Below the pieces are notes generated by a model. It saw only the letters and a program-made list of their open reading frames with translations. It was not told the origin of the DNA and ran no database searches. 64,000 nt of DNA from Savitreella phatthalungensis (lineage: Eukaryota), in the NCBI GenBank assembly GCA_051599415.1, contig AP039698.1:434001-498000 (forward strand). The letters run 5' to 3'. The position numbers and the translations under genes were made by a program. Of this stretch, positions 1-64,000 are shown in pieces; the first letter of the stretch is position 1, and each line of letters opens with the position of its first letter.

Positions 1-407
1 CAATTCAATCGCAGATTATTTGTATATATCGATCAGATCGTCATTAGAAGCCGATCAAGGTTGAAAAACTTTTCCTTTTTCCGCCCGCGCCGTTCAGTAT
101 TTAACCACACATGAATTTGTTGTATACACGTATAATATATACTGTATGTATGCAGGTAGAAAATAGTGTCAAGCCGATCTGCCAGATTCAGTAACTCGAT
201 TATTCCACTTCGATCGATCGGTTCATCCATCCATCGAACCATCCAAACCATCCATCCACACCTCCAGACAGACGGTACCACTCGCCTACCCACCAACAAG
301 CCCATACCCTACACGCCAGACACCATCACCCTACCACCGCGGTCATCCCTTTCTTCTCGAACAAAGCAATCGTCTACTAATATCTCATATACACATTCCA
401 TAAAATC

Positions 408-1709
408 ATGTCCATCCCATACAAGGTCGCAGACATCAACCTCGCCGCTTATGGCCGCAAGGAGATCGAGATCTCAGAGTCTGAGATGCCCGGACTCATG
501 CAGACACGTGCAAAGTACGGCTCACAGCAGCCTCTCAAGGGTGCACGCATCGCAGGTTGTCTCCACATGACAATCCAGACTGCTGTCCTCATCGAGACAC
601 TCGTCTACCTCGGTGCCGAGGTCACCTGGTCCTCCTGCAACATCTTCTCCACCCAGGACCACGCAGCTGCAGCCATCGCCGCCGCTGGTGTCCCAGTCTT
701 TGCCTGGAAGGGAGAGACCGAGGAGGAGTACCTCTGGTGCATTGAGCAACAGCTCAAGTCCTTCAAGGACGGAAAGTCCCTCAACATGATCCTTGACGAC
801 GGAGGTGACCTCACTGCCCTCGTGCACGAGAAGTACCCCGAGATGCTCAACGACTGCCGCGGTATCTCTGAGGAGACCACCACCGGTGTCCACCACCTCT
901 ACCGCATGATGAAGAAGGGACAGCTCCGTGTGCCTGCCATCAACGTCAACGACTCTGTCACAAAGTCAAAGTTCGACAACCTGTTTGGCTGCAAGGAGTC
1001 CCTCGTCGACGGCATCAAGCGTGCCACAGATGTCATGATCGGTGGCAAGGTCGCCGTCGTTGCCGGATTCGGTGATGTCGGCAAGGGCTGTGCCCGTGCT
1101 CTTCACTCCATGGGAGCTCGTGTCATCGTGACTGAAATTGACCCTATCAACGCCCTGCAGGCTGCCGTCGAGGGATACGAAGTCACCGACATGGACGCTG
1201 CCGCGCCCCAGGGACAGATCTTCGTGACGACCACCGGTTGCCGTGACATCATCACCCAGCGCGAATTCGAGGTTATGCGTGACGACGCCATCGTCTGCAA
1301 CATCGGCCACTTCGACATCGAGATTGACGTCGCATGGTTGAAGAAGAACGCCAAGTCGGTCGTCAACATCAAGCCCCAGGTCGACCGTTTCCTCATGCCT
1401 TCCGGCCGTCACATCATCCTTCTCGCCGAGGGCCGTCTTGTCAACCTCGGCTGTGCCACTGGCCACCCGTCCTTCGTCATGTCCATGTCGTTCACCAACC
1501 AGGTTCTTGCCCAGATTGCTCTCTGGAACGCTAAGGAGGGCGAGTACCCGCTCGGTGTCCACGTCCTCCCGAAGATCCTCGACGAGGAGGTCGCCCGTCT
1601 CCACCTCGACAAGCTCGGCGTCAAGCTCCAGAAGATGAGCGACGTCCAGGCCGAGTACACCGGTCTCGCTGTCGAGGGTCCCTTCAAGTCGGACCACTAC
1701 CGCTACTAA
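408..1709 (+). CDS. SAH1: Adenosylhomocysteinase (S-adenosyl-L-homocysteine hydrolase)
   Basis: 433 aa ORF with family motifs [45 protein letters not shown]-binding GFGDVGKG and C-terminal [10 protein letters not shown]; strong codon bias. Confidence 0.98.
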
Positions 1710-2217
1710 GCTGCCCTTTCCACTCGTGTTTCGAGGAGTGAAAACTTCAGCGACCGGTCCACGCTCTTTAACTGAGCGCCGACAACAAACGAAAGACCAG
1801 ATCGTTTCCCAAGGTCTCTTGTCTTTCTCTTGGACCATCCTTTCTCATGACTGTCTCAACGAACCCTAATGAGCCCCCTCCCCTTCTTTCAGCCTTTCTA
1901 AACCACCCTTTACCAACTTAAAAAGCAAAAGTTGCCTTTTCCTTCCATTTCTATTCTTTCAACCTCTACACGTATAGACGACCCTTCAACGATCGAAACA
2001 AGAACGTCAACCTGACTTGACCCCGACCTACCTTCACCGCCACATAGACAACACACCAAAAAATGCGGGAAGAAACTTATTCAACGCCACCTCTTCCCCC
2101 TTTCTCCGGAGACATAAGTTCCTTCCATACACACACACACACAAACATACACAACAAACTCTCTGCGTTTGTGTGCGGGTGTGTGCGAAGTCAACTGCGT
2201 CTTCCCACTTGGTAGTT

Positions 2218-2690
2218 CAACAAAAGATACCAATCTCCACTGTAGACCAAGACACGCCACCGTGATCGTATCTGCTTTGCTACCATGTCATGTCACGTCA
2301 TGCAATTCATTAACCCTCACCCTAACCCTAACTCTAACCCTAACCCTGACTCTATGTCCGTAATTTCTCCTCTTCTGTGTGTGTCTCTCTCTAGATGTTG
2401 CTACTGATGATTTCTCATGCGCGTAGTCTCTTGGCTTACGATTGCCCTTGGGGCGTGACCGTCGCTCACAACAAAAGATACCAATCTCCACTGTAGACCA
2501 AGACACGCCACCGTGATCGTATCTGCTTTTCCACCATGTCATGTCATGTCATGCTATTCATTAGGCTAGAACTCCAGAACTCCTATTCTTGTGTGAGTGT
2601 TTGTGTGTCTCTGTCTATGTTGCTAGTGGGTGATTTCTCATGCGCGTGGTCTCTTGGCTTCCGATTGCCCTTGGGCGTGATTGTCACTCA
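2218..2690. repeat. Imperfect tandem duplication (period ~251 bp) of the kinase 3' end and 3' UTR
   Basis: CAACAAAAGATACCAATCTCCACTGTAGACCAAGACACGCCACCGTGATCGTATCTGCTTT starts at both 2218 and 2469; TGATTTCTCATGCGCGT..CTCTTGGCTT.CGATTGCCCTTGGG also recurs at ~2408 and ~2631. Confidence 0.93.
2311..2352. repeat. Interstitial telomere-like (TAACCC)n tract, 7 units, 3 of them degenerate
   Basis: TAACCC TCACCC TAACCC TAACTC TAACCC TAACCC TGACTC, present in only one copy of the tandem duplication. Confidence 0.8.
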
Positions 2691-4863
2691 TTTCTACACC
2701 GCCGTCGCTCGACAGTGGTCTCTTGAGGGCGGTGGTGGATGTGATGTTGGCGATGCGAGCGATCATGGACTTTGAGGCGAGCGGTGCGGTGACGTAGCCT
2801 GTGGTCGTGGCGTTGGCGTTCTGGTGGGTTGAGTCTGTGGGAATGGGGCCAGGACCGAGGTGGAATGCCGACTCGTCATACCTGGACGAGCCGAGGACGA
2901 GACCACCTCGATAGTTCGGGCGACCGAACGAGTCATCGCCATCATCATCCTCGTCATCGTCCTCCCCTTCGCTCGCAAAGTCGGCAGTCGAAATACCTGC
3001 GGGCACCCAGGCGCAATTGGGTAGCATCGTGTCATCGCGTTCCAGCGCTCCCACGCTAGGTATTGTCGTTGCGGCGTTCGCACTCGGAGACGCCGTGTCC
3101 TCGCTTGAGAAACGGCTGGTCGGCGGCAAGGCTGCACCCAGGGGCGACGCAGATGGTGCAGGCTTCTTGAGCGGAGTGATCGTCGCTTCTTTGTCAAGAA
3201 CAGCGGGGTTTCCACCCGGGGGCCGATTCTCCTTCGCCGGTCGAGGTTCAGGCACGCGGAACGGTGATTTGTCGAAGCCGAAGGGAGAGTTGGTGGAGAT
3301 GCCGTTCTGTCCCTGCGGATTGAGGTGATTGCCCTTGGGCGCAGGCGAGCGGAACATCGCACTCTCCTCCATCAAGTCCTCCCCGTGCCATCCGCCTCCT
3401 TGGTGTGCTTGAGCTCCTTCGGCTTCGTCGCCCGACGCTCGGCGATACTCTGCTTCCGTGATCCAGGGGTGGCGCAATGCTTGTTCGCCGGTGATGCGCT
3501 TGGCGGGATCTGTTTGCAGGCACTGCTCAATGAAGTCCAGACAGTGAGGAGAGACTTTGAGCTGATGGAGTGCAGCGACATCGAAAGCGCCCTTCTGAAT
3601 TACCCGCATCATGCCTTCCTGCCCCTGGTTCTCTGGAGCTGTGAAGGGCATGCTGCCGGCAACGCAAATGAATGCAACACATCCGACACTCCACATGTCG
3701 ACTGAAGTCGAGTATGCGCCTTGCACGCGTCCATGCATGGAGATCACCTCGGGTGCGACATAAGTGAGTGTGCCGCAGAAAGTCTTTAGGAACGACCCGG
3801 GCTCAACCATTTTCGCCAGTCCAAAATCCGTGAGTTTGCATACTGGAGGCTCTGAAGATGTCAAAAGAATATTCTCCGGCTTGATGTCACGATGGGCAAT
3901 GCCGATGCGGTGGCAATAGACAAGTGCCGAAAGAATCTGTTGCACGATTTGAACGCTTTCGTAATCCGACAGCCTGCCACGCTTGATGATGTAGTCCATA
4001 AGGTCTCCCCCACTGCAGTATTCGAGCACGAGGAAGATGTCTCTGTCATCGTGCCACATGTCGACGTACTGAACAATATTTGGGTGTCTGGTAGATTGCA
4101 AGATCTCGATTTCGCGCTTGAAGAGCTCTGCAGCCTTGGCCGAGGCGCTTGTGATGGCGAGCTTGCGTTGATTGAGGATCTTGACGGCATAGCGTGTTCC
4201 GTTGGTGCGATCGATGCACTCCTTGACTTCAGCAAATGCGCCAGATCCAAGCAGATTGCCAATCTTGTACTTCTGCATGCATCTCTCTGCCTCAGCAGAG
4301 AAACCAGGTCTAGCAGATCCGCTCTTGCCGCCACCTGATGTGCCTACCACGGCACCGCCGCTAGGTAGTCCTCCTGCAGGTTCAACCCCACGGCTGCTGG
4401 CTGGAAGCTGAACGACAAAACGGACCTCGTCGCGTGCGACACCAAGTCCAGCTGCGATCTCGTCGCCATTAGCCAGGACGATCGATTCGCCTTTGCCCAT
4501 CCGCGCCTGGTTGAAGAAAGTGCCATTTGTGGAGCAGTCCTGTAGCATGATCACGGACGACACTCCCGGCCGTCGTGCGTGCTCTGCTCCGGCCATCTCT
4601 TCCCACACCTTGAAGTGGACATTCGAGAATCGATTGCCTGGAAGGATAAAGTCGCAGCTGTGGTGTCTGCCAAACTTGTACACGTACCCTGGGGCGCGTC
4701 GAGGGATCACAATCGTCGGTACCTTGTCCTGGTTGCACAAGGACACAAAACGAGCAAAGACGTGATCTGCATCGAAAGAGGCCGCGTAACTGGCGAACGC
4801 GTCACTCTCCTGTGTCTGTGTCTGTGTCGCTTGAGTTGCAGCAGGGTCACTGACTGCTGTCAT
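2638..4863 (-). CDS. FHA-domain Ser/Thr checkpoint kinase (Cds1/Chk2/Rad53 family)
   Basis: N-terminal TQ cluster (TQATQTQTQ), FHA motifs (FGRH, SNVH, STNGTF), kinase motifs GSGAFAEV, AVK, HRDIKPEN, DFG, GTLTYVAPE; long low-complexity tail with no second FHA seen. Confidence 0.9.
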   Translation of the reverse strand: MTAVSDPAATQATQTQTQESDAFASYAASFDADHVFARFVSLCNQDKVPTIVIPRRAPGYVYKFGRHHSCDFILPGNRFSNVHFKVWEEMAGAEHARRPGVSSVIMLQDCSTNGTFFNQARMGKGESIVLANGDEIAAGLGVARDEVRFVVQLPASSRGVEPAGGLPSGGAVVGTSGGGKSGSARPGFSAEAERCMQKYKIGNLLGSGAFAEVKECIDRTNGTRYAVKILNQRKLAITSASAKAAELFKREIEILQSTRHPNIVQYVDMWHDDRDIFLVLEYCSGGDLMDYIIKRGRLSDYESVQIVQQILSALVYCHRIGIAHRDIKPENILLTSSEPPVCKLTDFGLAKMVEPGSFLKTFCGTLTYVAPEVISMHGRVQGAYSTSVDMWSVGCVAFICVAGSMPFTAPENQGQEGMMRVIQKGAFDVAALHQLKVSPHCLDFIEQCLQTDPAKRITGEQALRHPWITEAEYRRASGDEAEGAQAHQGGGWHGEDLMEESAMFRSPAPKGNHLNPQGQNGISTNSPFGFDKSPFRVPEPRPAKENRPPGGNPAVLDKEATITPLKKPAPSASPLGAALPPTSRFSSEDTASPSANAATTIPSVGALERDDTMLPNCAWVPAGISTADFASEGEDDDEDDDGDDSFGRPNYRGGLVLGSSRYDESAFHLGPGPIPTDSTHQNANATTTGYVTAPLASKSMIARIANITSTTALKRPLSSDGGVEMSDNHAQGQSEAKRPRA

Positions 4864-5472
4864 CGTGCAAGGATAGGGATTAGGGCGTGTTGTGTAGCGC
4901 GTTTGTCACCGTTTTCGCGTCTTTGACGGTATTGCCACAGCCGGCAGCCTTTCAAAAGAGCAGGAAAGATGCTTCCCGGTTTGTGGTTGTGTCTGTACAG
5001 CGTCAGGGATGCTGATAGGGATATCACCGTCAAGAAGACGATCTGGTTGCTATTGTTGTCCCTGGGGTTGGGCACGAGATGCGTGACCTGATACTTTGGT
5101 ATGCGTGCGGATCAGTGGTTGCAGTCTAATTTCAACATAGCTACAAGGAAAGAATTGATCGAGTGAAACACGATTCGCATTCCAGAGACGCGTCTGCCAT
5201 GTACACGCATACATTTTCATACATGCACATGATGAAAGAGACACAGTGAAGCAAAGATGCAAGAGACTATCCTAGTCAGCTGATACTTAGCTAGAAGATT
5301 GAGTGCAACTGTAACTTATGAGACAAGATGTCATTCAATCAGAGACGCGCCGCGCTTGAAAGAGTCCTTGTTTGCACAAGCTGTGGTGGAAGTGATCTAT
5401 TATAATGTCGAGGCAGGGGAAGAAGGGAAAGGAACAAGCTAGTTGCGTATATTTTGCAGATGAGCTTGCGTA

Positions 5473-7005
5473 CTAAAGCAGAAGCTCGAGCGGATTCTCC
5501 ATGATACGCTTGAACGCCGAAGTCCACTTTGCGCCAACTGCACCATCGACAACGCGGTGGTCAGATGATAGTGTACACTTCATCGTCTTGACAGCTCGGA
5601 ATCCGCGCTCGGACGATGGGTCGAGCTCCAGAACGTCCTTGGTCTCACCAACCGCGAGGATGCACGCCTGAGGAGGGTTGATGATGGCTGTGAAACTGTC
5701 GATGCCAAACATGCCAAGGTTGGAAATGGTGAATGTGCCACCCTGATATTCGTCTGGCTTGAGCTTGCCATCCCGAGCCTTTTTGGCGAGCTCCTTTGTC
5801 GTGTTGGATATAGTCGAAAGTCCCTTGGCCTGGACAGTCTTGACGATGGGCGTCATGAGGCCTGTAGGTGTAGCAACGGCGATGGAGATGTCGGCATTGT
5901 GGTTCTGACGGATAAATTCGCCGTACCATGCGCTGTTGGCCTCTGGAACCTCGACGAGGGCCTGCGCAGCAGCCTTGACGATGAAGTCGTTGACAGAGAG
6001 CTTGTAGCGCCCGTCCGCCTTGGCATTCAGCGCCTCGCGCAGCTTGAGAATCTTGTCCATCTTAATCGAGACAGTCAAGTAGTAGTGTGGGGACGAGTTC
6101 TTCGACTCAGATAGACGAGCAGCAATCGTCTTACGCATGCCGGTCAGCGGAATGTCGGTGTATGCTGCTTCGCCAGATGCACCTGAGCTCGAGATCGCTG
6201 CAGGCTTGTCTGCAGGTGCCTTTGCGATCTTTGGTGCTGCCGCGGCTGCTGCAGGTGCTGCGCTTGGCTTGTAGTTCTCGACGTCAGCCTTGACGATGCG
6301 TCCGTCTGGCCCGGTGCCCTTGATATCGCGAAGAGCGATGCCGCGGTCCTCGGCGAGACGTCGTGCAACAGGTGACGCGCTGATGCGACCTCCAGTCGAA
6401 GGAGCGGCTGATGAAGCTGATGACTCAGATGCTGGCTGTTCAGCGGGCTTCGTGTCTGTCTGCCGTGCTGCTGGTGGTTCGGAGTCTGTCGATTTTGCCT
6501 GCTTCTCCTGTGCACCTTCACCGTCCTTTGGTTGCTCTGCCTTGGCCTCTGCCTCTTTAGCACCTCCCGCATCCTCGACGGTGAACTCTGCAAAGGCGGA
6601 AACATCACTCTCATTCTCGACCAGAACCGCGATGGCTGTACCGACCTGCACGTCCTTCGAGCCTGCTTCTAGCAGTGTTTTTGCGATGAATCCTTCCTCC
6701 TGGAACTCAAAGTCCATCTGGGCTTTGTCTGTCTCAATCTCGACAAGAACGTCTCCAGGAGCGATGCTGTCTCCTGCTGACTTCTGCCAGGCTCCAATGT
6801 TGCCCTGTGTCATGGTAGGAGATAGTGCTGGCATGAGAATGACCTGGTGCTCCGGGAAGGACTTTGATGCGTAGGTGCGTCCAATAGCATTATAGACCGC
6901 TGGAGAGAGTGAGTCTAACAAGGTCGATCGAAATGCTGGTGCGATTGCTGGTCGGCTGCTCGAGCGTGCGAGTGCCGATGATGACAAGCGCAGAGCCCTG
7001 AACAT
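5473..7005 (-). CDS. LAT1: Dihydrolipoamide acetyltransferase, PDH E2
   Basis: Mitochondrial presequence, lipoyl domain (MPALSPTM...ETDKA), E3-binding ASPVARRLA...GTGPDGRI, catalytic DHRVVDGA. Confidence 0.97.
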   Translation of the reverse strand: MFRALRLSSSALARSSSRPAIAPAFRSTLLDSLSPAVYNAIGRTYASKSFPEHQVILMPALSPTMTQGNIGAWQKSAGDSIAPGDVLVEIETDKAQMDFEFQEEGFIAKTLLEAGSKDVQVGTAIAVLVENESDVSAFAEFTVEDAGGAKEAEAKAEQPKDGEGAQEKQAKSTDSEPPAARQTDTKPAEQPASESSASSAAPSTGGRISASPVARRLAEDRGIALRDIKGTGPDGRIVKADVENYKPSAAPAAAAAAPKIAKAPADKPAAISSSGASGEAAYTDIPLTGMRKTIAARLSESKNSSPHYYLTVSIKMDKILKLREALNAKADGRYKLSVNDFIVKAAAQALVEVPEANSAWYGEFIRQNHNADISIAVATPTGLMTPIVKTVQAKGLSTISNTTKELAKKARDGKLKPDEYQGGTFTISNLGMFGIDSFTAIINPPQACILAVGETKDVLELDPSSERGFRAVKTMKCTLSSDHRVVDGAVGAKWTSAFKRIMENPLELLL

Positions 7006-7462
7006 GGCTCTCTCGGAAAGGAGGAATCAGGCTCTGATGGAGATAGTTGCTCAACGGAAAGTGGAGCACAGAGACTCTGAAGCTTCTCGCAGGGCTGAAG
7101 CTTGCCTAGAAGCGTGGAACGATGCAGATGAAGCTACGACCCGCTTTGTCTGCGCTTGATCTGCACGTAAGAAGACAAGAGTCTGAGTATGAGAGAAGTG
7201 TGAGTGTGCTGGTGTGTGTGCGCCGTTAGGGAGAATGAACCTTGATCGGTCTATCGACTAAATCGCCCACCACCGGCCGAACCAAATTCTTTTTGTCGAC
7301 CCACCGGAATTCACGAATCACAGAGCAGCAAATTTCAAGTGAAGCTATATAATTAATCTTGAGACGGAAAATGAGAAAAATTCTAATAAGGATTATAACA
7401 GTATTTCAATATACTGTGCTGTGCGTACGTATGAGTCGAGTCAATCAGCGAGGCAACCATCC

Positions 7463-7487
7463 AGTCAAGTCAAGTCAAGTCAAGTCA
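7463..7487. repeat. (AGTCA)5 microsatellite
   Basis: Five perfect pentamer units in the LAT1-UTP7 divergent intergenic region. Confidence 0.8.
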
Positions 7488-7757
7488 GGGAAGTTCCAGT
7501 CGATCATATGGATGACTCGAGACAGCGAAGTAAGCTGATACAGCGTAATAAAGCTATGTCTTGGCTGTCAAAAGTCGATTGTGCAGATTGAATGGTCGTA
7601 GAGAGCTTGAAGAATCTGTCTGTACTGTACATACAATCAACTGAGTGAACCACAATTGCAGGGCAGCTCATTCCTGAATTGAATCGTTGGACCGATCAAT
7701 GGCATTAAAGGTCAGGTCAATCAATTGCACGTGTAGCCTGGTGGAAACAATCTTTAC

Positions 7758-7789
7758 ACGTACGTACCTACGTACGTACGTACGTACGT
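7758..7789. repeat. (ACGT)n palindromic microsatellite
   Basis: ACGTACGTACCTACGTACGTACGTACGTACGT. Confidence 0.8.
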
Positions 7790-8569
7790 TATAATGCATG
7801 TCTGATTCGAACATGATCGATCGATTCAATTCGAGATCGATCGATGGAAATCAGGTAATTTCCATTCCGTAAACTTGCAGCGGACGCGGAATTCTCTTGA
7901 CCTTCAACTGTCAGTCAGGTCATCCAGTCATCATTCAGGCAAGAAAGACCATAACAAGCCTGGCCACGTACAATTTCAAGGTTCTATCGACTCGCAGTAC
8001 TGAATCGCAGCATGACGGTCGCGATACACATGTCGTGTGACATCATTTAAACCTGCTGTCGTGAGCTGGTCAGCAGATTCTTCATGCGAGAGTCTTGTCC
8101 AATGAGTCCTGGATTTGCGGGATAGTATCTTTGACACTTTGAGTGTACCTTCGCAGCACTTCTACGAGAATACTGAGGCATGAGTCATCTACTGGAAGCT
8201 AGCGTGATGACACAGGCATGCATGTGTCATAGCGAATGTTGCGATGACATCTGCTCTCCATGACCTGTGAAGACCACTTCCATGCTGGATTGAGAGCTGC
8301 ATTGAAATGAATGCTCGGAATCAAAGTTTACTCAATCGACTGATTGAGTGATTCTTCAATCGACTCATGATCCGTATCACGCACGTGCAAACAAGACTGA
8401 TCTCGATCAAATCTCCATCGTGCCTGGTACTGACATCAACTTGAACTCTTGAGTGCCCCGACAAAGTCGTCTCTCTCTTCAGCTCGACATCGTCTACCGC
8501 ACAAATCATCTGCCAGCATGCTTGCTTAGAAGCTACTCACGCGTCGCGCTAACTCGAAAATCTCCAGGA

Positions 8570-10162
8570 ATGCCATCTGCAGTCACATTCCCAGATCTAG
8601 ATGCGGGCGCATATAATCGAGGCGGTAAGCCCGTCGCCTACAGCAAACTAAAAGATAAGAAGCTCAAGTCCAAGCTGCGTCGGAATGAGCGCGAAATCGA
8701 GCAGGCAGAACGGGAAGCTGCGGCAACGGAACTTCTCGAGCGCGCGGATCCTGGATCACTCGAAGCAGAAGGGATCGAGCGCACCTACAAATTCAAGCAA
8801 TCGGAAATCCGAAAGCATCTCGATCTTGCTTCAGCCCAGAAGTCTTTCGACCTGAGTCTTGAATTCGGGCCGTACTCGTGCGACTTTACGCGTAACGGAC
8901 GATACCTACTGCTTGGCGGCGGCAAGGGACATCTTGCCACGCTCGACTGGAAATCCGGCAGGCTGATTAGCGAGATTCACGTTCGTGAACGAGTTCGCGA
9001 TGTATGCTTCCTTCAGAATGACTCGATGTACGCCGCAGCGCAGCGCAAATTCGTCTATATTTACGAGGGCAAGACTGGTGCGGAGATTCACTGTCTGAAG
9101 CACCACACAGAGGCCAATGCTTTGCAGTTCCTGCCTTTCCATTTCCTCCTCGCCAGCGTGGGTGACACAGGATGGCTGAAATACCAGGACGTCTCGACAG
9201 GTCAGCTGGTTTCAGAGCACCGATCGAAGCTTGGACCTTGCTTCGTCCTTGCGCAGAACCGCTGGAACGGTGTACTGATGACCGGTCACGGCAATGGTGT
9301 CGTCAACCTGTGGACGCCTCAACTTCGCGATCCAGCCGCACGTGTGCTGACACACAAGGCTCCTGTCACAGCTGTATCGGTCGATCGAGAAGGACGGTAT
9401 ATGGCGACGGCAGGGCGAGATGGACAGCTGAAAATCTGGGATCTGCGGTCAAGCTACAAAGAGCTTCATTCGTATTTCTGTCCGACGCCAGCAAAGAAGC
9501 TCGACATCTCCGACAGGGGTATGCTAGCAGTCGGCTGGGGCACACACGTCTCAGTGTGGAAAGACGCATTGGCGACAAAGCAACAGAGTCCGTATCTGAC
9601 GCACAACACTGGCGGCTCGGCGGCGACGTCGCTGCAGTTCGCTGCTTTCGAAGATGTGCTTGGACTTGGTCACGAGCGTGGTTACAGCTCCTTGATTGTG
9701 CCAGGCGCAGGCGAGGCCAATTACGATGCGCTAGAACTCAATCCATTCGAGTCGTCAGCGGACAAGCGGGAACGTGAGGTTCGCTCGCTGCTCGAGAAGC
9801 TGCCACCCAACACGATCGCCCTCGATCCATCGTTTGTTGGCGACATGGACAGAACTGCTCCAGAAATTCGTCAGAAAGAGGCTTTGGATGAGGCGCGGGA
9901 TCGTAAGGTGAAAGAAGATGCCGAGTACGTGCCACGAGAACGACAGCGCGGTCGCAACTCTGCACTCCGCAAGGTCCTTAGAAAGAAGAACAGGTACGTG
10001 ATCGACGAGCGCAGACTCAAGGTCGAACGACTCCTCGCGCAGGAGAAACAGCTGAAGGCAGATCGCGTCGCCCGCGAACGTGGCGAAAATCCAGAGTCCA
10101 AGGCGGATGTCGGCGTCGCCCTCTCCCGCTTCTCAGTCTTGAAAAAGGACAGAAGGTTGTAG
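8570..10162 (+). CDS. UTP7: U3 snoRNA-associated WD40 protein (WDR46/BING4 family)
   Basis: FGPY..FTRNGRYLLLGG.KGH, WD repeats, LQFLPFHFLL, BING4CT motif SSLIVPGAGEANYDALELNPFE...EREVRSLLEKL. Start moved to the first ATG (8570). Confidence 0.95.
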   Translation: MPSAVTFPDLDAGAYNRGGKPVAYSKLKDKKLKSKLRRNEREIEQAEREAAATELLERADPGSLEAEGIERTYKFKQSEIRKHLDLASAQKSFDLSLEFGPYSCDFTRNGRYLLLGGGKGHLATLDWKSGRLISEIHVRERVRDVCFLQNDSMYAAAQRKFVYIYEGKTGAEIHCLKHHTEANALQFLPFHFLLASVGDTGWLKYQDVSTGQLVSEHRSKLGPCFVLAQNRWNGVLMTGHGNGVVNLWTPQLRDPAARVLTHKAPVTAVSVDREGRYMATAGRDGQLKIWDLRSSYKELHSYFCPTPAKKLDISDRGMLAVGWGTHVSVWKDALATKQQSPYLTHNTGGSAATSLQFAAFEDVLGLGHERGYSSLIVPGAGEANYDALELNPFESSADKREREVRSLLEKLPPNTIALDPSFVGDMDRTAPEIRQKEALDEARDRKVKEDAEYVPRERQRGRNSALRKVLRKKNRYVIDERRLKVERLLAQEKQLKADRVARERGENPESKADVGVALSRFSVLKKDRRL

Positions 10163-10203
10163 CAGCATAGCTCTCATGTATGTATGTCGCGCTCGTTGAG
10201 CTT

Positions 10204-11130
10204 TCATTCCGAGTCGTATTCATCCTCCACACCATCAAATGTCTCCCTTTCCAATGTCGAAGATTCTTCAGCTGGCACAGGCTGAGGCACTTCTTTCTCT
10301 CTTGGTAGCGCTGCCGTGGCTTCCAAGATCGATTGAGCCGCTTGCTCAATGTCTTTGCCGTGTGTGGCGAAAAAGTCAGCTTCGGTACGAGGCGCTTCGA
10401 TTGTCTGCGTTTCGTGCGCCTCGTCGAAGTACGAGAGCTTAGCTGCGCGAGTCTCAGCATCGACTGCTTCATGCTCGACTTCGTCGAAAGGATCATAGTC
10501 ACTTCCGGCTTCTGAGAAGATGTCTCCGGTATCAGGCACCTTCTGCTGTTCTGCAGCTGTCGAGCGAGCTGCAGCCTCTTGCTCAGGCACGGCATCCATT
10601 CGCGATGAGCGGAACTGTGCAAGTACAGCAGCTCGATTGAGACGAGCTGTCTGATCCGTTCCCTGTTTCTGCTTCGCCGCTGCGCCTGCGGTAAACGCAG
10701 CTTCGAGATCATCTTCCGTAGCCGTCTCTGGAGTATCTTGATCTGTCGAAGTTGCGCTGTCCTTTGTATGAGCAGACGCTACAATAGCTGTTCCGGATTG
10801 TGCTTGTTGAGCACGGGTTTTGCGCAGTAATTCAAAGTCCAGTCCAACAGCAGGCTTGTCATCCTCCGCGTTTCGACGCCTCCGAATCTGTTCGGCAGTC
10901 ACGGAAGGCTCCGTTTGAGCTGAATGCTTGCTGAAGCCTCGTGGCAGCAATGATGCGATCGGCACACGGCTGGCAGATGACCTTTTGCCGTCATACCGTC
11001 TGCCAGAGTATGCAGGCGATTCACGATCGTCGTCCCGTGTGGTCCGCTTGCCGAGCACACTCGATGAATCTTCAGGCTCCGTCCTCTTCGGCTTCTCTGC
11101 CAGCAGCCTGCGAAAGTCGTCCTGATTCAT
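10204..11130 (-). CDS. RED-like (RED_N domain) nuclear/splicing-associated protein
   Basis: Starts MNQDDFRRLL and contains GLDFELLRK and DIFSEAGSDYDP, motifs typical of fungal RED-like proteins. Confidence 0.7.
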   Translation of the reverse strand: MNQDDFRRLLAEKPKRTEPEDSSSVLGKRTTRDDDRESPAYSGRRYDGKRSSASRVPIASLLPRGFSKHSAQTEPSVTAEQIRRRRNAEDDKPAVGLDFELLRKTRAQQAQSGTAIVASAHTKDSATSTDQDTPETATEDDLEAAFTAGAAAKQKQGTDQTARLNRAAVLAQFRSSRMDAVPEQEAAARSTAAEQQKVPDTGDIFSEAGSDYDPFDEVEHEAVDAETRAAKLSYFDEAHETQTIEAPRTEADFFATHGKDIEQAAQSILEATAALPREKEVPQPVPAEESSTLERETFDGVEDEYDSE

Positions 11131-11301
11131 TGTGCTTCGCCCACGCCATCATGGCGATGAACTGCAGCGCGTCATTATCATATATCATCTCCATGGTTGT
11201 GCATTCGACGCTTTACCAGAAGCCATGCATACGAACCACAACGCTTCGGGAATAGTGTGGAGAGGGCAAAGATATGATCACTTCAGGTAGGGCAAAAATC
11301 A

Positions 11302-12831
11302 ATGGAAACCAGTCCGCGAATAGATCCTGGAGTAGCTTTGGAAGCGCCGGACAGGAGCGTGATGGGTGGTGCACTCTCCCGTGAAGATATGCTGTCGCGG
11401 CCAATCAGGATCCTGTGTGCTGGCGACAGCATCACCGAGGGGATGTCCGCCCATCAGCCGCAGCCTCATCCGTACTCGAACGAGCTTGCGGCCATGCTAG
11501 GCAAGACCCCCAGCGCCGTACACAACGTCGGTGTGTCAGGAGCTAAGATTCGCGAGATTCAAGGCTTTATGCGAGATGGCCTGTCAAAACACGGAAGGCA
11601 AGATTTGGTACTTGTCCTGGCAGGGACGAATGATCTAGGCCTGGAGGACGCGGATGTCGGGGCTGCTTTCGATGAGCTTAGAGACTTGTGGGCAGAGGCA
11701 CGGAAGACTGGTGCTCGGGTAGTGGCTATGACGATGCTAGAAATCAAATTCGCTGGCGAGTTCCGCAATCGAGGACTAGCGCTAAACAAGCTAATACGTG
11801 ATCACTTCGATAACATCAATCAGGACGAGCGTCTGGTCATGTTTGACGCATACGACGCTTTCCCTGAGGAAGGCGGCAACGAATATTGGTCGGATCCTGT
11901 ACATCCTTCAGCCTTGGGTTACAAACGCCTTGGCGAACAGATTGGGAGCTGGTTAGCGAGCACGTTCGATTGGGATGCTATCAGACGGAAGACGTTCTTC
12001 CGACCATGTATTGACATACACTCGGGCGTAGTCAAGCAAATTGTTGGTGGCACTCTATCAGATGCGCTTGCGCCCGCAGCGACCGAACTTAAGACGAATT
12101 TCGTGTCTGAGCATCCAGCTAGCTGGTTTGCTGAGATTTACCGTCAGTACAATCTGACGGGCGGACACGTCATCATGCTCGGTCCAGGTTGTGAGGAAGC
12201 TGCAAAGGGTGCGCTCGCTGCCTGGCCAGATAGACTCCAGGTAGGTGGGGGTATCAACAATCGCAACGCAGCGGGCTGGATCACCGCCGGGGCCTCGAAA
12301 GTCATCGTGACGTCGTGGCTTTTCCCAGACGGTGAGTTTGACATTGACAGACTCGACATGCTGAGACAGCTCGTTGGTAGGGACAGGATCGTGGTAGATC
12401 TGTCATGTCGGAGGCGGAAGTCGTCATCTAGCACGGCTCCAGCGTGGACAGTGGCTATGAACAAGTGGCAGACACTGACAACGCTCGACATCACAAATGA
12501 TGCCTTGGATAGGCTTGCAGATTACTGCAGCGAATTCTTAGTCCATGCCGCTGACGTCGAAGGGCTGCAGCAAGGCGTCGACGAAGCTCTGGTTACGTTC
12601 TTGGGACAGTGGGCAGCTCGCCGGAAAGAGCGGCTGAAAAGAGAAGGTACTTTGGGCGATGATTTCGGCGTCACCTATGCGGGAGGCGCACGCTATGTGG
12701 ACGACCTTCGTAATGTGCACACTCTGTCAGGCGGATTCGTTGACTTGACCATTGGCTCGGCCCTCGACATTTTCGGCGGGTCAGGTGCGACCTTGAAGCA
12801 GTGTATCGAGTGGAATCTAGCCATTCTGTAG
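11302..12831 (+). CDS. HIS6: Fusion of an N-terminal SGNH/GDSL hydrolase and a C-terminal ProFAR isomerase (His6)
   Basis: SGNH blocks GDSITEG, GVSG, GTND, DPVHP, followed in frame from ~11990 by His6 motifs FRPCIDIHSGVVKQIVGGTL, GGHVIMLGPG, LQVGGGI, EFLVHAADVEGL, DLTIGSALDIFGG. Confidence 0.9.
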   Translation: METSPRIDPGVALEAPDRSVMGGALSREDMLSRPIRILCAGDSITEGMSAHQPQPHPYSNELAAMLGKTPSAVHNVGVSGAKIREIQGFMRDGLSKHGRQDLVLVLAGTNDLGLEDADVGAAFDELRDLWAEARKTGARVVAMTMLEIKFAGEFRNRGLALNKLIRDHFDNINQDERLVMFDAYDAFPEEGGNEYWSDPVHPSALGYKRLGEQIGSWLASTFDWDAIRRKTFFRPCIDIHSGVVKQIVGGTLSDALAPAATELKTNFVSEHPASWFAEIYRQYNLTGGHVIMLGPGCEEAAKGALAAWPDRLQVGGGINNRNAAGWITAGASKVIVTSWLFPDGEFDIDRLDMLRQLVGRDRIVVDLSCRRRKSSSSTAPAWTVAMNKWQTLTTLDITNDALDRLADYCSEFLVHAADVEGLQQGVDEALVTFLGQWAARRKERLKREGTLGDDFGVTYAGGARYVDDLRNVHTLSGGFVDLTIGSALDIFGGSGATLKQCIEWNLAIL

Positions 12832-12925
12832 GACCAAGTGCCTTGTAACTACGCAACGACGATAATCAGGATGAAGACATGCTTTGCTTGCTAAATTGCT
12901 CGCTTGTTACGGAGAATGTAAATTA

Positions 12926-14083
12926 TTAGTCGGTAACGTGAACGACGCCAGGCTTGTATTTGCCTTCTTCGCCGGTCAGCGGCTCGTCGTAATACGTATT
13001 TGAGCGGTACATGCGTAGATATTTCATCGTGTCCGGTCCGAGCTGCTGCTCTTGAACCCCAAGATCAGAAAACCCGAGAACAGAGCCTGCCGGAGATGGC
13101 TTCTCATCGATGAATTGCCGCTCGATCTGGTCAGCTGAAGCAATGTTCCACCACAGAACTTTGTCGAGAACGGAAGCAAGCGCCTGCATCGGCGCCTTTG
13201 GCATGTTGTAATGACGAGGCTTCTTGAGCGTAATCTGAGCGACAAGCTCTGAGATCTTTGCCACTGTGATTGGGTCTCGACCACGGAGCTCGTATGTTTG
13301 ACCGGTGGAATTGTCGTTGTGCATCATGGCCTCGAGTGCTACTGCGACATCGCGAACAAATGCGGGATAGACCGTCTCCTTCATGTGATTGACTGTGAGG
13401 ATGGTCTTTGCTGTGGCGAGATTGTTTAGGAAGCGATCTTCCACGCCATAAATCACCGCGGGCCGGACGATCGTGGCTTCCGGGTAGACTTCCCGCACAG
13501 CCTGCTCACCGAAGGCCTTTGTCTTGAGGAATTGAGAAGTCGAGGCTGGGTTAGCTCCGAGAGCGGAGACGTGGACGAACCGGTCAACATCGTACTTAGC
13601 ACATGCCTCCGCGATACGGCGAGCACCCTGGACGTGGACCTGCTCAAAATCGAAGTTTTTCGTTTCGTAGTCGCGCCCAATCAGATTGTAGACGATGTTG
13701 GAATGACGAACTGCCTCTTCAATTGACTGCCGGTTGGTGAGGGCGAATTCCATGGGGATGACCTGTCCGAGATCACCACTGACTTTGAGATCGCGCTTGC
13801 GCATATCGTCACGATGAGGAATGATAACAGTTGTGCCCTGCTTTGCGAGGCGAGAGACGAGGTATCTTCCGAGGAATCCTGTTGCGCCGAAGACCGTGGC
13901 TGTGTGTCCGGAAACAGCAGAGCGATCTCCAGATCCGTGGCGCATGATTGTCTTTCCTGTGCGTGAGATCATGATGTCTGCAACTCCACGACGTTGCGCT
14001 GTGCCGACTGCTACAACGTTTGCTTTTATGCTGCAGCACCGTGCAATGCCATGACCGCGTCTACTGACAAGCATGAGCGTCAT
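12926..14083 (-). CDS. NDUFA9: NADH:ubiquinone oxidoreductase 39/40 kDa subunit (atypical SDR)
   Basis: RSAVSGHTATVFGATGFLGRYLV, DLKVSGDLGQV, YNLIGRDYETKNF, GVEDRFLN. Confidence 0.95.
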   Translation of the reverse strand: MTLMLVSRRGHGIARCCSIKANVVAVGTAQRRGVADIMISRTGKTIMRHGSGDRSAVSGHTATVFGATGFLGRYLVSRLAKQGTTVIIPHRDDMRKRDLKVSGDLGQVIPMEFALTNRQSIEEAVRHSNIVYNLIGRDYETKNFDFEQVHVQGARRIAEACAKYDVDRFVHVSALGANPASTSQFLKTKAFGEQAVREVYPEATIVRPAVIYGVEDRFLNNLATAKTILTVNHMKETVYPAFVRDVAVALEAMMHNDNSTGQTYELRGRDPITVAKISELVAQITLKKPRHYNMPKAPMQALASVLDKVLWWNIASADQIERQFIDEKPSPAGSVLGFSDLGVQEQQLGPDTMKYLRMYRSNTYYDEPLTGEEGKYKPGVVHVTD

Positions 14084-15065
14084 GACGAGTCGAGTCAGAT
14101 CAGATCAGCCCAGCAGGCGAGTAAAATGGTTTTGAGTCAAAGTGTTCTGCTCTTGAGCAATGACACTGGATGAAGTGGCCGACAATCGAGCCGTCTGTTG
14201 CTGCACCGTACGGTACTGCACTGTGCACTAGGATCAAGAGCACCTTAATTACAGCTCAGGTGCAGTAGACTGGTCCAGTCGAGTCAAGTCGAGTCTTGGT
14301 CAAGTGGAGGGTTACGGTCGATGAGAGTGAGTAAGGGTGAAGCCGGACAGCCGGGTGTGATTTCGTTAACAGCATATACAGTAAATTCTATCGCGCACGC
14401 ACGCAAACCTCTCTCCCTCTAAATGCATCTACACGTGAATCTTTATCTACACGCACGCTACAGGAGAGACTACCATGTTCAATGAACTGAAATAGGTGCG
14501 ATAGGTGCATACTAGCTATAATAATTAATCATGATCGAATTTAAATATCATATATCCGTGAAGTAAAACTGATATCTCTTCCACTTAGTTTCGATGTATA
14601 GTATTTTTAAAGATGCCGATTTATACTGGATCTATAATTTAGACATTTCATCTTCAGTTGATGCGGTATACACGTAAACTGCAGTGAGTGAATGAATAAA
14701 CGTAATTAAGTGAACGCGAATGTCGCCTGGGTGTTCATGCATTCCGTCGAGCACACACACGTGTCCACCATTTGCATAAGTCTGTAGCCGCATTCCATCA
14801 TTTGGCTGTCGTAACGTAATCTCTCAGACACCTATCCTTCCGTTGGACGAGCGATGTGTATGGTAGTACATGCACCGGCGTATGTCTAATAACGCGAGCG
14901 GCCTTGGAGACGATTGCTCAGCCAAACACGAAGCGTTTGGAGAAGCAAACGTTGTATCCTGTTCAAAAGTCTCGTCCGTGGGCACCCTAGGTCATCACGA
15001 CGTATCAGTCGTATGAGTTAGCCGGTAAGGTCAGCAAACACGGCTCAAAGATACGTTTCTTGGCC

Positions 15066-15183
15066 GGCTGCCTTTGGCGTGCTTATGCAACCGGCACATT
15101 GATTGCACTTGCTTCTGACAGCCTACAATCGAAGAAGCAAGTGCAATCGATGTGCCAACGGAATAAGAATGCCAAAGGCAGCC
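15066..15183 (+). ncRNA. Pre-miRNA-like long hairpin (candidate structured ncRNA)
   Basis: Arms 15066-15116 and 15133-15183 pair without gaps: 43 Watson-Crick pairs, 2 G-U and 6 mismatches, with a 16-nt loop. Intergenic. Transcription not shown. Confidence 0.5.
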
Positions 15184-15695
15184 AACCGCTCCTCGGTCGG
15201 CAAGAAGCGATGGCAAAGTAGTCAAGATGCTTCTCGGTGATATGTTGACAAAATGCTAGTCTTCTATTCTTCCCAATTACTTATGTGGCTGTCCTCAGCA
15301 CCTTGATCGCGTTTCTGCATTGACGTCCATTGTACGCACTGCATGAAGAATAAGCCCATCCTCTTGTGTTTTAGCGTTGACGGGAGTGTTGGTGCATTGA
15401 TCCTGAACCCGAATTAATTCTGATTCTGCTACGTCTTCGATTCGGTAACTAGTAGTAGAAGGTATATCTGGAACTTGAAGCGTACGTCACGCGTTCAAGC
15501 TTCTCAACCACAGTGAGTGTTACCAAGCAGGTGAGTCGAGCAGTGAAGCAGCCACGCAAGCAGCCGTGCGCAAGTTACACGCGCCAGGCCGAGCCCCGCG
15601 AGCTACCGACAAGGCCAATAGTAGCGCAGTCATAAGCTCCTGCAAACATTCACAGTCTTGTCAGAACCATCATACGCACTGCCTAAATTTCGACC

Positions 15696-16886
15696 ATGGC
15701 CTCTATGGACGGAGTTACATCGAACCAGCATGGCACAAAGGTCGATCCTGAAGAATACCTTACAGAGCTGTCCGAGCGTTCAGACGTCCCTGAGCTCCTG
15801 CCTGGCTTCTGCCTCAACTTCATCTCCCTGCATGAACGCAAACTATGGAAGCAGCTGACAGACGAACTAATGCGCTTCTACGATCTGTCAGAGTCAAAAC
15901 CATACCGCATGGACATCTATACAAACTTCATTGAACAGTTCGCGAAGCACATGTCACAGCTCAAGCGCGTCCTCCTTGCCGTATCAGCAGCAAACGCTGA
16001 CAGCACTTCACCACAACAATCGCTCGATTTTGTGACTAAAGTCGCACAACAGGTCGACCAGCCAAATTCCCGCGATGCGTTTGTCTATGCAGAGATTGAG
16101 GTCGCTCGCTTGCAGCTTGTCCTCGGAGATGCTGACAAGGCGAAAGCTTCAGCAGCAAAGGCAGGCGAAGTGCTCGACACGTTCGATTCCGTCGATCCAC
16201 TTATCCACGCAGCCTATTATCGTGTCATGTCAGACTATCACAAGGCCAAGGCTGAATATACACAATACTACCGTACATCGCTTCTCTATCTTGCCTGCGT
16301 CAAGCTGGAAGACATGACGGATGAGGAGAAGGCACTGCGAGCTCACGATCTGAGCCTCAGCGCATTGCTGGGCGAGCGCATCTACAACTTCGGAGAGCTG
16401 CTGCTCCATCCGATTCTGAATGCCCTTGATGGCACGCCTCATTCTTGGCTGAAAGAATTCGTCGTTGCCATGAATGCAGGCGATTTACTGAGATTCGAGG
16501 GCCTTCTCAAGCACCTGCCTCAGCAACCCCTCCTCGAGAGCCAATTGGGCTTCTTGCGGCAGAAGGTCTGTCTTATGGCCCTGATTGAGTCAGTCTTCAG
16601 GCGACCTCCACACGACCGCGTCCTCGGCTTCGCAACGATCGCCCAAGAGACACGTCTTCCCATCTATGAGGTCGAGCACCTTGTTATGAAAGCTCTCTCG
16701 CTAGACTTGATCCGAGGCGCAATCGATGAAGTCGATTCCATCGTCGAGGTATCCTGGGTTCAACCCCGCGTACTAGATCTTGCGCAGATCGAGAGCATGC
16801 GCAGCAGGCTGCTTGACTGGACGCACGATGTGAAGAAAGTCGAATCGCTGATGCATGCTCAGGCCAAGTCGTTCATCGAGGTATAG
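15696..16886 (+). CDS. RPN9: 26S proteasome lid subunit Rpn9 (PCI domain)
   Basis: ERKLWKQLT, LSALLGERIYNFGELLLHPIL, VEHLVMKALSLDLIRGAIDEV, WVQPRVL. Confidence 0.96.
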   Translation: MASMDGVTSNQHGTKVDPEEYLTELSERSDVPELLPGFCLNFISLHERKLWKQLTDELMRFYDLSESKPYRMDIYTNFIEQFAKHMSQLKRVLLAVSAANADSTSPQQSLDFVTKVAQQVDQPNSRDAFVYAEIEVARLQLVLGDADKAKASAAKAGEVLDTFDSVDPLIHAAYYRVMSDYHKAKAEYTQYYRTSLLYLACVKLEDMTDEEKALRAHDLSLSALLGERIYNFGELLLHPILNALDGTPHSWLKEFVVAMNAGDLLRFEGLLKHLPQQPLLESQLGFLRQKVCLMALIESVFRRPPHDRVLGFATIAQETRLPIYEVEHLVMKALSLDLIRGAIDEVDSIVEVSWVQPRVLDLAQIESMRSRLLDWTHDVKKVESLMHAQAKSFIEV

Positions 16887-17333
16887 TAGGTACTTCGAAA
16901 ATCTGAGAATGGTCTGAGATTGACAACTAATGATGGCTTTCTGTAGCACTATGCATATGGTACTCGTGTCACAACGATCTACCTGCTTGACATTCCCGAG
17001 AGCGCACCAAGGACCATGATTTAGCAGTGTGCACGGGCAACGACACCGAGTCGCGACCGAATATGCTGTTGCCTTAATCTTTAATTCGTTCGAACGTGCT
17101 GGACTGGCGTGCAATCACGTCGAATCAACACGTGCATGTTGTTTCATCACCGTAACCAAAATAAAGTCCAAGCACGCGGAAACGCGCACAGTTCTAGCCA
17201 CCAACGCGGCTATATTGACTTTGCGCGTCCCAAGCTCCTGTCGAATCTCTTGGAAGATACTCGCAAGAGCGTGGATTCGCAGCGCTCTGCATCGCGGACA
17301 AGATGCTGTGAAGATCTCACGAGCTCACGCGAC

Positions 17334-20300
17334 ATGTCTTACGACGACGCGAATGAATCGCCTTCATCGTTGCCACGATCCTTGTCAATTTCCAGCTTGG
17401 AAGGCAGACAGCATCAGCATGACGCGCTGTCAGCATCGCCAGCGCGATCTTCACTTGGCAATCGATCGTTCAGAAGTCCATCTTTAACTCGGTCTGGCTC
17501 TGGCTATGATCTTGGCGCCGCGAAACCCGTTGTCGGGGAAATTCAGACTGGTGCTGCGCCCTTCCCTCCTTTGCGAATACAGCGCATGTCTACGCGCCTT
17601 GGAGCACCCTCTCCAGCATTTATGCGTGCTCGTAGGCCGCAAGTTGGTGAGGTCGCTGAAGACGAGGATATTCTATACGACGCTCCGCGCCGTGCTGCAT
17701 CGCAACCGGTCAGCGCGCTCTCCCAGCAGACGGCAGCTGCAGCCGCAGCGGAAGCTGCCAAGCTCGCGCAATCTGTCCCGCCCGGTCAGACACGTCCGCC
17801 TTTGGAGGACACCATTGAGGAAATGTCGGAAGCAGCAATCCTGTCAATAGCTCACACATCTGCGACACAGGAAGGTTCTGAAGGGGACAAACAGTCACCG
17901 GCTCCTGTCGATACAGTAGCGGCGCCAGTGGCGGAAACGTCTTGGCTCTCCAAATTCGGCAGCGCCGCCCGTTCCTCTTTAGGGTTGAAAGGCCGCGCCT
18001 CGCGAAGACTCTCACAATCATCCTCGATCTCATCCATCAATACACCGCGGAAAGCACATTCCGTTGAAGTTTTGTCTGCCCCGCCAGTCAATGATACCAG
18101 CATTTTGCCGGCTGACTTGCTTGATGCTCATGATCACCTCGAAACCCCAGAGGCGCTGGCCGAGATCAATGCGGCATCCATCGCGGCGGTTGTCAGCGCG
18201 TCGGCTGCAACGAGCGCTCCTGAGCAGCCCGAGACTGGCTATATAGAGGCTCCTGCCACCCAGTTTCAGGACGAATCGTTGGCAGATGTGTCATTCGAGC
18301 CCTCGTTCATGGCACCACGCCATATGCCAGGCGCCAGGCCTCAACTAAATTCTGCAGATGTAAGAAGAGAACCCATGCGGCAATTGTCGAATCTTTCTGA
18401 GGTATCGGATCACTTGATCGCTTTGCCAATGCATACGGATCGTTCAATAGCTCCGCAGAAGCGCTTCACTAGTCATTCGCTCGAGGGCAACGGTGGATTT
18501 AGTTCACCAATAGCCCCAGAGCCGGCGTTCGCGGCTCGCCATTGGGAGACGCCAGCTGACACGCGAAGGCTTGTCCGGGAGGCTCCGACGAAGACGGCTG
18601 TAGCGAAACGTGTGCAGGAGCTGAAGATTCCGGCGGCTGAGCTTGATATGATCAGATCATCTGTTAATGAGCTTGACTCATCCGCAGCCAAGGAGCGGAC
18701 AAAGCAGCTCTCCGTCAACGAATCTACGCAAACGATCGATGCGCTACAGAAGGACAACTTCGAGCTTCGCTTGAAGATATACTTCCTTGAGAAGCAGCTA
18801 AGTCAGGAACAAGACACAGACAAGCAATCGCTTCTCCGGGACAATGCGCGGCTTAACGTTGAGGCGACGAAGCTCGCTCAGGCTGCACAGATGCGCGAAA
18901 GACGCTCCAAAGCTCTCGAGAAGCAGGTCGAGGATCTCGAGTATGAGAAAATGAATTTGCAACGACAACTTGACGGCGGCACGCAACCGGGCCCGGAAGA
19001 CGGTGCGATAGACGACCTCTACCTGCGCCTCAACGAGCAGGAGCGTGTCATCCTCGAGCTCGAAGCTGCCGAGGCGCGGTTGCGCGACGATGTGCGCCAG
19101 GCAGTCGCACGTGCAGAGCAAGCAGAATTACGAGCAAAGGCTGGAAGTGTCACGACAGTCAGAACAGAGGATCTCGAGCACGCTCGACAGAACGGCGATC
19201 GCTCCCTGGAAAACCCGCAAGTAGCTGCGAAGCAAGTGCTGTCGCTTCGTAAGCAGGTTGACTCGCTGAATCACGAGCTCGCAAATCGTCTTGAAGAAAT
19301 TTCGTCAACGAAGATGCGCGCAGCCGATCTTGAAGACGAGGTAGCGAAACTCGAGGAGGCATACGACTACGCCGAAGAAGAGCGTAATGCCCAACTACAG
19401 GATTTGGCAGACAAGGCTGAGCTGGAGCGTCGCGAGTTTGAACTGTACATTGACGAGCTGCATGCTGAGCTGTCGGATTCACAGGCTGGCATACGTGCTC
19501 ACGAGCAGACAGTCGCGCGTCGCATCGCTGAAGCCATCAAGCCGCACGAGCAGGCATGGCGCACTGTGACAGCTGACCTGAACGAGCTCGAAAGAATTGT
19601 GGAACGCGAGCGTGGAGAGTGGGCGTCGGAGCGTAGGGCTTTCGAAGCCGAGCTCGATGTGGTAACCGCGCGTGAACACACGCTCGGATCAGAGCTCAGT
19701 GCTGCCCGCCGTCGCGTTCGAGAGCTCAGTGCGGAGCGCGAAGAAGCAGAACAAAAGTTGCAAGACCTGGCGCAAGAGTATGATGACCACATCGCTGCCA
19801 CCTCGGAGGACTTGGCGAGAGAGATGAAGCAGCTCAAGATGGACCTTGCCCGGGCACGCGCACAATCTGTTGACCTCGCCAATGAGCTTAACGAGGCTAC
19901 TCGCCAAAGTGAATTGCTGCGCGAGCAGAAACGTTCGCTTGAGGTTGAGGTCTCAAGTCGCAAGGAGTGTCTACAAGATTTACAGGAAGACCAAGAGACA
20001 AACGAGCGCGAGCTCGCAGACCTTCGCAAGGCTGTCGACCAGCGACAGGCTCTTCTCGACGAGATTAATGCGCTCGCGGACTCCAAGGAATCAGAGAGAG
20101 CACTGGCTGCGAAAGAGGCAGCTGACGCCCGCGCTCGACAGCTTGTTGCCGAAGGAGAGATCGCAACGCTGGAGCAACAGCACGCAGAAGCCATTGCGTT
20201 GTTACAACGACAACTTGATGAGCACGCAAGCGCAGCTGTCAAATCCACTGCTGAGCTCAACGAGCTTGTCGACACCTTCATCGCTGGAAGCGAAGCGGCC

Positions 20301-21524
20301 GCTCGGCTGCCGACCTCCGCATCAATCAGACAGAAGCTTACAGCCGTTTTCGACGAGCGCGATTCGAAAGAAGCAGAGCTTCAGCGACAACTTGCTGGCG
20401 CAGGTGCAGGACAAGAGGAAGCCGTATTGTCTCTCGCGGCAAAAGCGAGGCTTGCAGATGGTTTGGAGCGAGAACTTGATAACTTACGTGCGAGACTCGA
20501 GTCTCGCGAGCAGGAATCCTCGAAATTACGCAAAGAGCTCGATGCACGCGAGAAGCAATTTGCCTCGGTTAACAAAGCGCTTCAGAAGCAGCACGACGAC
20601 CACGACAAGCGGGAGCGAGATCTGAAGCTCTCTCACGAGCGCGACGCAGGGGCATTGCGATCTATCTGCGAGGCTCTCGACAGTCTATTCGACGATGTAG
20701 GCGTCGAAGATCGTCCTGATGGTCAGTCGCTATCAAAGCTTGTCAATCAGAATGCTCCTCAAGGCACTGGCGCAAGCCCAGGCTCATTGCCATTATCGCC
20801 CCGGAAAAGCGCGAATGCCCTGCATCAGCAGCAAGAGTCTGTAGTGCAAGAGAGCGTTCGGTTGCAGAGTGTTGCTGCTGAGGCAGCGCGACAAGTTGCA
20901 CAACTTTCCAGCAAGCTTCGGCATAAGCGAAATAGCACCGACTCCGAGGCCAGGCGCAAACTTTCTGAAATTTATACACAGCTCAGCAAACGAGAAAAGG
21001 AGCTCGCTCGCACGCAGGCCAAATTGGATGAAGCGACAAGGCAGCTCAGTCAGTCGAAGCAGGCTCTGGCAGAAGCACAGACGCAAGCAGCAGATCGGCC
21101 TAAACGCATCTCTCTACCTCCTGGTCGTGAGCCCGTGCAATCGAACATGCGCTCGGGTTCAGTGCAAGGTGAGGCATGCGCACTTGTGCTTTCTGACGAC
21201 TATCGTGAAGCAGATGAGGCAACGGCGAACCGTGGCATCGAACAGGCAACCATGCTCGCTCGGATCGAGAATTTGTCGCGAGAACTGAAGGTTGTCAAGG
21301 AGCGGAGCAACGAGGAGAAACTCGCTGCCCGCGCTCGCCTGGCTGAGCAGAAGCGAATCGTCGCTGATCTACGCGAATTCCAGCGGCAGCAACAAAATAG
21401 CAATTTGTCGCAAGGAGCATCTCCAGCGCTGAATTCGGCGCCTTCACCTCCAATCCTCAGACGCGTCAAGACGTCTTCCTCTGCAACGGCTGGACCAATA
21501 ACTGCGATTAGCCGCCAGCAGTAA
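17334..21524 (+). CDS. Centrosomin/Mto1/ApsB-like gamma-tubulin complex recruiter, long coiled coil
   Basis: CM1 (Cnn_1N) motif IDALQKDNFELRLKIYFLEKQL, about 800 aa of coiled coil, and a C-terminal Mto1-type segment ARIENLSRELK..KERS...AARARLAE. First plausible ATG is 17334. Confidence 0.8.
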   Translation: MSYDDANESPSSLPRSLSISSLEGRQHQHDALSASPARSSLGNRSFRSPSLTRSGSGYDLGAAKPVVGEIQTGAAPFPPLRIQRMSTRLGAPSPAFMRARRPQVGEVAEDEDILYDAPRRAASQPVSALSQQTAAAAAAEAAKLAQSVPPGQTRPPLEDTIEEMSEAAILSIAHTSATQEGSEGDKQSPAPVDTVAAPVAETSWLSKFGSAARSSLGLKGRASRRLSQSSSISSINTPRKAHSVEVLSAPPVNDTSILPADLLDAHDHLETPEALAEINAASIAAVVSASAATSAPEQPETGYIEAPATQFQDESLADVSFEPSFMAPRHMPGARPQLNSADVRREPMRQLSNLSEVSDHLIALPMHTDRSIAPQKRFTSHSLEGNGGFSSPIAPEPAFAARHWETPADTRRLVREAPTKTAVAKRVQELKIPAAELDMIRSSVNELDSSAAKERTKQLSVNESTQTIDALQKDNFELRLKIYFLEKQLSQEQDTDKQSLLRDNARLNVEATKLAQAAQMRERRSKALEKQVEDLEYEKMNLQRQLDGGTQPGPEDGAIDDLYLRLNEQERVILELEAAEARLRDDVRQAVARAEQAELRAKAGSVTTVRTEDLEHARQNGDRSLENPQVAAKQVLSLRKQVDSLNHELANRLEEISSTKMRAADLEDEVAKLEEAYDYAEEERNAQLQDLADKAELERREFELYIDELHAELSDSQAGIRAHEQTVARRIAEAIKPHEQAWRTVTADLNELERIVERERGEWASERRAFEAELDVVTAREHTLGSELSAARRRVRELSAEREEAEQKLQDLAQEYDDHIAATSEDLAREMKQLKMDLARARAQSVDLANELNEATRQSELLREQKRSLEVEVSSRKECLQDLQEDQETNERELADLRKAVDQRQALLDEINALADSKESERALAAKEAADARARQLVAEGEIATLEQQHAEAIALLQRQLDEHASAAVKSTAELNELVDTFIAGSEAAARLPTSASIRQKLTAVFDERDSKEAELQRQLAGAGAGQEEAVLSLAAKARLADGLERELDNLRARLESREQESSKLRKELDAREKQFASVNKALQKQHDDHDKRERDLKLSHERDAGALRSICEALDSLFDDVGVEDRPDGQSLSKLVNQNAPQGTGASPGSLPLSPRKSANALHQQQESVVQESVRLQSVAAEAARQVAQLSSKLRHKRNSTDSEARRKLSEIYTQLSKREKELARTQAKLDEATRQLSQSKQALAEAQTQAADRPKRISLPPGREPVQSNMRSGSVQGEACALVLSDDYREADEATANRGIEQATMLARIENLSRELKVVKERSNEEKLAARARLAEQKRIVADLREFQRQQQNSNLSQGASPALNSAPSPPILRRVKTSSSATAGPITAISRQQ

Positions 21525-21563
21525 ATGTATGAGAATGATAACGGGTCTTAGCAATCCTCGTAA

Positions 21564-22616
21564 TTAGTCTGTGTTGCCTGTCTTGCGGAAATTGCGCAAC
21601 CGTTCGATATCTGCCTGGGCATCTGCACAATCTTGCTCGAGCGCATCGTACTCTGCAAGAGCGCGAAGATATGCAGGCGTCCGCTTAGCTTCGATCTGCT
21701 CGATCTGTCGCCGGAGGATGTCTAGGTGGTCGTCTACTGCGCTCTGTTCCCCGCGGACAGTGTCCATGTCAGACGCTAGTCGGACGGTCCGTTCTGGCGT
21801 GTAGAGTGCCTTGCCAAGTTCCGTGTTAGCAGTGGCAACCCGAATATGCAGAGCCTTGGCCCCTGCCGCGGCAAATCCGAGACGCGCATTCGTCCAGCGT
21901 TCGCCTAGGTCATGGCGCATACGCTCGCTGTAATCGATGTGTGCATGTAGGCTTGCGTCGAGAGCGTCATGTGCATCAAGCAATGCCTCTGGAAGGCGAT
22001 ATTCCATGATGTCCTGGCGCTCTCTCTCCAGCGCGTCCACCTCAGATACTAGATCCGTGCAAAGTTCTTTGCTGACGGCACCCTCTGCCATATGCCACTC
22101 TCTAAGACACTCCTGTAACCGCGTCTCGACCATGTCTCGTAAGATCTCCTTTTTCAGCGCGGCTGCTGCGGTTGAGTCCCGAGGATCATGCTCCTCGTCG
22201 CTGAATAGTCTGTGCACCGCGGCAAATTTCTCGGGATAGAGGTCATGCAAGACTTGCTTCTGCATGCTTCGCAGAAATTGTTCGCGCGCTCTTTGGCGAT
22301 CATTGACATTTGTAGGCGTCTTGGGCCTCAGCAAGGTAGCGATATCTGTGTGCAGCAAGCCTGTTTCTTGTCTACCGGACTCATCAGCTTGATTACCGAC
22401 AGCTAAGGTGTACTCCAGCTCTGCTTGTATGATTTGCAGCCTCGCCAGCCGACCTGCTACGGCTCGCAGCTCATCTGTAGTCTCGTCGATCCCACTGTTT
22501 TTTTGCTCAAGCGCGGCTTTGAGATGAGCGTGTAGTTGCACCACGCGAGGATCCCGGCGCAGAGTCAACGGCAAAGGCTCGAGTCTGAGCTGATACAATG
22601 ACGGCAGCTCCGTCAT
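21564..22616 (-). CDS. Coiled-coil protein, possibly augmin subunit HAUS4-like
   Basis: About 350 aa ORF; the C-terminus LYTPERTVRL...LAEYDALEQDCADAQADIERL resembles the HAUS4 C-terminal pattern (from recall, not searched). The 5' end may have an upstream exon. Confidence 0.55.
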   Translation of the reverse strand: MTELPSLYQLRLEPLPLTLRRDPRVVQLHAHLKAALEQKNSGIDETTDELRAVAGRLARLQIIQAELEYTLAVGNQADESGRQETGLLHTDIATLLRPKTPTNVNDRQRAREQFLRSMQKQVLHDLYPEKFAAVHRLFSDEEHDPRDSTAAAALKKEILRDMVETRLQECLREWHMAEGAVSKELCTDLVSEVDALERERQDIMEYRLPEALLDAHDALDASLHAHIDYSERMRHDLGERWTNARLGFAAAGAKALHIRVATANTELGKALYTPERTVRLASDMDTVRGEQSAVDDHLDILRRQIEQIEAKRTPAYLRALAEYDALEQDCADAQADIERLRNFRKTGNTD

Positions 22617-23283
22617 CGTAGCATCCTGCAAGCAGATGAAAGATAATAAGACGAACGCTTGTATAGAAGACTTGCATCGAGGACCACTATCGTCCTATAT
22701 TTAGAATATCGAGACATGTGAATTTTACAAGCACGTATAGCACAGCACACACGTGCACTTGACTTCCGTAGATGCTAGATCTATTGATGAATGCACAAGT
22801 TGGCACCACCAATATAGCTAGCCTCTTGTCCAACAGCTGAGCTCTTGCGCTGAACGATGTCGACAGTCGATCGCGCCAGCGAATGACATTAATCGACAGC
22901 AGAGCATATCAGACTGGTGCGAATACTTTTGTTCATGCCTATGTCACGCCTGATATCAAGAATATATGCTGGATCTTCTCATCGTCCAGCGTCATTTCCT
23001 GCAGCACGATTGAGTCGGTTGAATCGTGCAAGTCAGGCATATCATGGCCTCGCAGAGCAGCAGACCTGATTGCGCAAACATGCTATTTGACCAACGAGAC
23101 GCAGAGTCTACATCCCCACAAACACATTTGACGTCATGGCTCCACCTCGTACTCAAGAATGATAATTTTCCGATGAATTTAGTGGGTGCGAATGACAAAG
23201 CAGCCTCGCTTACTGAAGATATATAAGATGTGAAGACTAGAAGACTAGTTGTTGTAGTTCCGTCGGAATACCTGGAGGAAAGG

Positions 23284-24039
23284 ATGTTGCAAGTCGGCTT
23301 GAATACCGCCAAGTGGCTAGCTCCTGCAAGCTGGCTGTTCAATTTTGCTTGCCAGCAGTATGGCATGAACAGCTCCCCGAACATGAAAGACATTGCGGAC
23401 CGAAATCACTCGTTCTTCTCCCCGCAGCCGTTCTTCATCGCTGGTTTCTTCTTCCCCCAAACGATCATTCAACTTTGCTGGCTCTACCGGCTCGTGCGTC
23501 TTCCTAATACGGTGGCGAGCGAATCCGATGAGGCAGTCAAGTACTCGGGCGTGTATGCGCTCGGCAATGTGGCGATTGGCGTTTGGATGATTTTCTGGAA
23601 CAACTCGCGCTTGGATTTGAGCAATGCTTGCGTTATCGTGAACTCCCTCTCTCAGCTCTACTACGTTGCCAATCTGCTACCGCCTGCCTCGCGTGACAAT
23701 TGGTTGACCCACGTTGTCGCGAAGATGTTTGCTGGTATCGGTCTGCTTGACTTGGTTGACAACACGTCATCTTGGCTGTATCCTGGCGTTCGCAGCCCAC
23801 CGCATTTTGGTCTCACATCGGTCGCGACAGCAGTCGTGTCGACTGGAGTCGCTGCTGTCAGCGATCCGATCATGGCAGCTTGCACGGCGTACGATCTACT
23901 AGCTCTTGCCCAAGGTCAGATCGCCGGCAGCGACTGGCAGAAGGTGCTGTACGCCTTGACTGCCGTCACCTCAGTCATCTCGGCATCCAAGTGGTATGCA
24001 GCACGAGGCTTCGTCGCAGACATTTGGCGCTCGTTGTAA
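23284..24039 (+). CDS. Conserved fungal multi-pass membrane protein of unknown function
   Basis: About 250 aa with ~7 hydrophobic segments and motif FSPQPFFIAGFFFPQ...Q..WL. Confidence 0.7.
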   Translation: MLQVGLNTAKWLAPASWLFNFACQQYGMNSSPNMKDIADRNHSFFSPQPFFIAGFFFPQTIIQLCWLYRLVRLPNTVASESDEAVKYSGVYALGNVAIGVWMIFWNNSRLDLSNACVIVNSLSQLYYVANLLPPASRDNWLTHVVAKMFAGIGLLDLVDNTSSWLYPGVRSPPHFGLTSVATAVVSTGVAAVSDPIMAACTAYDLLALAQGQIAGSDWQKVLYALTAVTSVISASKWYAARGFVADIWRSL

Positions 24040-24236
24040 GTGTCATTACTCGTCAATCTCATCGCGTAACTAGGAGGAGAAATCAGTGTTGCAATTCTGT
24101 AGTTCAAGGATGACGATCACGAATCGCGCATTGCAACGTTCGTACCACGGACGTGCGTCTTCAGAGGATGAATCGCGTTAATCGAGCTATGTGTGGCTGT
24201 CTGCACAGTGAAAGAGATTGGAAGAAGAGATGCGGC

Positions 24237-26597
24237 TTAACCACGCTGAGCGGCCTTGGCAGCCATGAGGTTAAGAGCTGAACCAGCCTTGAACCAGGAA
24301 ATCTGCAGGTCGTTGAAGGTGTGGTTGAGCTCGGTCTTCCATGCGGCTGAGCCGTCAGCTGGGTGCACCTGCAGAGTCAAAGGCTTGCCAACGGCAAAGC
24401 TGGTGAGGCCAAGGATGTCGACCTTGTCACGAGGTGTAATCTTGTCGTAGGCTGAGGGGTCGGCGAACGTGAGCGGCAGGAGACCCTGCTTCTTCAAGTT
24501 GGTCTCGTGGATACGAGCAAACGATTTTGTGATGATGGCGAAGCCTCCGAGGTAACGTGGCTCAAGAGCTGCGTGCTCACGGGAAGAGCCCTCGCCGAGG
24601 TTCTCCTCACCAATGACGACCCAAGGGACACCATTGTCACGGTGAGCCTGTGCGACGGTAGGAACCTTGTCGAACTTGTCAGAGTATGGGTTGTAGATCG
24701 AGTTCGCTTCACCGTTCTCAGCGTTAATGGCGCCGATCATGTAGTTCTGCGAAATGTTCTGCAGGTGGCCACGGTACTTGAGCCATGGGCCGGCGGCCGA
24801 GATGTGGTCGGTGGTGCACTTGCCCTTGGCCTTGATGAGGACTGGCAGGCCCTCGGCATCCTTGCCATTCCACTTCTTGAAGGGGCTAAGAAGCTGGAGA
24901 CGGTCAGATGAAGGCGAGACCTGCACCTGAACGGACGAGCGGTCGGACGGCGGCGGCTGGTACGTGTTGACACCAGCGTCGAAGCCCTGTCCGGGCAGTC
25001 CATCGCCTGAGGGCTCCTTCAGCTTGAACTCCTTGCCGTCAGCGCCCTTGAGCGTGTCGGTGAGAGGGTTGAAAGTGAGCGAGCCACCGAAAGCCATGGC
25101 TGTCACGAGGTCAGGCGAGGCGACGAAAGAGTGGGTCTTGGGGTTTCCATCGTTACGTCCGGTGAAGTTGCGGTTGTAAGACGAGATGATGGAGTTTGGC
25201 TCGCCCTTTGGCACGTCAGTACGGTTCCACTGTCCGATGCAAGGTCCGCAAGCATTGGCGAGAACCATGCCGCCGGCCTTCTCGAACGTCTCAAGCTGGC
25301 CGTCACGCTCAATGGTGGCACGAATCTGCTCAGATCCTGGGGTAACAGTGTAGAGGGACTTGAACTTGAGGCCGTGCTCAGCGGCATCGCGCACGATCGA
25401 GGCCGAACGGTTCATGTCCTCGTAGGAGGAATTGGTGCAGGAGCCGATGAGACCGACCTTGAGGTCGAGTGGCCAGTTGTTCTGCTTAGCAGTCTCAGCA
25501 AACTTCGAGATTGGAGTAGCAAGATCCGGTGTGAATGGACCGTTGATGTGTGGCTCGAGCTTGTCAAGGTCGATCTCGATGACCTGGTCGTACTCGCAGC
25601 CCTCGTCGGCCTTGAGGTAGTTTCCGAAAGCCTTGGCGTAGTTGGCAATGTTGGTACGCTTCGTTGAGCGCAAGTACTCAGCCATACGCTCGTTGAAGGG
25701 GAAGACGGAAGTAGTAGCGCCGATTTCGGCACCCATGTTGCAGACGGTTCCCATGCCGGTGCACGAGAGAGACTCAACTCCAGGACCGAAGTACTCGACA
25801 ATGAAACCCGTTCCACCCTTGACAGTAAGGATACCGGCAACCTTAAGAATGACGTCCTTGGGCGAAGTCCAGCCTGAGAGCTTGCCAGTAAGCTTGACTC
25901 CGAGAACCTTGGGGCACTTGAGCTCCCAAGGAATGTCAGCCATGACATCGACAGCGTCAGCACCACCAACGCCGATGGCAATCATGCCGAGACCTCCGGC
26001 GTTAGGGGTGTGAGAGTCAGTGCCGATCATGAGACCACCTGGGAAGGCGTAGTTCTCGAGGACAATCTGGTGGATGATACCAGATCCAGGCTTCCAGAAA
26101 CCGACGTTGTACTTTGCCGAAGACGAGGAAAGGAAATCGTAGACCTCCTTGTTGATGTCGTTTGCCTTGGCCAGGTCCTTTGGTCCGCCAACTTGTGCCT
26201 CAATCAAGTGGTCACAGTGAACGGTGGTTGGCACGGCGACCTGGGGAAGGCCTGCGGACATGAACTGGAGAATGGCCATCTGTGCGGTAGCGTCCTGGCA
26301 AGCAACGCGGTCTGGACGCAGCTTGAGGTATGTGACACCGCGCTCGATCTCCTGGTTCTCAGCATCGTCAAGGTGACCGTAGACAAGCTTCTCGGAGTAA
26401 GTGAGAGGCCTGTTGAGACGACGCTTGACGATGTCGACGTTCTGCTGAATACGCTTGTAGTTCACGAACTTGTTGTTCTCGTGAATTGACATGGGGACTT
26501 GCGTGGAAGCAATGTCATCGACCTGCGTGGCCAGCGACCTGCGCGAGGCCGCAGCCTTGAGACTGCGAGTCAGATTTGCAGCCCTTGCACCCTGCAT
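24237..26597 (-). CDS. ACO1: Mitochondrial aconitate hydratase
   Basis: [56 protein letters not shown]. Confidence 0.98.
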
Positions 26598-28305
26598 GAT
26601 GGAGAAAGTCTGTGAAGAGGAAAGATCGCACTGTTCGTCGACTTTTTTTGAGAGCTGGAGGAGGAATTGTTCGTGCTGTCAGAGATGGAACTCCTAGCAA
26701 GCAGGTGGTGTCGTCGTCCGAGAGGTGTCACTCGCGAGAGAAACTTGGTGGTGGTGGTTGTCGTTGTTGCAATTGCAGTTGCGGTTGCTCACCAGTGTGA
26801 ATGTGTGAATGAGAGAGTGGAATCCCCGGTAGCCTAGTGCTAGCTCGCTTTCCGCAGCCTTCCTGCCTGGTCCAGACGGTGATTGATGGTGCTCTTCCAG
26901 TCTGGAGAAATACCTTGACTAGCTCTGAATCAGGGAAGCTTTGATTATTATTGATTATCTCTTTAATTAAGACATAGAAGGCGAAGGATAGAATAGATTA
27001 ATGATAGAAAGGAAGAGTTGCAGAGTAATAGCAGAAGTACGTTGGATATATAAAAGGAAATTCGAGAATGAATAATTCTCTGTGAAACAAGGGAAAAAAG
27101 GTTGGAAAGTTATTTCTCCTCGGCTCCTCATTTTCCCGAATCACCTTTTAGGGGCATGCAGAAGCAGTTGACTATGCACCTTCTCCACCTCGACACATGT
27201 CAGGCTGGATCGAAATGGACGTTGACAATAATTCCATCTGGAAAGTGAGAAATTTAATAGGCTAATTGCACAGACACTACAATGATCAATCAAACTTCTT
27301 ACATCGGATTCAATATTCGCTGACCTCGACTGTATTGAAATCCGTGCCATGACCGTAGGGATTAAAACGGTCTAAATGATTTATATAGCTTGGTGCTGAT
27401 TGGATAAATGGTTCGTCTTCTTCGACCGACTCGAGCATACTGTGGAGAATTGACTATAAGTGCTCTCTCATTGGCCGAATCATCTTCCGACTTCCCCGAA
27501 CGCAGCCGAACCAATTCTAGCCACAGTCTTTACTTCTGTTCCAATGCACGTTGATCACATTGATGTACTTCCTACTGGTATGCCACTCGATATGTTGCCA
27601 CCGCGTTACCGAGGCATGATCGGTTCATGACGCCCTCCCTTTCATGCTGCAGCTGGAATGGCATTGCGCTCTGGTTGATCAAATGGATCGCTGTCGATTG
27701 AGGCAGCGTGGGAGTCCAAGCTGTTCATGTGCACCGACCCTCGCAAAGGCTCGCACACGGATGGTGATTGTAGCACAGCAATCTGTTTTTGCGACAAACG
27801 GGTGGCTCGATATGTATATGCGCTGCATGTCACTCGATTCTCATGACTCGATTCTCATGACAGCGTATAAACTCGGGCGACCATTGCAGCAGATGAACAC
27901 GTGCTTTATGCCCTCGGATGCATGATTGATGGCTATGCCTTATATGCATATGGTCGTTTCTTCCAAAATTGTATGCTCTCTTACACTCTCTATAGATTTT
28001 ACGTTCATGAATCAGAGGAAGTAAATCTGGAACTTTGTACAGATATTTGTCGTTGACCATAGATCAATTTCGTCCGTTCTCCTGCATGTGAATTCATTAC
28101 GTACGAGTATCTTGCACGTAGGGTCAAAATCACCAGGTAGTTTTCAACCACAGCGTCACTCGCGCTCAACTGTGAGCTCATTCACGGGTCTATACTTGAT
28201 CATTGTAGAAGGACAGCTATTAGCTCGGCGTTATCAAGAACAGACTAAGTCTCGGCAGAATCTACGGACTTTCACCGCCGAAGTAAACATCTCATCGAGC
28301 GATCA

Positions 28306-28605
28306 ATGGACAGAGCTTCTCGGGAACGCTGCTGGCAAGGCAGAGATAAGTTCTTTGCATGTCTCGATAAGCATGGTATTCTGGACCCGTTGAATAAGCA
28401 GAAGGATGCGGCCGATGCTTCATGCGCGCTCGAAAAGCGGCAGTTCGAGGACGGCTGCGTCGCCACCTGGGTAGATTACTTTTGCAAGAAGCGTCTCATG
28501 GAAATGCAGCGAGAGAAGATGATTGCGGATGCAAAGGCGAGGGGCGTACAGATTCTCGGACCTGAAGATGTTCGGCATCCAGGCGGCAAAGGACAATCTG
28601 CATGA
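28306..28605 (+). CDS. COA6: Cytochrome c oxidase assembly factor 6 (COX6B family)
   Basis: R.RCWQGRDKFFACLD ... C(x10)C..TWVDYF twin-Cys pattern. A short upstream exon is possible. Confidence 0.85.
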   Translation: MDRASRERCWQGRDKFFACLDKHGILDPLNKQKDAADASCALEKRQFEDGCVATWVDYFCKKRLMEMQREKMIADAKARGVQILGPEDVRHPGGKGQSA

Positions 28606-28741
28606 TCCCTCTTCTTGCGCAGTTTCTGCTCGCCTCTCGCGGCATGCGACAGAATTCCAAGCTGCCACGCCGAGTAACATCCATGACACAACGACCACCA
28701 ATGCATATTTCAATTCAGTTCAGCATAACATCATATCGTCA

Positions 28742-30220
28742 TTACGTTAAGCGACCTCGATACCTGGCCAGGACGCTCTCTTCGAGTTGTTGCTTCAGAG
28801 CAAAAACTTGGCTCGAATCCGGCCAAACGGGCTTGGCTCTGTGACCTTCGATTCGTCGCTGCCAATCGTAAAGCAGCTCTACATCACCGCCCTCCCACAT
28901 TCCGAGAGCAAACATGGCAATCAGGCGGTGAGAAGGAGCTGGATTGTACCGCTCGAGCGCATAATTCATCCATCTCTCCATGTCCTCGTGACGTTCCTCT
29001 GCCAACAGACACGACATCGTGAACTGTAGAGTCCTGTCATCGATCGCAGGTCGTCCTGGAGACTCGAAGTGCCGCGCCACACAGGCCTCCATCGTGAGGA
29101 GGAGCAAGTCGATGGGTCGGCGACCTTGCCACATGCTTACATGTCCAGCAGCGATGCATGCCCGCGAGAGACTTCTCACGATGCTCGCATCCACGATTGG
29201 AGCGAGGTCGACATTGTCCGCAGATCCTTGAGCATTATTTCGATGTAGCATGTGTGGGATCAATCGGTTGAGATATTCCGCGTGGGTCTGTATATCGAGG
29301 AGATTCTGCTCACAAGCCTGTGTCAAGCCGTCGATCAGGACACGGTAGTGTCTGAGTGCCGGGCCCGAACTGCGCGTGTAAAGGTCGCTGCGAGAATCTT
29401 CGACGAGCCCTATGGCTTCGTCTGTGCGAGAAGTGCGAGTCAGGTGAAGCATGTAGTGAGCCCAGCTCGAGCCGCTGATGGTCATATTTCGCGACCGAGC
29501 GATATCCATAAGCGAGTCCATGTCATTGATTGCATGTTTGACCGCATGTCTTGTCAATTCGAGCAGAAGCGTCTTAGTGAGCAGGAGCCGACCATCAAAT
29601 ACCCGACGCACAACGTCGGCATAGTGGTCATAAGGAAGTGCTTTCATTCGTTCGGACCAGACCTCTGAAGAGGTAGAGTTCACTGGTTGTTCAGTCGCAT
29701 ATCCTAGTCGGGCAAGACGCTCGGAATGGGTGACGGAGAGCATGCGGACAGCTGCAGCCGACAGAATGAGCTTGCGTTCTTCGAGGATGTCAAGCAGCCG
29801 CACTTGAGCGTGTACCGCCTGTGGTCTACTTCCGAAGCGCGCTGCTGCCCGAAGCAAGGCATCAAGTGCATTGGGTGTCAGTGATTGACTGAGGCCTGCA
29901 ATCTTCATGAGAACAGCGTCTATTTGTGAGTTGCGTAGGATGGCAGCCTGAAGGAGAAACCGTAGGGCTTGTCCTTGGCACTGAAGATCCATATCGGAGG
30001 CGGTGTGTGCATACACGGTCATCAGATCTGTCATGCCATCCTGAGAGAGTCGACCCCTGCGAAGCGCCTCAATGGCATCCCGCGAACGCACGACTGGCAG
30101 GAAGCCATGTTCCTGAGCGGCGTCATGCGCGAGCGTCGCTGTCGTCTGAGCTCTAGCTGCCGTCCAATGCCCCGAGCAGACAAGGAAATTGGTGGTTCGC
30201 CTGGCGAGTTGTGTATTCAT
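28742..30220 (-). CDS. Helical-repeat (PPR-like) putative mitochondrial protein
   Basis: About 490 aa all-helical ORF with an Arg/Ala-rich N-terminus and PPR-like segments (SWAHYMLHLTRTSRTDEAIGLVE, HYRVLIDGL). Confidence 0.55.
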   Translation of the reverse strand: MNTQLARRTTNFLVCSGHWTAARAQTTATLAHDAAQEHGFLPVVRSRDAIEALRRGRLSQDGMTDLMTVYAHTASDMDLQCQGQALRFLLQAAILRNSQIDAVLMKIAGLSQSLTPNALDALLRAAARFGSRPQAVHAQVRLLDILEERKLILSAAAVRMLSVTHSERLARLGYATEQPVNSTSSEVWSERMKALPYDHYADVVRRVFDGRLLLTKTLLLELTRHAVKHAINDMDSLMDIARSRNMTISGSSWAHYMLHLTRTSRTDEAIGLVEDSRSDLYTRSSGPALRHYRVLIDGLTQACEQNLLDIQTHAEYLNRLIPHMLHRNNAQGSADNVDLAPIVDASIVRSLSRACIAAGHVSMWQGRRPIDLLLLTMEACVARHFESPGRPAIDDRTLQFTMSCLLAEERHEDMERWMNYALERYNPAPSHRLIAMFALGMWEGGDVELLYDWQRRIEGHRAKPVWPDSSQVFALKQQLEESVLARYRGRLT

Positions 30221-31297
30221 CCCTGCTGCCACATTTTTTGTCCAGTTGATCAGTCTTTGTGGCTCACGTTCGACAAAGAAGACCGAATTCGTGGGAGGGA
30301 GGCACAGAGCCTGAAGGAAGATTGCTACCAAGGTCGAACACTATCTGGCGCGTATCTTTGAAGCTTGTACCTATGCTCCGGCGATGCATGAAATTAAACG
30401 CTGGACTATATCGTGCATCGTGTGGAGCTTTCAAAGGCGGCAGTAAAGTCAAATAAGCTGCAGGGTGATCAAGAAGGACTTGACTTGCTTCTAATGGATG
30501 GACTTGAATTTCCCAATCAATTTGCATAAGGTGAGTTACAGGAGAAAGAGGACACTTTCACATTGGATTGCCTTAAATCAGCACTCTTCGACCCCCATCA
30601 GTATATGGACACCCAGTAGTTATTTATCATCTCGACCATTTGATTATAGTTTGAGAAATCGCAAATAAGGCTTTCCTCTCAAGAGTCTCATCAAGATCAA
30701 TAACGTCAAAGTGATTTTGTCAACCACCCTCACCAGCCTCATGTGGCTGATACCTCAGGTTCTCTTTATATAAAAGATTGTTGTTGTAGCTGATAGTCAA
30801 CTACTCGCTCCATCACATAAACTCCCGTGTTACAGATTTGCGTACTGATTCAAGCTGTCGAACACTGATTTCATCATTGAACGTGTACACTCTCTGACAA
30901 ATTCGGCAAAGAGTTCCGACGTTTGAGTCCACCTCACGATCGATTCGATGAACAATATATACTCGATCTCTATCTAGACAGTTCATTGAACATTGTAGTC
31001 CGTACAGATGGAACTCTGGGTACGCCGATGGGTTTAGACATGAGAATGCTCCCTGATGTGCTTATGCTCTTTGCTGAAGCTGGGTGCAGTCGATGCGACC
31101 AATACACGTGCAAGTTATGGGCGTATGTCAGTGAGAGCTGTGAATAATGATCACGTCTAAAGCTAAAGACAACTCGAACTGATCTGATTGGTCGGATTTG
31201 CATGTAAATTTAGCTCAGAAAAGGTTAAGGATTTCGAGTGATCACAACGTCAGGGTGGTGATTGTGAGTCAATTGAGGGACTCTTACACGACTCTAC

Positions 31298-31855
31298 CTA
31301 TCTGCTGCTGCGAGTGGCCGGTGTCGTAGATGGCAACTGAGTCCGTTGGGATGATAGGCTAGCAGGCGTCGCAGATGGTGCGGTTGCAGGCGACTCCGGA
31401 AGTTCCTTGTGCGGAGATATCGCTTGGTTGCACGGCTTCCACGGGTCAGAGGATCCTCGCTGTTTGTACACGACCAGACCCCAACAGGGAATAAATTGCG
31501 TCCATTCCGTCCATCCCGGCACGACTACTTGCCACTCATCTGGACTGAGCTCACCTGGGAGCGTACCGACCGCCACTGTGAGTCCGGCGAGTCCATCATT
31601 TTTAATGGAGTCAGGCTTTAAACAAGTCTTCTGTTGCGCCTCCCATAACAGGCCAAGATCATCAAGCTGAAGTTTTCCATCAGTGAAAGTCTGTTTAACC
31701 GTGTCTTCATAGAACGTCTTGAGATATCCACAAGTTGCTCCCCCGGCATCGACTGAAAACCATTGCTCGAAGATGCCAACAGGAGGGTGCAAAGGCGCGT
31801 CTGTATCTTGTGCCCATGTATGGGAACACACCACGAAGAGAAGCAGCGCAAACAT
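31298..31855 (-). CDS. Small secreted protein (effector-like)
   Basis: Signal peptide MFALLLFVVCSHTWA/Q, 4 Cys in the mature part, S/T/P-rich tail; 185 aa. Confidence 0.6.
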   Translation of the reverse strand: MFALLLFVVCSHTWAQDTDAPLHPPVGIFEQWFSVDAGGATCGYLKTFYEDTVKQTFTDGKLQLDDLGLLWEAQQKTCLKPDSIKNDGLAGLTVAVGTLPGELSPDEWQVVVPGWTEWTQFIPCWGLVVYKQRGSSDPWKPCNQAISPHKELPESPATAPSATPASLSSQRTQLPSTTPATRSSR

Positions 31856-32122
31856 CCTCAAGCTTGTTACTGTGTCGGTCTCGACGGCTTGTACACGCTG
31901 TCGAAGCGACCTTACATTCCTTAACGATGGGACCTCTCGCGATGTAACGAGCGAAGTTGAAGCGTGACCATCGGAAGACGGGAGTCACATGGCACTGCCG
32001 ATCGCTCACGAGTCACGCAAACATATTTGTTGCAAATACATCAAATGTCCTGCCACCACCTGACCACGAAATCTGGGATTCTGAAGATGTGCTGACATGA
32101 GGCAAACGAACAATTTCAAAGG

Positions 32123-32671
32123 ATGATCTGCCTGAACAAGGTACTCTTCGGAGGATCGCTTGGCTGGCAGCTTGCTGATTGGCCCTTCAGTACACGCAAC
32201 GCCGACGTTCACGGCAGTACTTCCCTCGGCGCCGGTTCCATCACTGGCGAGCGGACGCTCATTCTGGCGGGAGAACTCCCCAATGAAGAACGCGCTTTTG
32301 CCTCAGCATTCAACAATGCCACAACGGCACAGCTTGACCTGACCAGCTTTGCAGGAGTGGCCATCGACATCAGCGATCTCCACGGAGCCTACTGGGGTAC
32401 GAGTCTTGGTAGCAAGGATTTCCCCGACTGGCTTTGGCGTGCTCGCTTTCACGTGTCGCAGGGTGTCCCATCAAGAATGGAGCTCAAATGGAAGGACTTC
32501 AAACCAGTGGCCGCCAGGGCTAGCGCTTACCCGCCTGAGCAGCAGCCGAAACACGAGGATAGCATCGATCCAAGCGCTATCTCGTACGTCAGCATTGCAT
32601 TCATGCCACTGGCGCCTGTCGACATGCAGAACTTCAGCATCGCTATCCGCGCGATCGAGGCTATCTGCTGA
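32123..32671 (+). CDS. CIA30/CBM11-like beta-sandwich protein
   Basis: LDLTSFAGVAIDI, W.ARF, ELKWKDFKPV, IDPSAISYVSI, FSIAIRAIEAI match the CIA30-domain pattern. Confidence 0.6.
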   Translation: MICLNKVLFGGSLGWQLADWPFSTRNADVHGSTSLGAGSITGERTLILAGELPNEERAFASAFNNATTAQLDLTSFAGVAIDISDLHGAYWGTSLGSKDFPDWLWRARFHVSQGVPSRMELKWKDFKPVAARASAYPPEQQPKHEDSIDPSAISYVSIAFMPLAPVDMQNFSIAIRAIEAIC

Positions 32672-32866
32672 TAGGTCCAATCGGCGAGCTAATGAGAACA
32701 TGCATCGGCTTCGAGGATGCCATTGATACTCTTCATCAAACGCTGTCCGAGCACGCGATCGTGCGAGGAATGTAGGCTTTCGATTCGCAGTTTAAAATTG
32801 ATTTAGATGACCCTCATCGTCGAGTACTTCTTCTGCGGTTGATGCGCAGATCTTTGTGCGCTTTCC

Positions 32867-33508
32867 ATGGCACCCTTTCCTCTGAGTACGAGGCAGGCGT
32901 GTTCAGATGTCGTCCTTCTTGGTGGATCGGCCGGATGGCACGCCGCCGAGTGGAAAGTCTGGGTCACGGATGCATTTGAGCCCGCCAGACTGCAGATTTC
33001 TACACGCGATGGGTTCACTATATCGTCAGCTGTGCAGACAAACGATACAGCAAAGGTCAATGCAGCTCGTGACTCTTCCGGTGATGCATTCCTGTCATGG
33101 TACCCTCCGAAGCAACCGTGGCAACTGACAACCCATATCGGCGTTGCATTCGAGCTGACGCAGGCGTCAGGACATCGAACGTGGGGCATCGATATGGCTG
33201 GTGTTACAGCGACGGGCGACGATGCACTCTGGCGATGGACTTTCGAACCAGACTTTCCGGGATCAGGAACGAGCACTGCAACGTATGTTGCGGCATTTCA
33301 CGACTTTGTCTACCAGTCAGGAAATTCGTCGACTCGGCATCCGGGAGTTGGGATGCCGCAGACACCTGATCCAGCGTCTATTGTTGACACTCTAGCATCC
33401 GTCAGCATGCTCGGTATTGATGCTTTGGGACGAGAACAGCCCGCTGACGCTGCAAAGGACTTCGTTCTCCAGCTCGTACAGATAACGGCAATCTGTACCA
33501 TGCCCTAG
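32867..33508 (+). CDS. Diverged tandem paralog of the CIA30-like protein
   Basis: Shares VL(F/L)GGS.GW...(D/E)W, GVA, WG, LWR..F, DF, DP, F...I.AIC* with 32123-32671. Confidence 0.55.
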   Translation: MAPFPLSTRQACSDVVLLGGSAGWHAAEWKVWVTDAFEPARLQISTRDGFTISSAVQTNDTAKVNAARDSSGDAFLSWYPPKQPWQLTTHIGVAFELTQASGHRTWGIDMAGVTATGDDALWRWTFEPDFPGSGTSTATYVAAFHDFVYQSGNSSTRHPGVGMPQTPDPASIVDTLASVSMLGIDALGREQPADAAKDFVLQLVQITAICTMP

Positions 33509-33637
33509 ACGTCAGAACCTAGAGTCTCGTCGATAGATGCAATGGAACGTGTCGAATGATGAACTGTGCAACCGATGCCTATATACTATGCCGAACACAA
33601 GTAAGAACAATTGGGCCTTGACACCGTCGTGCTTGTC

Positions 33638-35056
33638 CTACAGTGCTGTTGGTGCGCGACCAAGAGACTCGATAGAGGGGCTGCGTGTGAGGTCGGCAGC
33701 CCCGTCAGGACCCTTTTGAAAAGCTGTATCTTTCTCAGCCTGAAGGGTCGCGGGCGGCGAAAGCGAGGAAAGCTTCTCTCCAGCTGGTGGTCCATGGTGT
33801 TGGCGACCCCGCCAGGGCACCCAGACGTCCTCGTCCTGGTCAGGAGCACGGGACAAACAGAATACAAGAGCTAGGCCAACGCAACCAACAGCAAATCCTT
33901 GCGAAGCATACCAACCATACTTTGTATAGAGTCGTGTCCCGACGCCAGAGCCCATGGTCTGTCCCAGGAAGATGAAGATGATGAAGTTTGCGTTTACTCG
34001 TGCACGGGCAAGAGGGTCGAGACCAAAGATTCGTTTCTGGTTCGCAATCTGTTGCGTGGTCTGACCGACATCCATAAAGAAGATCTGTGGGATCACGCCT
34101 CCTAATGAAATGCCAGATGCGAGGCCAACCAGTTGCCCGATCATCGAGATGCTACAGCCGACCAATGAAGCATGCCATGGCGTCCAGCGATCGATCACGC
34201 GGCCAGCCATTGGCGCAACGCAGACTCCAACGATGCCGAGTAGTGCAAAGAGGCCGATTTCGAGCGAGTTGTAGCCGTATTGCGGCCCTCCCAGCAGAAA
34301 TGTCGATGTCACCCAGAAGTTAATGAAGGAAGCAGACATGAGGCCGCTGATCATGCAACTCTGGACCAATGTTGGGTAGCGAAAGAGCATAAGCGCTGTG
34401 GAGCGCAAAATTCCGAAATACGACAGTCCATGTCCACGTTTCGCAGGATAGTCCGGCAAAAATAGATACAGGAGGACGAGGATAACTGCCTGGACGCCGA
34501 TCGAGAAATAGTAGATGACGTGATAGGTGGTTGCGTATTGAATGGCGCCCGCGAGCACACGCGCTATCAGTATGCCGAGCAAGAGTCCGCTCATGCAAAG
34601 GGCAAGAGCCGTTGCACGGCGTTCGGGCGCAGCGAGATCGCCGATCAATGGTAGGAGGACCTGTGGCGTGACGGTCGAGACGCCGACGAAGAACGACAGT
34701 GCTTCGAAGGCCTCGAGATTGCTGACGACAGCGAGTCCAATGGTCAGGCAGGTTGAGCTCAATACGAGCGACAAGAGCAAAAAACGCCTGCGCACGAGGT
34801 CACCGAGCGGTGAGATCAACGCAAGTCCGGTCGCGTATCCTGCCTGAGACAGCGTCGGAATGCGCCCCACGCGCGCATCGTCGACTCCAAAGGCATCGGC
34901 AAGCTGATTGAGAATCGGCTGAGAGTAGTAGAGATTTGCTACAGTGAAGGTTGTACAGATGGCGAACAGCAGATTCAGCCAAGTCCCGAAGACGAATGGC
35001 TTCTCCGGATTAAAGCGCACGTGGACCGGCGTCAGAGCACGAACAAGTTTGTTCAT
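33638..35056 (-). CDS. MFS transporter
   Basis: About 12 TM segments; VANLYYSQPIL, GLALISPLGDLVRRR, GLLLGILIARVLAG, ARARVNA. Confidence 0.9.
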   Translation of the reverse strand: MNKLVRALTPVHVRFNPEKPFVFGTWLNLLFAICTTFTVANLYYSQPILNQLADAFGVDDARVGRIPTLSQAGYATGLALISPLGDLVRRRFLLLSLVLSSTCLTIGLAVVSNLEAFEALSFFVGVSTVTPQVLLPLIGDLAAPERRATALALCMSGLLLGILIARVLAGAIQYATTYHVIYYFSIGVQAVILVLLYLFLPDYPAKRGHGLSYFGILRSTALMLFRYPTLVQSCMISGLMSASFINFWVTSTFLLGGPQYGYNSLEIGLFALLGIVGVCVAPMAGRVIDRWTPWHASLVGCSISMIGQLVGLASGISLGGVIPQIFFMDVGQTTQQIANQKRIFGLDPLARARVNANFIIFIFLGQTMGSGVGTRLYTKYGWYASQGFAVGCVGLALVFCLSRAPDQDEDVWVPWRGRQHHGPPAGEKLSSLSPPATLQAEKDTAFQKGPDGAADLTRSPSIESLGRAPTAL

Positions 35057-35579
35057 AATCAAATCATTGTCTGTCGTACAGCGTACGTGTGTATGGATGA
35101 CTGGTTGATTCCGTCAATGTCAGACCAACCGTCTGTTCGCTCAAGCGTCGACAAGAGCCTCCGGTTCGCGGCGCTTCAAAGCACGGAGAATGTTGGATGG
35201 ACGTCTGGATATTGCGTGGACACGTTCTTCTGTGCGTGATCGCCCGTTGAAGCACTGATCGGTTAGTTAATCATCCAAGAGAAGAAATTTCTGCCGATCA
35301 ACAATCTGTAAATTAGTTTTCTCATGCTTCCGGCGTATGTGTCGTGAAATTGCACAATTCCGTCAGGCGACTGAAGACGAGGCGGGGGGACATGCGCCTG
35401 ACACCGGCCACTGGTCTCTGGCACGGGATCGAGGTGGCAGATTTACTGTACCCTCCGGGTGCTCATTGTGAATGGCATCACTAGCTTGAGATGCCTTGCT
35501 CATGCTACATGGTGCCTTCCCTTACTTTGCTGATGTGTCTGTCAACGAGAATAGATAAATAGACTAAGAGTGAAATGAC

Positions 35580-38500
35580 CTATGTAAAAATGTCGACCGC
35601 ATACCTGCTGGAGCTCGTTGCATCAAGGAACGCCTGGGCGCGTGTCTTTTCGCTTTCTCCATTTGCCTGTTCAACCATCTGCTTGAAGGCACGACGAAGA
35701 GAGTGCGATAGCTTTGATGCCGAGCCGCAGGTGTAGAAGCTTGCGCCGGCATCGAACAGTCGAAGTACATCGTCCTTCTCCGCGAGAACTCGGTCCTGTA
35801 CGTACTTGTGCTTCGATCCTTCTTGCCGAGAGAAGCTGTTCTTGACCTTGATTTTATCTGGGAATTCCGCTGCCCATGCCTCGAATTCGGACTTGTGAAG
35901 GAAGTCAGCGTCAGTGCGACAACCGTAGAACAGCACAGTCTCGCCAACGGCGCGACCATGGCGAAGTTGCAGGACGCGTTCCTGGAAAAATCCTCTGAAA
36001 GGTGCAATACCGGTGCCAGCGGCAAAGCAGACAATCGGTGTCTCGGGGTTGTCCGGTAGGTGGAAGTTGCTGCTGCCACGAACGGCGCACGCGAGCTCGT
36101 CGCCGGCCTTGAGATCTGCAAGGTAGTTCGAAGTCACACCTTGAAACTCGCTGGATCCAGCGAGGGATGGACCGCGGAGAATGTCGATCGTGATTGTGCA
36201 CATGTTCGGAGCCTCGAGTGGAGACGAGGAGATAGAATACTGTCGCTGATGAAGAGCCTGGAGTGAGTTGATATACTGGTCAAAAGTGAGATCGCAGGAA
36301 GTGCACTGTTCGAGCAAATCGATTGTGCTCAGTCGACGTTCCAAAACCTTTTCCTGATAGTTATCGCCATCCAGATCCTCGATCAAAGCCTTCTCCTTCG
36401 GCTGATCACACAGGGAAGCAAGAGTGGCGAGCAAGCGGCGCTGCACTGGCATGTTGAGCTCGACCGTCGACTCAAGCACGTCATACGCACGTACAGGCAC
36501 TGTCGAGCCGAGGTTTCTGCCGCGCAACGTCAACTTGGCATCTGGATCCAAATTGAAGCGCTTCAGAACGCGCAAGACCGTTGCTTTGGGGTTTTTTGGC
36601 AGAATCGAGATGTAGTCACCGGTGCGATAGACTTCATCCTCGGGCAACTCGATTGTGATGTGGCGCTTCGCTTCCGAAGTCTCAGAAGCAGCAGCAAGCT
36701 CCACGTTGTCAACAACCTTGCCTGACTGGAGTCCCTGGTTTGCACTGACGTTCAGGGTTTTGCTTGTCAACGGGATGTACTCAACGGAGCGTGCCTCGCT
36801 GTTGTCACCATCTGCGCCGAGTTCCTTGAGCAGTCCCTCTTTCCAGCTTTCAAACTCACCGATGAAGTCGCCGGCGACGTCACCCTCGCCACGAGGAACC
36901 AGGCGCTCGGCACCGAGCTCAGTCATTTTCGAGTCGATATTGCGCGGCACGTTCATGTACGTGTCAACCCAGTCATGGTGCCCGGCGCCGAAGACAGCGT
37001 ACTTCACATTCTTGAGCTGCGGGTCCGACTCCAGGTATGCGACGAACTGTCGAGCATTGTCACACGGCTGGCCTTCGTACGAAGCGGTGACAATCACAAC
37101 AGGCTCGTCTGTTGGCATCTTCAGGCAACTGTCGAGAGTCGCAACATCGGGCTGGAACCCGCGCGTTGAGAGCGTCTGGCCGAGGTCGTTGGCCAAGGCT
37201 TCGCACGAACCCGAATTGCTGCCAAAGAGAATCTTGACTGGTCTAGAGCCTGCGCCTGCAGTATCGGTTTCCGAGGGGACACTTGGCATGTCTCGGCCCT
37301 CAGCCTTCTCCCATGTCATCAGCGGGAAGACAGGCGGGGCACCCTTCACCCTGCGGCGCACGCGCATCTTCATGTCATCAGGCTTGATCGTAAGGGAGAA
37401 CTTCACCCGAAGTTCATATGTTGGATCAACGAGCTCGAGATCGAAGTTCTGGACGATGGTGGCGATGGCAAGCATCGCTTCCTGCAAAGCGAACGCTCGC
37501 CCAATGCAGGCACGGATTCCGTTGCCGAACGGCTTCCAGGAGTTGGGTAGCGCATTCTCGAAGCCGCCGTCAAGCATGCGCTCGGGACGGAATGCAAGCG
37601 GATCAGGACCCCAAGCAGCGGGGTCAGAATGAAGACCGTGCAAGTTGATGAAAACGGGTTGCCCGGCCTGGATGAGATGACCGGATGGCAGCTCAACGTC
37701 CTCATCGCTGCTCACGGCGAACATTGGAGCTGTCGGTTGCAGACGAAGGGCCTCTTTCAAGATTGCATCGATGTAGGGCATCTTGGTCAAGCTGTCTTGC
37801 GTGATCCAGCCAATTGCATCGACCTCTTCTTGGGCCTTCCGCATTGTCTTCGGATTTTTGACCATGTAATACAGGGCAAAAGACAACAAGCCGGATGTTG
37901 TCTCATGACCAGCGACAAGGAAAGTGAGTAGCTGAGCGCAAATGTTCTCGTGAGACAATTTCTCTCCAGTCTCAGGATCAGCGACATTCAACATTCTGTG
38001 GCAGAGGTCCTTTCGTCCCTTGTCACCTTCCTTGACTCGCTGTGCGATGATCTCGTTGGCAAACTCCTGCAATCGGTGCTGCGCATTAGTGAACTTTGCG
38101 CGCTGTGAGATGTTGAAGACTTTGTTAATGGGCATCATGGCGCGTCTTCCGCCGAGAGTCAAGAACTCCAGCATGTGTCCGATAAATGGGTGCATGTCCT
38201 CCTTGAAGAACGAATTGAAGCGGTAGTCGAACGCACAGAGGGAGATTGTGTCTAGTGTCAAGCGCGTGAGTTGGTCGGGAATGTCAATTGCCTCGTTCTG
38301 GTGCGTGTGCCAACGCGTGATCATGCTGCGTGCTAGATCGACCATATCGTCGTACATGTTGCGCACGGACATGGCCCCGAAAGCGGGCATGAGGATACGG
38401 TGTGCCATTCCCCAATTTGGATTGTCGTTGTCGACTGTAAAAAGGCCTTCCCCAGCGGCTGGCCGCAGCGCACGAAGGAAGTCGTGAGCCTCCTTGACAA

Positions 38501-38882
38501 CCTTGCCGGTCGAAAGCATCTTGTCGACGTTGCGTTGGCTTGAGAGAAAGGTCAATTCTCGCCCCAGAAGCGAGACCTTGAATGCTTCGCCATATAGACC
38601 GTGAAGCCAATTGATTGTGATGAGCGGATTGTGGAGCGCTGCTCTGAGCTTCGGGTTGAACAGGGCCAGTGAATTTGTTCCGGGGATCGGCTTGTATTTC
38701 TTTGGGTCTTTGCGAACCTTGGACCTCGAGCTTGAGGTGGTGTTGGAGCCCCGACGCTGTGAAGCAGACGAGATAGTCTTGGTGATCGCATTGTTCGAAA
38801 GGGCGCCAGTATCCGATGCTGGCGGAGTCTGAGTCGTAGCGTTCGCCATTGGATCGCTGTCTTGTTTCTTGAAGAGTCCCAT
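35580..38882 (-). CDS. Self-sufficient cytochrome P450-NADPH reductase fusion (CYP505/P450foxy, BM3-like fatty acid hydroxylase)
   Basis: P450 motifs AGHETT, EALR, PER, FGNGIRACIG; FMN motif FGSNSGSCE; FAD motif RQYSISSS; NADPH motif AGTGIAPF; C-terminal YAVDIFT. Confidence 0.95.
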   Translation of the reverse strand: MGLFKKQDSDPMANATTQTPPASDTGALSNNAITKTISSASQRRGSNTTSSSRSKVRKDPKKYKPIPGTNSLALFNPKLRAALHNPLITINWLHGLYGEAFKVSLLGRELTFLSSQRNVDKMLSTGKVVKEAHDFLRALRPAAGEGLFTVDNDNPNWGMAHRILMPAFGAMSVRNMYDDMVDLARSMITRWHTHQNEAIDIPDQLTRLTLDTISLCAFDYRFNSFFKEDMHPFIGHMLEFLTLGGRRAMMPINKVFNISQRAKFTNAQHRLQEFANEIIAQRVKEGDKGRKDLCHRMLNVADPETGEKLSHENICAQLLTFLVAGHETTSGLLSFALYYMVKNPKTMRKAQEEVDAIGWITQDSLTKMPYIDAILKEALRLQPTAPMFAVSSDEDVELPSGHLIQAGQPVFINLHGLHSDPAAWGPDPLAFRPERMLDGGFENALPNSWKPFGNGIRACIGRAFALQEAMLAIATIVQNFDLELVDPTYELRVKFSLTIKPDDMKMRVRRRVKGAPPVFPLMTWEKAEGRDMPSVPSETDTAGAGSRPVKILFGSNSGSCEALANDLGQTLSTRGFQPDVATLDSCLKMPTDEPVVIVTASYEGQPCDNARQFVAYLESDPQLKNVKYAVFGAGHHDWVDTYMNVPRNIDSKMTELGAERLVPRGEGDVAGDFIGEFESWKEGLLKELGADGDNSEARSVEYIPLTSKTLNVSANQGLQSGKVVDNVELAAASETSEAKRHITIELPEDEVYRTGDYISILPKNPKATVLRVLKRFNLDPDAKLTLRGRNLGSTVPVRAYDVLESTVELNMPVQRRLLATLASLCDQPKEKALIEDLDGDNYQEKVLERRLSTIDLLEQCTSCDLTFDQYINSLQALHQRQYSISSSPLEAPNMCTITIDILRGPSLAGSSEFQGVTSNYLADLKAGDELACAVRGSSNFHLPDNPETPIVCFAAGTGIAPFRGFFQERVLQLRHGRAVGETVLFYGCRTDADFLHKSEFEAWAAEFPDKIKVKNSFSRQEGSKHKYVQDRVLAEKDDVLRLFDAGASFYTCGSASKLSHSLRRAFKQMVEQANGESEKTRAQAFLDATSSSRYAVDIFT

Positions 38883-41552
38883 GTCAAGCGTGGGGGTGGG
38901 ATGTTCTTATACCTTTGGCGAGCAAAGTGCCAAGCTTCTGGATCTGTTCGCTAGTGGTTGATTTAGTGTGGGTGTCGATTGTTGTGGGTCGCTTCCGCCG
39001 GGATCCGCAAAAATCTTGGTGTGGGGTTGTCTTGAGTTTCGTGCTGATTTCTTGAAGACGGTCCAGCGGCGGCAGAACTTCCTAACACAGATCGATTTGA
39101 TCAATCAGTTTGCAGAGCTAAAGGTGGTTGACTGCTCACAGTGACAAAGTCGTTCAGTATATCGATGCAACACTGCTGAGTGTCGTGCACAAGCGGATTT
39201 CCGTCTCACTATATAGTAGTGCTCGCTTCTTCTCGTCTACTGACTGCACCGTCGCACAGGACATCAATGATCGGGCAAGCGGGGGTGCGACTTGTCAGAG
39301 ACGATAGATCTGACCCCAGACATGGCCAGGTGTTCGGAAAAGGGCAAGCCTGGGGAGGAAGGTCGACTTGAGGGAACACACATGTGTTGGTCGCAGAGTT
39401 GAGCTGGTTTGGTAGGAACAGATTTCGAACCATCGAATTTAATCATTTGATCGTCTGCAGATTAGGAACTACGAAGTTAAGCTTGGGATATATGGCTACA
39501 TACATGGGCAGAGACGTATGTCACATGTTATGTTGATTTTAGAGTAACCTATGACAGCCAATTCTGCTCCAGCTGTCTGCTGCTCATAGCTTCGGAACTC
39601 TATTAGGTTCGATTGACGCTCAATTAATTCTACCAGCTTCAGTGAGAATCTGGTAGAGGTTGGAAAATCTAGTGGAGGACCGCACTCGGATACCTTCCTA
39701 CGTTCTCTCAAGAAATATCTGTCGCAATACTTACCGCAGCGTGAATTTCGTGGGATCTCAAACTATCCCAGGTGATATGGAACAGCTACTAGAATTGTAA
39801 CTCCTCCCGGCCACTACGTCAGCATTATGTCCATAAGCGACTACCACACCGTCGTCGATCTGGTTGATAGTTCTACTTTGGCTTCATTCTGAGACGGGTG
39901 GAAAGAGTAGGTCAACTTTGTGGGCGAGTTGGGAACGAATCAGGGAAGTAACTACATTGACTCGATGGTCCCCAGAGCAGCACGAACTCCTGCAGTGCAC
40001 AGTCAATCGATGTCAGGGCTCGAGTGATAGTACGTCATCGAGCACTGCATCTTCTACTACCATCGAGCAGATGTCGACCACACTCATCAACTCCTCCAGA
40101 CGTTCAGCTCGTGACTGACTTGATTCGGGTTGCCGATTGAATTGCTTCTGGCTATGCTTCTAGTTCGCTCAGGATGTTCTCTGCAGTGAGAGCTCACTCA
40201 AAAGTAAATCATATGATCTGCCATAATCTGTCATTTTATCGATCAGGATTTACACCCAAAAGGGATGAGCTGCAGTGGACTCTAGCCAAAGGTCGTGGGC
40301 TGATCAATAAATTATGCTTCGAAGCAAAAGAAGATTCACTGCAATGATGACGATGAGAGCTATCTAGTGCCCTGAGACGCATGACACAGAGCGCTTTCGG
40401 GCGTTACAGCGGATCCTGGCCGCTGGTCCAGGTCTTAGGATTGGATGCAGTGCTGGCCCATGCAACTATTCGGCCCTGCTCAATCGCGGAGTGTAATAGA
40501 CTCTGAGCGCTTCACCCTAGCTTGGCAATCACATGTCAGCGGTTTGGCGATGCTAACCGCCGGTAAGCGACCTTCTTCGCAGATCTATGGGGAACATGAC
40601 ATCGATCGTGTAGTAATAGCACTAGGGGGTGGATCGGGAGCCGCCTGACAGTGCAGCCGCTTGATCCGCTGATCGAAACCAATTCTCGTGATCAGGCTGA
40701 CCATTATCGTATTTATGAAATTGACCCTGACTGATGCAAATTCAGCAGCATCGAATTGAAAGTGGATGTGTTATGTGATTCAAAGGTGCATACACCCCGT
40801 GTCTCTAGAAGCAGAGATCATAATGAAATTGGCTTACAATCGAGAATGGAAATTACATGTGACAAGCACTTTGGAGCCATATGCGTTCGATACAGCCAGA
40901 AATTGATTTGAATTTGTATGAACTTGAGCATGATCACCGCTATCACTTCGGAATCTCCAGCGCTTTCCTATGACGTCCGCAGTCGACCTCGATTCTTAGA
41001 CCCGATTCCGTGCACGTGCATATAATGGGAGAAACGAGTCTACGTGAACAACTTTTATGCACCGTGCGTACGAATTAGCATGCGGTTGTAGAGATGGATT
41101 CAAGCCGAAGCCTTAGCCTTGCCGAGTCATCTCAGCGCCGCGTAAAGCGCTTTTATACGCTGTCAACTGATCTCTTCAGGGCAGCACTACGATCTTTCTG
41201 GCTATTGAGATCGTATGTCATAGCTCCAATATGAAGACTGTCAGCATGAATCTTTGATCGCCGCGCTGGCAAGCGAATCAGCTCAAGAAGCGCAGGGACA
41301 ACGGTCAGCAAGGGCGACAAGCGATTCGAACGGCCCATAGTATAATGATTTGCACTTGCATTGCGCTGTCTTGCACGATCGCAGAACCCATCACAGTGCG
41401 ATCCATGGCGATCTCTTCTCCATCGATCGTGCATAAAATGATTTCGCGCGCCGAACCTGGACTGACATTAAATCATCCACTGGGAGCAGGAGACGGTGCG
41501 CGTGTGACGTGAGTACATCGACGCGGCTCCAAGACGACGCACTTCTGCATCG

Positions 41553-42767
41553 ATGCGATGCACGAGGCTGCTATCGTCACAGATCCCGACACTCTCGGAG
41601 CGGGCGCGGAGCATCTCCCAAGGTCTGGTGAAGCAGACTACACTCTGGCGTCCCGCGGCTCTTCGCGATCCTGAGGCTATTCAACAGGCCGTGGACCGTT
41701 CCCATCTGCGTGATTATGCGGGGAAAGGCACAATCATTGAGATGAATCCTGGGCCGGGGCTTCTCATGCAGCACATCATTGAGAAGATCAAGCCTCACAG
41801 ATACGTCGCTTTAGAAACGCGGGAGCAGTTTACGCCGGCCCTCAACCTAGTTCGCGAGGCAGCAAAGGCACTGGACGTTGATTGCCGCGTCTTGAACCTC
41901 AACGGCTACCTCTGGGATACGTACGATGAGCTCGATCGTCTTCGAGTCGTCCCCTACGATGAGGTTGTGTACCCTCAAGAGGCAGGAGTCAACACTAACA
42001 TATGCCTGATAGCATCAATTCGTGATGCAGAGCTAGAGCAACTCCTGGCACAGTGGCTCGTTACGATGGCCACAAAATCATGGATCTTCTCTCTGGGTCG
42101 CGTTCGGCTCTACGCATTCGTTTCCCCGGGCGTGCGGCAGCGCTGGATGGCGCCAGTTGGCTCGCCCGCAAGATCGCGGCTCACAGTCATTCGAGAGGGA
42201 GCTTGCGATATCCGCGAGATCTTGCACAACCCATGGCAACGGCTCGGCAGATCAGCAAAGGCTGTGTGGCAGGAGGACATCAGCGATAAACCTGCTGACC
42301 CGGCTGTGCCTCGTGCTGACCCGGACTGTTTTATCAACACGTCGGACCTTTCACTGATCGAGCTCACTCCGTTCGCGACGCCGGGATTCACAGTGCCGTT
42401 CGAGTCATTCGACTATGTCGCTCGAAATCTCTTCATGAACCGCACTACAGCACTATACAAGCAGGTGCGCAGTCTCGCAAGCGGTGCTTACACTATTCTA
42501 AGGGATTTACCTGACGATCTTTGCCTGAAAACGCCGAGCGAAATGACGTTCAGCGATATGAACAGGATCGCGAGTGCTTTCCACAATTGGCCCTTTCGTC
42601 CGCGCTATCTCCACGTTGAAGATACCTCTACGGGCGAGAATCTCGTGAACCTCAAGTCCGTCATCAGCCAGACGATGCAAGAGGGTGCCATCAGGCAGCG
42701 GCAAAGTCCCATCAAAATCGGTACACCGGCCACAGCTCCGCCGAGCGCTTTTGAAAAACACCAATGA
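41553..42767 (+). CDS. MTF1: Mitochondrial transcription factor B (rRNA methyltransferase-like fold)
   Basis: IIEMNPGPGL...KPHRYVALE, FSLGRVRLY, R.RLTVIRE, F..WPFRP; N-terminal presequence. Confidence 0.8.
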   Translation: MRCTRLLSSQIPTLSERARSISQGLVKQTTLWRPAALRDPEAIQQAVDRSHLRDYAGKGTIIEMNPGPGLLMQHIIEKIKPHRYVALETREQFTPALNLVREAAKALDVDCRVLNLNGYLWDTYDELDRLRVVPYDEVVYPQEAGVNTNICLIASIRDAELEQLLAQWLVTMATKSWIFSLGRVRLYAFVSPGVRQRWMAPVGSPARSRLTVIREGACDIREILHNPWQRLGRSAKAVWQEDISDKPADPAVPRADPDCFINTSDLSLIELTPFATPGFTVPFESFDYVARNLFMNRTTALYKQVRSLASGAYTILRDLPDDLCLKTPSEMTFSDMNRIASAFHNWPFRPRYLHVEDTSTGENLVNLKSVISQTMQEGAIRQRQSPIKIGTPATAPPSAFEKHQ

Positions 42768-42827
42768 TCGAAGCTCTCTTTCGGCGGTCCGAAGGAGCGC
42801 ACACTACTCTAGACTTCATCACGGTCC

Positions 42828-43330
42828 CGGCACTGCTCCGCTCGCAGGTCGGTCGCACATCTAGGCCCGCGCGCCATGTAGCCATGCGGCTACGAGTGTT
42901 CTCAGACTTTGTCCTTGCAGATGTCCCCGCTGTGGACACCGCAAGCTTCCACGACGAACTCGTCGTTCAAGTCAGCCGCGGCGCACGGCACCCTCTACTG
43001 GCCAAATGACCACGTCGACTAGGTCGAGTCAGTCGCGCACTTAATGATTAGGGCCAGAGTCTCGCCGCGTCTTGTCGTGTGGCAACGTGCGTGACTGACT
43101 CTGACCCTAACTGTGAAGTGCGCGACTGACTCGCCCTAGTCGACGTGGTCATTTGGCCAGCAGAGGGTGCCGTGCGCCGCGGCTGACTTGAACGACGAGT
43201 TCGTCGTGGAAGCTTGCGGTGTCCACAGCGGGGACATCTGCAAGCACGAAGGTCTGAAATACTCTCAGCCGGATGGCTACGTGGCGCGCCGGCCCAAATG
43301 CGCGACTAACCTGCGAGGGGAGCAGTGCCG
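42828..43330. repeat. Long inverted repeat 1 (234-bp arms, 35-nt loop)
   Basis: Arms 42828-43061 and 43097-43330 are colinear. The core 42914-43042/43116-43244 (129 bp) has ~2 mismatches; the outer ~85 bp are more diverged. Confidence 0.95.
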
Positions 43331-43900
43331 CGATTGTAGTGTCCAGCTTTGGCTCTTCCGGCAGCGTGCCTAGGCCAGGCAAAGAAGCCATTGCCAATGA
43401 TGATCCGAATGTGAACGCCGCGGATAACCAATGGAGATGGAAGGATGGGTAGGATTTGTCGGACGATTTGTATCTTATATACCTTGCTCATTTCTCTTGC
43501 CTGACATGACCTGGCAGCCAAAATCAAGGTCGAGTTACAGCTGCAATTGAACATACAGATTATTCCTTCAATACAAGTTACATATGTCGAGCGTTCCCAG
43601 ATTGACGTCAGCGCGATGACGGCGGTGGCGGCAGTTCCTGGCAAACGATTCGTACTTGTCACGATAGTCTCTAGGTCTTCTTTGAGCAGCAATGACAAAT
43701 CAGTCGATGATCTATCGGAAGCAGCTTAAGGCTTACGACAGCAGACGAGGCGTCACAAAGTAGACGTATTGATAGTATTCCGACTATAAAGGGTATCACG
43801 AAAGTTGTAACGAAGGTGAAAGTATGTTAGAATTGCAGAGCATCTCCGGAGTGCGAGTTGTCCGATGCTGTAACACTGAAGATATACATACGCTTAGACT
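43097..43900 (-). pseudogene. Unit 1 of an unrecognised tandem gene family (stops/frameshifts, 3'-truncated and folded back)
   Basis: Encodes ARHVAIRLRVFQTFVLADVPAVDTASFHDELVVQVSRGARHPLLA; the upstream block 43510-43880 aligns by eye with 46990-47360 and 49620-49990. Confidence 0.7.
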
Positions 43901-44353
43901 TGACAAATATGTGAGCTCAAATTTCTGGAGACGCCGCGCTACGTAACACGTGCGATTGATGATCGTTGCAGAGTAGTCATCGCTAAAATTTGCCGTCTTC
44001 GTAACCACTGTGAGTTGCATGAAGAAATGCTTTCAGAAGGTATGATCTCGCAGCGGCTTCAGTCCGCATGTTGGCATTTCAGCTTTGTGATGGAATTCGC
44101 TATAGCTGCATGGCAAGTCTGACTCTCTCCAAGGAGCAGCCATCCACGGCTCAAGCTGCTTCAGCCGTTTGTCTCCGCACGATTATCGTCATAGGTCTCA
44201 GTCATTTGCAAGCGCTTTATGCAAGCGCCGCTTCGACGACATTGCATAGTCTGAGGCTGACATCGTGTCCACAAATCTCGCAAAGATCAAGGCCATCTAT
44301 GGGGGATTTATATAGACGACTTCCGTCGCTGCAGTATCAGAACCACACGCCCC

Positions 44354-45409
44354 ATGTTCTTCAAGCTCATCAGCGATCCTGGCTGTAGATTGACGGTATC
44401 TACCGGACCCGACAAGAACTATGCAGCTATCGCTGAAGGGGCGCATTTCATGGTCATGTGTACTCCCGGGGAAGGAATGCGCCATGGCTACAAAGTCACG
44501 TTCGCTTTGGCCTATGACAGGTGTAACTCTTGGGAAAGGTGTACCTGTGTACCAGGAGACCCGCTCAACAAAGCTCGTCAAATAGAGACTGTCTCGGTTG
44601 GCTATCGTACATTCTCAGTGTCAGGCAAGTGGACCGATGCCGTCGGTGGCGGCCATCCTTCGAAGCCTATGGAAGAATTCTGGCTGCGCGACACAAAACC
44701 TCGAAAAGTGACCAAGCAGAAGTCTGGCCTCACAAACGTGGTCTTTATTGACCCGAAACTGCCGTGGCCGGACGTGACTACAAAAGTGGAGTCACCCTGT
44801 CTCTTCGACTCCTATGACAAGCACTACCCGCTCCACCCCGGAGAACAGCAGACCCGTGCAAAGGTCCATGTGAGCATCGTCGATGGCGATGCTGTGGTGA
44901 GCGTCGATGGTGATTCGGAAGATGTAGGTGTCATCTTCTGGACGCATCAGCCCGCGCCTCCGACACAGGGACGAACGCTGTTCACAGCGACAGTCACGTG
45001 TAACCCCGGGCCACCGTCATACGGGAAAGATCCATATGATCATGCATCTGCTTGTGACCAGCCGTTTTCCTACTCACGCGCGGATTATTTCTTTTATCGG
45101 GGTCCAGAGGCTCGCCTCGCGTCTATTGGTTGGTGGACCAAGCCTAAGCCTTGGGAAAGCATCGCTTTACGCTTTATTCCGGGAAAAATGAGGGACCTCA
45201 AGTGGTATGTTCGGGGGTTCGGCCGGCGTAGGGTCTGGCCAATTTTCGACCGCGCCAAGGCCCCCTCGGATTGCAAGACGTACCGAACGATAGCTTCTCA
45301 CTGGGCCACATACGATGACGCTCGGGATGCATGCTCAGAAGCAAGCACACTGCTTGAGCGACATCACTATGTGCAGAGTATGAGACGAGGGTTCCGAAAT
45401 GTCATTTGA
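44354..45409 (+). CDS. Orphan hypothetical protein (351 aa, Cys/Trp/Pro-rich), possibly with an upstream exon
   Basis: Long uninterrupted ORF; the frame is open back to 44261, next to a GCTGAC branch-site-like motif; no recognisable domain. Confidence 0.6.
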   Translation: MFFKLISDPGCRLTVSTGPDKNYAAIAEGAHFMVMCTPGEGMRHGYKVTFALAYDRCNSWERCTCVPGDPLNKARQIETVSVGYRTFSVSGKWTDAVGGGHPSKPMEEFWLRDTKPRKVTKQKSGLTNVVFIDPKLPWPDVTTKVESPCLFDSYDKHYPLHPGEQQTRAKVHVSIVDGDAVVSVDGDSEDVGVIFWTHQPAPPTQGRTLFTATVTCNPGPPSYGKDPYDHASACDQPFSYSRADYFFYRGPEARLASIGWWTKPKPWESIALRFIPGKMRDLKWYVRGFGRRRVWPIFDRAKAPSDCKTYRTIASHWATYDDARDACSEASTLLERHHYVQSMRRGFRNVI

Positions 45410-45985
45410 CACGGACTAGCCCGCGAGTCTACAGGTCAATGACAGTTGTGGCGAGTTTTGAGATTAGCTGCATTCCTTCACATATGGTTACGTACTGAGT
45501 GCGATGGAAAATAAGCCATTGGGAAAGTATCGATGAGCTCGTACCGGACGATGAAACACTATTTGTGTACAAAGGAGGTGGCTCAACAGCTGTATCGGAG
45601 GTGGATCATCAGCATTCCCCGGCTGTGACATGAGAGACCAATGTAACACTTTCCTAATCCGTCTCGCATCCATTAAGGCAAGTCATCGACCCACGCCTTC
45701 TTTCACAGACAACTTGAGCGACGCGAGCATGACAAGTCACGCATTTGTAGGAGCACACCTTCGAGAAGACCAGTCGTAGTTGAATACGCTATCATGCTAA
45801 GACCTCGAGAGCACTGTGTTGAACAGCAGAATCCTCAATTCCAAGTGAATGAGGCTGGTTTGGTCGTCGCCACCCAGTTGGGCGTGACTAGACCAGTCGT
45901 GCGAAGACTGGTATGGCAACTCAGCGTCTTTGTAGGATCGCGGCTTCCTTGAAGTTTTTCTAGTTCTTCTGCGAAGGATCCGCCT

Positions 45986-46363
45986 TCGGGCAGCTGGAAG
46001 CGCCAGCTTTTCAAGTTCACCATATTAAGAGCGGCTCAAAGCGCGTGCTGAGACTGCGGCACCCTCTGCTGGCCGACAGGCCAAACAAGCGCCTAATGGT
46101 GCTTGGCACCAGCCAGAACGCCCAAGTCGACTCGCTTCAGGCGAGTCAGTCGCGTACCTCGACTCTGTCGGCAAATCTTGATGGTGGTCACCCTGGGGTC
46201 GCTTCCGGTAGCGTCGCAGCCGGGCAGACCAGCACATCGAACCTGACAGGCGCGAACAACCGGGCTCCAACAGCATTTGTCGAATACTTCGATTATCAAC
46301 GCGTTGACGTTGGTCGGGCAGCTGGAAGCGCCAGCTTTTCAAGTTCTCCATATTAAGAGCGGC
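45986..46363. repeat. 50-bp direct repeat flanking the inverted insertion in unit 2
   Basis: TCGGGCAGCTGGAAGCGCCAGCTTTTCAAGTTC(A/T)CCATATTAAGAGCGGC at 45986-46035 and 46314-46363, 1 mismatch. Confidence 0.92.
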
Positions 46364-46655
46364 CGAGTTGAGCCGCAGTCTTAGCACGCGCTTTGACACA
46401 ACGTCATTGCGTTGATAATCGAAGTATTCGACAAAAGCTGTTGGAGCCCGGTTGTTCGCGCCTGTCAGGTTCGATGTGCTGGTCTGCCCGGCTGCGACGC
46501 TACCGGAAGCGACCTCAGGGTGACCACCATCAAGATTTGCCGACAGAGTCGAGGTACGCGACTGACTCGCCTGAAGCGAGTCGACTTGGGCGTTCTGGCT
46601 GGTGCCAAGCACCATTAGGCACTTGTTTGGCCTGTCGGCCAGCAGAGGGTGCCGC
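46056..46655. repeat. Long inverted repeat 2 (257-bp arms, 86-nt spacer)
   Basis: 46056-46312 is the reverse complement of 46399-46655 with ~5 mismatches; in addition 46036-46059 pairs with 46373-46396. Confidence 0.96.
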
Positions 46656-48600
46656 GCGCCGCGGCTTATCTCCACGACGTACTTGTCATGGAAGTTTGCA
46701 GTGTCCACAGCGGGGACATCTGCAAGGACAAAGTCTGAGAACCCTCGTAGCTGGATGGCTACATGGCGCGCGGACCCAGATCCGCGCAAATCGGCTCTCG
46801 CGCGCAGGAGGGCCGGGATGACCACGTCAATGCTCTGGTTGCTCGGCGGGTGTGCTTGATGGTTGCCATAAACAGGACGATGATCGCGTCTCCGGCATCC
46901 AGATATGGATGCTGAGGTGGAAAGGTGGCCACGTAATGTTGACGTATTCGTGTCTTATAAGTTGCTCAATTCTCTGGGCCAACATTCTCTGGCAGCCAAA
47001 TTAGTTGAATTATTACAAATGAACGTATAGGCTATTCTTCGAATACGAGGTACGTATGGCCTGCCTCAGGGCTGAGCAGCTAGAAGACATGTCAGAGCAA
47101 CGGAAAGAGCAGTGACAGCTGCTGTTCATCGATTGTCACAACGATCTCCGCGACTTCGTCGAGCGACAACGACACTCAACTCGGTGACGTTCCGGAAGCC
47201 CTTCGAGACTCGCGACAACTGACAATGCGCCTCAAAGCAGTCCTGATAGTGATGGTATGACTGGGGTGTCACACAAGCTCTGACAAAGTCGAAGGCATGT
47301 GAGGACTTGAGTGCCCTTGCGAGTGCTCGCTGCCCGACACTGCAACATCAAAGACGTGCCCGGAATATCAATGGCAAGCTTACACACGTGCCAGATATAA
47401 ATCCACACGTGCCAGCCTTCATAACTTAATTAAGTGACTCGATGCAGTGCTATATAACTTCTACATATACTCAAGCTTGCAAGTGTGTATAGATGTATTC
47501 GCAAGCCCATCCAGATAAAATTAGAGCCACGACAAAATATGCGCTTTCATAGTGGTTGGACTCAAAGACCGGTTGCTTGCAATGCGTTATCGCCCCGGCC
47601 CCAAATATGTCTATAAATAGTATCATTCAGGTATTTGCATATACTGTTGAAACATACAAAGAAGCGCGCCAGAGTCCAGAGTTCCAATGTTTCGATAATT
47701 GAGGTGGTCCGCTTGCGATTCTGGACTATCGTGTTTGGTAAGTGTGAGTCGCGTTGCATGCTTCGCTCAGTCTGCCGAATGTAGCAGCCCTTAACGACTG
47801 TTACAGCCAGACATTCTTGTACCGAGTCGCGACAACGAAGCCATCACCCATCATCCCCAGATTTTCGGCCGTGAAAAGAGCGATGACATGCCATTGATCT
47901 CGGCCCTTTGTAATCGCGTTTCGAGGACGCCAAGCTGGGTCGCAGGTATCGGTGAATTGTCTTCATGGGGGTCCTGCTCGGTGAGTGGCTGGATGTCCTA
48001 GCGGCTAGCTTCTTCGTCGGCAAGCCATCGAACGACCGGCTGGACACAAAGCAAAGAACCATCGATCTGTTTGACCCCCTTTTCAACAGACTTCTACGCT
48101 AGAAGGTATTGCAGGCCATGTGGCAGGCTAGGTGCTTGTGTGTTTTGGATCCGTGCATGTCTCAGATCTTCCAGTTTTCGCCGACATTTGCAGCGTATTT
48201 AGCTCCAGCGCTGCTCCGCATCTAGACTTAATGAGAATCGGCGGAATTTCGGCTGAATGCAGAAATCATGTAAAGAGAAAAGAAAGCGTCCCCACGTGCT
48301 CGTGGTTGAATAAGGGTTTAGCTAGTGCAACGGCGGTCACGCGGGTTCGCCGCGATATTCGACAACATGGAAAATAATGCCTTGTAGATAGAACGTATCT
48401 TTGCGAGAATTTTCTTGCCGGCGGCTGCTAGCGCATTTGACGAAGGTTGAGTACGCCCATGAATGATATTGAGTAGGAAATGGAGAGGACCTGTGCCTTT
48501 CCCGTTTTTCACCTAGAAGGGCCCAGTACAAGAAAACTCATTCATTAGCTACGAATGCTATTCTAAGCTACAAATGAGAACAACAAAATGAGTACTCCCT

Positions 48601-50030
48601 TGATTGCCATGTCAGCGAGAGCTCACTGACGCTTGCGGACCAGTTGGGCGTTGTCCAGCCGGGGGTAGTCAGGACTGCCGATATCTCTAACGGATTGTTA
48701 GAGGTCTTGAGTTAGGGCTTCGGTTTAGCCAAAATGTAGGTCAGAGCCTCATCATAGAGGTCGCGGTTGCTACTAGGCACCGCAAATGTCCACTTGAGAC
48801 TCTTGTTGATGGCTGCGGAGTCGAACCGTACGACTAGCGCGCCTCTCGTGACATTGGCGTTGCGCATATACGACTCCAAGTGCATGGTCGTCTGGGCGAC
48901 GCGGACGTTTGTCCTCTCTGCTGTGACGACTTTTCTTAGCTTGGAACTGACCCCAGCGGAGGCGGTACCCGGGTGACCCGCGTCAGCATGGGCGGAGTGC
49001 TCGCGCGAGCGCTCAATCGTTCAGTGCTCCTTCTCAGTAAGGTTGGACGACGAAGCTCAGCATGCAGCCACTGATTCTCTGAACGTCCTGCCTGAGCAGG
49101 TGTCTTTTGCCACGCTGGAATAGCAGAACCAGCTCGTCCTCGCTAGTCAGCGATTTGATTGCCGGGAGAATGATTTCGATGGACTCCGCCCACCGGCGGA
49201 GTCTTAGTTGGGCAAATCGCCCCGGTCGTTGCGCGAAGACGTCCGCGCGCGACACGAGGCGAATTGGCACGCTGACGTCGATCAGCGGTTCTCCAGTCGC
49301 TCTGCTTGTTGGGCTTTCGACGTCCAACCTTAGGGTTAGGGTTCGCCTCCGCTGGGGTCAGTTCCAAGCTAAGAAAAGTCGTCACAGCAGAGAGGACAAA
49401 CGTCCGCGTCGCCCAGACGACCATGCACTTGGAGTCGTATATGCGCAACGCCGCTCGCAAGCGGCGTGCCAATAAGCGTTGTAGCAGCGACAACAGAAAG
49501 CCAAAAGCCGTCACATCAAGCCAACGGAGAAGGAATAACGCGAAGCGCAACATATTGAGGTGAACAAGATGCGTGTTTGCTATTCATTGACAAATGCGCT
49601 TTTATATTCTATCAATGGTGGCCAACATAATTTGCCGGCTGGAAACGGGATTGAGTTATGACAATTGAGCTCCCATACACGACAATTAAGCCAATCGTTC
49701 TCCAGATCAAAGCAGTACAAAAGCATGCTAGAGCGATCCATATAGATGTCCACAGTGAATTCGGGCATGCGATAGTCTTCACAGCATCATTGAGCAGTGA
49801 TTACAGTGAGCTCGGTGACACTTCTGTGCCGGCTTGGGACTCGTGGCAGCAAGCAAACGCGCTGTAAAGCAGACGTATCGATATCAATATGACTAGACAA
49901 GGTGTCACGATAGTTCTGACTAAATCGAAGGCGTGTAAAGACTGCAAGTACTGTACGAGTGCTGGTCCGATGCTTGAGCATTGTAGACGTGCACAGTGGA
50001 TTTATGCCAAGCATATGCACGTGCCAGTAT
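48601..50030 (-). pseudogene. Unit 3 of the unrecognised family (stops/frameshifts, inverted insertion)
   Basis: IDVSVPIRLVSRAD...DELVLLFQRGKRHLL, SAHADAGHPGTASAGV, YMRNANVTRGALVVRFDSAAINKSLKWTFAVP and LTTPGWTTPNWSASVSELSLTW each align with unit 2; premature stops at 49034 and 48712. Confidence 0.72.
48856..49452. repeat. Long inverted repeat 3 (109-bp perfect arms, 379-nt spacer)
   Basis: 48856-48964 is the exact reverse complement of 49344-49452; an inner imperfect stem 49038-49067/49302-49332 and a weaker outer extension are also visible. Confidence 0.96.
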
Positions 50031-50206
50031 ACAGATATACGACGTCCAGATCAATTTATTTATGGCCTCGAATGAAGGATGAGATTTCCGCTTTCAGTAC
50101 GTGAGCTCAAGACTTCCACAACGCCGCGCACCGCTGAGCGTCTTGCAGGAAAGAAGATCTTTCTCGTCGCCCTTGAGACAAGTCAGGCTGCGCTCCTCAC
50201 TATACG

Positions 50207-52204
50207 ATGGTTAAAGAACTCGGAAAGCTCTTCGATTCAGCGGAGCAGGCGAACCGCTTTCTTGGAGAAGATCTTGCCTTTTGGTCGCGAACGCAGGCAA
50301 AACGTGCCAAGCAGCTTAGCCTTGCAACGCCTCCGAAATCAATTGCTTCTGTGATGACCTGGCCTGTGCGCGATCAGGCAGACAATGGGGAACGAATGCG
50401 AGAGCGTAATCGTCAACGTCAGCGTCAACGGAAACATCTTGCAAAGCGAAAGAATCGTGCATCACGTTCGCAGTCGACGTCAAACGCGGGCTCGTTCAGC
50501 TGTGAAGCTCGAATCGTGGCCACAGCTTTACGCCTTGCTCCGGCTCTCCATTCTGCCCCACTCATTGAGCTAAATGCCCGCGAGACTACTCACGCCCCTT
50601 GTGATGAGCTTGGACATTCCCAGTCGACACGAGGAGCACCTTCTGTCTGGGCGGACACGCGCCAAGAATTGTGCGAGGGGCTCCAGTATTTTCGCTCTTA
50701 CCATTCTGGTGCATATGGAAAGAACGGCTTCGTTTCGGGGTACCTGATCGATGGTCACAATGCCGACGGAGACAGAATTGGCGGTCGCATCATCATCAGC
50801 CATGCTGGCGGAAAATACTCAGCGGCCGAAGGCAAGCTTCACGCAGATCAGACTATCACAGACAGATCTGTGGCTGCGCTCATGAAGAATTTGACCCACG
50901 ATGTACCGCTTGTGCTCATTGCTGGAAACAGGTGGCCTTCGCGAGTTCAGCTCAACCATCGATACAATGTTCTTGGATGGTTCAGGGTCACGCACATATG
51001 GCCTGAGTGCCGATCGACAGGTACGGTTTTCAGAGTGCGATTTGAGACGCTCGATGCGGAGGTGGGCTGGTGGGCTCCCTCTGTTATGCGCGACCACATC
51101 CTGAATGGTCAGCTAGGGCAGTTCTTCTGCCATACTTGTGAGAGCGGGAGCCCTGTCCTCTACTCCCCTGCGACTTGCCTCAATCGCGACTGTTCGGCAT
51201 ACGCGACAGGTCAGTTGTCTCTCGACGCCGTGCATTGCCACTCTGGGAGAAAGCAAGCTGTTCCTCCGCATGGCCTCGAACCGAGGCATATCTGGCCCAT
51301 AAAAGGCTTTGGTACACGACGGGAGGACTGGCTGGCATTTCATTGCGACCGATGTGGTAAAATCAATTGCGTGATAGATTGGAACTCCAGACAATGCTCC
51401 AACTGCGATTCTCATCATCCAACATCTGGTCGCGTGGTCATTCCGCTGGACGTCGTCCTCGATCCGCACAGGCTTGTATACACAGGGATACCACTCATCA
51501 CTGATTTTTGTGCGCCCGAAATCAAACAACAGCGCCGAGAAATGCCTTCGCTTTGTATCGTTGAGTATGTTCTTCACGAATGCGGTCGTGTATACCATGT
51601 TCGAGCGTCTGAGAGTGCCAACACAGTAGCTGACGCGCTGTACTACGGCTATCAAGAGCAGAACGTGCCGATGCGCAGACGTATGCTGCGAAATTGCCGG
51701 TCGGACACTGGAATGCTCTGCCAGCAATTTCAGCACAATGCTGGCCATGCCTATAGGTTTTCCTGCCAGATTGACACGCAGCCCTTAGATGAATGCGCTC
51801 AAGTGGTACGCGACGCCCTAAGACTCATGCAATCACGCGTTGAATCGTGCGGTATCAGCGCAGAATTCAATCAGGTGCTCAGCATCGCTTACATGGAGCG
51901 GCAAAAGATGGACTTCCACGATGATGGAGAACGTGGAGTCGGGTCAGTGGTCGCCTCCATCTCACTGGGTGGATCTGCGGTGATGCGGTTCCGGGCCAAG
52001 AGGAAGCGAAGCAAACGAGGAGCCTGCGATGTACCAGAGGAGACGAGCGGTCGTGGTGACCTGCTGAAGCTCGACTTGATGCATGGAGATGTCTGCATCA
52101 TGGCGGGTCCGGCGTTACAGCGAGATTTCGAGCACTCCGTCATACCGTCCGGTTTATTTCGTCTAGCTGTGACAGCGCGTCTCATCGACCAGGAGAATGT
52201 CTAG
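50207..52204 (+). CDS. SRA/SAD-like + Zn-ribbon + AlkB-type 2OG-Fe(II) dioxygenase
   Basis: C-terminal AlkB motifs FNQVL..Y...KMDFHDDGE, ASISLG, LMHGD..IM.G..Q...EH, RLAVTAR; Cys pairs CHTC, CLNRDC, CDRC, CSNC; N-terminal WADTRQELCE..YFRSYHSGAY...HAGG...YNVLGWFRVTHIW. Confidence 0.85.
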   Translation: MVKELGKLFDSAEQANRFLGEDLAFWSRTQAKRAKQLSLATPPKSIASVMTWPVRDQADNGERMRERNRQRQRQRKHLAKRKNRASRSQSTSNAGSFSCEARIVATALRLAPALHSAPLIELNARETTHAPCDELGHSQSTRGAPSVWADTRQELCEGLQYFRSYHSGAYGKNGFVSGYLIDGHNADGDRIGGRIIISHAGGKYSAAEGKLHADQTITDRSVAALMKNLTHDVPLVLIAGNRWPSRVQLNHRYNVLGWFRVTHIWPECRSTGTVFRVRFETLDAEVGWWAPSVMRDHILNGQLGQFFCHTCESGSPVLYSPATCLNRDCSAYATGQLSLDAVHCHSGRKQAVPPHGLEPRHIWPIKGFGTRREDWLAFHCDRCGKINCVIDWNSRQCSNCDSHHPTSGRVVIPLDVVLDPHRLVYTGIPLITDFCAPEIKQQRREMPSLCIVEYVLHECGRVYHVRASESANTVADALYYGYQEQNVPMRRRMLRNCRSDTGMLCQQFQHNAGHAYRFSCQIDTQPLDECAQVVRDALRLMQSRVESCGISAEFNQVLSIAYMERQKMDFHDDGERGVGSVVASISLGGSAVMRFRAKRKRSKRGACDVPEETSGRGDLLKLDLMHGDVCIMAGPALQRDFEHSVIPSGLFRLAVTARLIDQENV

Positions 52205-53841
52205 ACGACCTTCGCATAGCAGGCTGTGATGCGATCACCTGCGATGATAGCTTGCTCAACGTGCCGCTTTACACGCTTGCCATTTGCAGATTTGATGGTG
52301 ATATCTTTAGCCGGTGTAAGCTGGAACCTTTTGTGGTCTCCAGATTCTGGCTGCCAGCCCGAGCGCACAGCATTTGTCTCAGCACGACTCTCCATCGGCG
52401 GGATGTATTCTGGCATAGCTCTGTTGTTGCGCTTGCCAGTGCCCATCTGAAAATCGGCATTTCCTCCCCAGAGAAAAACGTCACGCCCATAGTTCACATC
52501 GTGGAAGGCTTCGAGGGATCCGGCAGCCGCAACGCCGACCGTGCCGTCGATCTTCGCAACATTGTCGAGGACACATACAATGTGGGTATTGCCGACGCTG
52601 AGCGAGTGGACACCAATGGCGATGGGCTTGTTGTTCAACTCATCCCATTCACGCAATCCCGAAATGCTCTTGACCTTCACTGGACGGGATTGGTGGTGAT
52701 TCCAGGCGTTGTTGCCCAGCTGGCCTTGCAGACCCGTGCCAGCTGCCCAAATATCTATTCGCACACTCTCGGGATGTCCGTACTCCCATGCCTCGGTCAC
52801 CATGAATGTGTTCTTTCCACCAGCCGCGATCTTCAGACATCTAACATTATAATTGCGCGGATAGAGCTGCTGAACAGCGACTGATGTCGGTGTCGACACG
52901 TCCTGGCTGTCGGCATTAAAGTCAAAGCCAAGCTGACCATGTCCGTTTGAGCCGTAAGTGAAGACCTCGCCATCACTGTCCAGCACCACGGAATGATGCT
53001 CGCCCGCTGCTATCGCGACCGCGGGAGCATTTCGGAAGCCAGTGACAAGTTGCGAGCTGATTGAAGAGGCGGCAGAGTCGTGCTCGTAACTCGGCAGGCC
53101 CATTTGTCCACGCACATTGCCCGAATGAGAGGACGCAGCAGTATAGATTTTGCCGCTCCTTGTTAACATGACAAGATGATCGACACCCGTGGCTATGTCG
53201 GTTATTTGATCGCCGGTCGGTACCTCAACAGTCTTGTAAGAAATTGAGGCGTCGGTAGAGGAGAGGCCGAAGAAAGCAGATTCGGCGACCTTGGGACCTT
53301 TCAGCTGCTCATCTCTAGAGAATGGAAGAGCGTATACCTGGCCACCTTGGGCAAGAGCAAATATCGACTGGCTTGAGACCTGGACCCTGATGATGTTTTT
53401 GCCACGCAAGGTCACCTCCGTCTTACCCGCGCGCTCGCCGGAGTACTTGTCGCCCCACTGTACGACGTCGCCGTTGTCAAGCACAGCGACACCCATATTT
53501 TCGCCGACCTGCAGATCACGCAGGGCCATACCATCGAAGTCTGCAAGTCTTGTTGGAGCCTTTGTGTACGTCTCGTTAGATGATGGATTCGCAACTCCCT
53601 GCTTATTCGAGCCAAAGAGATAGACGCCTGGCTGCTCCCAGAACATCGATACTTGTGCATGTTGACTGTACTCTAGACCGGCAAGCGCCTGCGCTGCAGC
53701 CCCTGGGGCGGGAGCTGCAATATCGTCAAGATGTGCAGTTCGGTAGTTAGTGGCCAAATATGCTACAGAAACACTTGCTAGTGTACCGCCAAGCAGTGCA
53801 CTGCGTCGCTTCGCAGTCTGGAAGAGTATTCTCGAAGCCAT
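52201..53841 (-). CDS. FMP25: Mitochondrial RCC1-repeat protein (Fmp25/Bca1-like)
   Basis: Presequence plus TM segment, WEQPGVYLFGSN, DGMALRDL, RCC1 repeats (IAAGEHHSV...YGSNGHGQLG), VKVKSISGLREWDE, WGGNADFQMGTGKRNN. Confidence 0.85.
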   Translation of the reverse strand: MASRILFQTAKRRSALLGGTLASVSVAYLATNYRTAHLDDIAAPAPGAAAQALAGLEYSQHAQVSMFWEQPGVYLFGSNKQGVANPSSNETYTKAPTRLADFDGMALRDLQVGENMGVAVLDNGDVVQWGDKYSGERAGKTEVTLRGKNIIRVQVSSQSIFALAQGGQVYALPFSRDEQLKGPKVAESAFFGLSSTDASISYKTVEVPTGDQITDIATGVDHLVMLTRSGKIYTAASSHSGNVRGQMGLPSYEHDSAASSISSQLVTGFRNAPAVAIAAGEHHSVVLDSDGEVFTYGSNGHGQLGFDFNADSQDVSTPTSVAVQQLYPRNYNVRCLKIAAGGKNTFMVTEAWEYGHPESVRIDIWAAGTGLQGQLGNNAWNHHQSRPVKVKSISGLREWDELNNKPIAIGVHSLSVGNTHIVCVLDNVAKIDGTVGVAAAGSLEAFHDVNYGRDVFLWGGNADFQMGTGKRNNRAMPEYIPPMESRAETNAVRSGWQPESGDHKRFQLTPAKDITIKSANGKRVKRHVEQAIIAGDRITACYAKVV

Positions 53842-54280
53842 TATGAGGTCTACCAGTGTAGGAGTGTCTAATGTCTTGTGACATAATCGGACATCATGCT
53901 CGATCAACCATTGATGACGCGCACGTGCAAGAAAGCTCAAAATCGATACTGCACGTACGTATATATAATTAAACCCATTTCTGATCGATGATTCGATCAC
54001 AATTAATAGGACGATACGGATTGATGATCGATCAATCGATTGTTTAAATTGCATGGTCATGTGGTAGCTGCAGGTACAACCATGCAGAATAGCTGTGAAT
54101 CGCAAACCTGGACTGGAATGCAGTTCATTGAGCAGCCACATATGTATCTATTCAATTGTACATATGATCAAAAGACCCGAATATATACAGTAGATGGAAC
54201 AGTGGTAGGACAAGGACACACACTCGGTGCCTGAAGACGGACCATAGTATCAATGACACGGGTGTAAGGTCAAGATCAAC

Positions 54281-56179
54281 ATGCCTCGCGAAAGGAAACA
54301 GCGCGGTCGGCGGAAACGCAAAGACGATGACGTCGCACAGCCTGAGCCGGAAATTGATCCAGGGCCGGTCTCATCAGAGATCCAATCGGAGCATGGTAAC
54401 GAGGATGAATTCTTCGGCTTCCTCGATGAGAATGAGCAGGCATATTTTCGCGAAGTTGACGAGAAGCTCGCTGCTGATGAATTCACCTCATCAGAAGAGA
54501 GTGGTCTGTTTGTCACGAATGTTTTGAAGGAAGCAGAAAACAAGGAACTCAAGCTTGCCACGTCTCCGCTGGGCTCTAAAGTCCTTGAACAGCTGATGGC
54601 TCGAAGCCGCCCGGAGCAGATCAAAGCCTTGTGCGCGGCATTCGCCGGCAAGTTTCTGATACTCGTGCGTCATCGATATGCCTCTCATGTTTGCGAAATG
54701 CTCCTGGCGATCATGGCCAGTCTTGTGGATCGCGAGATGACGGGTGAGCTATCGGAGGCGCCCTCGTACAAGACAACTTTCTTGAGCATTCTCGCAGAGA
54801 TGGAGCCACATCTGCTAGACTTGGCAGGCGAGCACTATGGCTCGCACGTAGCACGCGATATGTTGCTGGCGCTCGATGGCTCCTTATTCACATTCAACAG
54901 TGCACAGAAGCGATCGAAACGCTACCACGGTCAGAAGAAGTATCTCTGGGCAAGACCGAATCGAAACGTCAGCACGCCTGCGACTTTCAAAAAGGCCGCC
55001 ATGCGCATAGCCCGGATGATCCGAGAGACAGACAATGTGCAGCTCAGGGTTCTAGCGAGCGCACCGCATAGCATGGGTTTCGTTCAGGCTGCTATTTCGC
55101 TGGATCCGAGCGTTGCGTTGCCACTGTTTGAAGCTGGTTCGAGCGAAAGCGGGCGCGCAGATTTCGTGGAGGCGATGATGCGGGAGTCCGCAGGTTCACA
55201 GATCATCGAGACGGCCGTTTGTAGCATGGACGATCAAATGCTCGAGAACTTCGCTGCGACCTATCTCAAAGGCCGAATCGCCCGCTTCGCTCACAATGAT
55301 GTCTCGAATCACATCCTTCAGACTTGGCTTGGCAGAACGACTGACCTTGCAGCTGTTGAAGCAGCCTGGGCAGAATTGGCTCCCGTGGTTGCGGATGTTC
55401 TGGATGTCAATCATCTCACTGTGTTGCAGGCGATGATTGAATCACTACTGCGTCATGGTGCCGAACCATTGGCGCAGAATGTCTGGCTCACTGTATGTGC
55501 CGTGAGACCTCCGAAACAGCTCTTGAAGGGCGAGGAGGGTCAATTCAGTATTCAAGGCGCATTCTTGCTTTCCGCGTGTCTAGGCATATCTCAACGCGTA
55601 CACGATGAGATCGTCGAGATGCTTGTCGAATACAGTCCCGCGACTGACTTGGCGAAAAGTTCCTGCTCGCTTAAATTGATGTCAGCCGTCTTTCAGCACA
55701 GTTCAACGGATATTCCGCAATGCCGACGCTTGCTCAACAAGTTCGGAACCAGCTGGTCGGACCTGGCCCGAGACAAGGATGGCTCTTTCTTTCTTGACGC
55801 GGTCCGGGCACTATGCATTGAGCGACCACAGCTGAAGCTGATCGCGCAACGCATTGCTCAGGATCTCACATGTAACGGTGGCGAGGAACTTCGCGCTGAT
55901 TTCTACGGTCGTATAGTGTGGCGGAATTGGCGGCTCGATGTATATCGACATCGTCGAGGTGAATGGGAGCGGGATTTCCGCAGTCATCATCCTCCAAAGA
56001 CATTGAAGCCAGCGCAGCCCGCGTCCGCAGTCGCTCCTCTGACAATGCATCCTGATCGTCTTGCACGGCAGCAAGAAACTCAGCCGCGGCAACAAAAACG
56101 GAAGAGAGCCCCCGAGAGTGCCGGGGCCGCTCGACAGGTCGCCGCAGAAGTCGATGCTCTATTCGCCCGAAAGCGCTAG
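54281..56179 (+). CDS. NOP9: Nucleolar PUF-like protein Nop9
   Basis: MPRERKQRGRR, FFGFLDENEQAYF, EAENKELKLATS..SKVLE, RHRYASHVCE, YGRIVWRNWRLDVY. Confidence 0.9.
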   Translation: MPRERKQRGRRKRKDDDVAQPEPEIDPGPVSSEIQSEHGNEDEFFGFLDENEQAYFREVDEKLAADEFTSSEESGLFVTNVLKEAENKELKLATSPLGSKVLEQLMARSRPEQIKALCAAFAGKFLILVRHRYASHVCEMLLAIMASLVDREMTGELSEAPSYKTTFLSILAEMEPHLLDLAGEHYGSHVARDMLLALDGSLFTFNSAQKRSKRYHGQKKYLWARPNRNVSTPATFKKAAMRIARMIRETDNVQLRVLASAPHSMGFVQAAISLDPSVALPLFEAGSSESGRADFVEAMMRESAGSQIIETAVCSMDDQMLENFAATYLKGRIARFAHNDVSNHILQTWLGRTTDLAAVEAAWAELAPVVADVLDVNHLTVLQAMIESLLRHGAEPLAQNVWLTVCAVRPPKQLLKGEEGQFSIQGAFLLSACLGISQRVHDEIVEMLVEYSPATDLAKSSCSLKLMSAVFQHSSTDIPQCRRLLNKFGTSWSDLARDKDGSFFLDAVRALCIERPQLKLIAQRIAQDLTCNGGEELRADFYGRIVWRNWRLDVYRHRRGEWERDFRSHHPPKTLKPAQPASAVAPLTMHPDRLARQQETQPRQQKRKRAPESAGAARQVAAEVDALFARKR

Positions 56180-56231
56180 TGTATATATCAACTACGGGAT
56201 CGGTAGCCATTTGTATGATGTCTTAATTATG

Positions 56232-58076
56232 CTAGGGCTCCACCGAAAGTGTGCGGAGTTCCCGAACGACCTCGTCGTAAGTCGCGATCTTTGAGAGCTG
56301 AGTTTGCTCGAGCTTCTCGCCGCTGGCTTGTCGCATGCGAAGGTCCTCGATAGCTCTTAGCTTCTTTGTCAAATTGCGGAGCTTGCGGTCAACGGGAGTC
56401 GATTCCCCACCGAGTGGTGTGACCTCAGAAGCTGCAGTCGTCGCCGCCGCCGCCGGGTTGCGTGCCGCCGGAGAAGCTGTAGAAGATAGACCCTCGGCAT
56501 GATGCCTGCCGGCTACAAGCTCGCCTTCTTGAGCCTTCTTAGCCTCGCGCTTCTTCTTATTCTTCAACGCATTCTTAGACAGAGGTTCGGACGCCGCAGG
56601 TTGCGCAGCTGTCAATCCGGGTGGTTCAAGCCCTGGTGGCATAGCTCGAGCAGCCGTGTCGCCTGCCCCATCGGCAGGGGTCCCGTCTTCAGCGTCGCGA
56701 AAGTAGTGCCTCGTGGATGTGGTCTCTGGCCGTCCGCGAGCGTGTGGAGGCCGATATGCCCCGGCCGAAATGCGAGCCGGCTTATTCTGTACGCCAGCCA
56801 CGGAGGCATGAGGTTCAGGTCCTGGCGATGATGTTCTGGCGGGGAATTCGTCACAAGCTTGGGGCCGCATGGTCGCATAGAACAACTCATGGTGGTCCTC
56901 ACAGTAGACAAGAGTGCCGCGATAATGGTAAATCTTGATGCCGTTGTCAACGCGCAATCTGGGTGAGGTTGTGGCTGTCAAGATGTGCCGAGAGTCTGGC
57001 GCCCACTCGCAATGTGAGGCATTCGACGCATTGATGGTGGCAACTCTGATCATCCCTTTGCGCTCGTAGATGTCCATTTCACCTTGAAGATTGCCGAAAC
57101 CAGCAATGATCACGAGGCGCGAATTGGGAGAAAATAGGATTGTGTTGCGAGGAGCCGACGGAAGCGTGTGGACCACGCTTGCCCGGGCATCAAACATGGT
57201 AGTCTTTGCCGGCATGAAGCCGTAGATGACTGCAAACTCCTTAGAATCTGGAGACCAGTTAACGTCGTGTATCGGCCCCTCCTTATCGAGAGTTACTCGA
57301 CAGTCGAACGAGCCAGCGACACCGAGTAAATAGAGATTGTTCTCTCCATAATACGATTTGTTGGTCTTGTCAACATCTGTAGATGTCATGCAAAGCAGAG
57401 ACGTACCGAGTGCATTCCACTTTAGCTGCACCTTATCTGCCTTGAAAAAGGTTTTCTGCGAGACTGCCTGACCAAAGGTTGGAATGTTGAAGACACGAAC
57501 AGCGGCCGGAGCACCTTTACGTTCGGGAATGAACACCGCGACGGCTCGCGATCTGCCTGGGGATAGAGCGAAATCTGCGACACCTTCCTGACGAAGACGA
57601 TGCACTGGTCCTGCAGCCATGCCCTGAGGTTCGAAGAATTGGATTTCATTCGTGACGACTCTGGCACAAAGGGTCTCATCTGCTGTGTATTGCAAATTCC
57701 AGCCCGTCTGTGATTTCTGGGTGAAGCTGCACGTCTGTTCCCCTGTGGATACCGTCCATACTTTGAGATTCTTGCTGCCCTCTCCATTGTCGAGCTTGAC
57801 GAAGCGTTCCCATGTCACGATGTATGTACCATTAGGTGAAAAGCCGATCTCCAGGCAATTGTTCACTTCCAGGGTGCGGACATGCGAACCTGTGCCAGTC
57901 TCGATGATTTCGACAGCGGTTGGAGTAGCCCACGCAAAGAGCTTACCGCTTGGACCATAGGCACAACACCGCAAGTTCCCTGTGGGCTGAGAGAATCCCT
58001 TCGCGGGGGCATAGGTAGGGTAGGCATCCGTCAGCCCTATAGTCTTGCTAGACCGGTAAGCAAACTGCGTTGTCAT
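56232..58076 (-). CDS. EIF2A: Translation initiation factor eIF-2A
   Basis: KTFFKADKVQLKWN, DVDKTNKSYYGE, LDKEGPIHDV.W, GFGNLQG, TATTSPRLRVDNG, KKLRAIEDL. Confidence 0.95.
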   Translation of the reverse strand: MTTQFAYRSSKTIGLTDAYPTYAPAKGFSQPTGNLRCCAYGPSGKLFAWATPTAVEIIETGTGSHVRTLEVNNCLEIGFSPNGTYIVTWERFVKLDNGEGSKNLKVWTVSTGEQTCSFTQKSQTGWNLQYTADETLCARVVTNEIQFFEPQGMAAGPVHRLRQEGVADFALSPGRSRAVAVFIPERKGAPAAVRVFNIPTFGQAVSQKTFFKADKVQLKWNALGTSLLCMTSTDVDKTNKSYYGENNLYLLGVAGSFDCRVTLDKEGPIHDVNWSPDSKEFAVIYGFMPAKTTMFDARASVVHTLPSAPRNTILFSPNSRLVIIAGFGNLQGEMDIYERKGMIRVATINASNASHCEWAPDSRHILTATTSPRLRVDNGIKIYHYRGTLVYCEDHHELFYATMRPQACDEFPARTSSPGPEPHASVAGVQNKPARISAGAYRPPHARGRPETTSTRHYFRDAEDGTPADGAGDTAARAMPPGLEPPGLTAAQPAASEPLSKNALKNKKKREAKKAQEGELVAGRHHAEGLSSTASPAARNPAAAATTAASEVTPLGGESTPVDRKLRNLTKKLRAIEDLRMRQASGEKLEQTQLSKIATYDEVVRELRTLSVEP

Positions 58077-58736
58077 CGTGGACTAATTGCTGTGCCAGAA
58101 TTTGATGATCCTCTCGCACGACGAGCCTCGGTGTTTCGCTTTCGGATGCTCTAATGATACCCTCGAACGGACCGTGAGGTGACAGTCGCAAATATGACCG
58201 AGCACCGGAGAGCTTGCAAGCGAGTGACTGTAGGCCAAAGTCTATCGACTTGTCGTGCAATCCAGGGATCTAAGCATGCAGGGACACATGAACATCTGCA
58301 TACGGCGGTCGTATGGCAAAATTATGTTGGCACACGTGCCCGAAAGAGATCGAAACTTACACGTGCGTATATGTATGCATACACCTACATCTAAGCGTCG
58401 ATTTTGTCATGCATCGAAACATCACTAGACCAAATGTTGAGGAAACAGATCCAGTGGAAGGACGCACTGCTTCACCTGCTCTGAGCACTGAGTAATCTGG
58501 ACAAGAGAAAGTGTTCGGTCTGAGAGCTGGAGTCTTCATGTAGTCATGACAGTCACAGAACCTTATCGTCTGAAGTCAAATTCATAGTTTCTGAATCGAA
58601 TCGTTTACCACCTTGTAGACCTGGAACCCATCTTCAGAAAGTGATTCATCAAGCCTTCGATAGTCAACATGCATGTAGACAGGTTTTGAAATTCGCTCGC
58701 AGCTGTCAGGCCTCGTCCGCGCGCGAAGACTTCGCC

Positions 58737-59006
58737 ATGGCTGCAAGGCGACGTCGACTGAGCCGGGCAGACACACCACGGCCTACTCCAGACCGCCGAA
58801 TGGAGGAAGCAAATGCCGTGGGCATCCAATACAGAGCTCTGACGATCCCTGACGATTCCTGGCGGTACGAACGAATCTTAAGACTACGACACGAGAAGAT
58901 AGGACTCTGGCTGGGAGGGGTGGAGAGAAGCATCTCCAATCTCTGGCGCAGTCAGCAGGAAGTACACATCATCAGAAAGCGTGTCCGTGGTTTCTTCTGG
59001 CGATGA
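58737..59006 (+). CDS. Small basic hypothetical protein (89 aa)
   Basis: ATG in a strong GCCATGG context in an otherwise empty interval; no recognisable domain. Confidence 0.3.
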   Translation: MAARRRRLSRADTPRPTPDRRMEEANAVGIQYRALTIPDDSWRYERILRLRHEKIGLWLGGVERSISNLWRSQQEVHIIRKRVRGFFWR

Positions 59007-59328
59007 CCTGGTCCAACATGTTCAGATGAAACGTTCTTTTTTCCGGGGAAATTTTAGGTTGACTATAATGCAAACTGTGCTCCCGTCGTGAAATATGGAA
59101 AGTGTTTCTGCACTTCTTATTGGTAGGCAAATAATTGCAATGCCGCTCATTGTGCCGCCAAATGATCTTCATGCATCGTTTGGAGGAAATATAGCAGCTC
59201 TTTTCTGGACTCGGCGATTGCCGTTGCATGTGACTGTACCAGTAGATCGCGTCTCTTTGTCAGTGTCCGATCCACCTCATGTACAAGGCAGCTGCTCAAT
59301 CGGTCCATACGCTCGACACAATCTGGCG

Positions 59329-60579
59329 ATGACGCTGTTGAGGGCCCTAGTCCGTCACTGCACATATCAATCAAGAGGTCTTGCAACAGCTCGTTCATAC
59401 CTGCCGTGCAATGATAAAGATTTGAGCGAGTCTCAGCGCGATGTGCGCGAAGCGGTGTCGCGTATCTGCCGCACGTTCGATGACGACTACTGGCTCCGAT
59501 GCGACAGAGATCATCGTTTTCCGCATGAGCTGCATGCACGTCTGGCCGAGGACGGTTGGCTGGGCATTTGCAGCCCGGAAGAGTACGGAGGCAGCGCGAT
59601 GGGTTTGAGCGAAGCTGCCGTCATGATGCAAACCATAAGCGAATCCGGTGCTGGTATGACTGGAGCATCCTCAGTCCACATGAATATCTTTGGCCTCGAG
59701 CCGGTCGTCAAATTTGGCACGGATGAGCAGAAGCGTAGATGGTTGACTCCGCTGATTGCTGGCAAAGAACGGGCGTGCTTTGCTGTCACGGAGCCGACCG
59801 CAGGCCTTGATACCCTGCGGCTGACAACGCGAGCAGAAAAAGACACCAATGGCGACTTCATTGTAAATGGCAGCAAAGTCTGGATAAGTACAGCGCAAGT
59901 AGCTGACAAGATGCTATTGCTCGCGCGCACAACACCTCTCGATCAGGTGACAAAGGCATCACAGGGACTTTCACTTTTCTACACAGATCTCGACCGCGAC
60001 AGGATCCAGGTGCAAGAAATACCTAAGATGGGCCGGCACGCAGTCGACACGAATTCCGTATTCTTCGAAGACGTTCGGATACCACGTGGAGATCTCATAG
60101 GCAGCGAGGGGGATGGATTCAAGATGATCATGCTCGGCATGAATGCTGAGCGCATCTTGATCGCCTGTGAGGCCGTCGGTCTGGGCTTCGCTGCATTGAG
60201 GAAGGCAAGCAACTACGCCGCAGAGCGAGTGGTGTTTGGGCGCACGATCGGCAAGAATCAATCCATATCGCACCCTTTGGCTGACATCTGGGTACGACTC
60301 GAGGCGGCGCGTTTGCTGTGCATGTCGGCCGCAAAGCTGTACGATCAAGGCCTGGTCACTGGAGAGTACAGCAATGCATGTAAGTACCTGGCCGGGGAGA
60401 CATGCTTCTCAGCATGCGAGCGAGCCATCATGACCCACGGCGGCATGGGCTACGCACAACACTATCATGTCGAGCGCTACTTACGCGAGAGCTGGATACC
60501 GCGGATCGCCCCTGTGTCGCCTCAGATGTGTCTCAATTACATCTCAGAACGGGTTCTTGGGCTCGAACGTAGTTACTGA
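59329..60579 (+). CDS. Mitochondrial acyl-CoA dehydrogenase
   Basis: GWLGICSPEEYGG, FGTDEQKRRWL, CFAVTEPTAG, NGSKVWIS, MNAERI, R.VFGR.I, THGGMGY..YHVERYLRE. Confidence 0.95.
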   Translation: MTLLRALVRHCTYQSRGLATARSYLPCNDKDLSESQRDVREAVSRICRTFDDDYWLRCDRDHRFPHELHARLAEDGWLGICSPEEYGGSAMGLSEAAVMMQTISESGAGMTGASSVHMNIFGLEPVVKFGTDEQKRRWLTPLIAGKERACFAVTEPTAGLDTLRLTTRAEKDTNGDFIVNGSKVWISTAQVADKMLLLARTTPLDQVTKASQGLSLFYTDLDRDRIQVQEIPKMGRHAVDTNSVFFEDVRIPRGDLIGSEGDGFKMIMLGMNAERILIACEAVGLGFAALRKASNYAAERVVFGRTIGKNQSISHPLADIWVRLEAARLLCMSAAKLYDQGLVTGEYSNACKYLAGETCFSACERAIMTHGGMGYAQHYHVERYLRESWIPRIAPVSPQMCLNYISERVLGLERSY

Positions 60580-60748
60580 GACCACTTATTATGCATGATT
60601 GATTGATACATACGCAAGCTTAGATCCGCCGTGATTTCATCAGTTTGCATATTTTGTTCATCTCTAGGAAGTGCACGATAGCATCTCTCCGACCATATAA
60701 CCAGTGATTTGGCTGCGGGTGCCCGGGGATCCCTCGACAGGCTGCCGC

Positions 60749-61894
60749 ATGCTTTTCGCGGCCTTCTTCAGCCTTGGTGTTCTGAACAACGTTATCTATG
60801 TCGAGATACTTTCAGCCGCGCTTGACCTAGTCGGGCCCACGACGCCGAAGGCAGTCGTGCTACTCTTCAACATCTGTCCTGCGGTCTTGGTTAAAGCAGT
60901 CGCGCCACTAGTCTTTCAGCTCATCTCGCATAACAAGCGCGTGGCAGGCGTCGTGGTGACCAATTTTGTTGGCATGCTGCTGGTCGGTTCAACCGACGCG
61001 CTTGGCGTCAGACTTGCGGGGATTGCCATGGCATCTGCAGCCTCCGGTGCGGGTGAGATCACTTTCCTTCAAATCGCATCCAACTATCCTGCAGAGGCTC
61101 TGTCAGCCTGGTCGTCAGGAACAGGCGGTGCCGGTATTCTCGGTGGGCTCTTGTATACTGTCTGCACGACGTGGTTACGATTCGAACCACGACATACTCT
61201 TTTGGCGTGCGCTTTGCTGCCTTGTTTGATGGCAGTCAGCTACAGGTACCTGCTTTTGAGGCGGTGCGATGATCGGAACGAGCTGACTTACACAGCTCTT
61301 GAAGAGCGCCCGAGGACGCGAACCATTGGCGACTTCCGCGAGACTTTTCGCGAGGTTATTCTTCCGCTGATCATCCCATACATGACACCGCTTTTCCTCG
61401 TCTATTTTGCGGAATACACCATCAACCAGGGCGTCGCGCCAACGCTTGTGTTTCCCATCGAACAAACGCCGTTCGAGCGCTACCGTGACATTTACCCGAC
61501 CTACGCGACCATATACCAGGTCGGCGTCTTCATTTCGCGCTCCTCCTCGAGCCTCATTCGTGTGCCGGAGCTTTATATGCCCGCGCTCGCGCAATGTCTT
61601 TTGCTGATCATCTGCATCGCCCAGAGCCTGCTGGTCATCGTTGACTCGATCTATCCTGTGTTCCTTCTGATCCTAATTGAAGGTCTGCTTGGCGGCTTAG
61701 TCTATGTCAACGCTATGCACAATTGTGTCGAGGACAATCGCATCAAGAGAGCAGACGTTGAGCTTGCAATAGGCTCAATCGGCGTTGCAGACTCAGCAGG
61801 AATTATGACTGCCGGGCTTCTCAGTCTCTGGCTAGAGCCCACACTATGCAAGTACGCCGTCGATCGCGGGCGACCGTATTGCGGCATGTCCTAG
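60749..61894 (+). CDS. BTN1: Battenin / CLN3 vacuolar membrane protein
   Basis: GVLNNVIYVEILSAALDLVG, WSSGTGGAG, LFLVYFAEYTINQGV, YQVGVFISRSS, EGLLGGLVYVN; the 5' end may extend upstream. Confidence 0.93.
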   Translation: MLFAAFFSLGVLNNVIYVEILSAALDLVGPTTPKAVVLLFNICPAVLVKAVAPLVFQLISHNKRVAGVVVTNFVGMLLVGSTDALGVRLAGIAMASAASGAGEITFLQIASNYPAEALSAWSSGTGGAGILGGLLYTVCTTWLRFEPRHTLLACALLPCLMAVSYRYLLLRRCDDRNELTYTALEERPRTRTIGDFRETFREVILPLIIPYMTPLFLVYFAEYTINQGVAPTLVFPIEQTPFERYRDIYPTYATIYQVGVFISRSSSSLIRVPELYMPALAQCLLLIICIAQSLLVIVDSIYPVFLLILIEGLLGGLVYVNAMHNCVEDNRIKRADVELAIGSIGVADSAGIMTAGLLSLWLEPTLCKYAVDRGRPYCGMS

Positions 61895-61948
61895 GAACGG
61901 CTTGATGATTCAATATTACGTTGTACTATATACATGCACGAGAAGCTT

Positions 61949-63799
61949 TCACGCTTCTTCCTCTTCGATGACTTCCCTTGGAATGTTTAACCACATCGAG
62001 CATGACTCACCACGGATGTGCGAGGTCTGGCGCGAGTGGCCTGGGGAGGCTCCTGCACCGAGTAACGGGTTGCCAGTAAGCCAGTTACTCAGCGCTTGCG
62101 GCTCCATCATTGCGCACCCTGTTACCGGGTCGAAAGATATGTCGTCGAGTAAGGATGGTCCTCGCATGTGTAAGGGCACAGCATGCTTGCCGGAAGACTC
62201 CACGGCAGGGATGGAGTCAAGACCTGCAATATCACTGGCTGGCTGCAGCATCGCTGGCAATGGATTGCCGTCGTCATCCTCATCTCCTGTCGTCAACATA
62301 GCCGCAGATTTAAGGAAAATCGGTAGATAGCCATGTGGCTGCGGCGCTTGGCCAGCAGCAAGAGCCTCCTGGATTGAAGGCAGACGAGCATGGCCGAGAC
62401 GGGGCGATTTGCTCTGGGAGCGTGTGACCCGGCGACTCGGCGGGTCCAACACATGCGAGCTCGTTGCGACCTTCATCAGTGTCGTCGGCTTCTTCGATGG
62501 GCTTTCTGGTAGACTGGGAGTCGTCGTCCGAGAGTCGCCAGGCGCTGCTTTGCTCTTGCGTTCGCTGCGCTGTTTGGTAGTTTCCGTGTATGGGTTGAAT
62601 TGCTGTCCGGTCTGATTTCTGAATTCGAACTGCAGCCCAGTCGAGGATGGCGTCTCTTGTGGTAAAGCCGGTGTCTTGACAGAAGGCCGGCGTGTTTCAG
62701 CCACCTGCCGTGGAGTACGCGTTGGGGCGGCGATCTCAAGCTGTTCCACCTGCTGTTCCTCCGGGCAATGCTGTTGCTGCAATTGTTGTTGCTGTTGCAT
62801 CGATGGATATACATAATCCCGGTCGAACTCGCCCTTTTTCGGCGATGATGGGACGGGAGTTCGCAGGGGATAATTGACGAAGGGCGCGGCATTTGAGGAA
62901 GATAGAGGAGGTGCGCGTGGCACTGGCTGGACAAGCATGGGCGCCTGGTAGAACTGCTCTGGAGAGACCAGACCACTACTCCAGCCCAGAGGTACCTGCT
63001 GAGGATACAGAGCAGGCCCGAAGCCCTGCTCTACAGACCCGATGATCGGCGTGTAGCCCGAGTTCGTGATACCGAGCCCTTGCTGCAATGCCAGAGACGC
63101 GCTTTGTCCCTCCGGAAGTAAGTAGCGTGAGTTTGTCGCTGCAATAACGGCGGCCTGTTGGTGCTGGCGCTGCAGTTGCTGCTGCTGTCGTTGAAGAACT
63201 TGCGCTTGTTGCAAATCTGGGGACATACTGCCAGCCTTTTCTGTCATAGCTGGCGTTTGCAGATGAGACCCGGCACGAGGCAGCCCAGCAGCTGTCACGG
63301 GATCAGCACGTGTGGTATGATATGTTCTCTGGGATCTGACCTGGAGCTGCTCCGAACCGTCGAGCTCGTCGTCATCATCATCGTCCTCGATACTCTGCTG
63401 TTGGCCTTGCGACAATTTTGGCGTGTCGCCAGTGTTCGGAATGACCGCATAAGTGTTCACGACGGCTACTTTGTCCTTTGTGATCCGCCAGACGCCCTGT
63501 GCAGGATCGTCGAGCTGCAGATCCGGTGAGGTGTCGTAGTTGCGAATGGGATCAACTGTGCAGAAGTCCTTCGAGATATAACGTTCCATCATGACTTGAG
63601 CACTGTCCTTACTACTTTCGTCCGAACTGTAAACATGGCACATATTCTTGCGATCGAACATGAGTACCACCACCTGTGTATCACACAGGACGGCCAATTC
63701 GTGTGCTTTCTTGAGAATACCATTACGTCGGCGGTTGAAGGTTACCTTGCGTGTCTTGTCATCCGATATCGGTTTAATCGTGATCTTCTTACGACCCAT
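61949..63799 (-). CDS. MEF2-type MADS-box transcription factor (Rlm1/Mbx1-like)
   Basis: MGRKKITIKPISDDKTRKVTFNRRRNGILKKAHELAVLCD followed by a Q/P/S-rich tail. Confidence 0.9.
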   Translation of the reverse strand: MGRKKITIKPISDDKTRKVTFNRRRNGILKKAHELAVLCDTQVVVLMFDRKNMCHVYSSDESSKDSAQVMMERYISKDFCTVDPIRNYDTSPDLQLDDPAQGVWRITKDKVAVVNTYAVIPNTGDTPKLSQGQQQSIEDDDDDDELDGSEQLQVRSQRTYHTTRADPVTAAGLPRAGSHLQTPAMTEKAGSMSPDLQQAQVLQRQQQQLQRQHQQAAVIAATNSRYLLPEGQSASLALQQGLGITNSGYTPIIGSVEQGFGPALYPQQVPLGWSSGLVSPEQFYQAPMLVQPVPRAPPLSSSNAAPFVNYPLRTPVPSSPKKGEFDRDYVYPSMQQQQQLQQQHCPEEQQVEQLEIAAPTRTPRQVAETRRPSVKTPALPQETPSSTGLQFEFRNQTGQQFNPYTETTKQRSERKSKAAPGDSRTTTPSLPESPSKKPTTLMKVATSSHVLDPPSRRVTRSQSKSPRLGHARLPSIQEALAAGQAPQPHGYLPIFLKSAAMLTTGDEDDDGNPLPAMLQPASDIAGLDSIPAVESSGKHAVPLHMRGPSLLDDISFDPVTGCAMMEPQALSNWLTGNPLLGAGASPGHSRQTSHIRGESCSMWLNIPREVIEEEEA

Positions 63800-64000
63800 G
63801 ACAGAAGAATATGAGTCCACGCCTCTGACCTATACAAATTTATGACGATTGTACCGCAGACGGTGGCCGCAAGAACTGATGTTTTGTGGTTGGTTCTACT
63901 TTCGACCGAGCGATACCAAAACAATAAACAGAGATTTGGTTTCAGACGTTGCCGTTGAGGCCACGTGCTTCGAAACTCAAAAGTGGGGCCGTGTGCTCGC

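Follow-up and report, generated by a model that had tools for sequence, protein, structure and literature searches.

Three decayed tandem copies of a fungal gene, each with its own inverted repeat, in Savitreella phatthalungensis

Judging from its DNA, a 7-kb locus of Savitreella phatthalungensis is an array of three decayed tandem copies, all on the minus strand, of an otherwise unknown fungal gene. Each copy carries a long inverted repeat made from its own coding sequence, and the three repeats originated independently. The reading preferred here, held with moderate confidence, is that the repeats are recurrent scars of fold-back, template-switch repair in pseudogenes that tolerated them. 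The analysis covered the whole 64,000-nucleotide stretch (the window) containing the array.

The homology of the units is evident at the DNA level. Unit 1 (43882-43146) aligns with unit 2 (47354-46628) at 64% identity over 761 nt, the 5' blocks of unit 2 (47442-47145) and unit 3 (50071-49776) at 64% over 308 nt, and unit 1 (43882-43662) with unit 3 (49987-49770) at 64% over 224 nt. Between the proteins of units 2 and 3 a gapless stretch contains 21 identities in 66 positions, a number reached in 0 of 100,000 shuffles. Three motifs (SA..D.GHP..AS, Y.RN..V....L..R..SAA.N and TPNW.A.....S.TW) are all present in both of these units in collinear order, and the first two are 42 residues apart in each. 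A MAFFT alignment of the unit peptides misplaced the second piece of unit 3 and was left out of the results. The initial annotation had proposed a common 5' block and protein similarity among the units, and the DNA alignments, the identities and the collinear motifs confirm this. It had also reported stops or frameshifts in every unit, and these lesions could be located. In unit 1, GTG replaces the ATG of units 2 and 3, a stop follows ...LLAK, and the gene lacks its 3' half. Unit 2 has a stop 38 codons past its ATG, with homology resuming in another frame, and a 328-nt insertion. Unit 3 is interrupted by stops at 49034-49036 and, in frame, at 48712-48714, and it changes frame before 49020. The 5' blocks are homologous and retained in all units, with the repeat arms lying downstream of them in sense orientation. 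The 5' blocks contain a CACGTG motif upstream of the start, as GGCACGTG in units 2 and 3. Between the other units no degenerate copy of the 382-aa ORF that separates units 1 and 2 was found, and scanning the window against Rfam and for tRNAs gave no hits. Of the 20 large window ORFs scanned, none has a Dicer- or Argonaute-type domain.

Database searches with the family returned almost exclusively the locus itself. Among 1.84 billion representative proteins, phmmer with the unit 2 peptide detected nothing beyond the gene models of the window itself and two long proteins, in which the Ser/Thr-rich part of the query hit 15 and 11 stretches; these matches were taken for compositional. A word-indexed search of 5.8 billion proteins detected only one of the window's own gene models. 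Both protein libraries include the annotation of the source genome. Metagenome scans and a viral scan found no relatives. Pfam returned nothing for the unit peptides at E-values up to 10, and a JSRP match on the 5' block of unit 3 was dismissed as sub-threshold (22 bits, cut-off 25). A sequence search of the PDB gave only hits with E-values of at least 1, including SARM1 TIR chains (E 1.1). An aerolysin or ETX/MTX2-type pore-forming ancestry had no support other than Atlas feature scores of 0.80-0.85, below the 0.9 level of a lead. The single-sequence AlphaFold model (pLDDT 36) was unusable for fold comparison.

A long inverted repeat was confirmed in each unit. In unit 1 the native arm (43097-43333, minus strand, sense orientation) and the inverted copy (42825-43061, plus strand) are 237 nt long and 88% complementary, with a 35-nt loop between them (43062-43096, minus strand). 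The arms of unit 2 (native arm A at 46399-46655 and inverted copy A' at 46056-46312, both annotated on the minus strand) are 257 nt long and 98% complementary around an 86-nt loop. Those of unit 3 (native at 48856-48964, inverted at 49344-49452, both minus strand) are 109 nt long and 100% complementary, with a 379-nt spacer. Of the previously reported lengths, 257 and 109 bp stand, while 234 bp is corrected to 237 nt for unit 1. In the whole 64-kb window there are four inverted pairs of at least 60 nt, all inside the locus, the fourth being the inverted arm of unit 1 paired with unit 2. An exact-word census of the window found 17 inverted matches of at least 14 nt no more than 1.5 kb apart. 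Nine belong to the three repeats, and the remaining eight are 14-17 nt long, the chance range in 20 shuffles being 1-9. All three of the three units have a long inverted repeat, compared with none in the window's remaining 14.1 kb of non-ORF DNA. As would be expected of a hairpin locus, each repeat is predicted to fold as a single hairpin on the gene-sense strand, were it transcribed. The stems of 257, 237 and 109 nt have predicted fold energies of -615, -485 and -430 kcal/mol; relative to shuffles, their z-scores are -56, -35 and -25.

The three repeats are separate events because the arms copy their own unit and because the copied segments and the junctions differ. Arms match their own unit at 88-100%, compared with 64-78% between units. 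In unit 2 coordinates the copied segments are different but overlapping (~46560-46820 for unit 1, 46399-46655 for unit 2 and ~46403-46511 for unit 3). The insertion sites differ as well: a fold-back truncation in unit 1, downstream of the arm in unit 2 and upstream of it in unit 3. The proposal of three separate fold-backs with distinct, overlapping copied segments therefore holds. The further claim of different junctions is correct for their contents, but the gene-3' ends of the native arms of units 2 (46399) and 3 (48856) nearly coincide. They lie at most 4 nt apart in the homologous codon alignment, a coincidence that was spotted after the fact and is one of some ten or more boundary comparisons that could have been made. 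The shared boundary falls at the Y-x-R-N codons, and the unit 2 site is a quasi-palindrome that is perfect in the copy. A switch point common to two units suggests a sequence-determined hot-spot. The arm identities of 88%, 98% and 100% suggest that the events were spread over time.

Unit 1 (42825-43960, minus strand) is a truncated dead copy consisting of the 5' block (43882-43662) and a coding remnant (43390-43149) followed by the fold-back. The loop is probably native sequence continuing from the arm to the fold-back point. The arms differ by 28 mismatches, 21 of them in the outer 87 nt.

Unit 2 (45835-47442, minus strand) begins with its 5' block, with the ATG at 47348-47346, and has an open frame at 46954-46313, the insertion, and a C-terminal frame at 46035-45835 on the same strand. 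Native arm A codes for RGARHPLLAD...YQRNDV. A' has five mismatches to A, and two adjacent ones (46303-46304) convert the quasi-palindrome to a perfect 12-nt palindrome. A second inverted piece, x' (46036-46060, minus strand), is the reverse complement of the native segment x (46372-46396, minus strand) at 24 of 25 nt, and overlaps A' by 5 nt (the microhomology GCCGC). It is followed by a 50-nt direct duplication (45986-46035, minus strand; 98% identity) of segment B, the first copy of which lies in the hairpin loop (46314-46363, minus strand) and is read in the same frame. The order of the inverted A' and x' differs from that of a simple inversion.

In unit 3 (48577-50071, minus strand; ATG at 49981-49979) the body is composed of the inverted insert and of coding remnants that occupy two frames and contain internal stops. 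The native arm codes for SAGVSS...YMRNA, and its inverted copy was inserted upstream of the IDVSVP segment. The insert consists of the inverted arm, 11 nt completing an exact TTAGGGTTAGGG, and a second inverted 17-mer, y' (49316-49332, plus strand), which is the reverse complement of its template y (49038-49054, plus strand) at 16 of 17 nt. The telomere-type repeat (49330-49343, plus strand) comprises TTAGGGTTAGGG at 49330-49341 and then TT. At one mismatch or fewer this motif has six matches in the window, against 0.03 expected. Short interstitial telomeric sequences can be inserted during break repair in primates and rodents. In the same way, the rearrangement junction of unit 3 coincides precisely with a short, exact run of TTAGGG (49330-49341), although this run is only ~2.3 repeats long. 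We infer that telomerase took part at this junction.

On the preferred reading, a lineage-specific protein-coding gene is represented here by three tandem copies that are old, diverged and now pseudogenes, and each would have suffered, independently and at a different time, an inverted duplication templated locally. After a break or a stall, a DNA end would prime on nearby wrong-strand sequence with the help of a few microhomologous bases (by fold-back or template switching), copy 109 to ~260 nt and then be rejoined. Recurrence could be explained in two ways: decayed copies may be among the few insertion-tolerant places in a compact, gene-dense region, and the quasi-palindromic Y-x-R-N site may be where strand switching starts or ends in two of the three units. 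The hairpins would be by-products; were the units transcribed in an RNAi-competent fungus, they could be diced without a selected silencing role. As in repair products, all inverted copies were templated within their own locus, from 35-379 nt away. Microhomology is 5 nt between A' and x' (GCCGC), ~2 nt at the unit 1 fold-back and the unit 3 entry, and 0-1 nt at the x'-to-B junction. Two inserts show multiple switches (A', x' and duplicated B in unit 2; inverted arm, telomere-type filler and y' in unit 3).

Comparable events have been described in yeast, where breaks are repaired by fold-back priming with microhomology, Pol delta extending one end and end joining capturing the other, and where one locus can give rise to paired inverted insertions (PMC11724301). 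The locus resembles them in having a template in cis within a few hundred bases, junction microhomology of 2-5 nt, composite inserts with two inverted pieces from one locus, and one end apparently captured by end joining (PMC11724301). In contrast to the yeast assay, the events here are fixed in the germline, a single 7-kb array contains three of them, one has telomere-type repeats at its junction, and the arms, at 109-257 nt, are far longer than the characterised events (mostly ~5-34 bp; PMC11724301), which counts against a repair origin. So does the presence of an inverted repeat in three of three units (p ~0.01, assuming a uniform rate over non-ORF DNA), as do the retained 5' blocks with CACGTG and the sense arms downstream of them, an arrangement that a hairpin gene needs. 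Junction anatomy and the shared arm boundary give a mutational account without need of selection, and the lack of an intact relative in the protein searches was counted in its favour. We infer a repair mechanism, a hot-spot and neutrality. The repair-type junctions show how the repeats originated and may leave room for later retention by selection. If the repeats are only scars, they form an unusually clear natural series of long fold-back or template-switch insertions of three ages in one 7-kb array.

The strongest alternative, though an unlikely one, is a selected hairpin-RNA array. The units would be transcribed from the retained putative promoters, and the hairpins diced to siRNAs silencing intact family members. 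The targets would be paralogues at other genomic loci or, in crosses, intact alleles of this one. Each time a paralogue had diverged too far for the older hairpin to reach, a fresh hairpin would be recruited. Hairpin-RNA (hpRNA) loci of Drosophila simulans, for example Nmy/Tmy and the hp-tHMG cluster, reportedly suppress meiotic drivers. In favour of a selected array, each of the three units has a hairpin of its own, long inverted repeats are absent from the rest of the window, the stems are predicted to be very stable, the homologous 5' blocks were kept, and the graded arm identities fit successive recruitment. The units also have almost no 21-mers in common: those of the unit 2 and unit 3 arms occur in the window only within their own arms, and the unit 1 arms share 6 and 22 with unit 2. 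One hairpin could therefore not cover the other units.

Drosophila simulans provides one precedent, its hpRNA arms being homologous to their targets over ~200 bp and found clustered (PMC10317233), and Naumovozyma castellii another, with palindromic loci that yield 74.1% of siRNA reads (PMC7528652). Like the Drosophila loci as described there, the array has clustered inverted repeats derived from a protein-coding gene family, evolutionarily young and of differing ages, with the putative-promoter-bearing 5' part kept; it differs in being fungal and known from DNA sequence alone (PMC10317233). Furthermore, known hpRNA clusters expand mostly through duplication of a hairpin already present, whereas each hairpin here is a fresh, independent event in its own paralogue (PMC10317233). 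With the Naumovozyma loci it shares natural fungal inverted repeats; there, however, transcripts fold to hairpins that feed RNAi, and the loci were defined by sequenced siRNAs (PMC7528652).

Further points weigh against a selected array. The unit 1 hairpin is decaying, with its 28 mismatches, and the arm boundary common to units 2 and 3 points to a mutational hot-spot. The metagenome and viral scans were without relatives, and no intact target was found in the 1.84 billion representatives or the 5.8 billion proteins, which include the genome's own annotation. The initial annotation, which proposed selection for double-stranded RNA against intact family members, had itself named the lack of an intact paralogue as evidence to the contrary; provisionally this is the result, and the proposal has no support so far. 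A bolder version, which we regard as doubtful, is that the array records an RNAi arms race. A fast-evolving, possibly harmful (killer- or driver-like) family would have been silenced three times as its own copies were made hairpin genes by fold-back repair, each hairpin allele knocking out its own copy and silencing intact alleles or paralogues in trans. If this were true, the hpRNA suppressors of meiotic drive in Drosophila would have their first counterpart in a fungus. Transcription and dicing of the array would show that hairpin-RNA genes can be born directly from target copies, in a lineage without close sequenced relatives.

Inheritance by all units of a single ancestral inverted repeat when the array duplicated, with later remodelling by deletions and arm conversion, is very improbable. 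Conversion can homogenise palindrome arms, the unit 1 arms are a mosaic (19 versus 5 polarised changes, clustered in one part), and a low-depth contig (depth 2) of a relative carries a different mosaic. Against this, the copied segments are non-homologous between units, and neither the insertion sites (truncation, downstream and upstream of the arm in units 1, 2 and 3) nor the junction contents agree.

Equally slim are the chances that the hairpins act in cis, for instance as terminators or 3'-UTR structures for convergent neighbours. The unit 1 inverted copy begins 58 nt past the end of a convergent RrnaAD-family ORF (41508-42767) and unit 2 converges on the 382-aa ORF (ending at 45409), but the arms are 0.4-0.6 kb from the stop of the latter, the unit 3 hairpin has no convergent neighbour, and no known precedent requires stems of 100-250 nt.

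Some amplification and long-read libraries are known to contain inverted chimeras as artefacts, and the runs containing the locus come from a sample that may be the assembly's source. That the repeats are assembly or library artefacts (chimeric fold-back molecules) is nonetheless extremely unlikely. Read support was taken from Logan contigs; the six runs associated with this DNA are all DNA or presumed DNA. In two runs of the sample, independent k-mer contigs reproduce the arm-loop junctions with 0 differing letters and at depths like those of the flanks (42967-43191, 46317-46466 and 48935-49373 in X1; 46056-46343 in X2). The diverged arms of units 1 and 2 (28 and 5 mismatches) would not result from an artefact, and a run from another study and organism (X3) has pieces of all three units at 95-99% identity. 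X3 was unusable as a hint of a relative lacking the inverted copies of units 2 and 3: its depth is 2-4, there is no cover at 45992-46375, and single low-depth contigs cross the arm boundaries (46390-46687 and 48859-49094). X6, a run from a different sample under the same organism label, yielded no contigs on the locus, which says nothing about absence.

A transposable or foldback element was rejected, as the arms copy each unit's own coding sequence and the window contains no more copies of them; target-site duplications are usually shorter than the 50 nt duplicated in unit 2. RIP-like mutation was also rejected, the arm mismatches comprising 18 transitions and 10 transversions in unit 1 and three transitions and two transversions in unit 2.

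Inverted pairs of at least 60 nt are confined to a single locus: the whole 64 kb contains four, and all four lie within 42.8-49.5 kb. Three are internal to three minus-strand tandem pseudogene copies, units 1 (42825..43960), 2 (45835..47442) and 3 (48577..50071). The fourth is formed between the inverted arm of unit 1 and unit 2. The unit 1 repeat (42825-43061 / 43097-43333) spans 237 nt and is 88% complementary with a 35-nt loop, that of unit 2 (46056-46312 / 46399-46655) spans 257 nt and is 98% complementary with an 86-nt loop, and that of unit 3 (48856-48964 / 49344-49452) spans 109 nt and is 100% complementary with a 379-nt spacer. An exact-word census of inverted matches (at least 14 nt, at most 1.5 kb apart) returned 17, nine of them parts of these three repeats. 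The remaining eight are only 14-17 nt long and not above the 1-9 found per shuffle in 20 shuffles. When the minus-strand RNA was folded, long stems appeared at -615, -485 and -430 kcal/mol (z-scores -56, -35 and -25). The inverted repeats that the initial annotation reported in all three units are confirmed, and chance is excluded.

That the units folded back on separate occasions, as had also been proposed, holds as well: within a unit the arms match at 88-100%, against 64-78% between units, and the copied segments differ from unit to unit. The three inverted duplications are independent, with junctions of repair type. On the minus strand, unit 2 reads A (46655-46399), x (46396-46372), B (46363-46314), A' (46312-46056), x' (46060-46036) and a second copy of B (45986-46035), after which the gene runs on to its stop. 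A, x and B are native segments; A' and x' are inverted copies, placed in the order A'-x', whereas simple inversion of A-x would yield x'-A'. A' and x' share a five-base overlap (GCCGC), and the two copies of B are a direct duplication. This arrangement requires at least three template switches. A and A' differ by five mismatches, two of which are adjacent (46303-46304) and turn the native quasi-palindrome TCAACGCAATGA (46405-46416) into the perfect palindrome TCAACGCGTTGA (46295-46306) in the inverted copy. Such a change is the classic result of intrastrand template switching.

In unit 3 the inverted arm (49452-49344) sits as an insertion upstream of the IDVSVP segment. The 11 nt behind it complete an exact TTAGGGTTAGGG (plus strand, 49330-49341), and this filler is followed by an inverted 17-mer, the reverse complement of 49038-49054. 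Telomere-type tracts occur in the window at this junction and at one other place, with 0.03 matches expected by chance. On our reading, a broken end would have gained a short telomerase extension and then been joined. In unit 1 the native sequence reaches 43062 and then folds back on itself 35 nt behind; the remainder of the gene is absent, and the inverted arm adjoins the 3' end of an RrnaAD-family gene.

The native arms of units 2 and 3 end at 46399 and 48856, four bases apart in a gapless codon alignment anchored on Y-x-R-N, and the site reads as quasi-palindromic in both. For a single comparison fixed in advance in a gene of ~1.1 kb, such a match has a chance of about 1%. Since the coincidence was seen post hoc, among at least ten possible boundary pairs, it is only suggestive of a shared switch point.

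Arm mismatches number 28 in unit 1, five in unit 2 and none in unit 3. In unit 1, 21 of the 28 fall within the outer 87 nt, and for part of this cluster a compensating pair of one-base indels is probably a better explanation than ten substitutions. With unit 2 as outgroup, 19 differences were assigned to the native arm and five to the inverted arm; one fits neither arm, and the other three face a gap. Arm divergence in unit 1 is not clock-like, and its pattern suggests conversion in patches or local mutation of a complex kind. RIP-type mutation was ruled out as the cause of the mismatches because transitions are not dominant in unit 1 (18/28) or unit 2 (3/5).

All three units are disrupted as genes, and they are a genuine, once-coding family. 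Units 1 and 2 share 64% DNA identity over 761 nt, and the 5' blocks of all three share 64% over 224-308 nt. The start codon lies inside this block (ATG in unit 2, 47348-47346, and unit 3, 49981-49979; GTG in unit 1), which also spans ~70 nt upstream of the start, with a CACGTG motif there in every unit. Three of the four GGCACGTG sites in the window are located in units 2 and 3. The protein similarity described earlier was exact: units 2 and 3 align gaplessly with 21/66 identities (at least 21 in none of 100,000 shuffles), and all three shared motifs were found in both, the first two spaced by 42 residues in each. When the unit peptides were searched against the window with TBLASTN, unit 2-unit 3 matches appeared in three collinear segments (E 1.6e-7 to 7e-3), across which the DNA is no longer alignable; this is the pattern to be expected if the family evolved under coding constraint. 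Both copies of B in unit 2 read in one frame (AALNM-E/V-NLKSWRFQLP), so that, over its 3' two-thirds, the unit shows no lesion other than the inverted insertion.

A phmmer search of the 214-residue unit 2 peptide against 1.84 billion representatives gave four hits at E <=0.001. Gene models of the window itself, the singletons P0001 and P0002, account for two of them; the other two are proteins of more than 2,000 residues, in which the Ser/Thr-rich segment of the query aligns over 11-15 stretches. In a word-indexed search, the only match among 5.8 billion proteins was P0001. No usable match to the unit peptides came from Pfam, the protein Atlas or a PDB sequence search, and a single-sequence AlphaFold model (pLDDT 36) was of no value. 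A weak Atlas pointer to pore-forming toxin families (scores 0.80-0.85) may serve as a lead. The family appears to be an orphan. P0001 (46025-46612, minus strand, 196 aa) and P0002 (43149-43390, minus strand, 80 aa) lie on the pseudogenes and are apparently annotation artefacts; the P0001 translation runs through the hairpin loop and then through the inverted arm in antisense. An intact 382-codon ORF (44261-45409, plus strand) lies between units 1 and 2 and is also an orphan: it matches no Pfam family, has no neighbour in the Atlas and, among 5.8 billion proteins, finds only its own 351-residue model P0005. No copy of it was found between the other units.

Logan contigs were compared from two DNA runs, X1 and X2, of a sample that may be the assembly source and is not independent of it. 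Across the stretch they differ from the assembly by one letter (T>C at 46515 in X1) and are interrupted at the arms, as k-mer assembly must be. The unique junctions are bridged by X1 pieces (42967-43191, 46317-46466, 48935-49373 and 49423 onward) and an X2 piece (46056-46343) at depths similar to the flanks, which excludes an assembler artefact. Run X3, from another study and another, related organism, matches parts of all three units with 95-99% identity; its 14 records are split 4, 7, 2 and 1 over four identity bands, and one depth-2 contig links the left flank of unit 1 with arm sequence. In or beside the units, single low-depth X3 contigs have 11 nt inserted behind 45825 and 1 nt deleted at 48522.

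We lean towards recurrent scars of fold-back and template-switch repair in tolerated pseudogenes, aided by a family-specific hot-spot. The initial annotation had instead proposed a selected hairpin-RNA array that silences intact family members, and this candidate role seems rather unlikely, although several observations fit it. In every unit the hairpin lies downstream of a kept 5' block, and the window's other non-ORF DNA, 14.1 kb in all, has no repeat of this kind (p ~0.01 at a uniform rate, given ~4.25 kb of unit DNA). The units have almost no 21-mers in common, so one hairpin per unit would be needed. Precedents are natural hairpin siRNA loci in the fungus N. castellii (PMC7528652) and gene-derived hairpins that suppress drivers in Drosophila (PMC10317233). 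However, no intact target was found among the 1.84 and 5.8 billion proteins, searches blind to unannotated copies and perhaps to paralogues as distant as unit 3 is from unit 2. The oldest hairpin is in decay, the junctions and shared boundary offer a sufficient mutational account, and a compact genome leaves few other sites where insertions of 100-330 nt would survive. A single inherited repeat, a cis function or an artefact, even taken jointly, is improbable, and the rest of the probability was assigned to no reading. For now the locus is an interesting structure whose function is putative.

Open frames of at least 180 codons occupy ~70% of the window, and G+C ranges from 45 to 58% in 1-kb steps. 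These frames, long and uninterrupted, encode ordinary housekeeping proteins, among them adenosylhomocysteinase, aconitase, an E2 acyltransferase, eIF2A and Nop9. The gene flanking the locus (50177-52204) has a 2OG-Fe(II) oxygenase domain, and its nearest named relatives are fungal: of five hits in total, the best is an Arthrobotrys protein (35% identity), and others are from Alectoria and Tulasnella. These fungal relatives, at no more than 35% identity, indicate that the source is a fungus of a poorly sampled lineage. A 1108-codon frame (35580-38906, minus strand) encodes a self-sufficient P450 fused with flavodoxin, FAD and NAD reductase domains. The uninterrupted 517-codon frame at 11278-12831 (plus strand) joins a GDSL-lipase domain (residues 47-217) to a His_biosynth domain (HisA/HisF-type, 243-496), and represents an unusual fusion or else a pair of genes open in one frame. 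A second rearrangement with telomere-type filler, a ~251-nt tandem duplication at 2218-2700, sits between the convergent adenosylhomocysteinase and FHA-kinase ORFs. Its 95-nt cores (2218-2312 / 2469-2563) are 96% identical, and at 2314-2349 the first copy holds about six degenerate CCCTAA telomere-type repeats, in place of which the second has unrelated sequence.

Follow-up and report, generated by a model that had tools for sequence, protein, structure and literature searches.

Taxonomically restricted tandem gene families occur in fungi, for example as the clustered, fast-evolving genes of smuts. Hairpin-RNA genes are born from inverted duplications of their targets, as is the case for the Drosophila hpRNAs that suppress drive genes and for young plant MIRNA genes. 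In the repair literature, telomeric repeats are described as inserted at break-repair sites (PMC8537989), inverted insertions as templated by fold-back (PMC11724301, PMC7467729), and de novo telomere addition as an outcome of breaks (PMC11724301, PMC7467729, PMC3974649).

Self-comparison of the window, i.e. the whole stretch of 64,000 nucleotides that was analysed, revealed three paralogous units on the minus strand, which span roughly 42.8-43.9 kb, 45.8-47.4 kb, and 48.6-50.0 kb (Table 1). Our preferred reading, to which we assign a probability of roughly 0.6, is that they represent a tandem trio of a lineage-restricted ('orphan') fungal gene that is decaying and has been scarred by break repair. 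The reading frames show that all three copies are now disabled. In each unit the main lesion is an inverted copy templated by nearby sequence of the gene itself, and one arm of each inverted repeat runs collinear to the coding region found in the other units.

Like the fungal orphan tandem families, the array consists of tandem paralogues in a single orientation without homologues outside the lineage, and its copies are strongly diverged (65 of 187 aligned residues, i.e. 34.8 % of the amino acids, are identical between units 2 and 3). It differs from these families in that all of its copies are broken and that, by eye, a signal peptide does not stand out in the one copy with a start. With hairpin-RNA genes it shares an inverted coding duplicate downstream of a promoter-like region and a long perfect stem, which is predicted; in contrast to them, small RNAs, RNAi machinery, and a target gene are hypothetical for the array. 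The interstitial telomeric sequences described in PMC8537989 resemble the array in that a short perfect telomere-type repeat lies internally, exactly at a rearrangement junction (49330-49343). Those sequences are from vertebrates, whereas the array is fungal and its repeat adjoins a piece of neighbouring DNA copied in inverted orientation. Fold-back and templated insertions and the fold-back inversions of yeast (PMC11724301, PMC7467729, PMC3974649) likewise comprise inverted copies close to the junction with short spacers, which measure 35 nt in unit 1 and 86 nt in unit 2. The yeast insertions mostly span 5-34 bp in contrast to 109-277 nt in the array, where the events are natural, fixed, and present in three paralogues within 7 kb.

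The array lies in a 7.3-kb island flanked by two conserved genes, and its G+C content (0.52-0.53) is the same as in the surroundings. The chromosome around the array is fungal and intron-poor. Palindromes, tandem paralogues, and orphan ORFs are present in the island in an otherwise compact, housekeeping neighbourhood. One neighbouring orphan ORF inside the island, at 44354-45406, yielded an unusable AlphaFold2 model (pLDDT 32.6) and no usable match in the ESM Atlas. Each unit is composed of two parts. A conserved non-coding stretch of about 250 nt lies upstream and precedes a TATA-like motif; a coding region of about 250 codons follows.

Short-read contigs from the runs X1 and X2 matched without differences except for one in X1 record 5 (46437-46655), and they cross the palindrome centres as well as the telomere-repeat junction. 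An assembly artefact was therefore rejected as the source of the palindromes, although both runs derive from one sample, which may be the assembly's own source, and thus are not independent proof. The closely related organism B keeps the region in contigs that are 95-99 % identical. In these contigs depth is absent in the bin 49421-49821 and, among the pieces listed, none crosses the junction of the unit 3 insertion.

Table 1. Positions of the features of the three-unit array and its flanks in the window.
Feature	Position	Strand	Remarks
Flanking gene	ends at 42767		rRNA-dimethylase-like
Unit 1 capping palindrome	42825..43333		arms 42825-43061 and 43097-43333; 237 nt, 88 % complementary; 35-nt centre
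Unit 1 truncated coding remnant (predicted protein P0002)	43149..43391	-	ATG, 80 codons, stop; 65 % identity with unit 2
Unit 1 TATA-like motif TATATAAG	43474..43481	-	83 nt 5' of ATG; aligns with unit 2 motif; putative function
Unit 1 upstream block, conserved, non-coding	43657..43916	-	three-way alignment; stops in all frames; codon scores negative in six frames
Unit 2 C-terminal tail	45835..46035	-	66 codons, stop 45835-45837; BLASTP to unit 3 tail E 5e-6
Unit 2 50-nt direct repeat bounding insertion	45986..46035 and 46314-46363		98 % identity
Unit 2 inverted self-copy insertion	46036..46312	+	reverse complement of 46399-46655 plus 46372-46396
Unit 2 main coding piece	46313..46954	-	214 codons open; codon score +0.175, best of six frames; BLASTP match to unit 3
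Unit 2 TATA-like motif TTATAAG	46952..46961	-	alignment
Unit 2 upstream block, conserved, non-coding	47135..47402	-	alignment and codon scores; CACGTG at 47385 and 47406
Unit 3 C-terminal tail	48568..48711	-	behind in-frame stop; BLASTP to unit 2 tail E 5e-6
Unit 3 coding piece b	48715..49020	-	102 codons, between stops 49021-49023 and 48712-48714; BLASTP to unit 2 34 % over 76 aa, E 2e-9
Unit 3 coding piece a	49037..49327	-	97 codons, then stop 49034-49036; BLASTP to unit 2 31 % over 75 aa, E 6e-10
Telomere-type repeat TTAGGGTTAGGGTT	49330..49343	+	exactly at junction of unit 3 109-nt insertion
Unit 3 inverted copy of 48856-48964	49344..49452	+	109 nt, 100 % complementary; near coding start
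Unit 3 TATA-like motif TATAAAAG	49599..49606	-	located in sequence
Unit 3 upstream block, conserved, non-coding	49766..50036	-	alignment and codon scores; CACGTG at 50018
Flanking gene	starts near 50207		2OG-Fe(II) oxygenase gene

A preliminary description of this DNA had proposed that the units once were real protein genes, and the coding regions bear this out. At the protein level, unit 2 matches unit 3 in three collinear segments (BLASTP, E 6e-10, 2e-9, and 5e-6), and in tblastx the matches between the two coding parts are restricted to the sense frame. Nucleotide identity between the two units is 46.0, 57.2, and 29.9 % at codon positions 1, 2, and 3, respectively. This saturation of third positions (30 %), with second positions keeping 57 %, supports an origin as real protein genes. 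Codon usage is host-like: the sense frame scored best of the six frames in 5 out of 6 coding pieces, with scores of +0.04 to +0.175 as compared to +0.136 to +0.363 for the four control genes listed. The peptide pattern FVLADVPAVDT..FHD..VV..SRGARHPLLA reported before is present in the minus-strand ORF 46025-46954 and recurs twice in unit 1, on the minus strand at 43155-43304 and on the plus strand at 42854-43003, and copies of the 3' block are 82 % identical on the DNA level over 182 nt. As also stated before, the copies often differ synonymously in one frame. In a gap-free core of 150 nt, unit 2 differs from unit 1 at 31 positions of which 15 are third codon positions, and the Nei-Gojobori dN/dS in the sense frame is 0.27 (Fisher p 0.0013); against the other unit 1 arm the value is 0.57 and not significant (p 0.29). 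The coding regions have clearly been under purifying selection for a long time.

The coding region resembles nothing in the libraries searched, in agreement with the earlier statement that no domain is recognisable. Pfam contained no matching family for seven small ORFs at E<=0.1 or for five coding pieces at E<=10, and the PDB profile search gave no match at E<=1. A HMMER search against 1.84 billion representative proteins returned five matches. Two were the window's own ORFs and the other three were long proteins matched in 8 to 15 stretches, the one inspected being a tandem low-complexity repeat. A search space of 1.8 billion proteins is too large for paralogues at the distance of unit 3 (about 35 % identity) to become significant. 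Word-indexed protein searches found the window's own ORF alone among 181 candidates and none among 2021, and a metagenome scan with a single protein gave 227 pattern matches, none of them confirmed. The structure prediction suggested along with the preliminary description was carried out with AlphaFold2 on the main piece of unit 2 and a family alignment of five rows; it produced a model, which was too poor for the fold search (mean pLDDT 39.1). With low confidence, this predicted fold has strand-rich ends around a Ser/Thr/Gln-rich middle. The top ESM Atlas entries (recognition 1535), comprising unnamed bacterial clusters and clusters with the leukocidin family in 10-20 % of their members, were below a meaningful level and were rejected. 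Nothing found favours a toxin, driver, effector, or viral origin. One trait of effector clusters is present in that the units are tandem, lineage-restricted, diverging paralogues.

The size of the product had to be revised. It had been described as 450-500 aa long with a 5' block that keeps a shared frame, and each unit would accordingly encode one such protein from the 5' block through the 3' block, with stops and shifts as recent damage. The 5' peptides quoted for this view do exist, CQLSRVSKGFRNVTELSVVVA in the ORF 47126-47347 and CLLPRVPSRHRSVTELTVITA in the ORF 49787-50050. The peptide of unit 2 is in frame with the downstream coding part, with 3 stops in 131 codons from 47347 to 46955, and unit 3 is open in one frame from 50050 to 49580 with a single internal stop, as described; its coding part, in contrast, was found at 49327 to 48568, outside the stretch taken for unit 3. 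The preliminary description had also missed the disabled state of the three copies. The motifs 'HAFD.VR..VTP' and 'C.L.RV...VTEL' are read in one frame in unit 2, whereas their frames differ in unit 3. Indels of 1, 3, and 4 nt, some of them not multiples of three, distinguish the copies of the 5' block, all frames of which contain stops. Pairwise DNA matches reach 68 % over 135 nt, and tblastx similarity is spread over several frames on both strands, as is expected of plain DNA similarity. Host codon-usage scores were negative in 18 out of 18 frames of the three blocks, and sliding scores over 50 codons were non-coding. Moreover, the TATA-like motif and, in unit 1, the ATG are situated downstream of the block. 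On the evidence of these alignments and scores the 5' block is not coding, and hence a product of 450-500 aa is unsupported; the conserved coding part comprises only about 250 codons. We regard the single long protein as very improbable.

In unit 1 the coding frame is 80 codons long up to its stop and then gives way to the palindrome, and roughly the C-terminal two thirds of the family coding region are missing. The arms of the palindrome are near-identical at the centre and diverged in their outer parts, and the centre is crossed by the short-read contig 42967-43191. At the N-terminus of unit 1 (MASLPGLGTLPEEPK), the sole copy that retains an ATG, a hydrophobic core was not seen by eye and a signal peptide is not evident from the sequence.

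The sense ORF of unit 2 has its first in-frame ATG not before codon 114, so that none precedes the conserved block; the nearest upstream ATGs (46898 and 46869) are in the other two frames, and the part conserved with the other units begins near 46834. The inverted repeat of this unit has 257-nt arms that are 98 % complementary and an extra inverted match of 25 nt. A short-read contig covers 46317-46466 of it. The disrupting block amounts to 328 nt between the 50-nt repeats, whose copies have like sense-frame translations (AALNMVNLKSWRFQLPE and AALNMENLKSWRFQLPD).

Unit 3 carries the 109-nt inverted copy together with TTAGGGTTAGGGTT, one frameshift, and in-frame stops at 49021-49023 and 48712-48714. 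Its piece b is in a different frame from piece a, the frame changing between 49037 and 49020, and a hydrophobic ORF start in this unit (from 49553 downwards) is also in another frame than the coding part. The short-read contig 48935-49373 crosses the telomere-repeat junction. In a pattern scan, TTAGGGTTAGGG with at most one mismatch occurred 6 times compared to 0.03 expected, a number reached in none of 100 shuffles.

Going by this anatomy, the lesions would be scars of double-strand-break repair that proceeded via fold-back or template switching. Telomerase may have acted once, at a broken end, in unit 3. Microhomology was found at only one junction, that of 5 nt (GCGGC) in the unit 2 block, and none at the junction between telomere repeat and arm in unit 3. 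The array would then be a decaying relic without present protein function.

Alternatively, the units could derive from a mobile element or from what was once a chromosome end (subtelomere) rather than from an ordinary cellular gene family. This would be in line with the telomere-type repeat of unit 3, a second such tract at 2314-2349 of the window, and the concentration of palindromes, tandem paralogues, and orphan ORFs inside a compact housekeeping region. It is improbable, however, as Pfam matches of the units to transposase, reverse transcriptase, or integrase are absent and terminal repeats bounding the units were not found, the only repeats detected being the self-derived inverted copies and the 50-nt duplication. 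The units also equal their surroundings in G+C content, their codon usage is host-like, and the telomere-type sequence amounts to just 2.3 repeats in one orientation exactly at a rearrangement junction.

The decaying, repair-scarred array also has to be weighed against the possibility that at least one copy still works, either through the 80-aa product of unit 1 or, after splicing or re-initiation, through a product of unit 2 or 3; the upstream blocks would then persist for the regulation of genes in use. Unit 1 retains its ATG, TATA-like motif, and open frame of 80 codons, organism B retains the region, and the upstream block surpasses synonymous sites in conservation. Its pairwise identity in the three-way alignment is 60-62 % in all three pairs, as compared to 30 % at the synonymous sites of units 2 and 3. 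This conservation suggests gene conversion or else a constraint that still acts or did so until recently, and as far as it can be judged from the alignment it is at odds with a dead relic. Nevertheless, a working copy seems unlikely in view of the C-terminal loss in unit 1 and of the several independent rescues that units 2 and 3 would require. An intron spanning the frame change of unit 3 was rejected by eye, as the sequence offers no GT..AG interval with fungal-type signals.

A further use of the inverted duplications would be on the RNA level, with hairpin transcripts driven from the upstream blocks giving rise to small RNAs that silence other family members. In all three units coding sequence is repeated in inverted orientation downstream of a conserved block that resembles a promoter, and two of these repeats, at 98 % and 100 %, are either recent or homogenised. 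The minus strand of unit 2 at 46030-46680, taken as RNA, is predicted to fold into a hairpin of -615 kcal/mol (z = -56) with an almost perfect stem of 257 bp. Against this, an intact target copy was not found in the protein-library searches, the inverted copy of unit 3 is placed upstream of the sequence it pairs with, across a loop of 379 nt, and the arms of unit 1 have drifted to 88 %. We thus consider functional hairpins to be very doubtful. Rfam gave no matches in 42000-51000, and RNAalifold on the three sequences of the 5' block indicated only weak structure (-20.1 kcal/mol over 276 columns).

As a protein family the array adds little, being an orphan that lacks a fold, relatives, and an intact copy, and it raises no functional question on its own. 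Its modest value would be anatomical, as a compact natural record from a fungus of how fold-back and template switching repair DNA and of how telomerase acts at internal breaks. The conservation of the upstream block beyond that of synonymous sites is a testable oddity, which regulation, gene conversion, or hairpin transcription could each explain. In a speculative extension that we hold to be a very long shot, hairpin-RNA genes would have arisen repeatedly from a harmful (selfish or toxic) family, with the upstream blocks driving the hairpins and the small RNAs silencing the remaining members. If true, this would account both for the block conservation and for the same unusual lesion in three out of three copies, and the array would parallel, in a fungus, the hairpins by which flies suppress drive genes.

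Self-comparison of the window recovered three minus-strand units, the paralogous copies 1, 2 and 3. All three were long kept as protein genes, and in each the site of disruption is now occupied by an inverted copy of the unit's own nearby sequence. The repeats are real, and every peptide quoted in the preliminary description was found in the sequence. The 3' block, a conserved coding stretch common to units 1 and 2, is 82 % identical between them over 182 nt, and a TATA-proximal block shared by the same two units reaches 70 %. In the conserved upstream 5' block, local identity is 68 % over 135 nt for units 2 and 3, 63 % over 223 nt for units 1 and 2, and 74 % over 58 nt for units 1 and 3.

The units lie inside a 7.3-kb island between two conserved genes, an rRNA-dimethylase-like gene and a 2OG-Fe(II) oxygenase gene. 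The window itself is a fungal chromosome segment, compact and with few introns, in which 15 of 16 long uninterrupted ORFs contain housekeeping eukaryotic domains at E<=1e-5, among them an FHA kinase, aconitase, eIF2A, NOP9, CLN3 and a P450-reductase fusion. G+C content ranges from 0.48 to 0.57 across the window and is 0.52-0.53 over the three-unit stretch. The gap between units 2 and 3 (47400-48560, about 1.2 kb) contains no ORF of host-like codon usage, has no match inside the window, and is unusually empty for so compact a genome. Elsewhere, a single 517-codon open frame on the plus strand (11278-12831) combines a GDSL-lipase domain (residues 47-217) with a His_biosynth domain of HisA/HisF type (243-496), which may be a fused gene or a read-through of two genes that share a frame.

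Coordinates of the features in the window
Feature	Position	Strand	Details
Tandem duplication, ~251 nt	2218-2312, 2469-2563		95-nt cores, 96 %
rRNA-dimethylase-like gene	41508-42767		ORF; one flank of island
Unit 1	ATG 43391, stop 43149-43151	minus	80 codons
Unit 1 palindrome arms	42825-43061, 43097-43333		88 % complementary, 35-nt spacer
Orphan ORF between units 1 and 2	44354-45409	plus	intact, 351 codons
Unit 2 sense frame	46954 to 46313	minus	open
Unit 2 direct repeats	45986-46035, 46314-46363		50 nt each, bounding the unit 2 block
Unit 2 tail	stop at 45835		66 codons
Unit 3 inverted copy	49344-49452		perfect 109-nt copy of 48856-48964
Unit 3 in-frame stops	49021-49023, 48712-48714		
5' blocks	43657-43916, 47135-47402, 49766-50036		
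TATA-like motifs	43474-43481 (unit 1), within 46952-46961 (unit 2), 49599-49606 (unit 3)		downstream of 5' block
CACGTG	43947, 47385, 47406, 50018		at or just past distal end of 5' block, every unit
2OG-Fe(II) oxygenase gene	50177-52204		ORF; other flank of island

Comparison of units 2 and 3 indicates that the coding part is genuine. Three collinear protein matches were obtained by tblastx and BLASTP between unit 2 and 49327->48568 of unit 3 (31 % over 75 aa, E 6e-10; 34 % over 76 aa, E 2e-9; 39 % over 38 aa, E 5e-6), so that unit 3 extends farther than previously thought. These matches occur in the sense frame only, and no DNA similarity of the two units was detectable over the coding stretch. 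In total 65 of 187 aligned residues are identical, and nucleotide identity at codon positions 1, 2 and 3 is 46.0, 57.2 and 29.9 % (187 codons). Saturated third positions together with best-kept second positions are what prolonged purifying selection on a protein leaves behind. In a 150-nt core of units 2 and 1, 15 of the 31 differences fall at third positions, with a dN/dS of 0.27 (Fisher p 0.0013); when the other unit 1 arm is used instead, the value is 0.57 (p 0.29). By a codon-usage log-odds score trained on 16 genes of the window, the sense frame ranks first of six in every coding piece but the unit 3 tail (five of six pieces; +0.04 to +0.175 bit per codon); scores of four control genes range from +0.136 to +0.363. 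The conserved protein spans roughly 250 codons, from about 'IDV..P' to the '..TW' tail. Thus, the preliminary description, which spoke of real, fast-evolving genes without an assignable fold, holds for a protein of about 250 aa and fails for the proposed 450-500 aa. Sequence and a low-confidence model suggest that the ancestral product was a cytosolic, strand-rich protein with a Ser/Thr/Gln-rich linker.

The absence of a recognisable domain, as previously stated, was borne out by Pfam and PDB profile searches, neither of which returned a match for the coding pieces. An exhaustive HMMER search of 1.84 billion representatives gave five proteins at E<=0.001, two of which are database entries of the window's own ORFs (P0001 and P0002, the latter the predicted product of unit 1). 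The other three are long proteins hit in 8-15 stretches, and the one fetched is a tandem low-complexity repeat. Word-indexed searches matched a single protein out of 181 candidates, the window's own ORF, and none out of 2021 longer ones, and in a metagenome scan none of 227 pattern matches was confirmed. In such large libraries a paralogue as distant as unit 3 would fall short of significance, so only close relatives are excluded. The AlphaFold2 pLDDT of 39.1 for the family does not justify a fold search, and its Atlas rows lie beneath Atlas's own recognition level. The intact ORF between units 1 and 2 is a second orphan of the island: its codon usage is weakly host-like, its AlphaFold pLDDT is 32.6, and no relative besides itself turned up in Pfam, PDB, Atlas or the databases.

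The 5' block had been read as coding in a shared frame. The block is non-coding: it contains stops in all frames of all units, indels between copies measure 1, 3 and 4 nt, and the two peptide motifs in it are in one frame in unit 2 and in different frames in unit 3. Furthermore, codon-usage scores are below zero in all 18 frames of the three blocks (-0.09 to -0.45), sliding-window scores give the same non-coding picture, and tblastx similarity is seen in several frames on both strands. An Rfam search of the block gave no match, and its consensus fold is weak. We infer that it is upstream regulatory DNA, followed by a TATA-like motif in each unit and, in unit 1, by an ATG 83 nt after this motif. 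Identities of the three pairs are about equal (140/225, 139/226 and 134/222, or 60-62 %) and greatly exceed the 30 % of unit 2/unit 3 synonymous sites. The block is constrained now or was formerly, or else it has been homogenised. In unit 3 it lies 170-440 nt upstream of the likely ATG of the 2OG-oxygenase gene and may serve both directions.

All three units are broken. The palindrome centre of unit 1 lies about 50 nt beyond the stop, and the remainder of the coding region is gone. The sense frame of unit 2 has no ATG before codon 114, the nearest upstream ATGs being in the other two frames, and then enters 277 nt copied in inverted orientation from the unit's own coding sequence farther upstream; the arms measure 257 nt (98 %), and a displaced piece of 25 nt is joined via a 5-nt GCGGC overlap. 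Both 50-nt direct repeats bounding this block have a similar translation in the sense frame. In unit 3 the inverted copy lies near the expected start-codon position and, alone among the three, is joined to telomere-type repeats (TTAGGGTTAGGGTT at 49330-49343); the frame changes between 49037 and 49020.

The assembly is supported here by short-read contigs from runs X1 and X2, which represent one sample. The contigs match the window with one differing base, in X1 record 5 (46437-46655). They stop at repeat arms, as de Bruijn contigs do, and cross the palindrome centres (42967-43191, 46317-46466) and the telomere-repeat junction (48935-49373). In runs X3 and X4 of organism B, a close relative, the island is represented in pieces at a depth of 2-3, most of them with 95-99 % identity. 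The two arms of the unit 1 palindrome hardly differ over their inner ~110 nt, and the outer part of the left arm (42825-42940) is closer to unit 2 (46700-46818) than to the right arm (43215-43333), a pattern suggestive of gene conversion among copies. In organism B, one low-depth contig connects 42817 with 43342 on opposite strands, as if the left arm there matched the right arm. There are thus hints of gene conversion between copies since the split of the two organisms.

The lesions are probably scars of double-strand-break repair. A broken end would fold back or switch template, copying 109-277 nt of the opposite strand; in unit 3, telomerase would first add 2.3 repeats to the left end, and the G-rich strand of these repeats is oriented as telomerase addition needs. 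Telomeric-repeat insertion in break repair and fold-back or template-switch insertion are described in PMC8537989, PMC11724301, PMC7467729 and PMC3974649. Candidate explanations for the same lesion type in all three copies are local fragility, selection for inactivating a harmful gene, or use of the hairpins. The last is the boldest reading and comes from unit 2, which if transcribed from the 5' block is predicted to fold into an almost unbroken stem of 257 bp (-615 kcal/mol, z = -56); the inverted duplications may thus have a putative hairpin-RNA role. As judged from their sequences, all three copies are probably relics.

A second internal telomere-type tract, of about six degenerate CCCTAA units (2314-2349), lies inside one copy of the tandem duplication, in place of the sequence that the other copy has there. 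The presence of two such tracts within 64 kb suggests frequent telomerase action at internal breaks in this genome.
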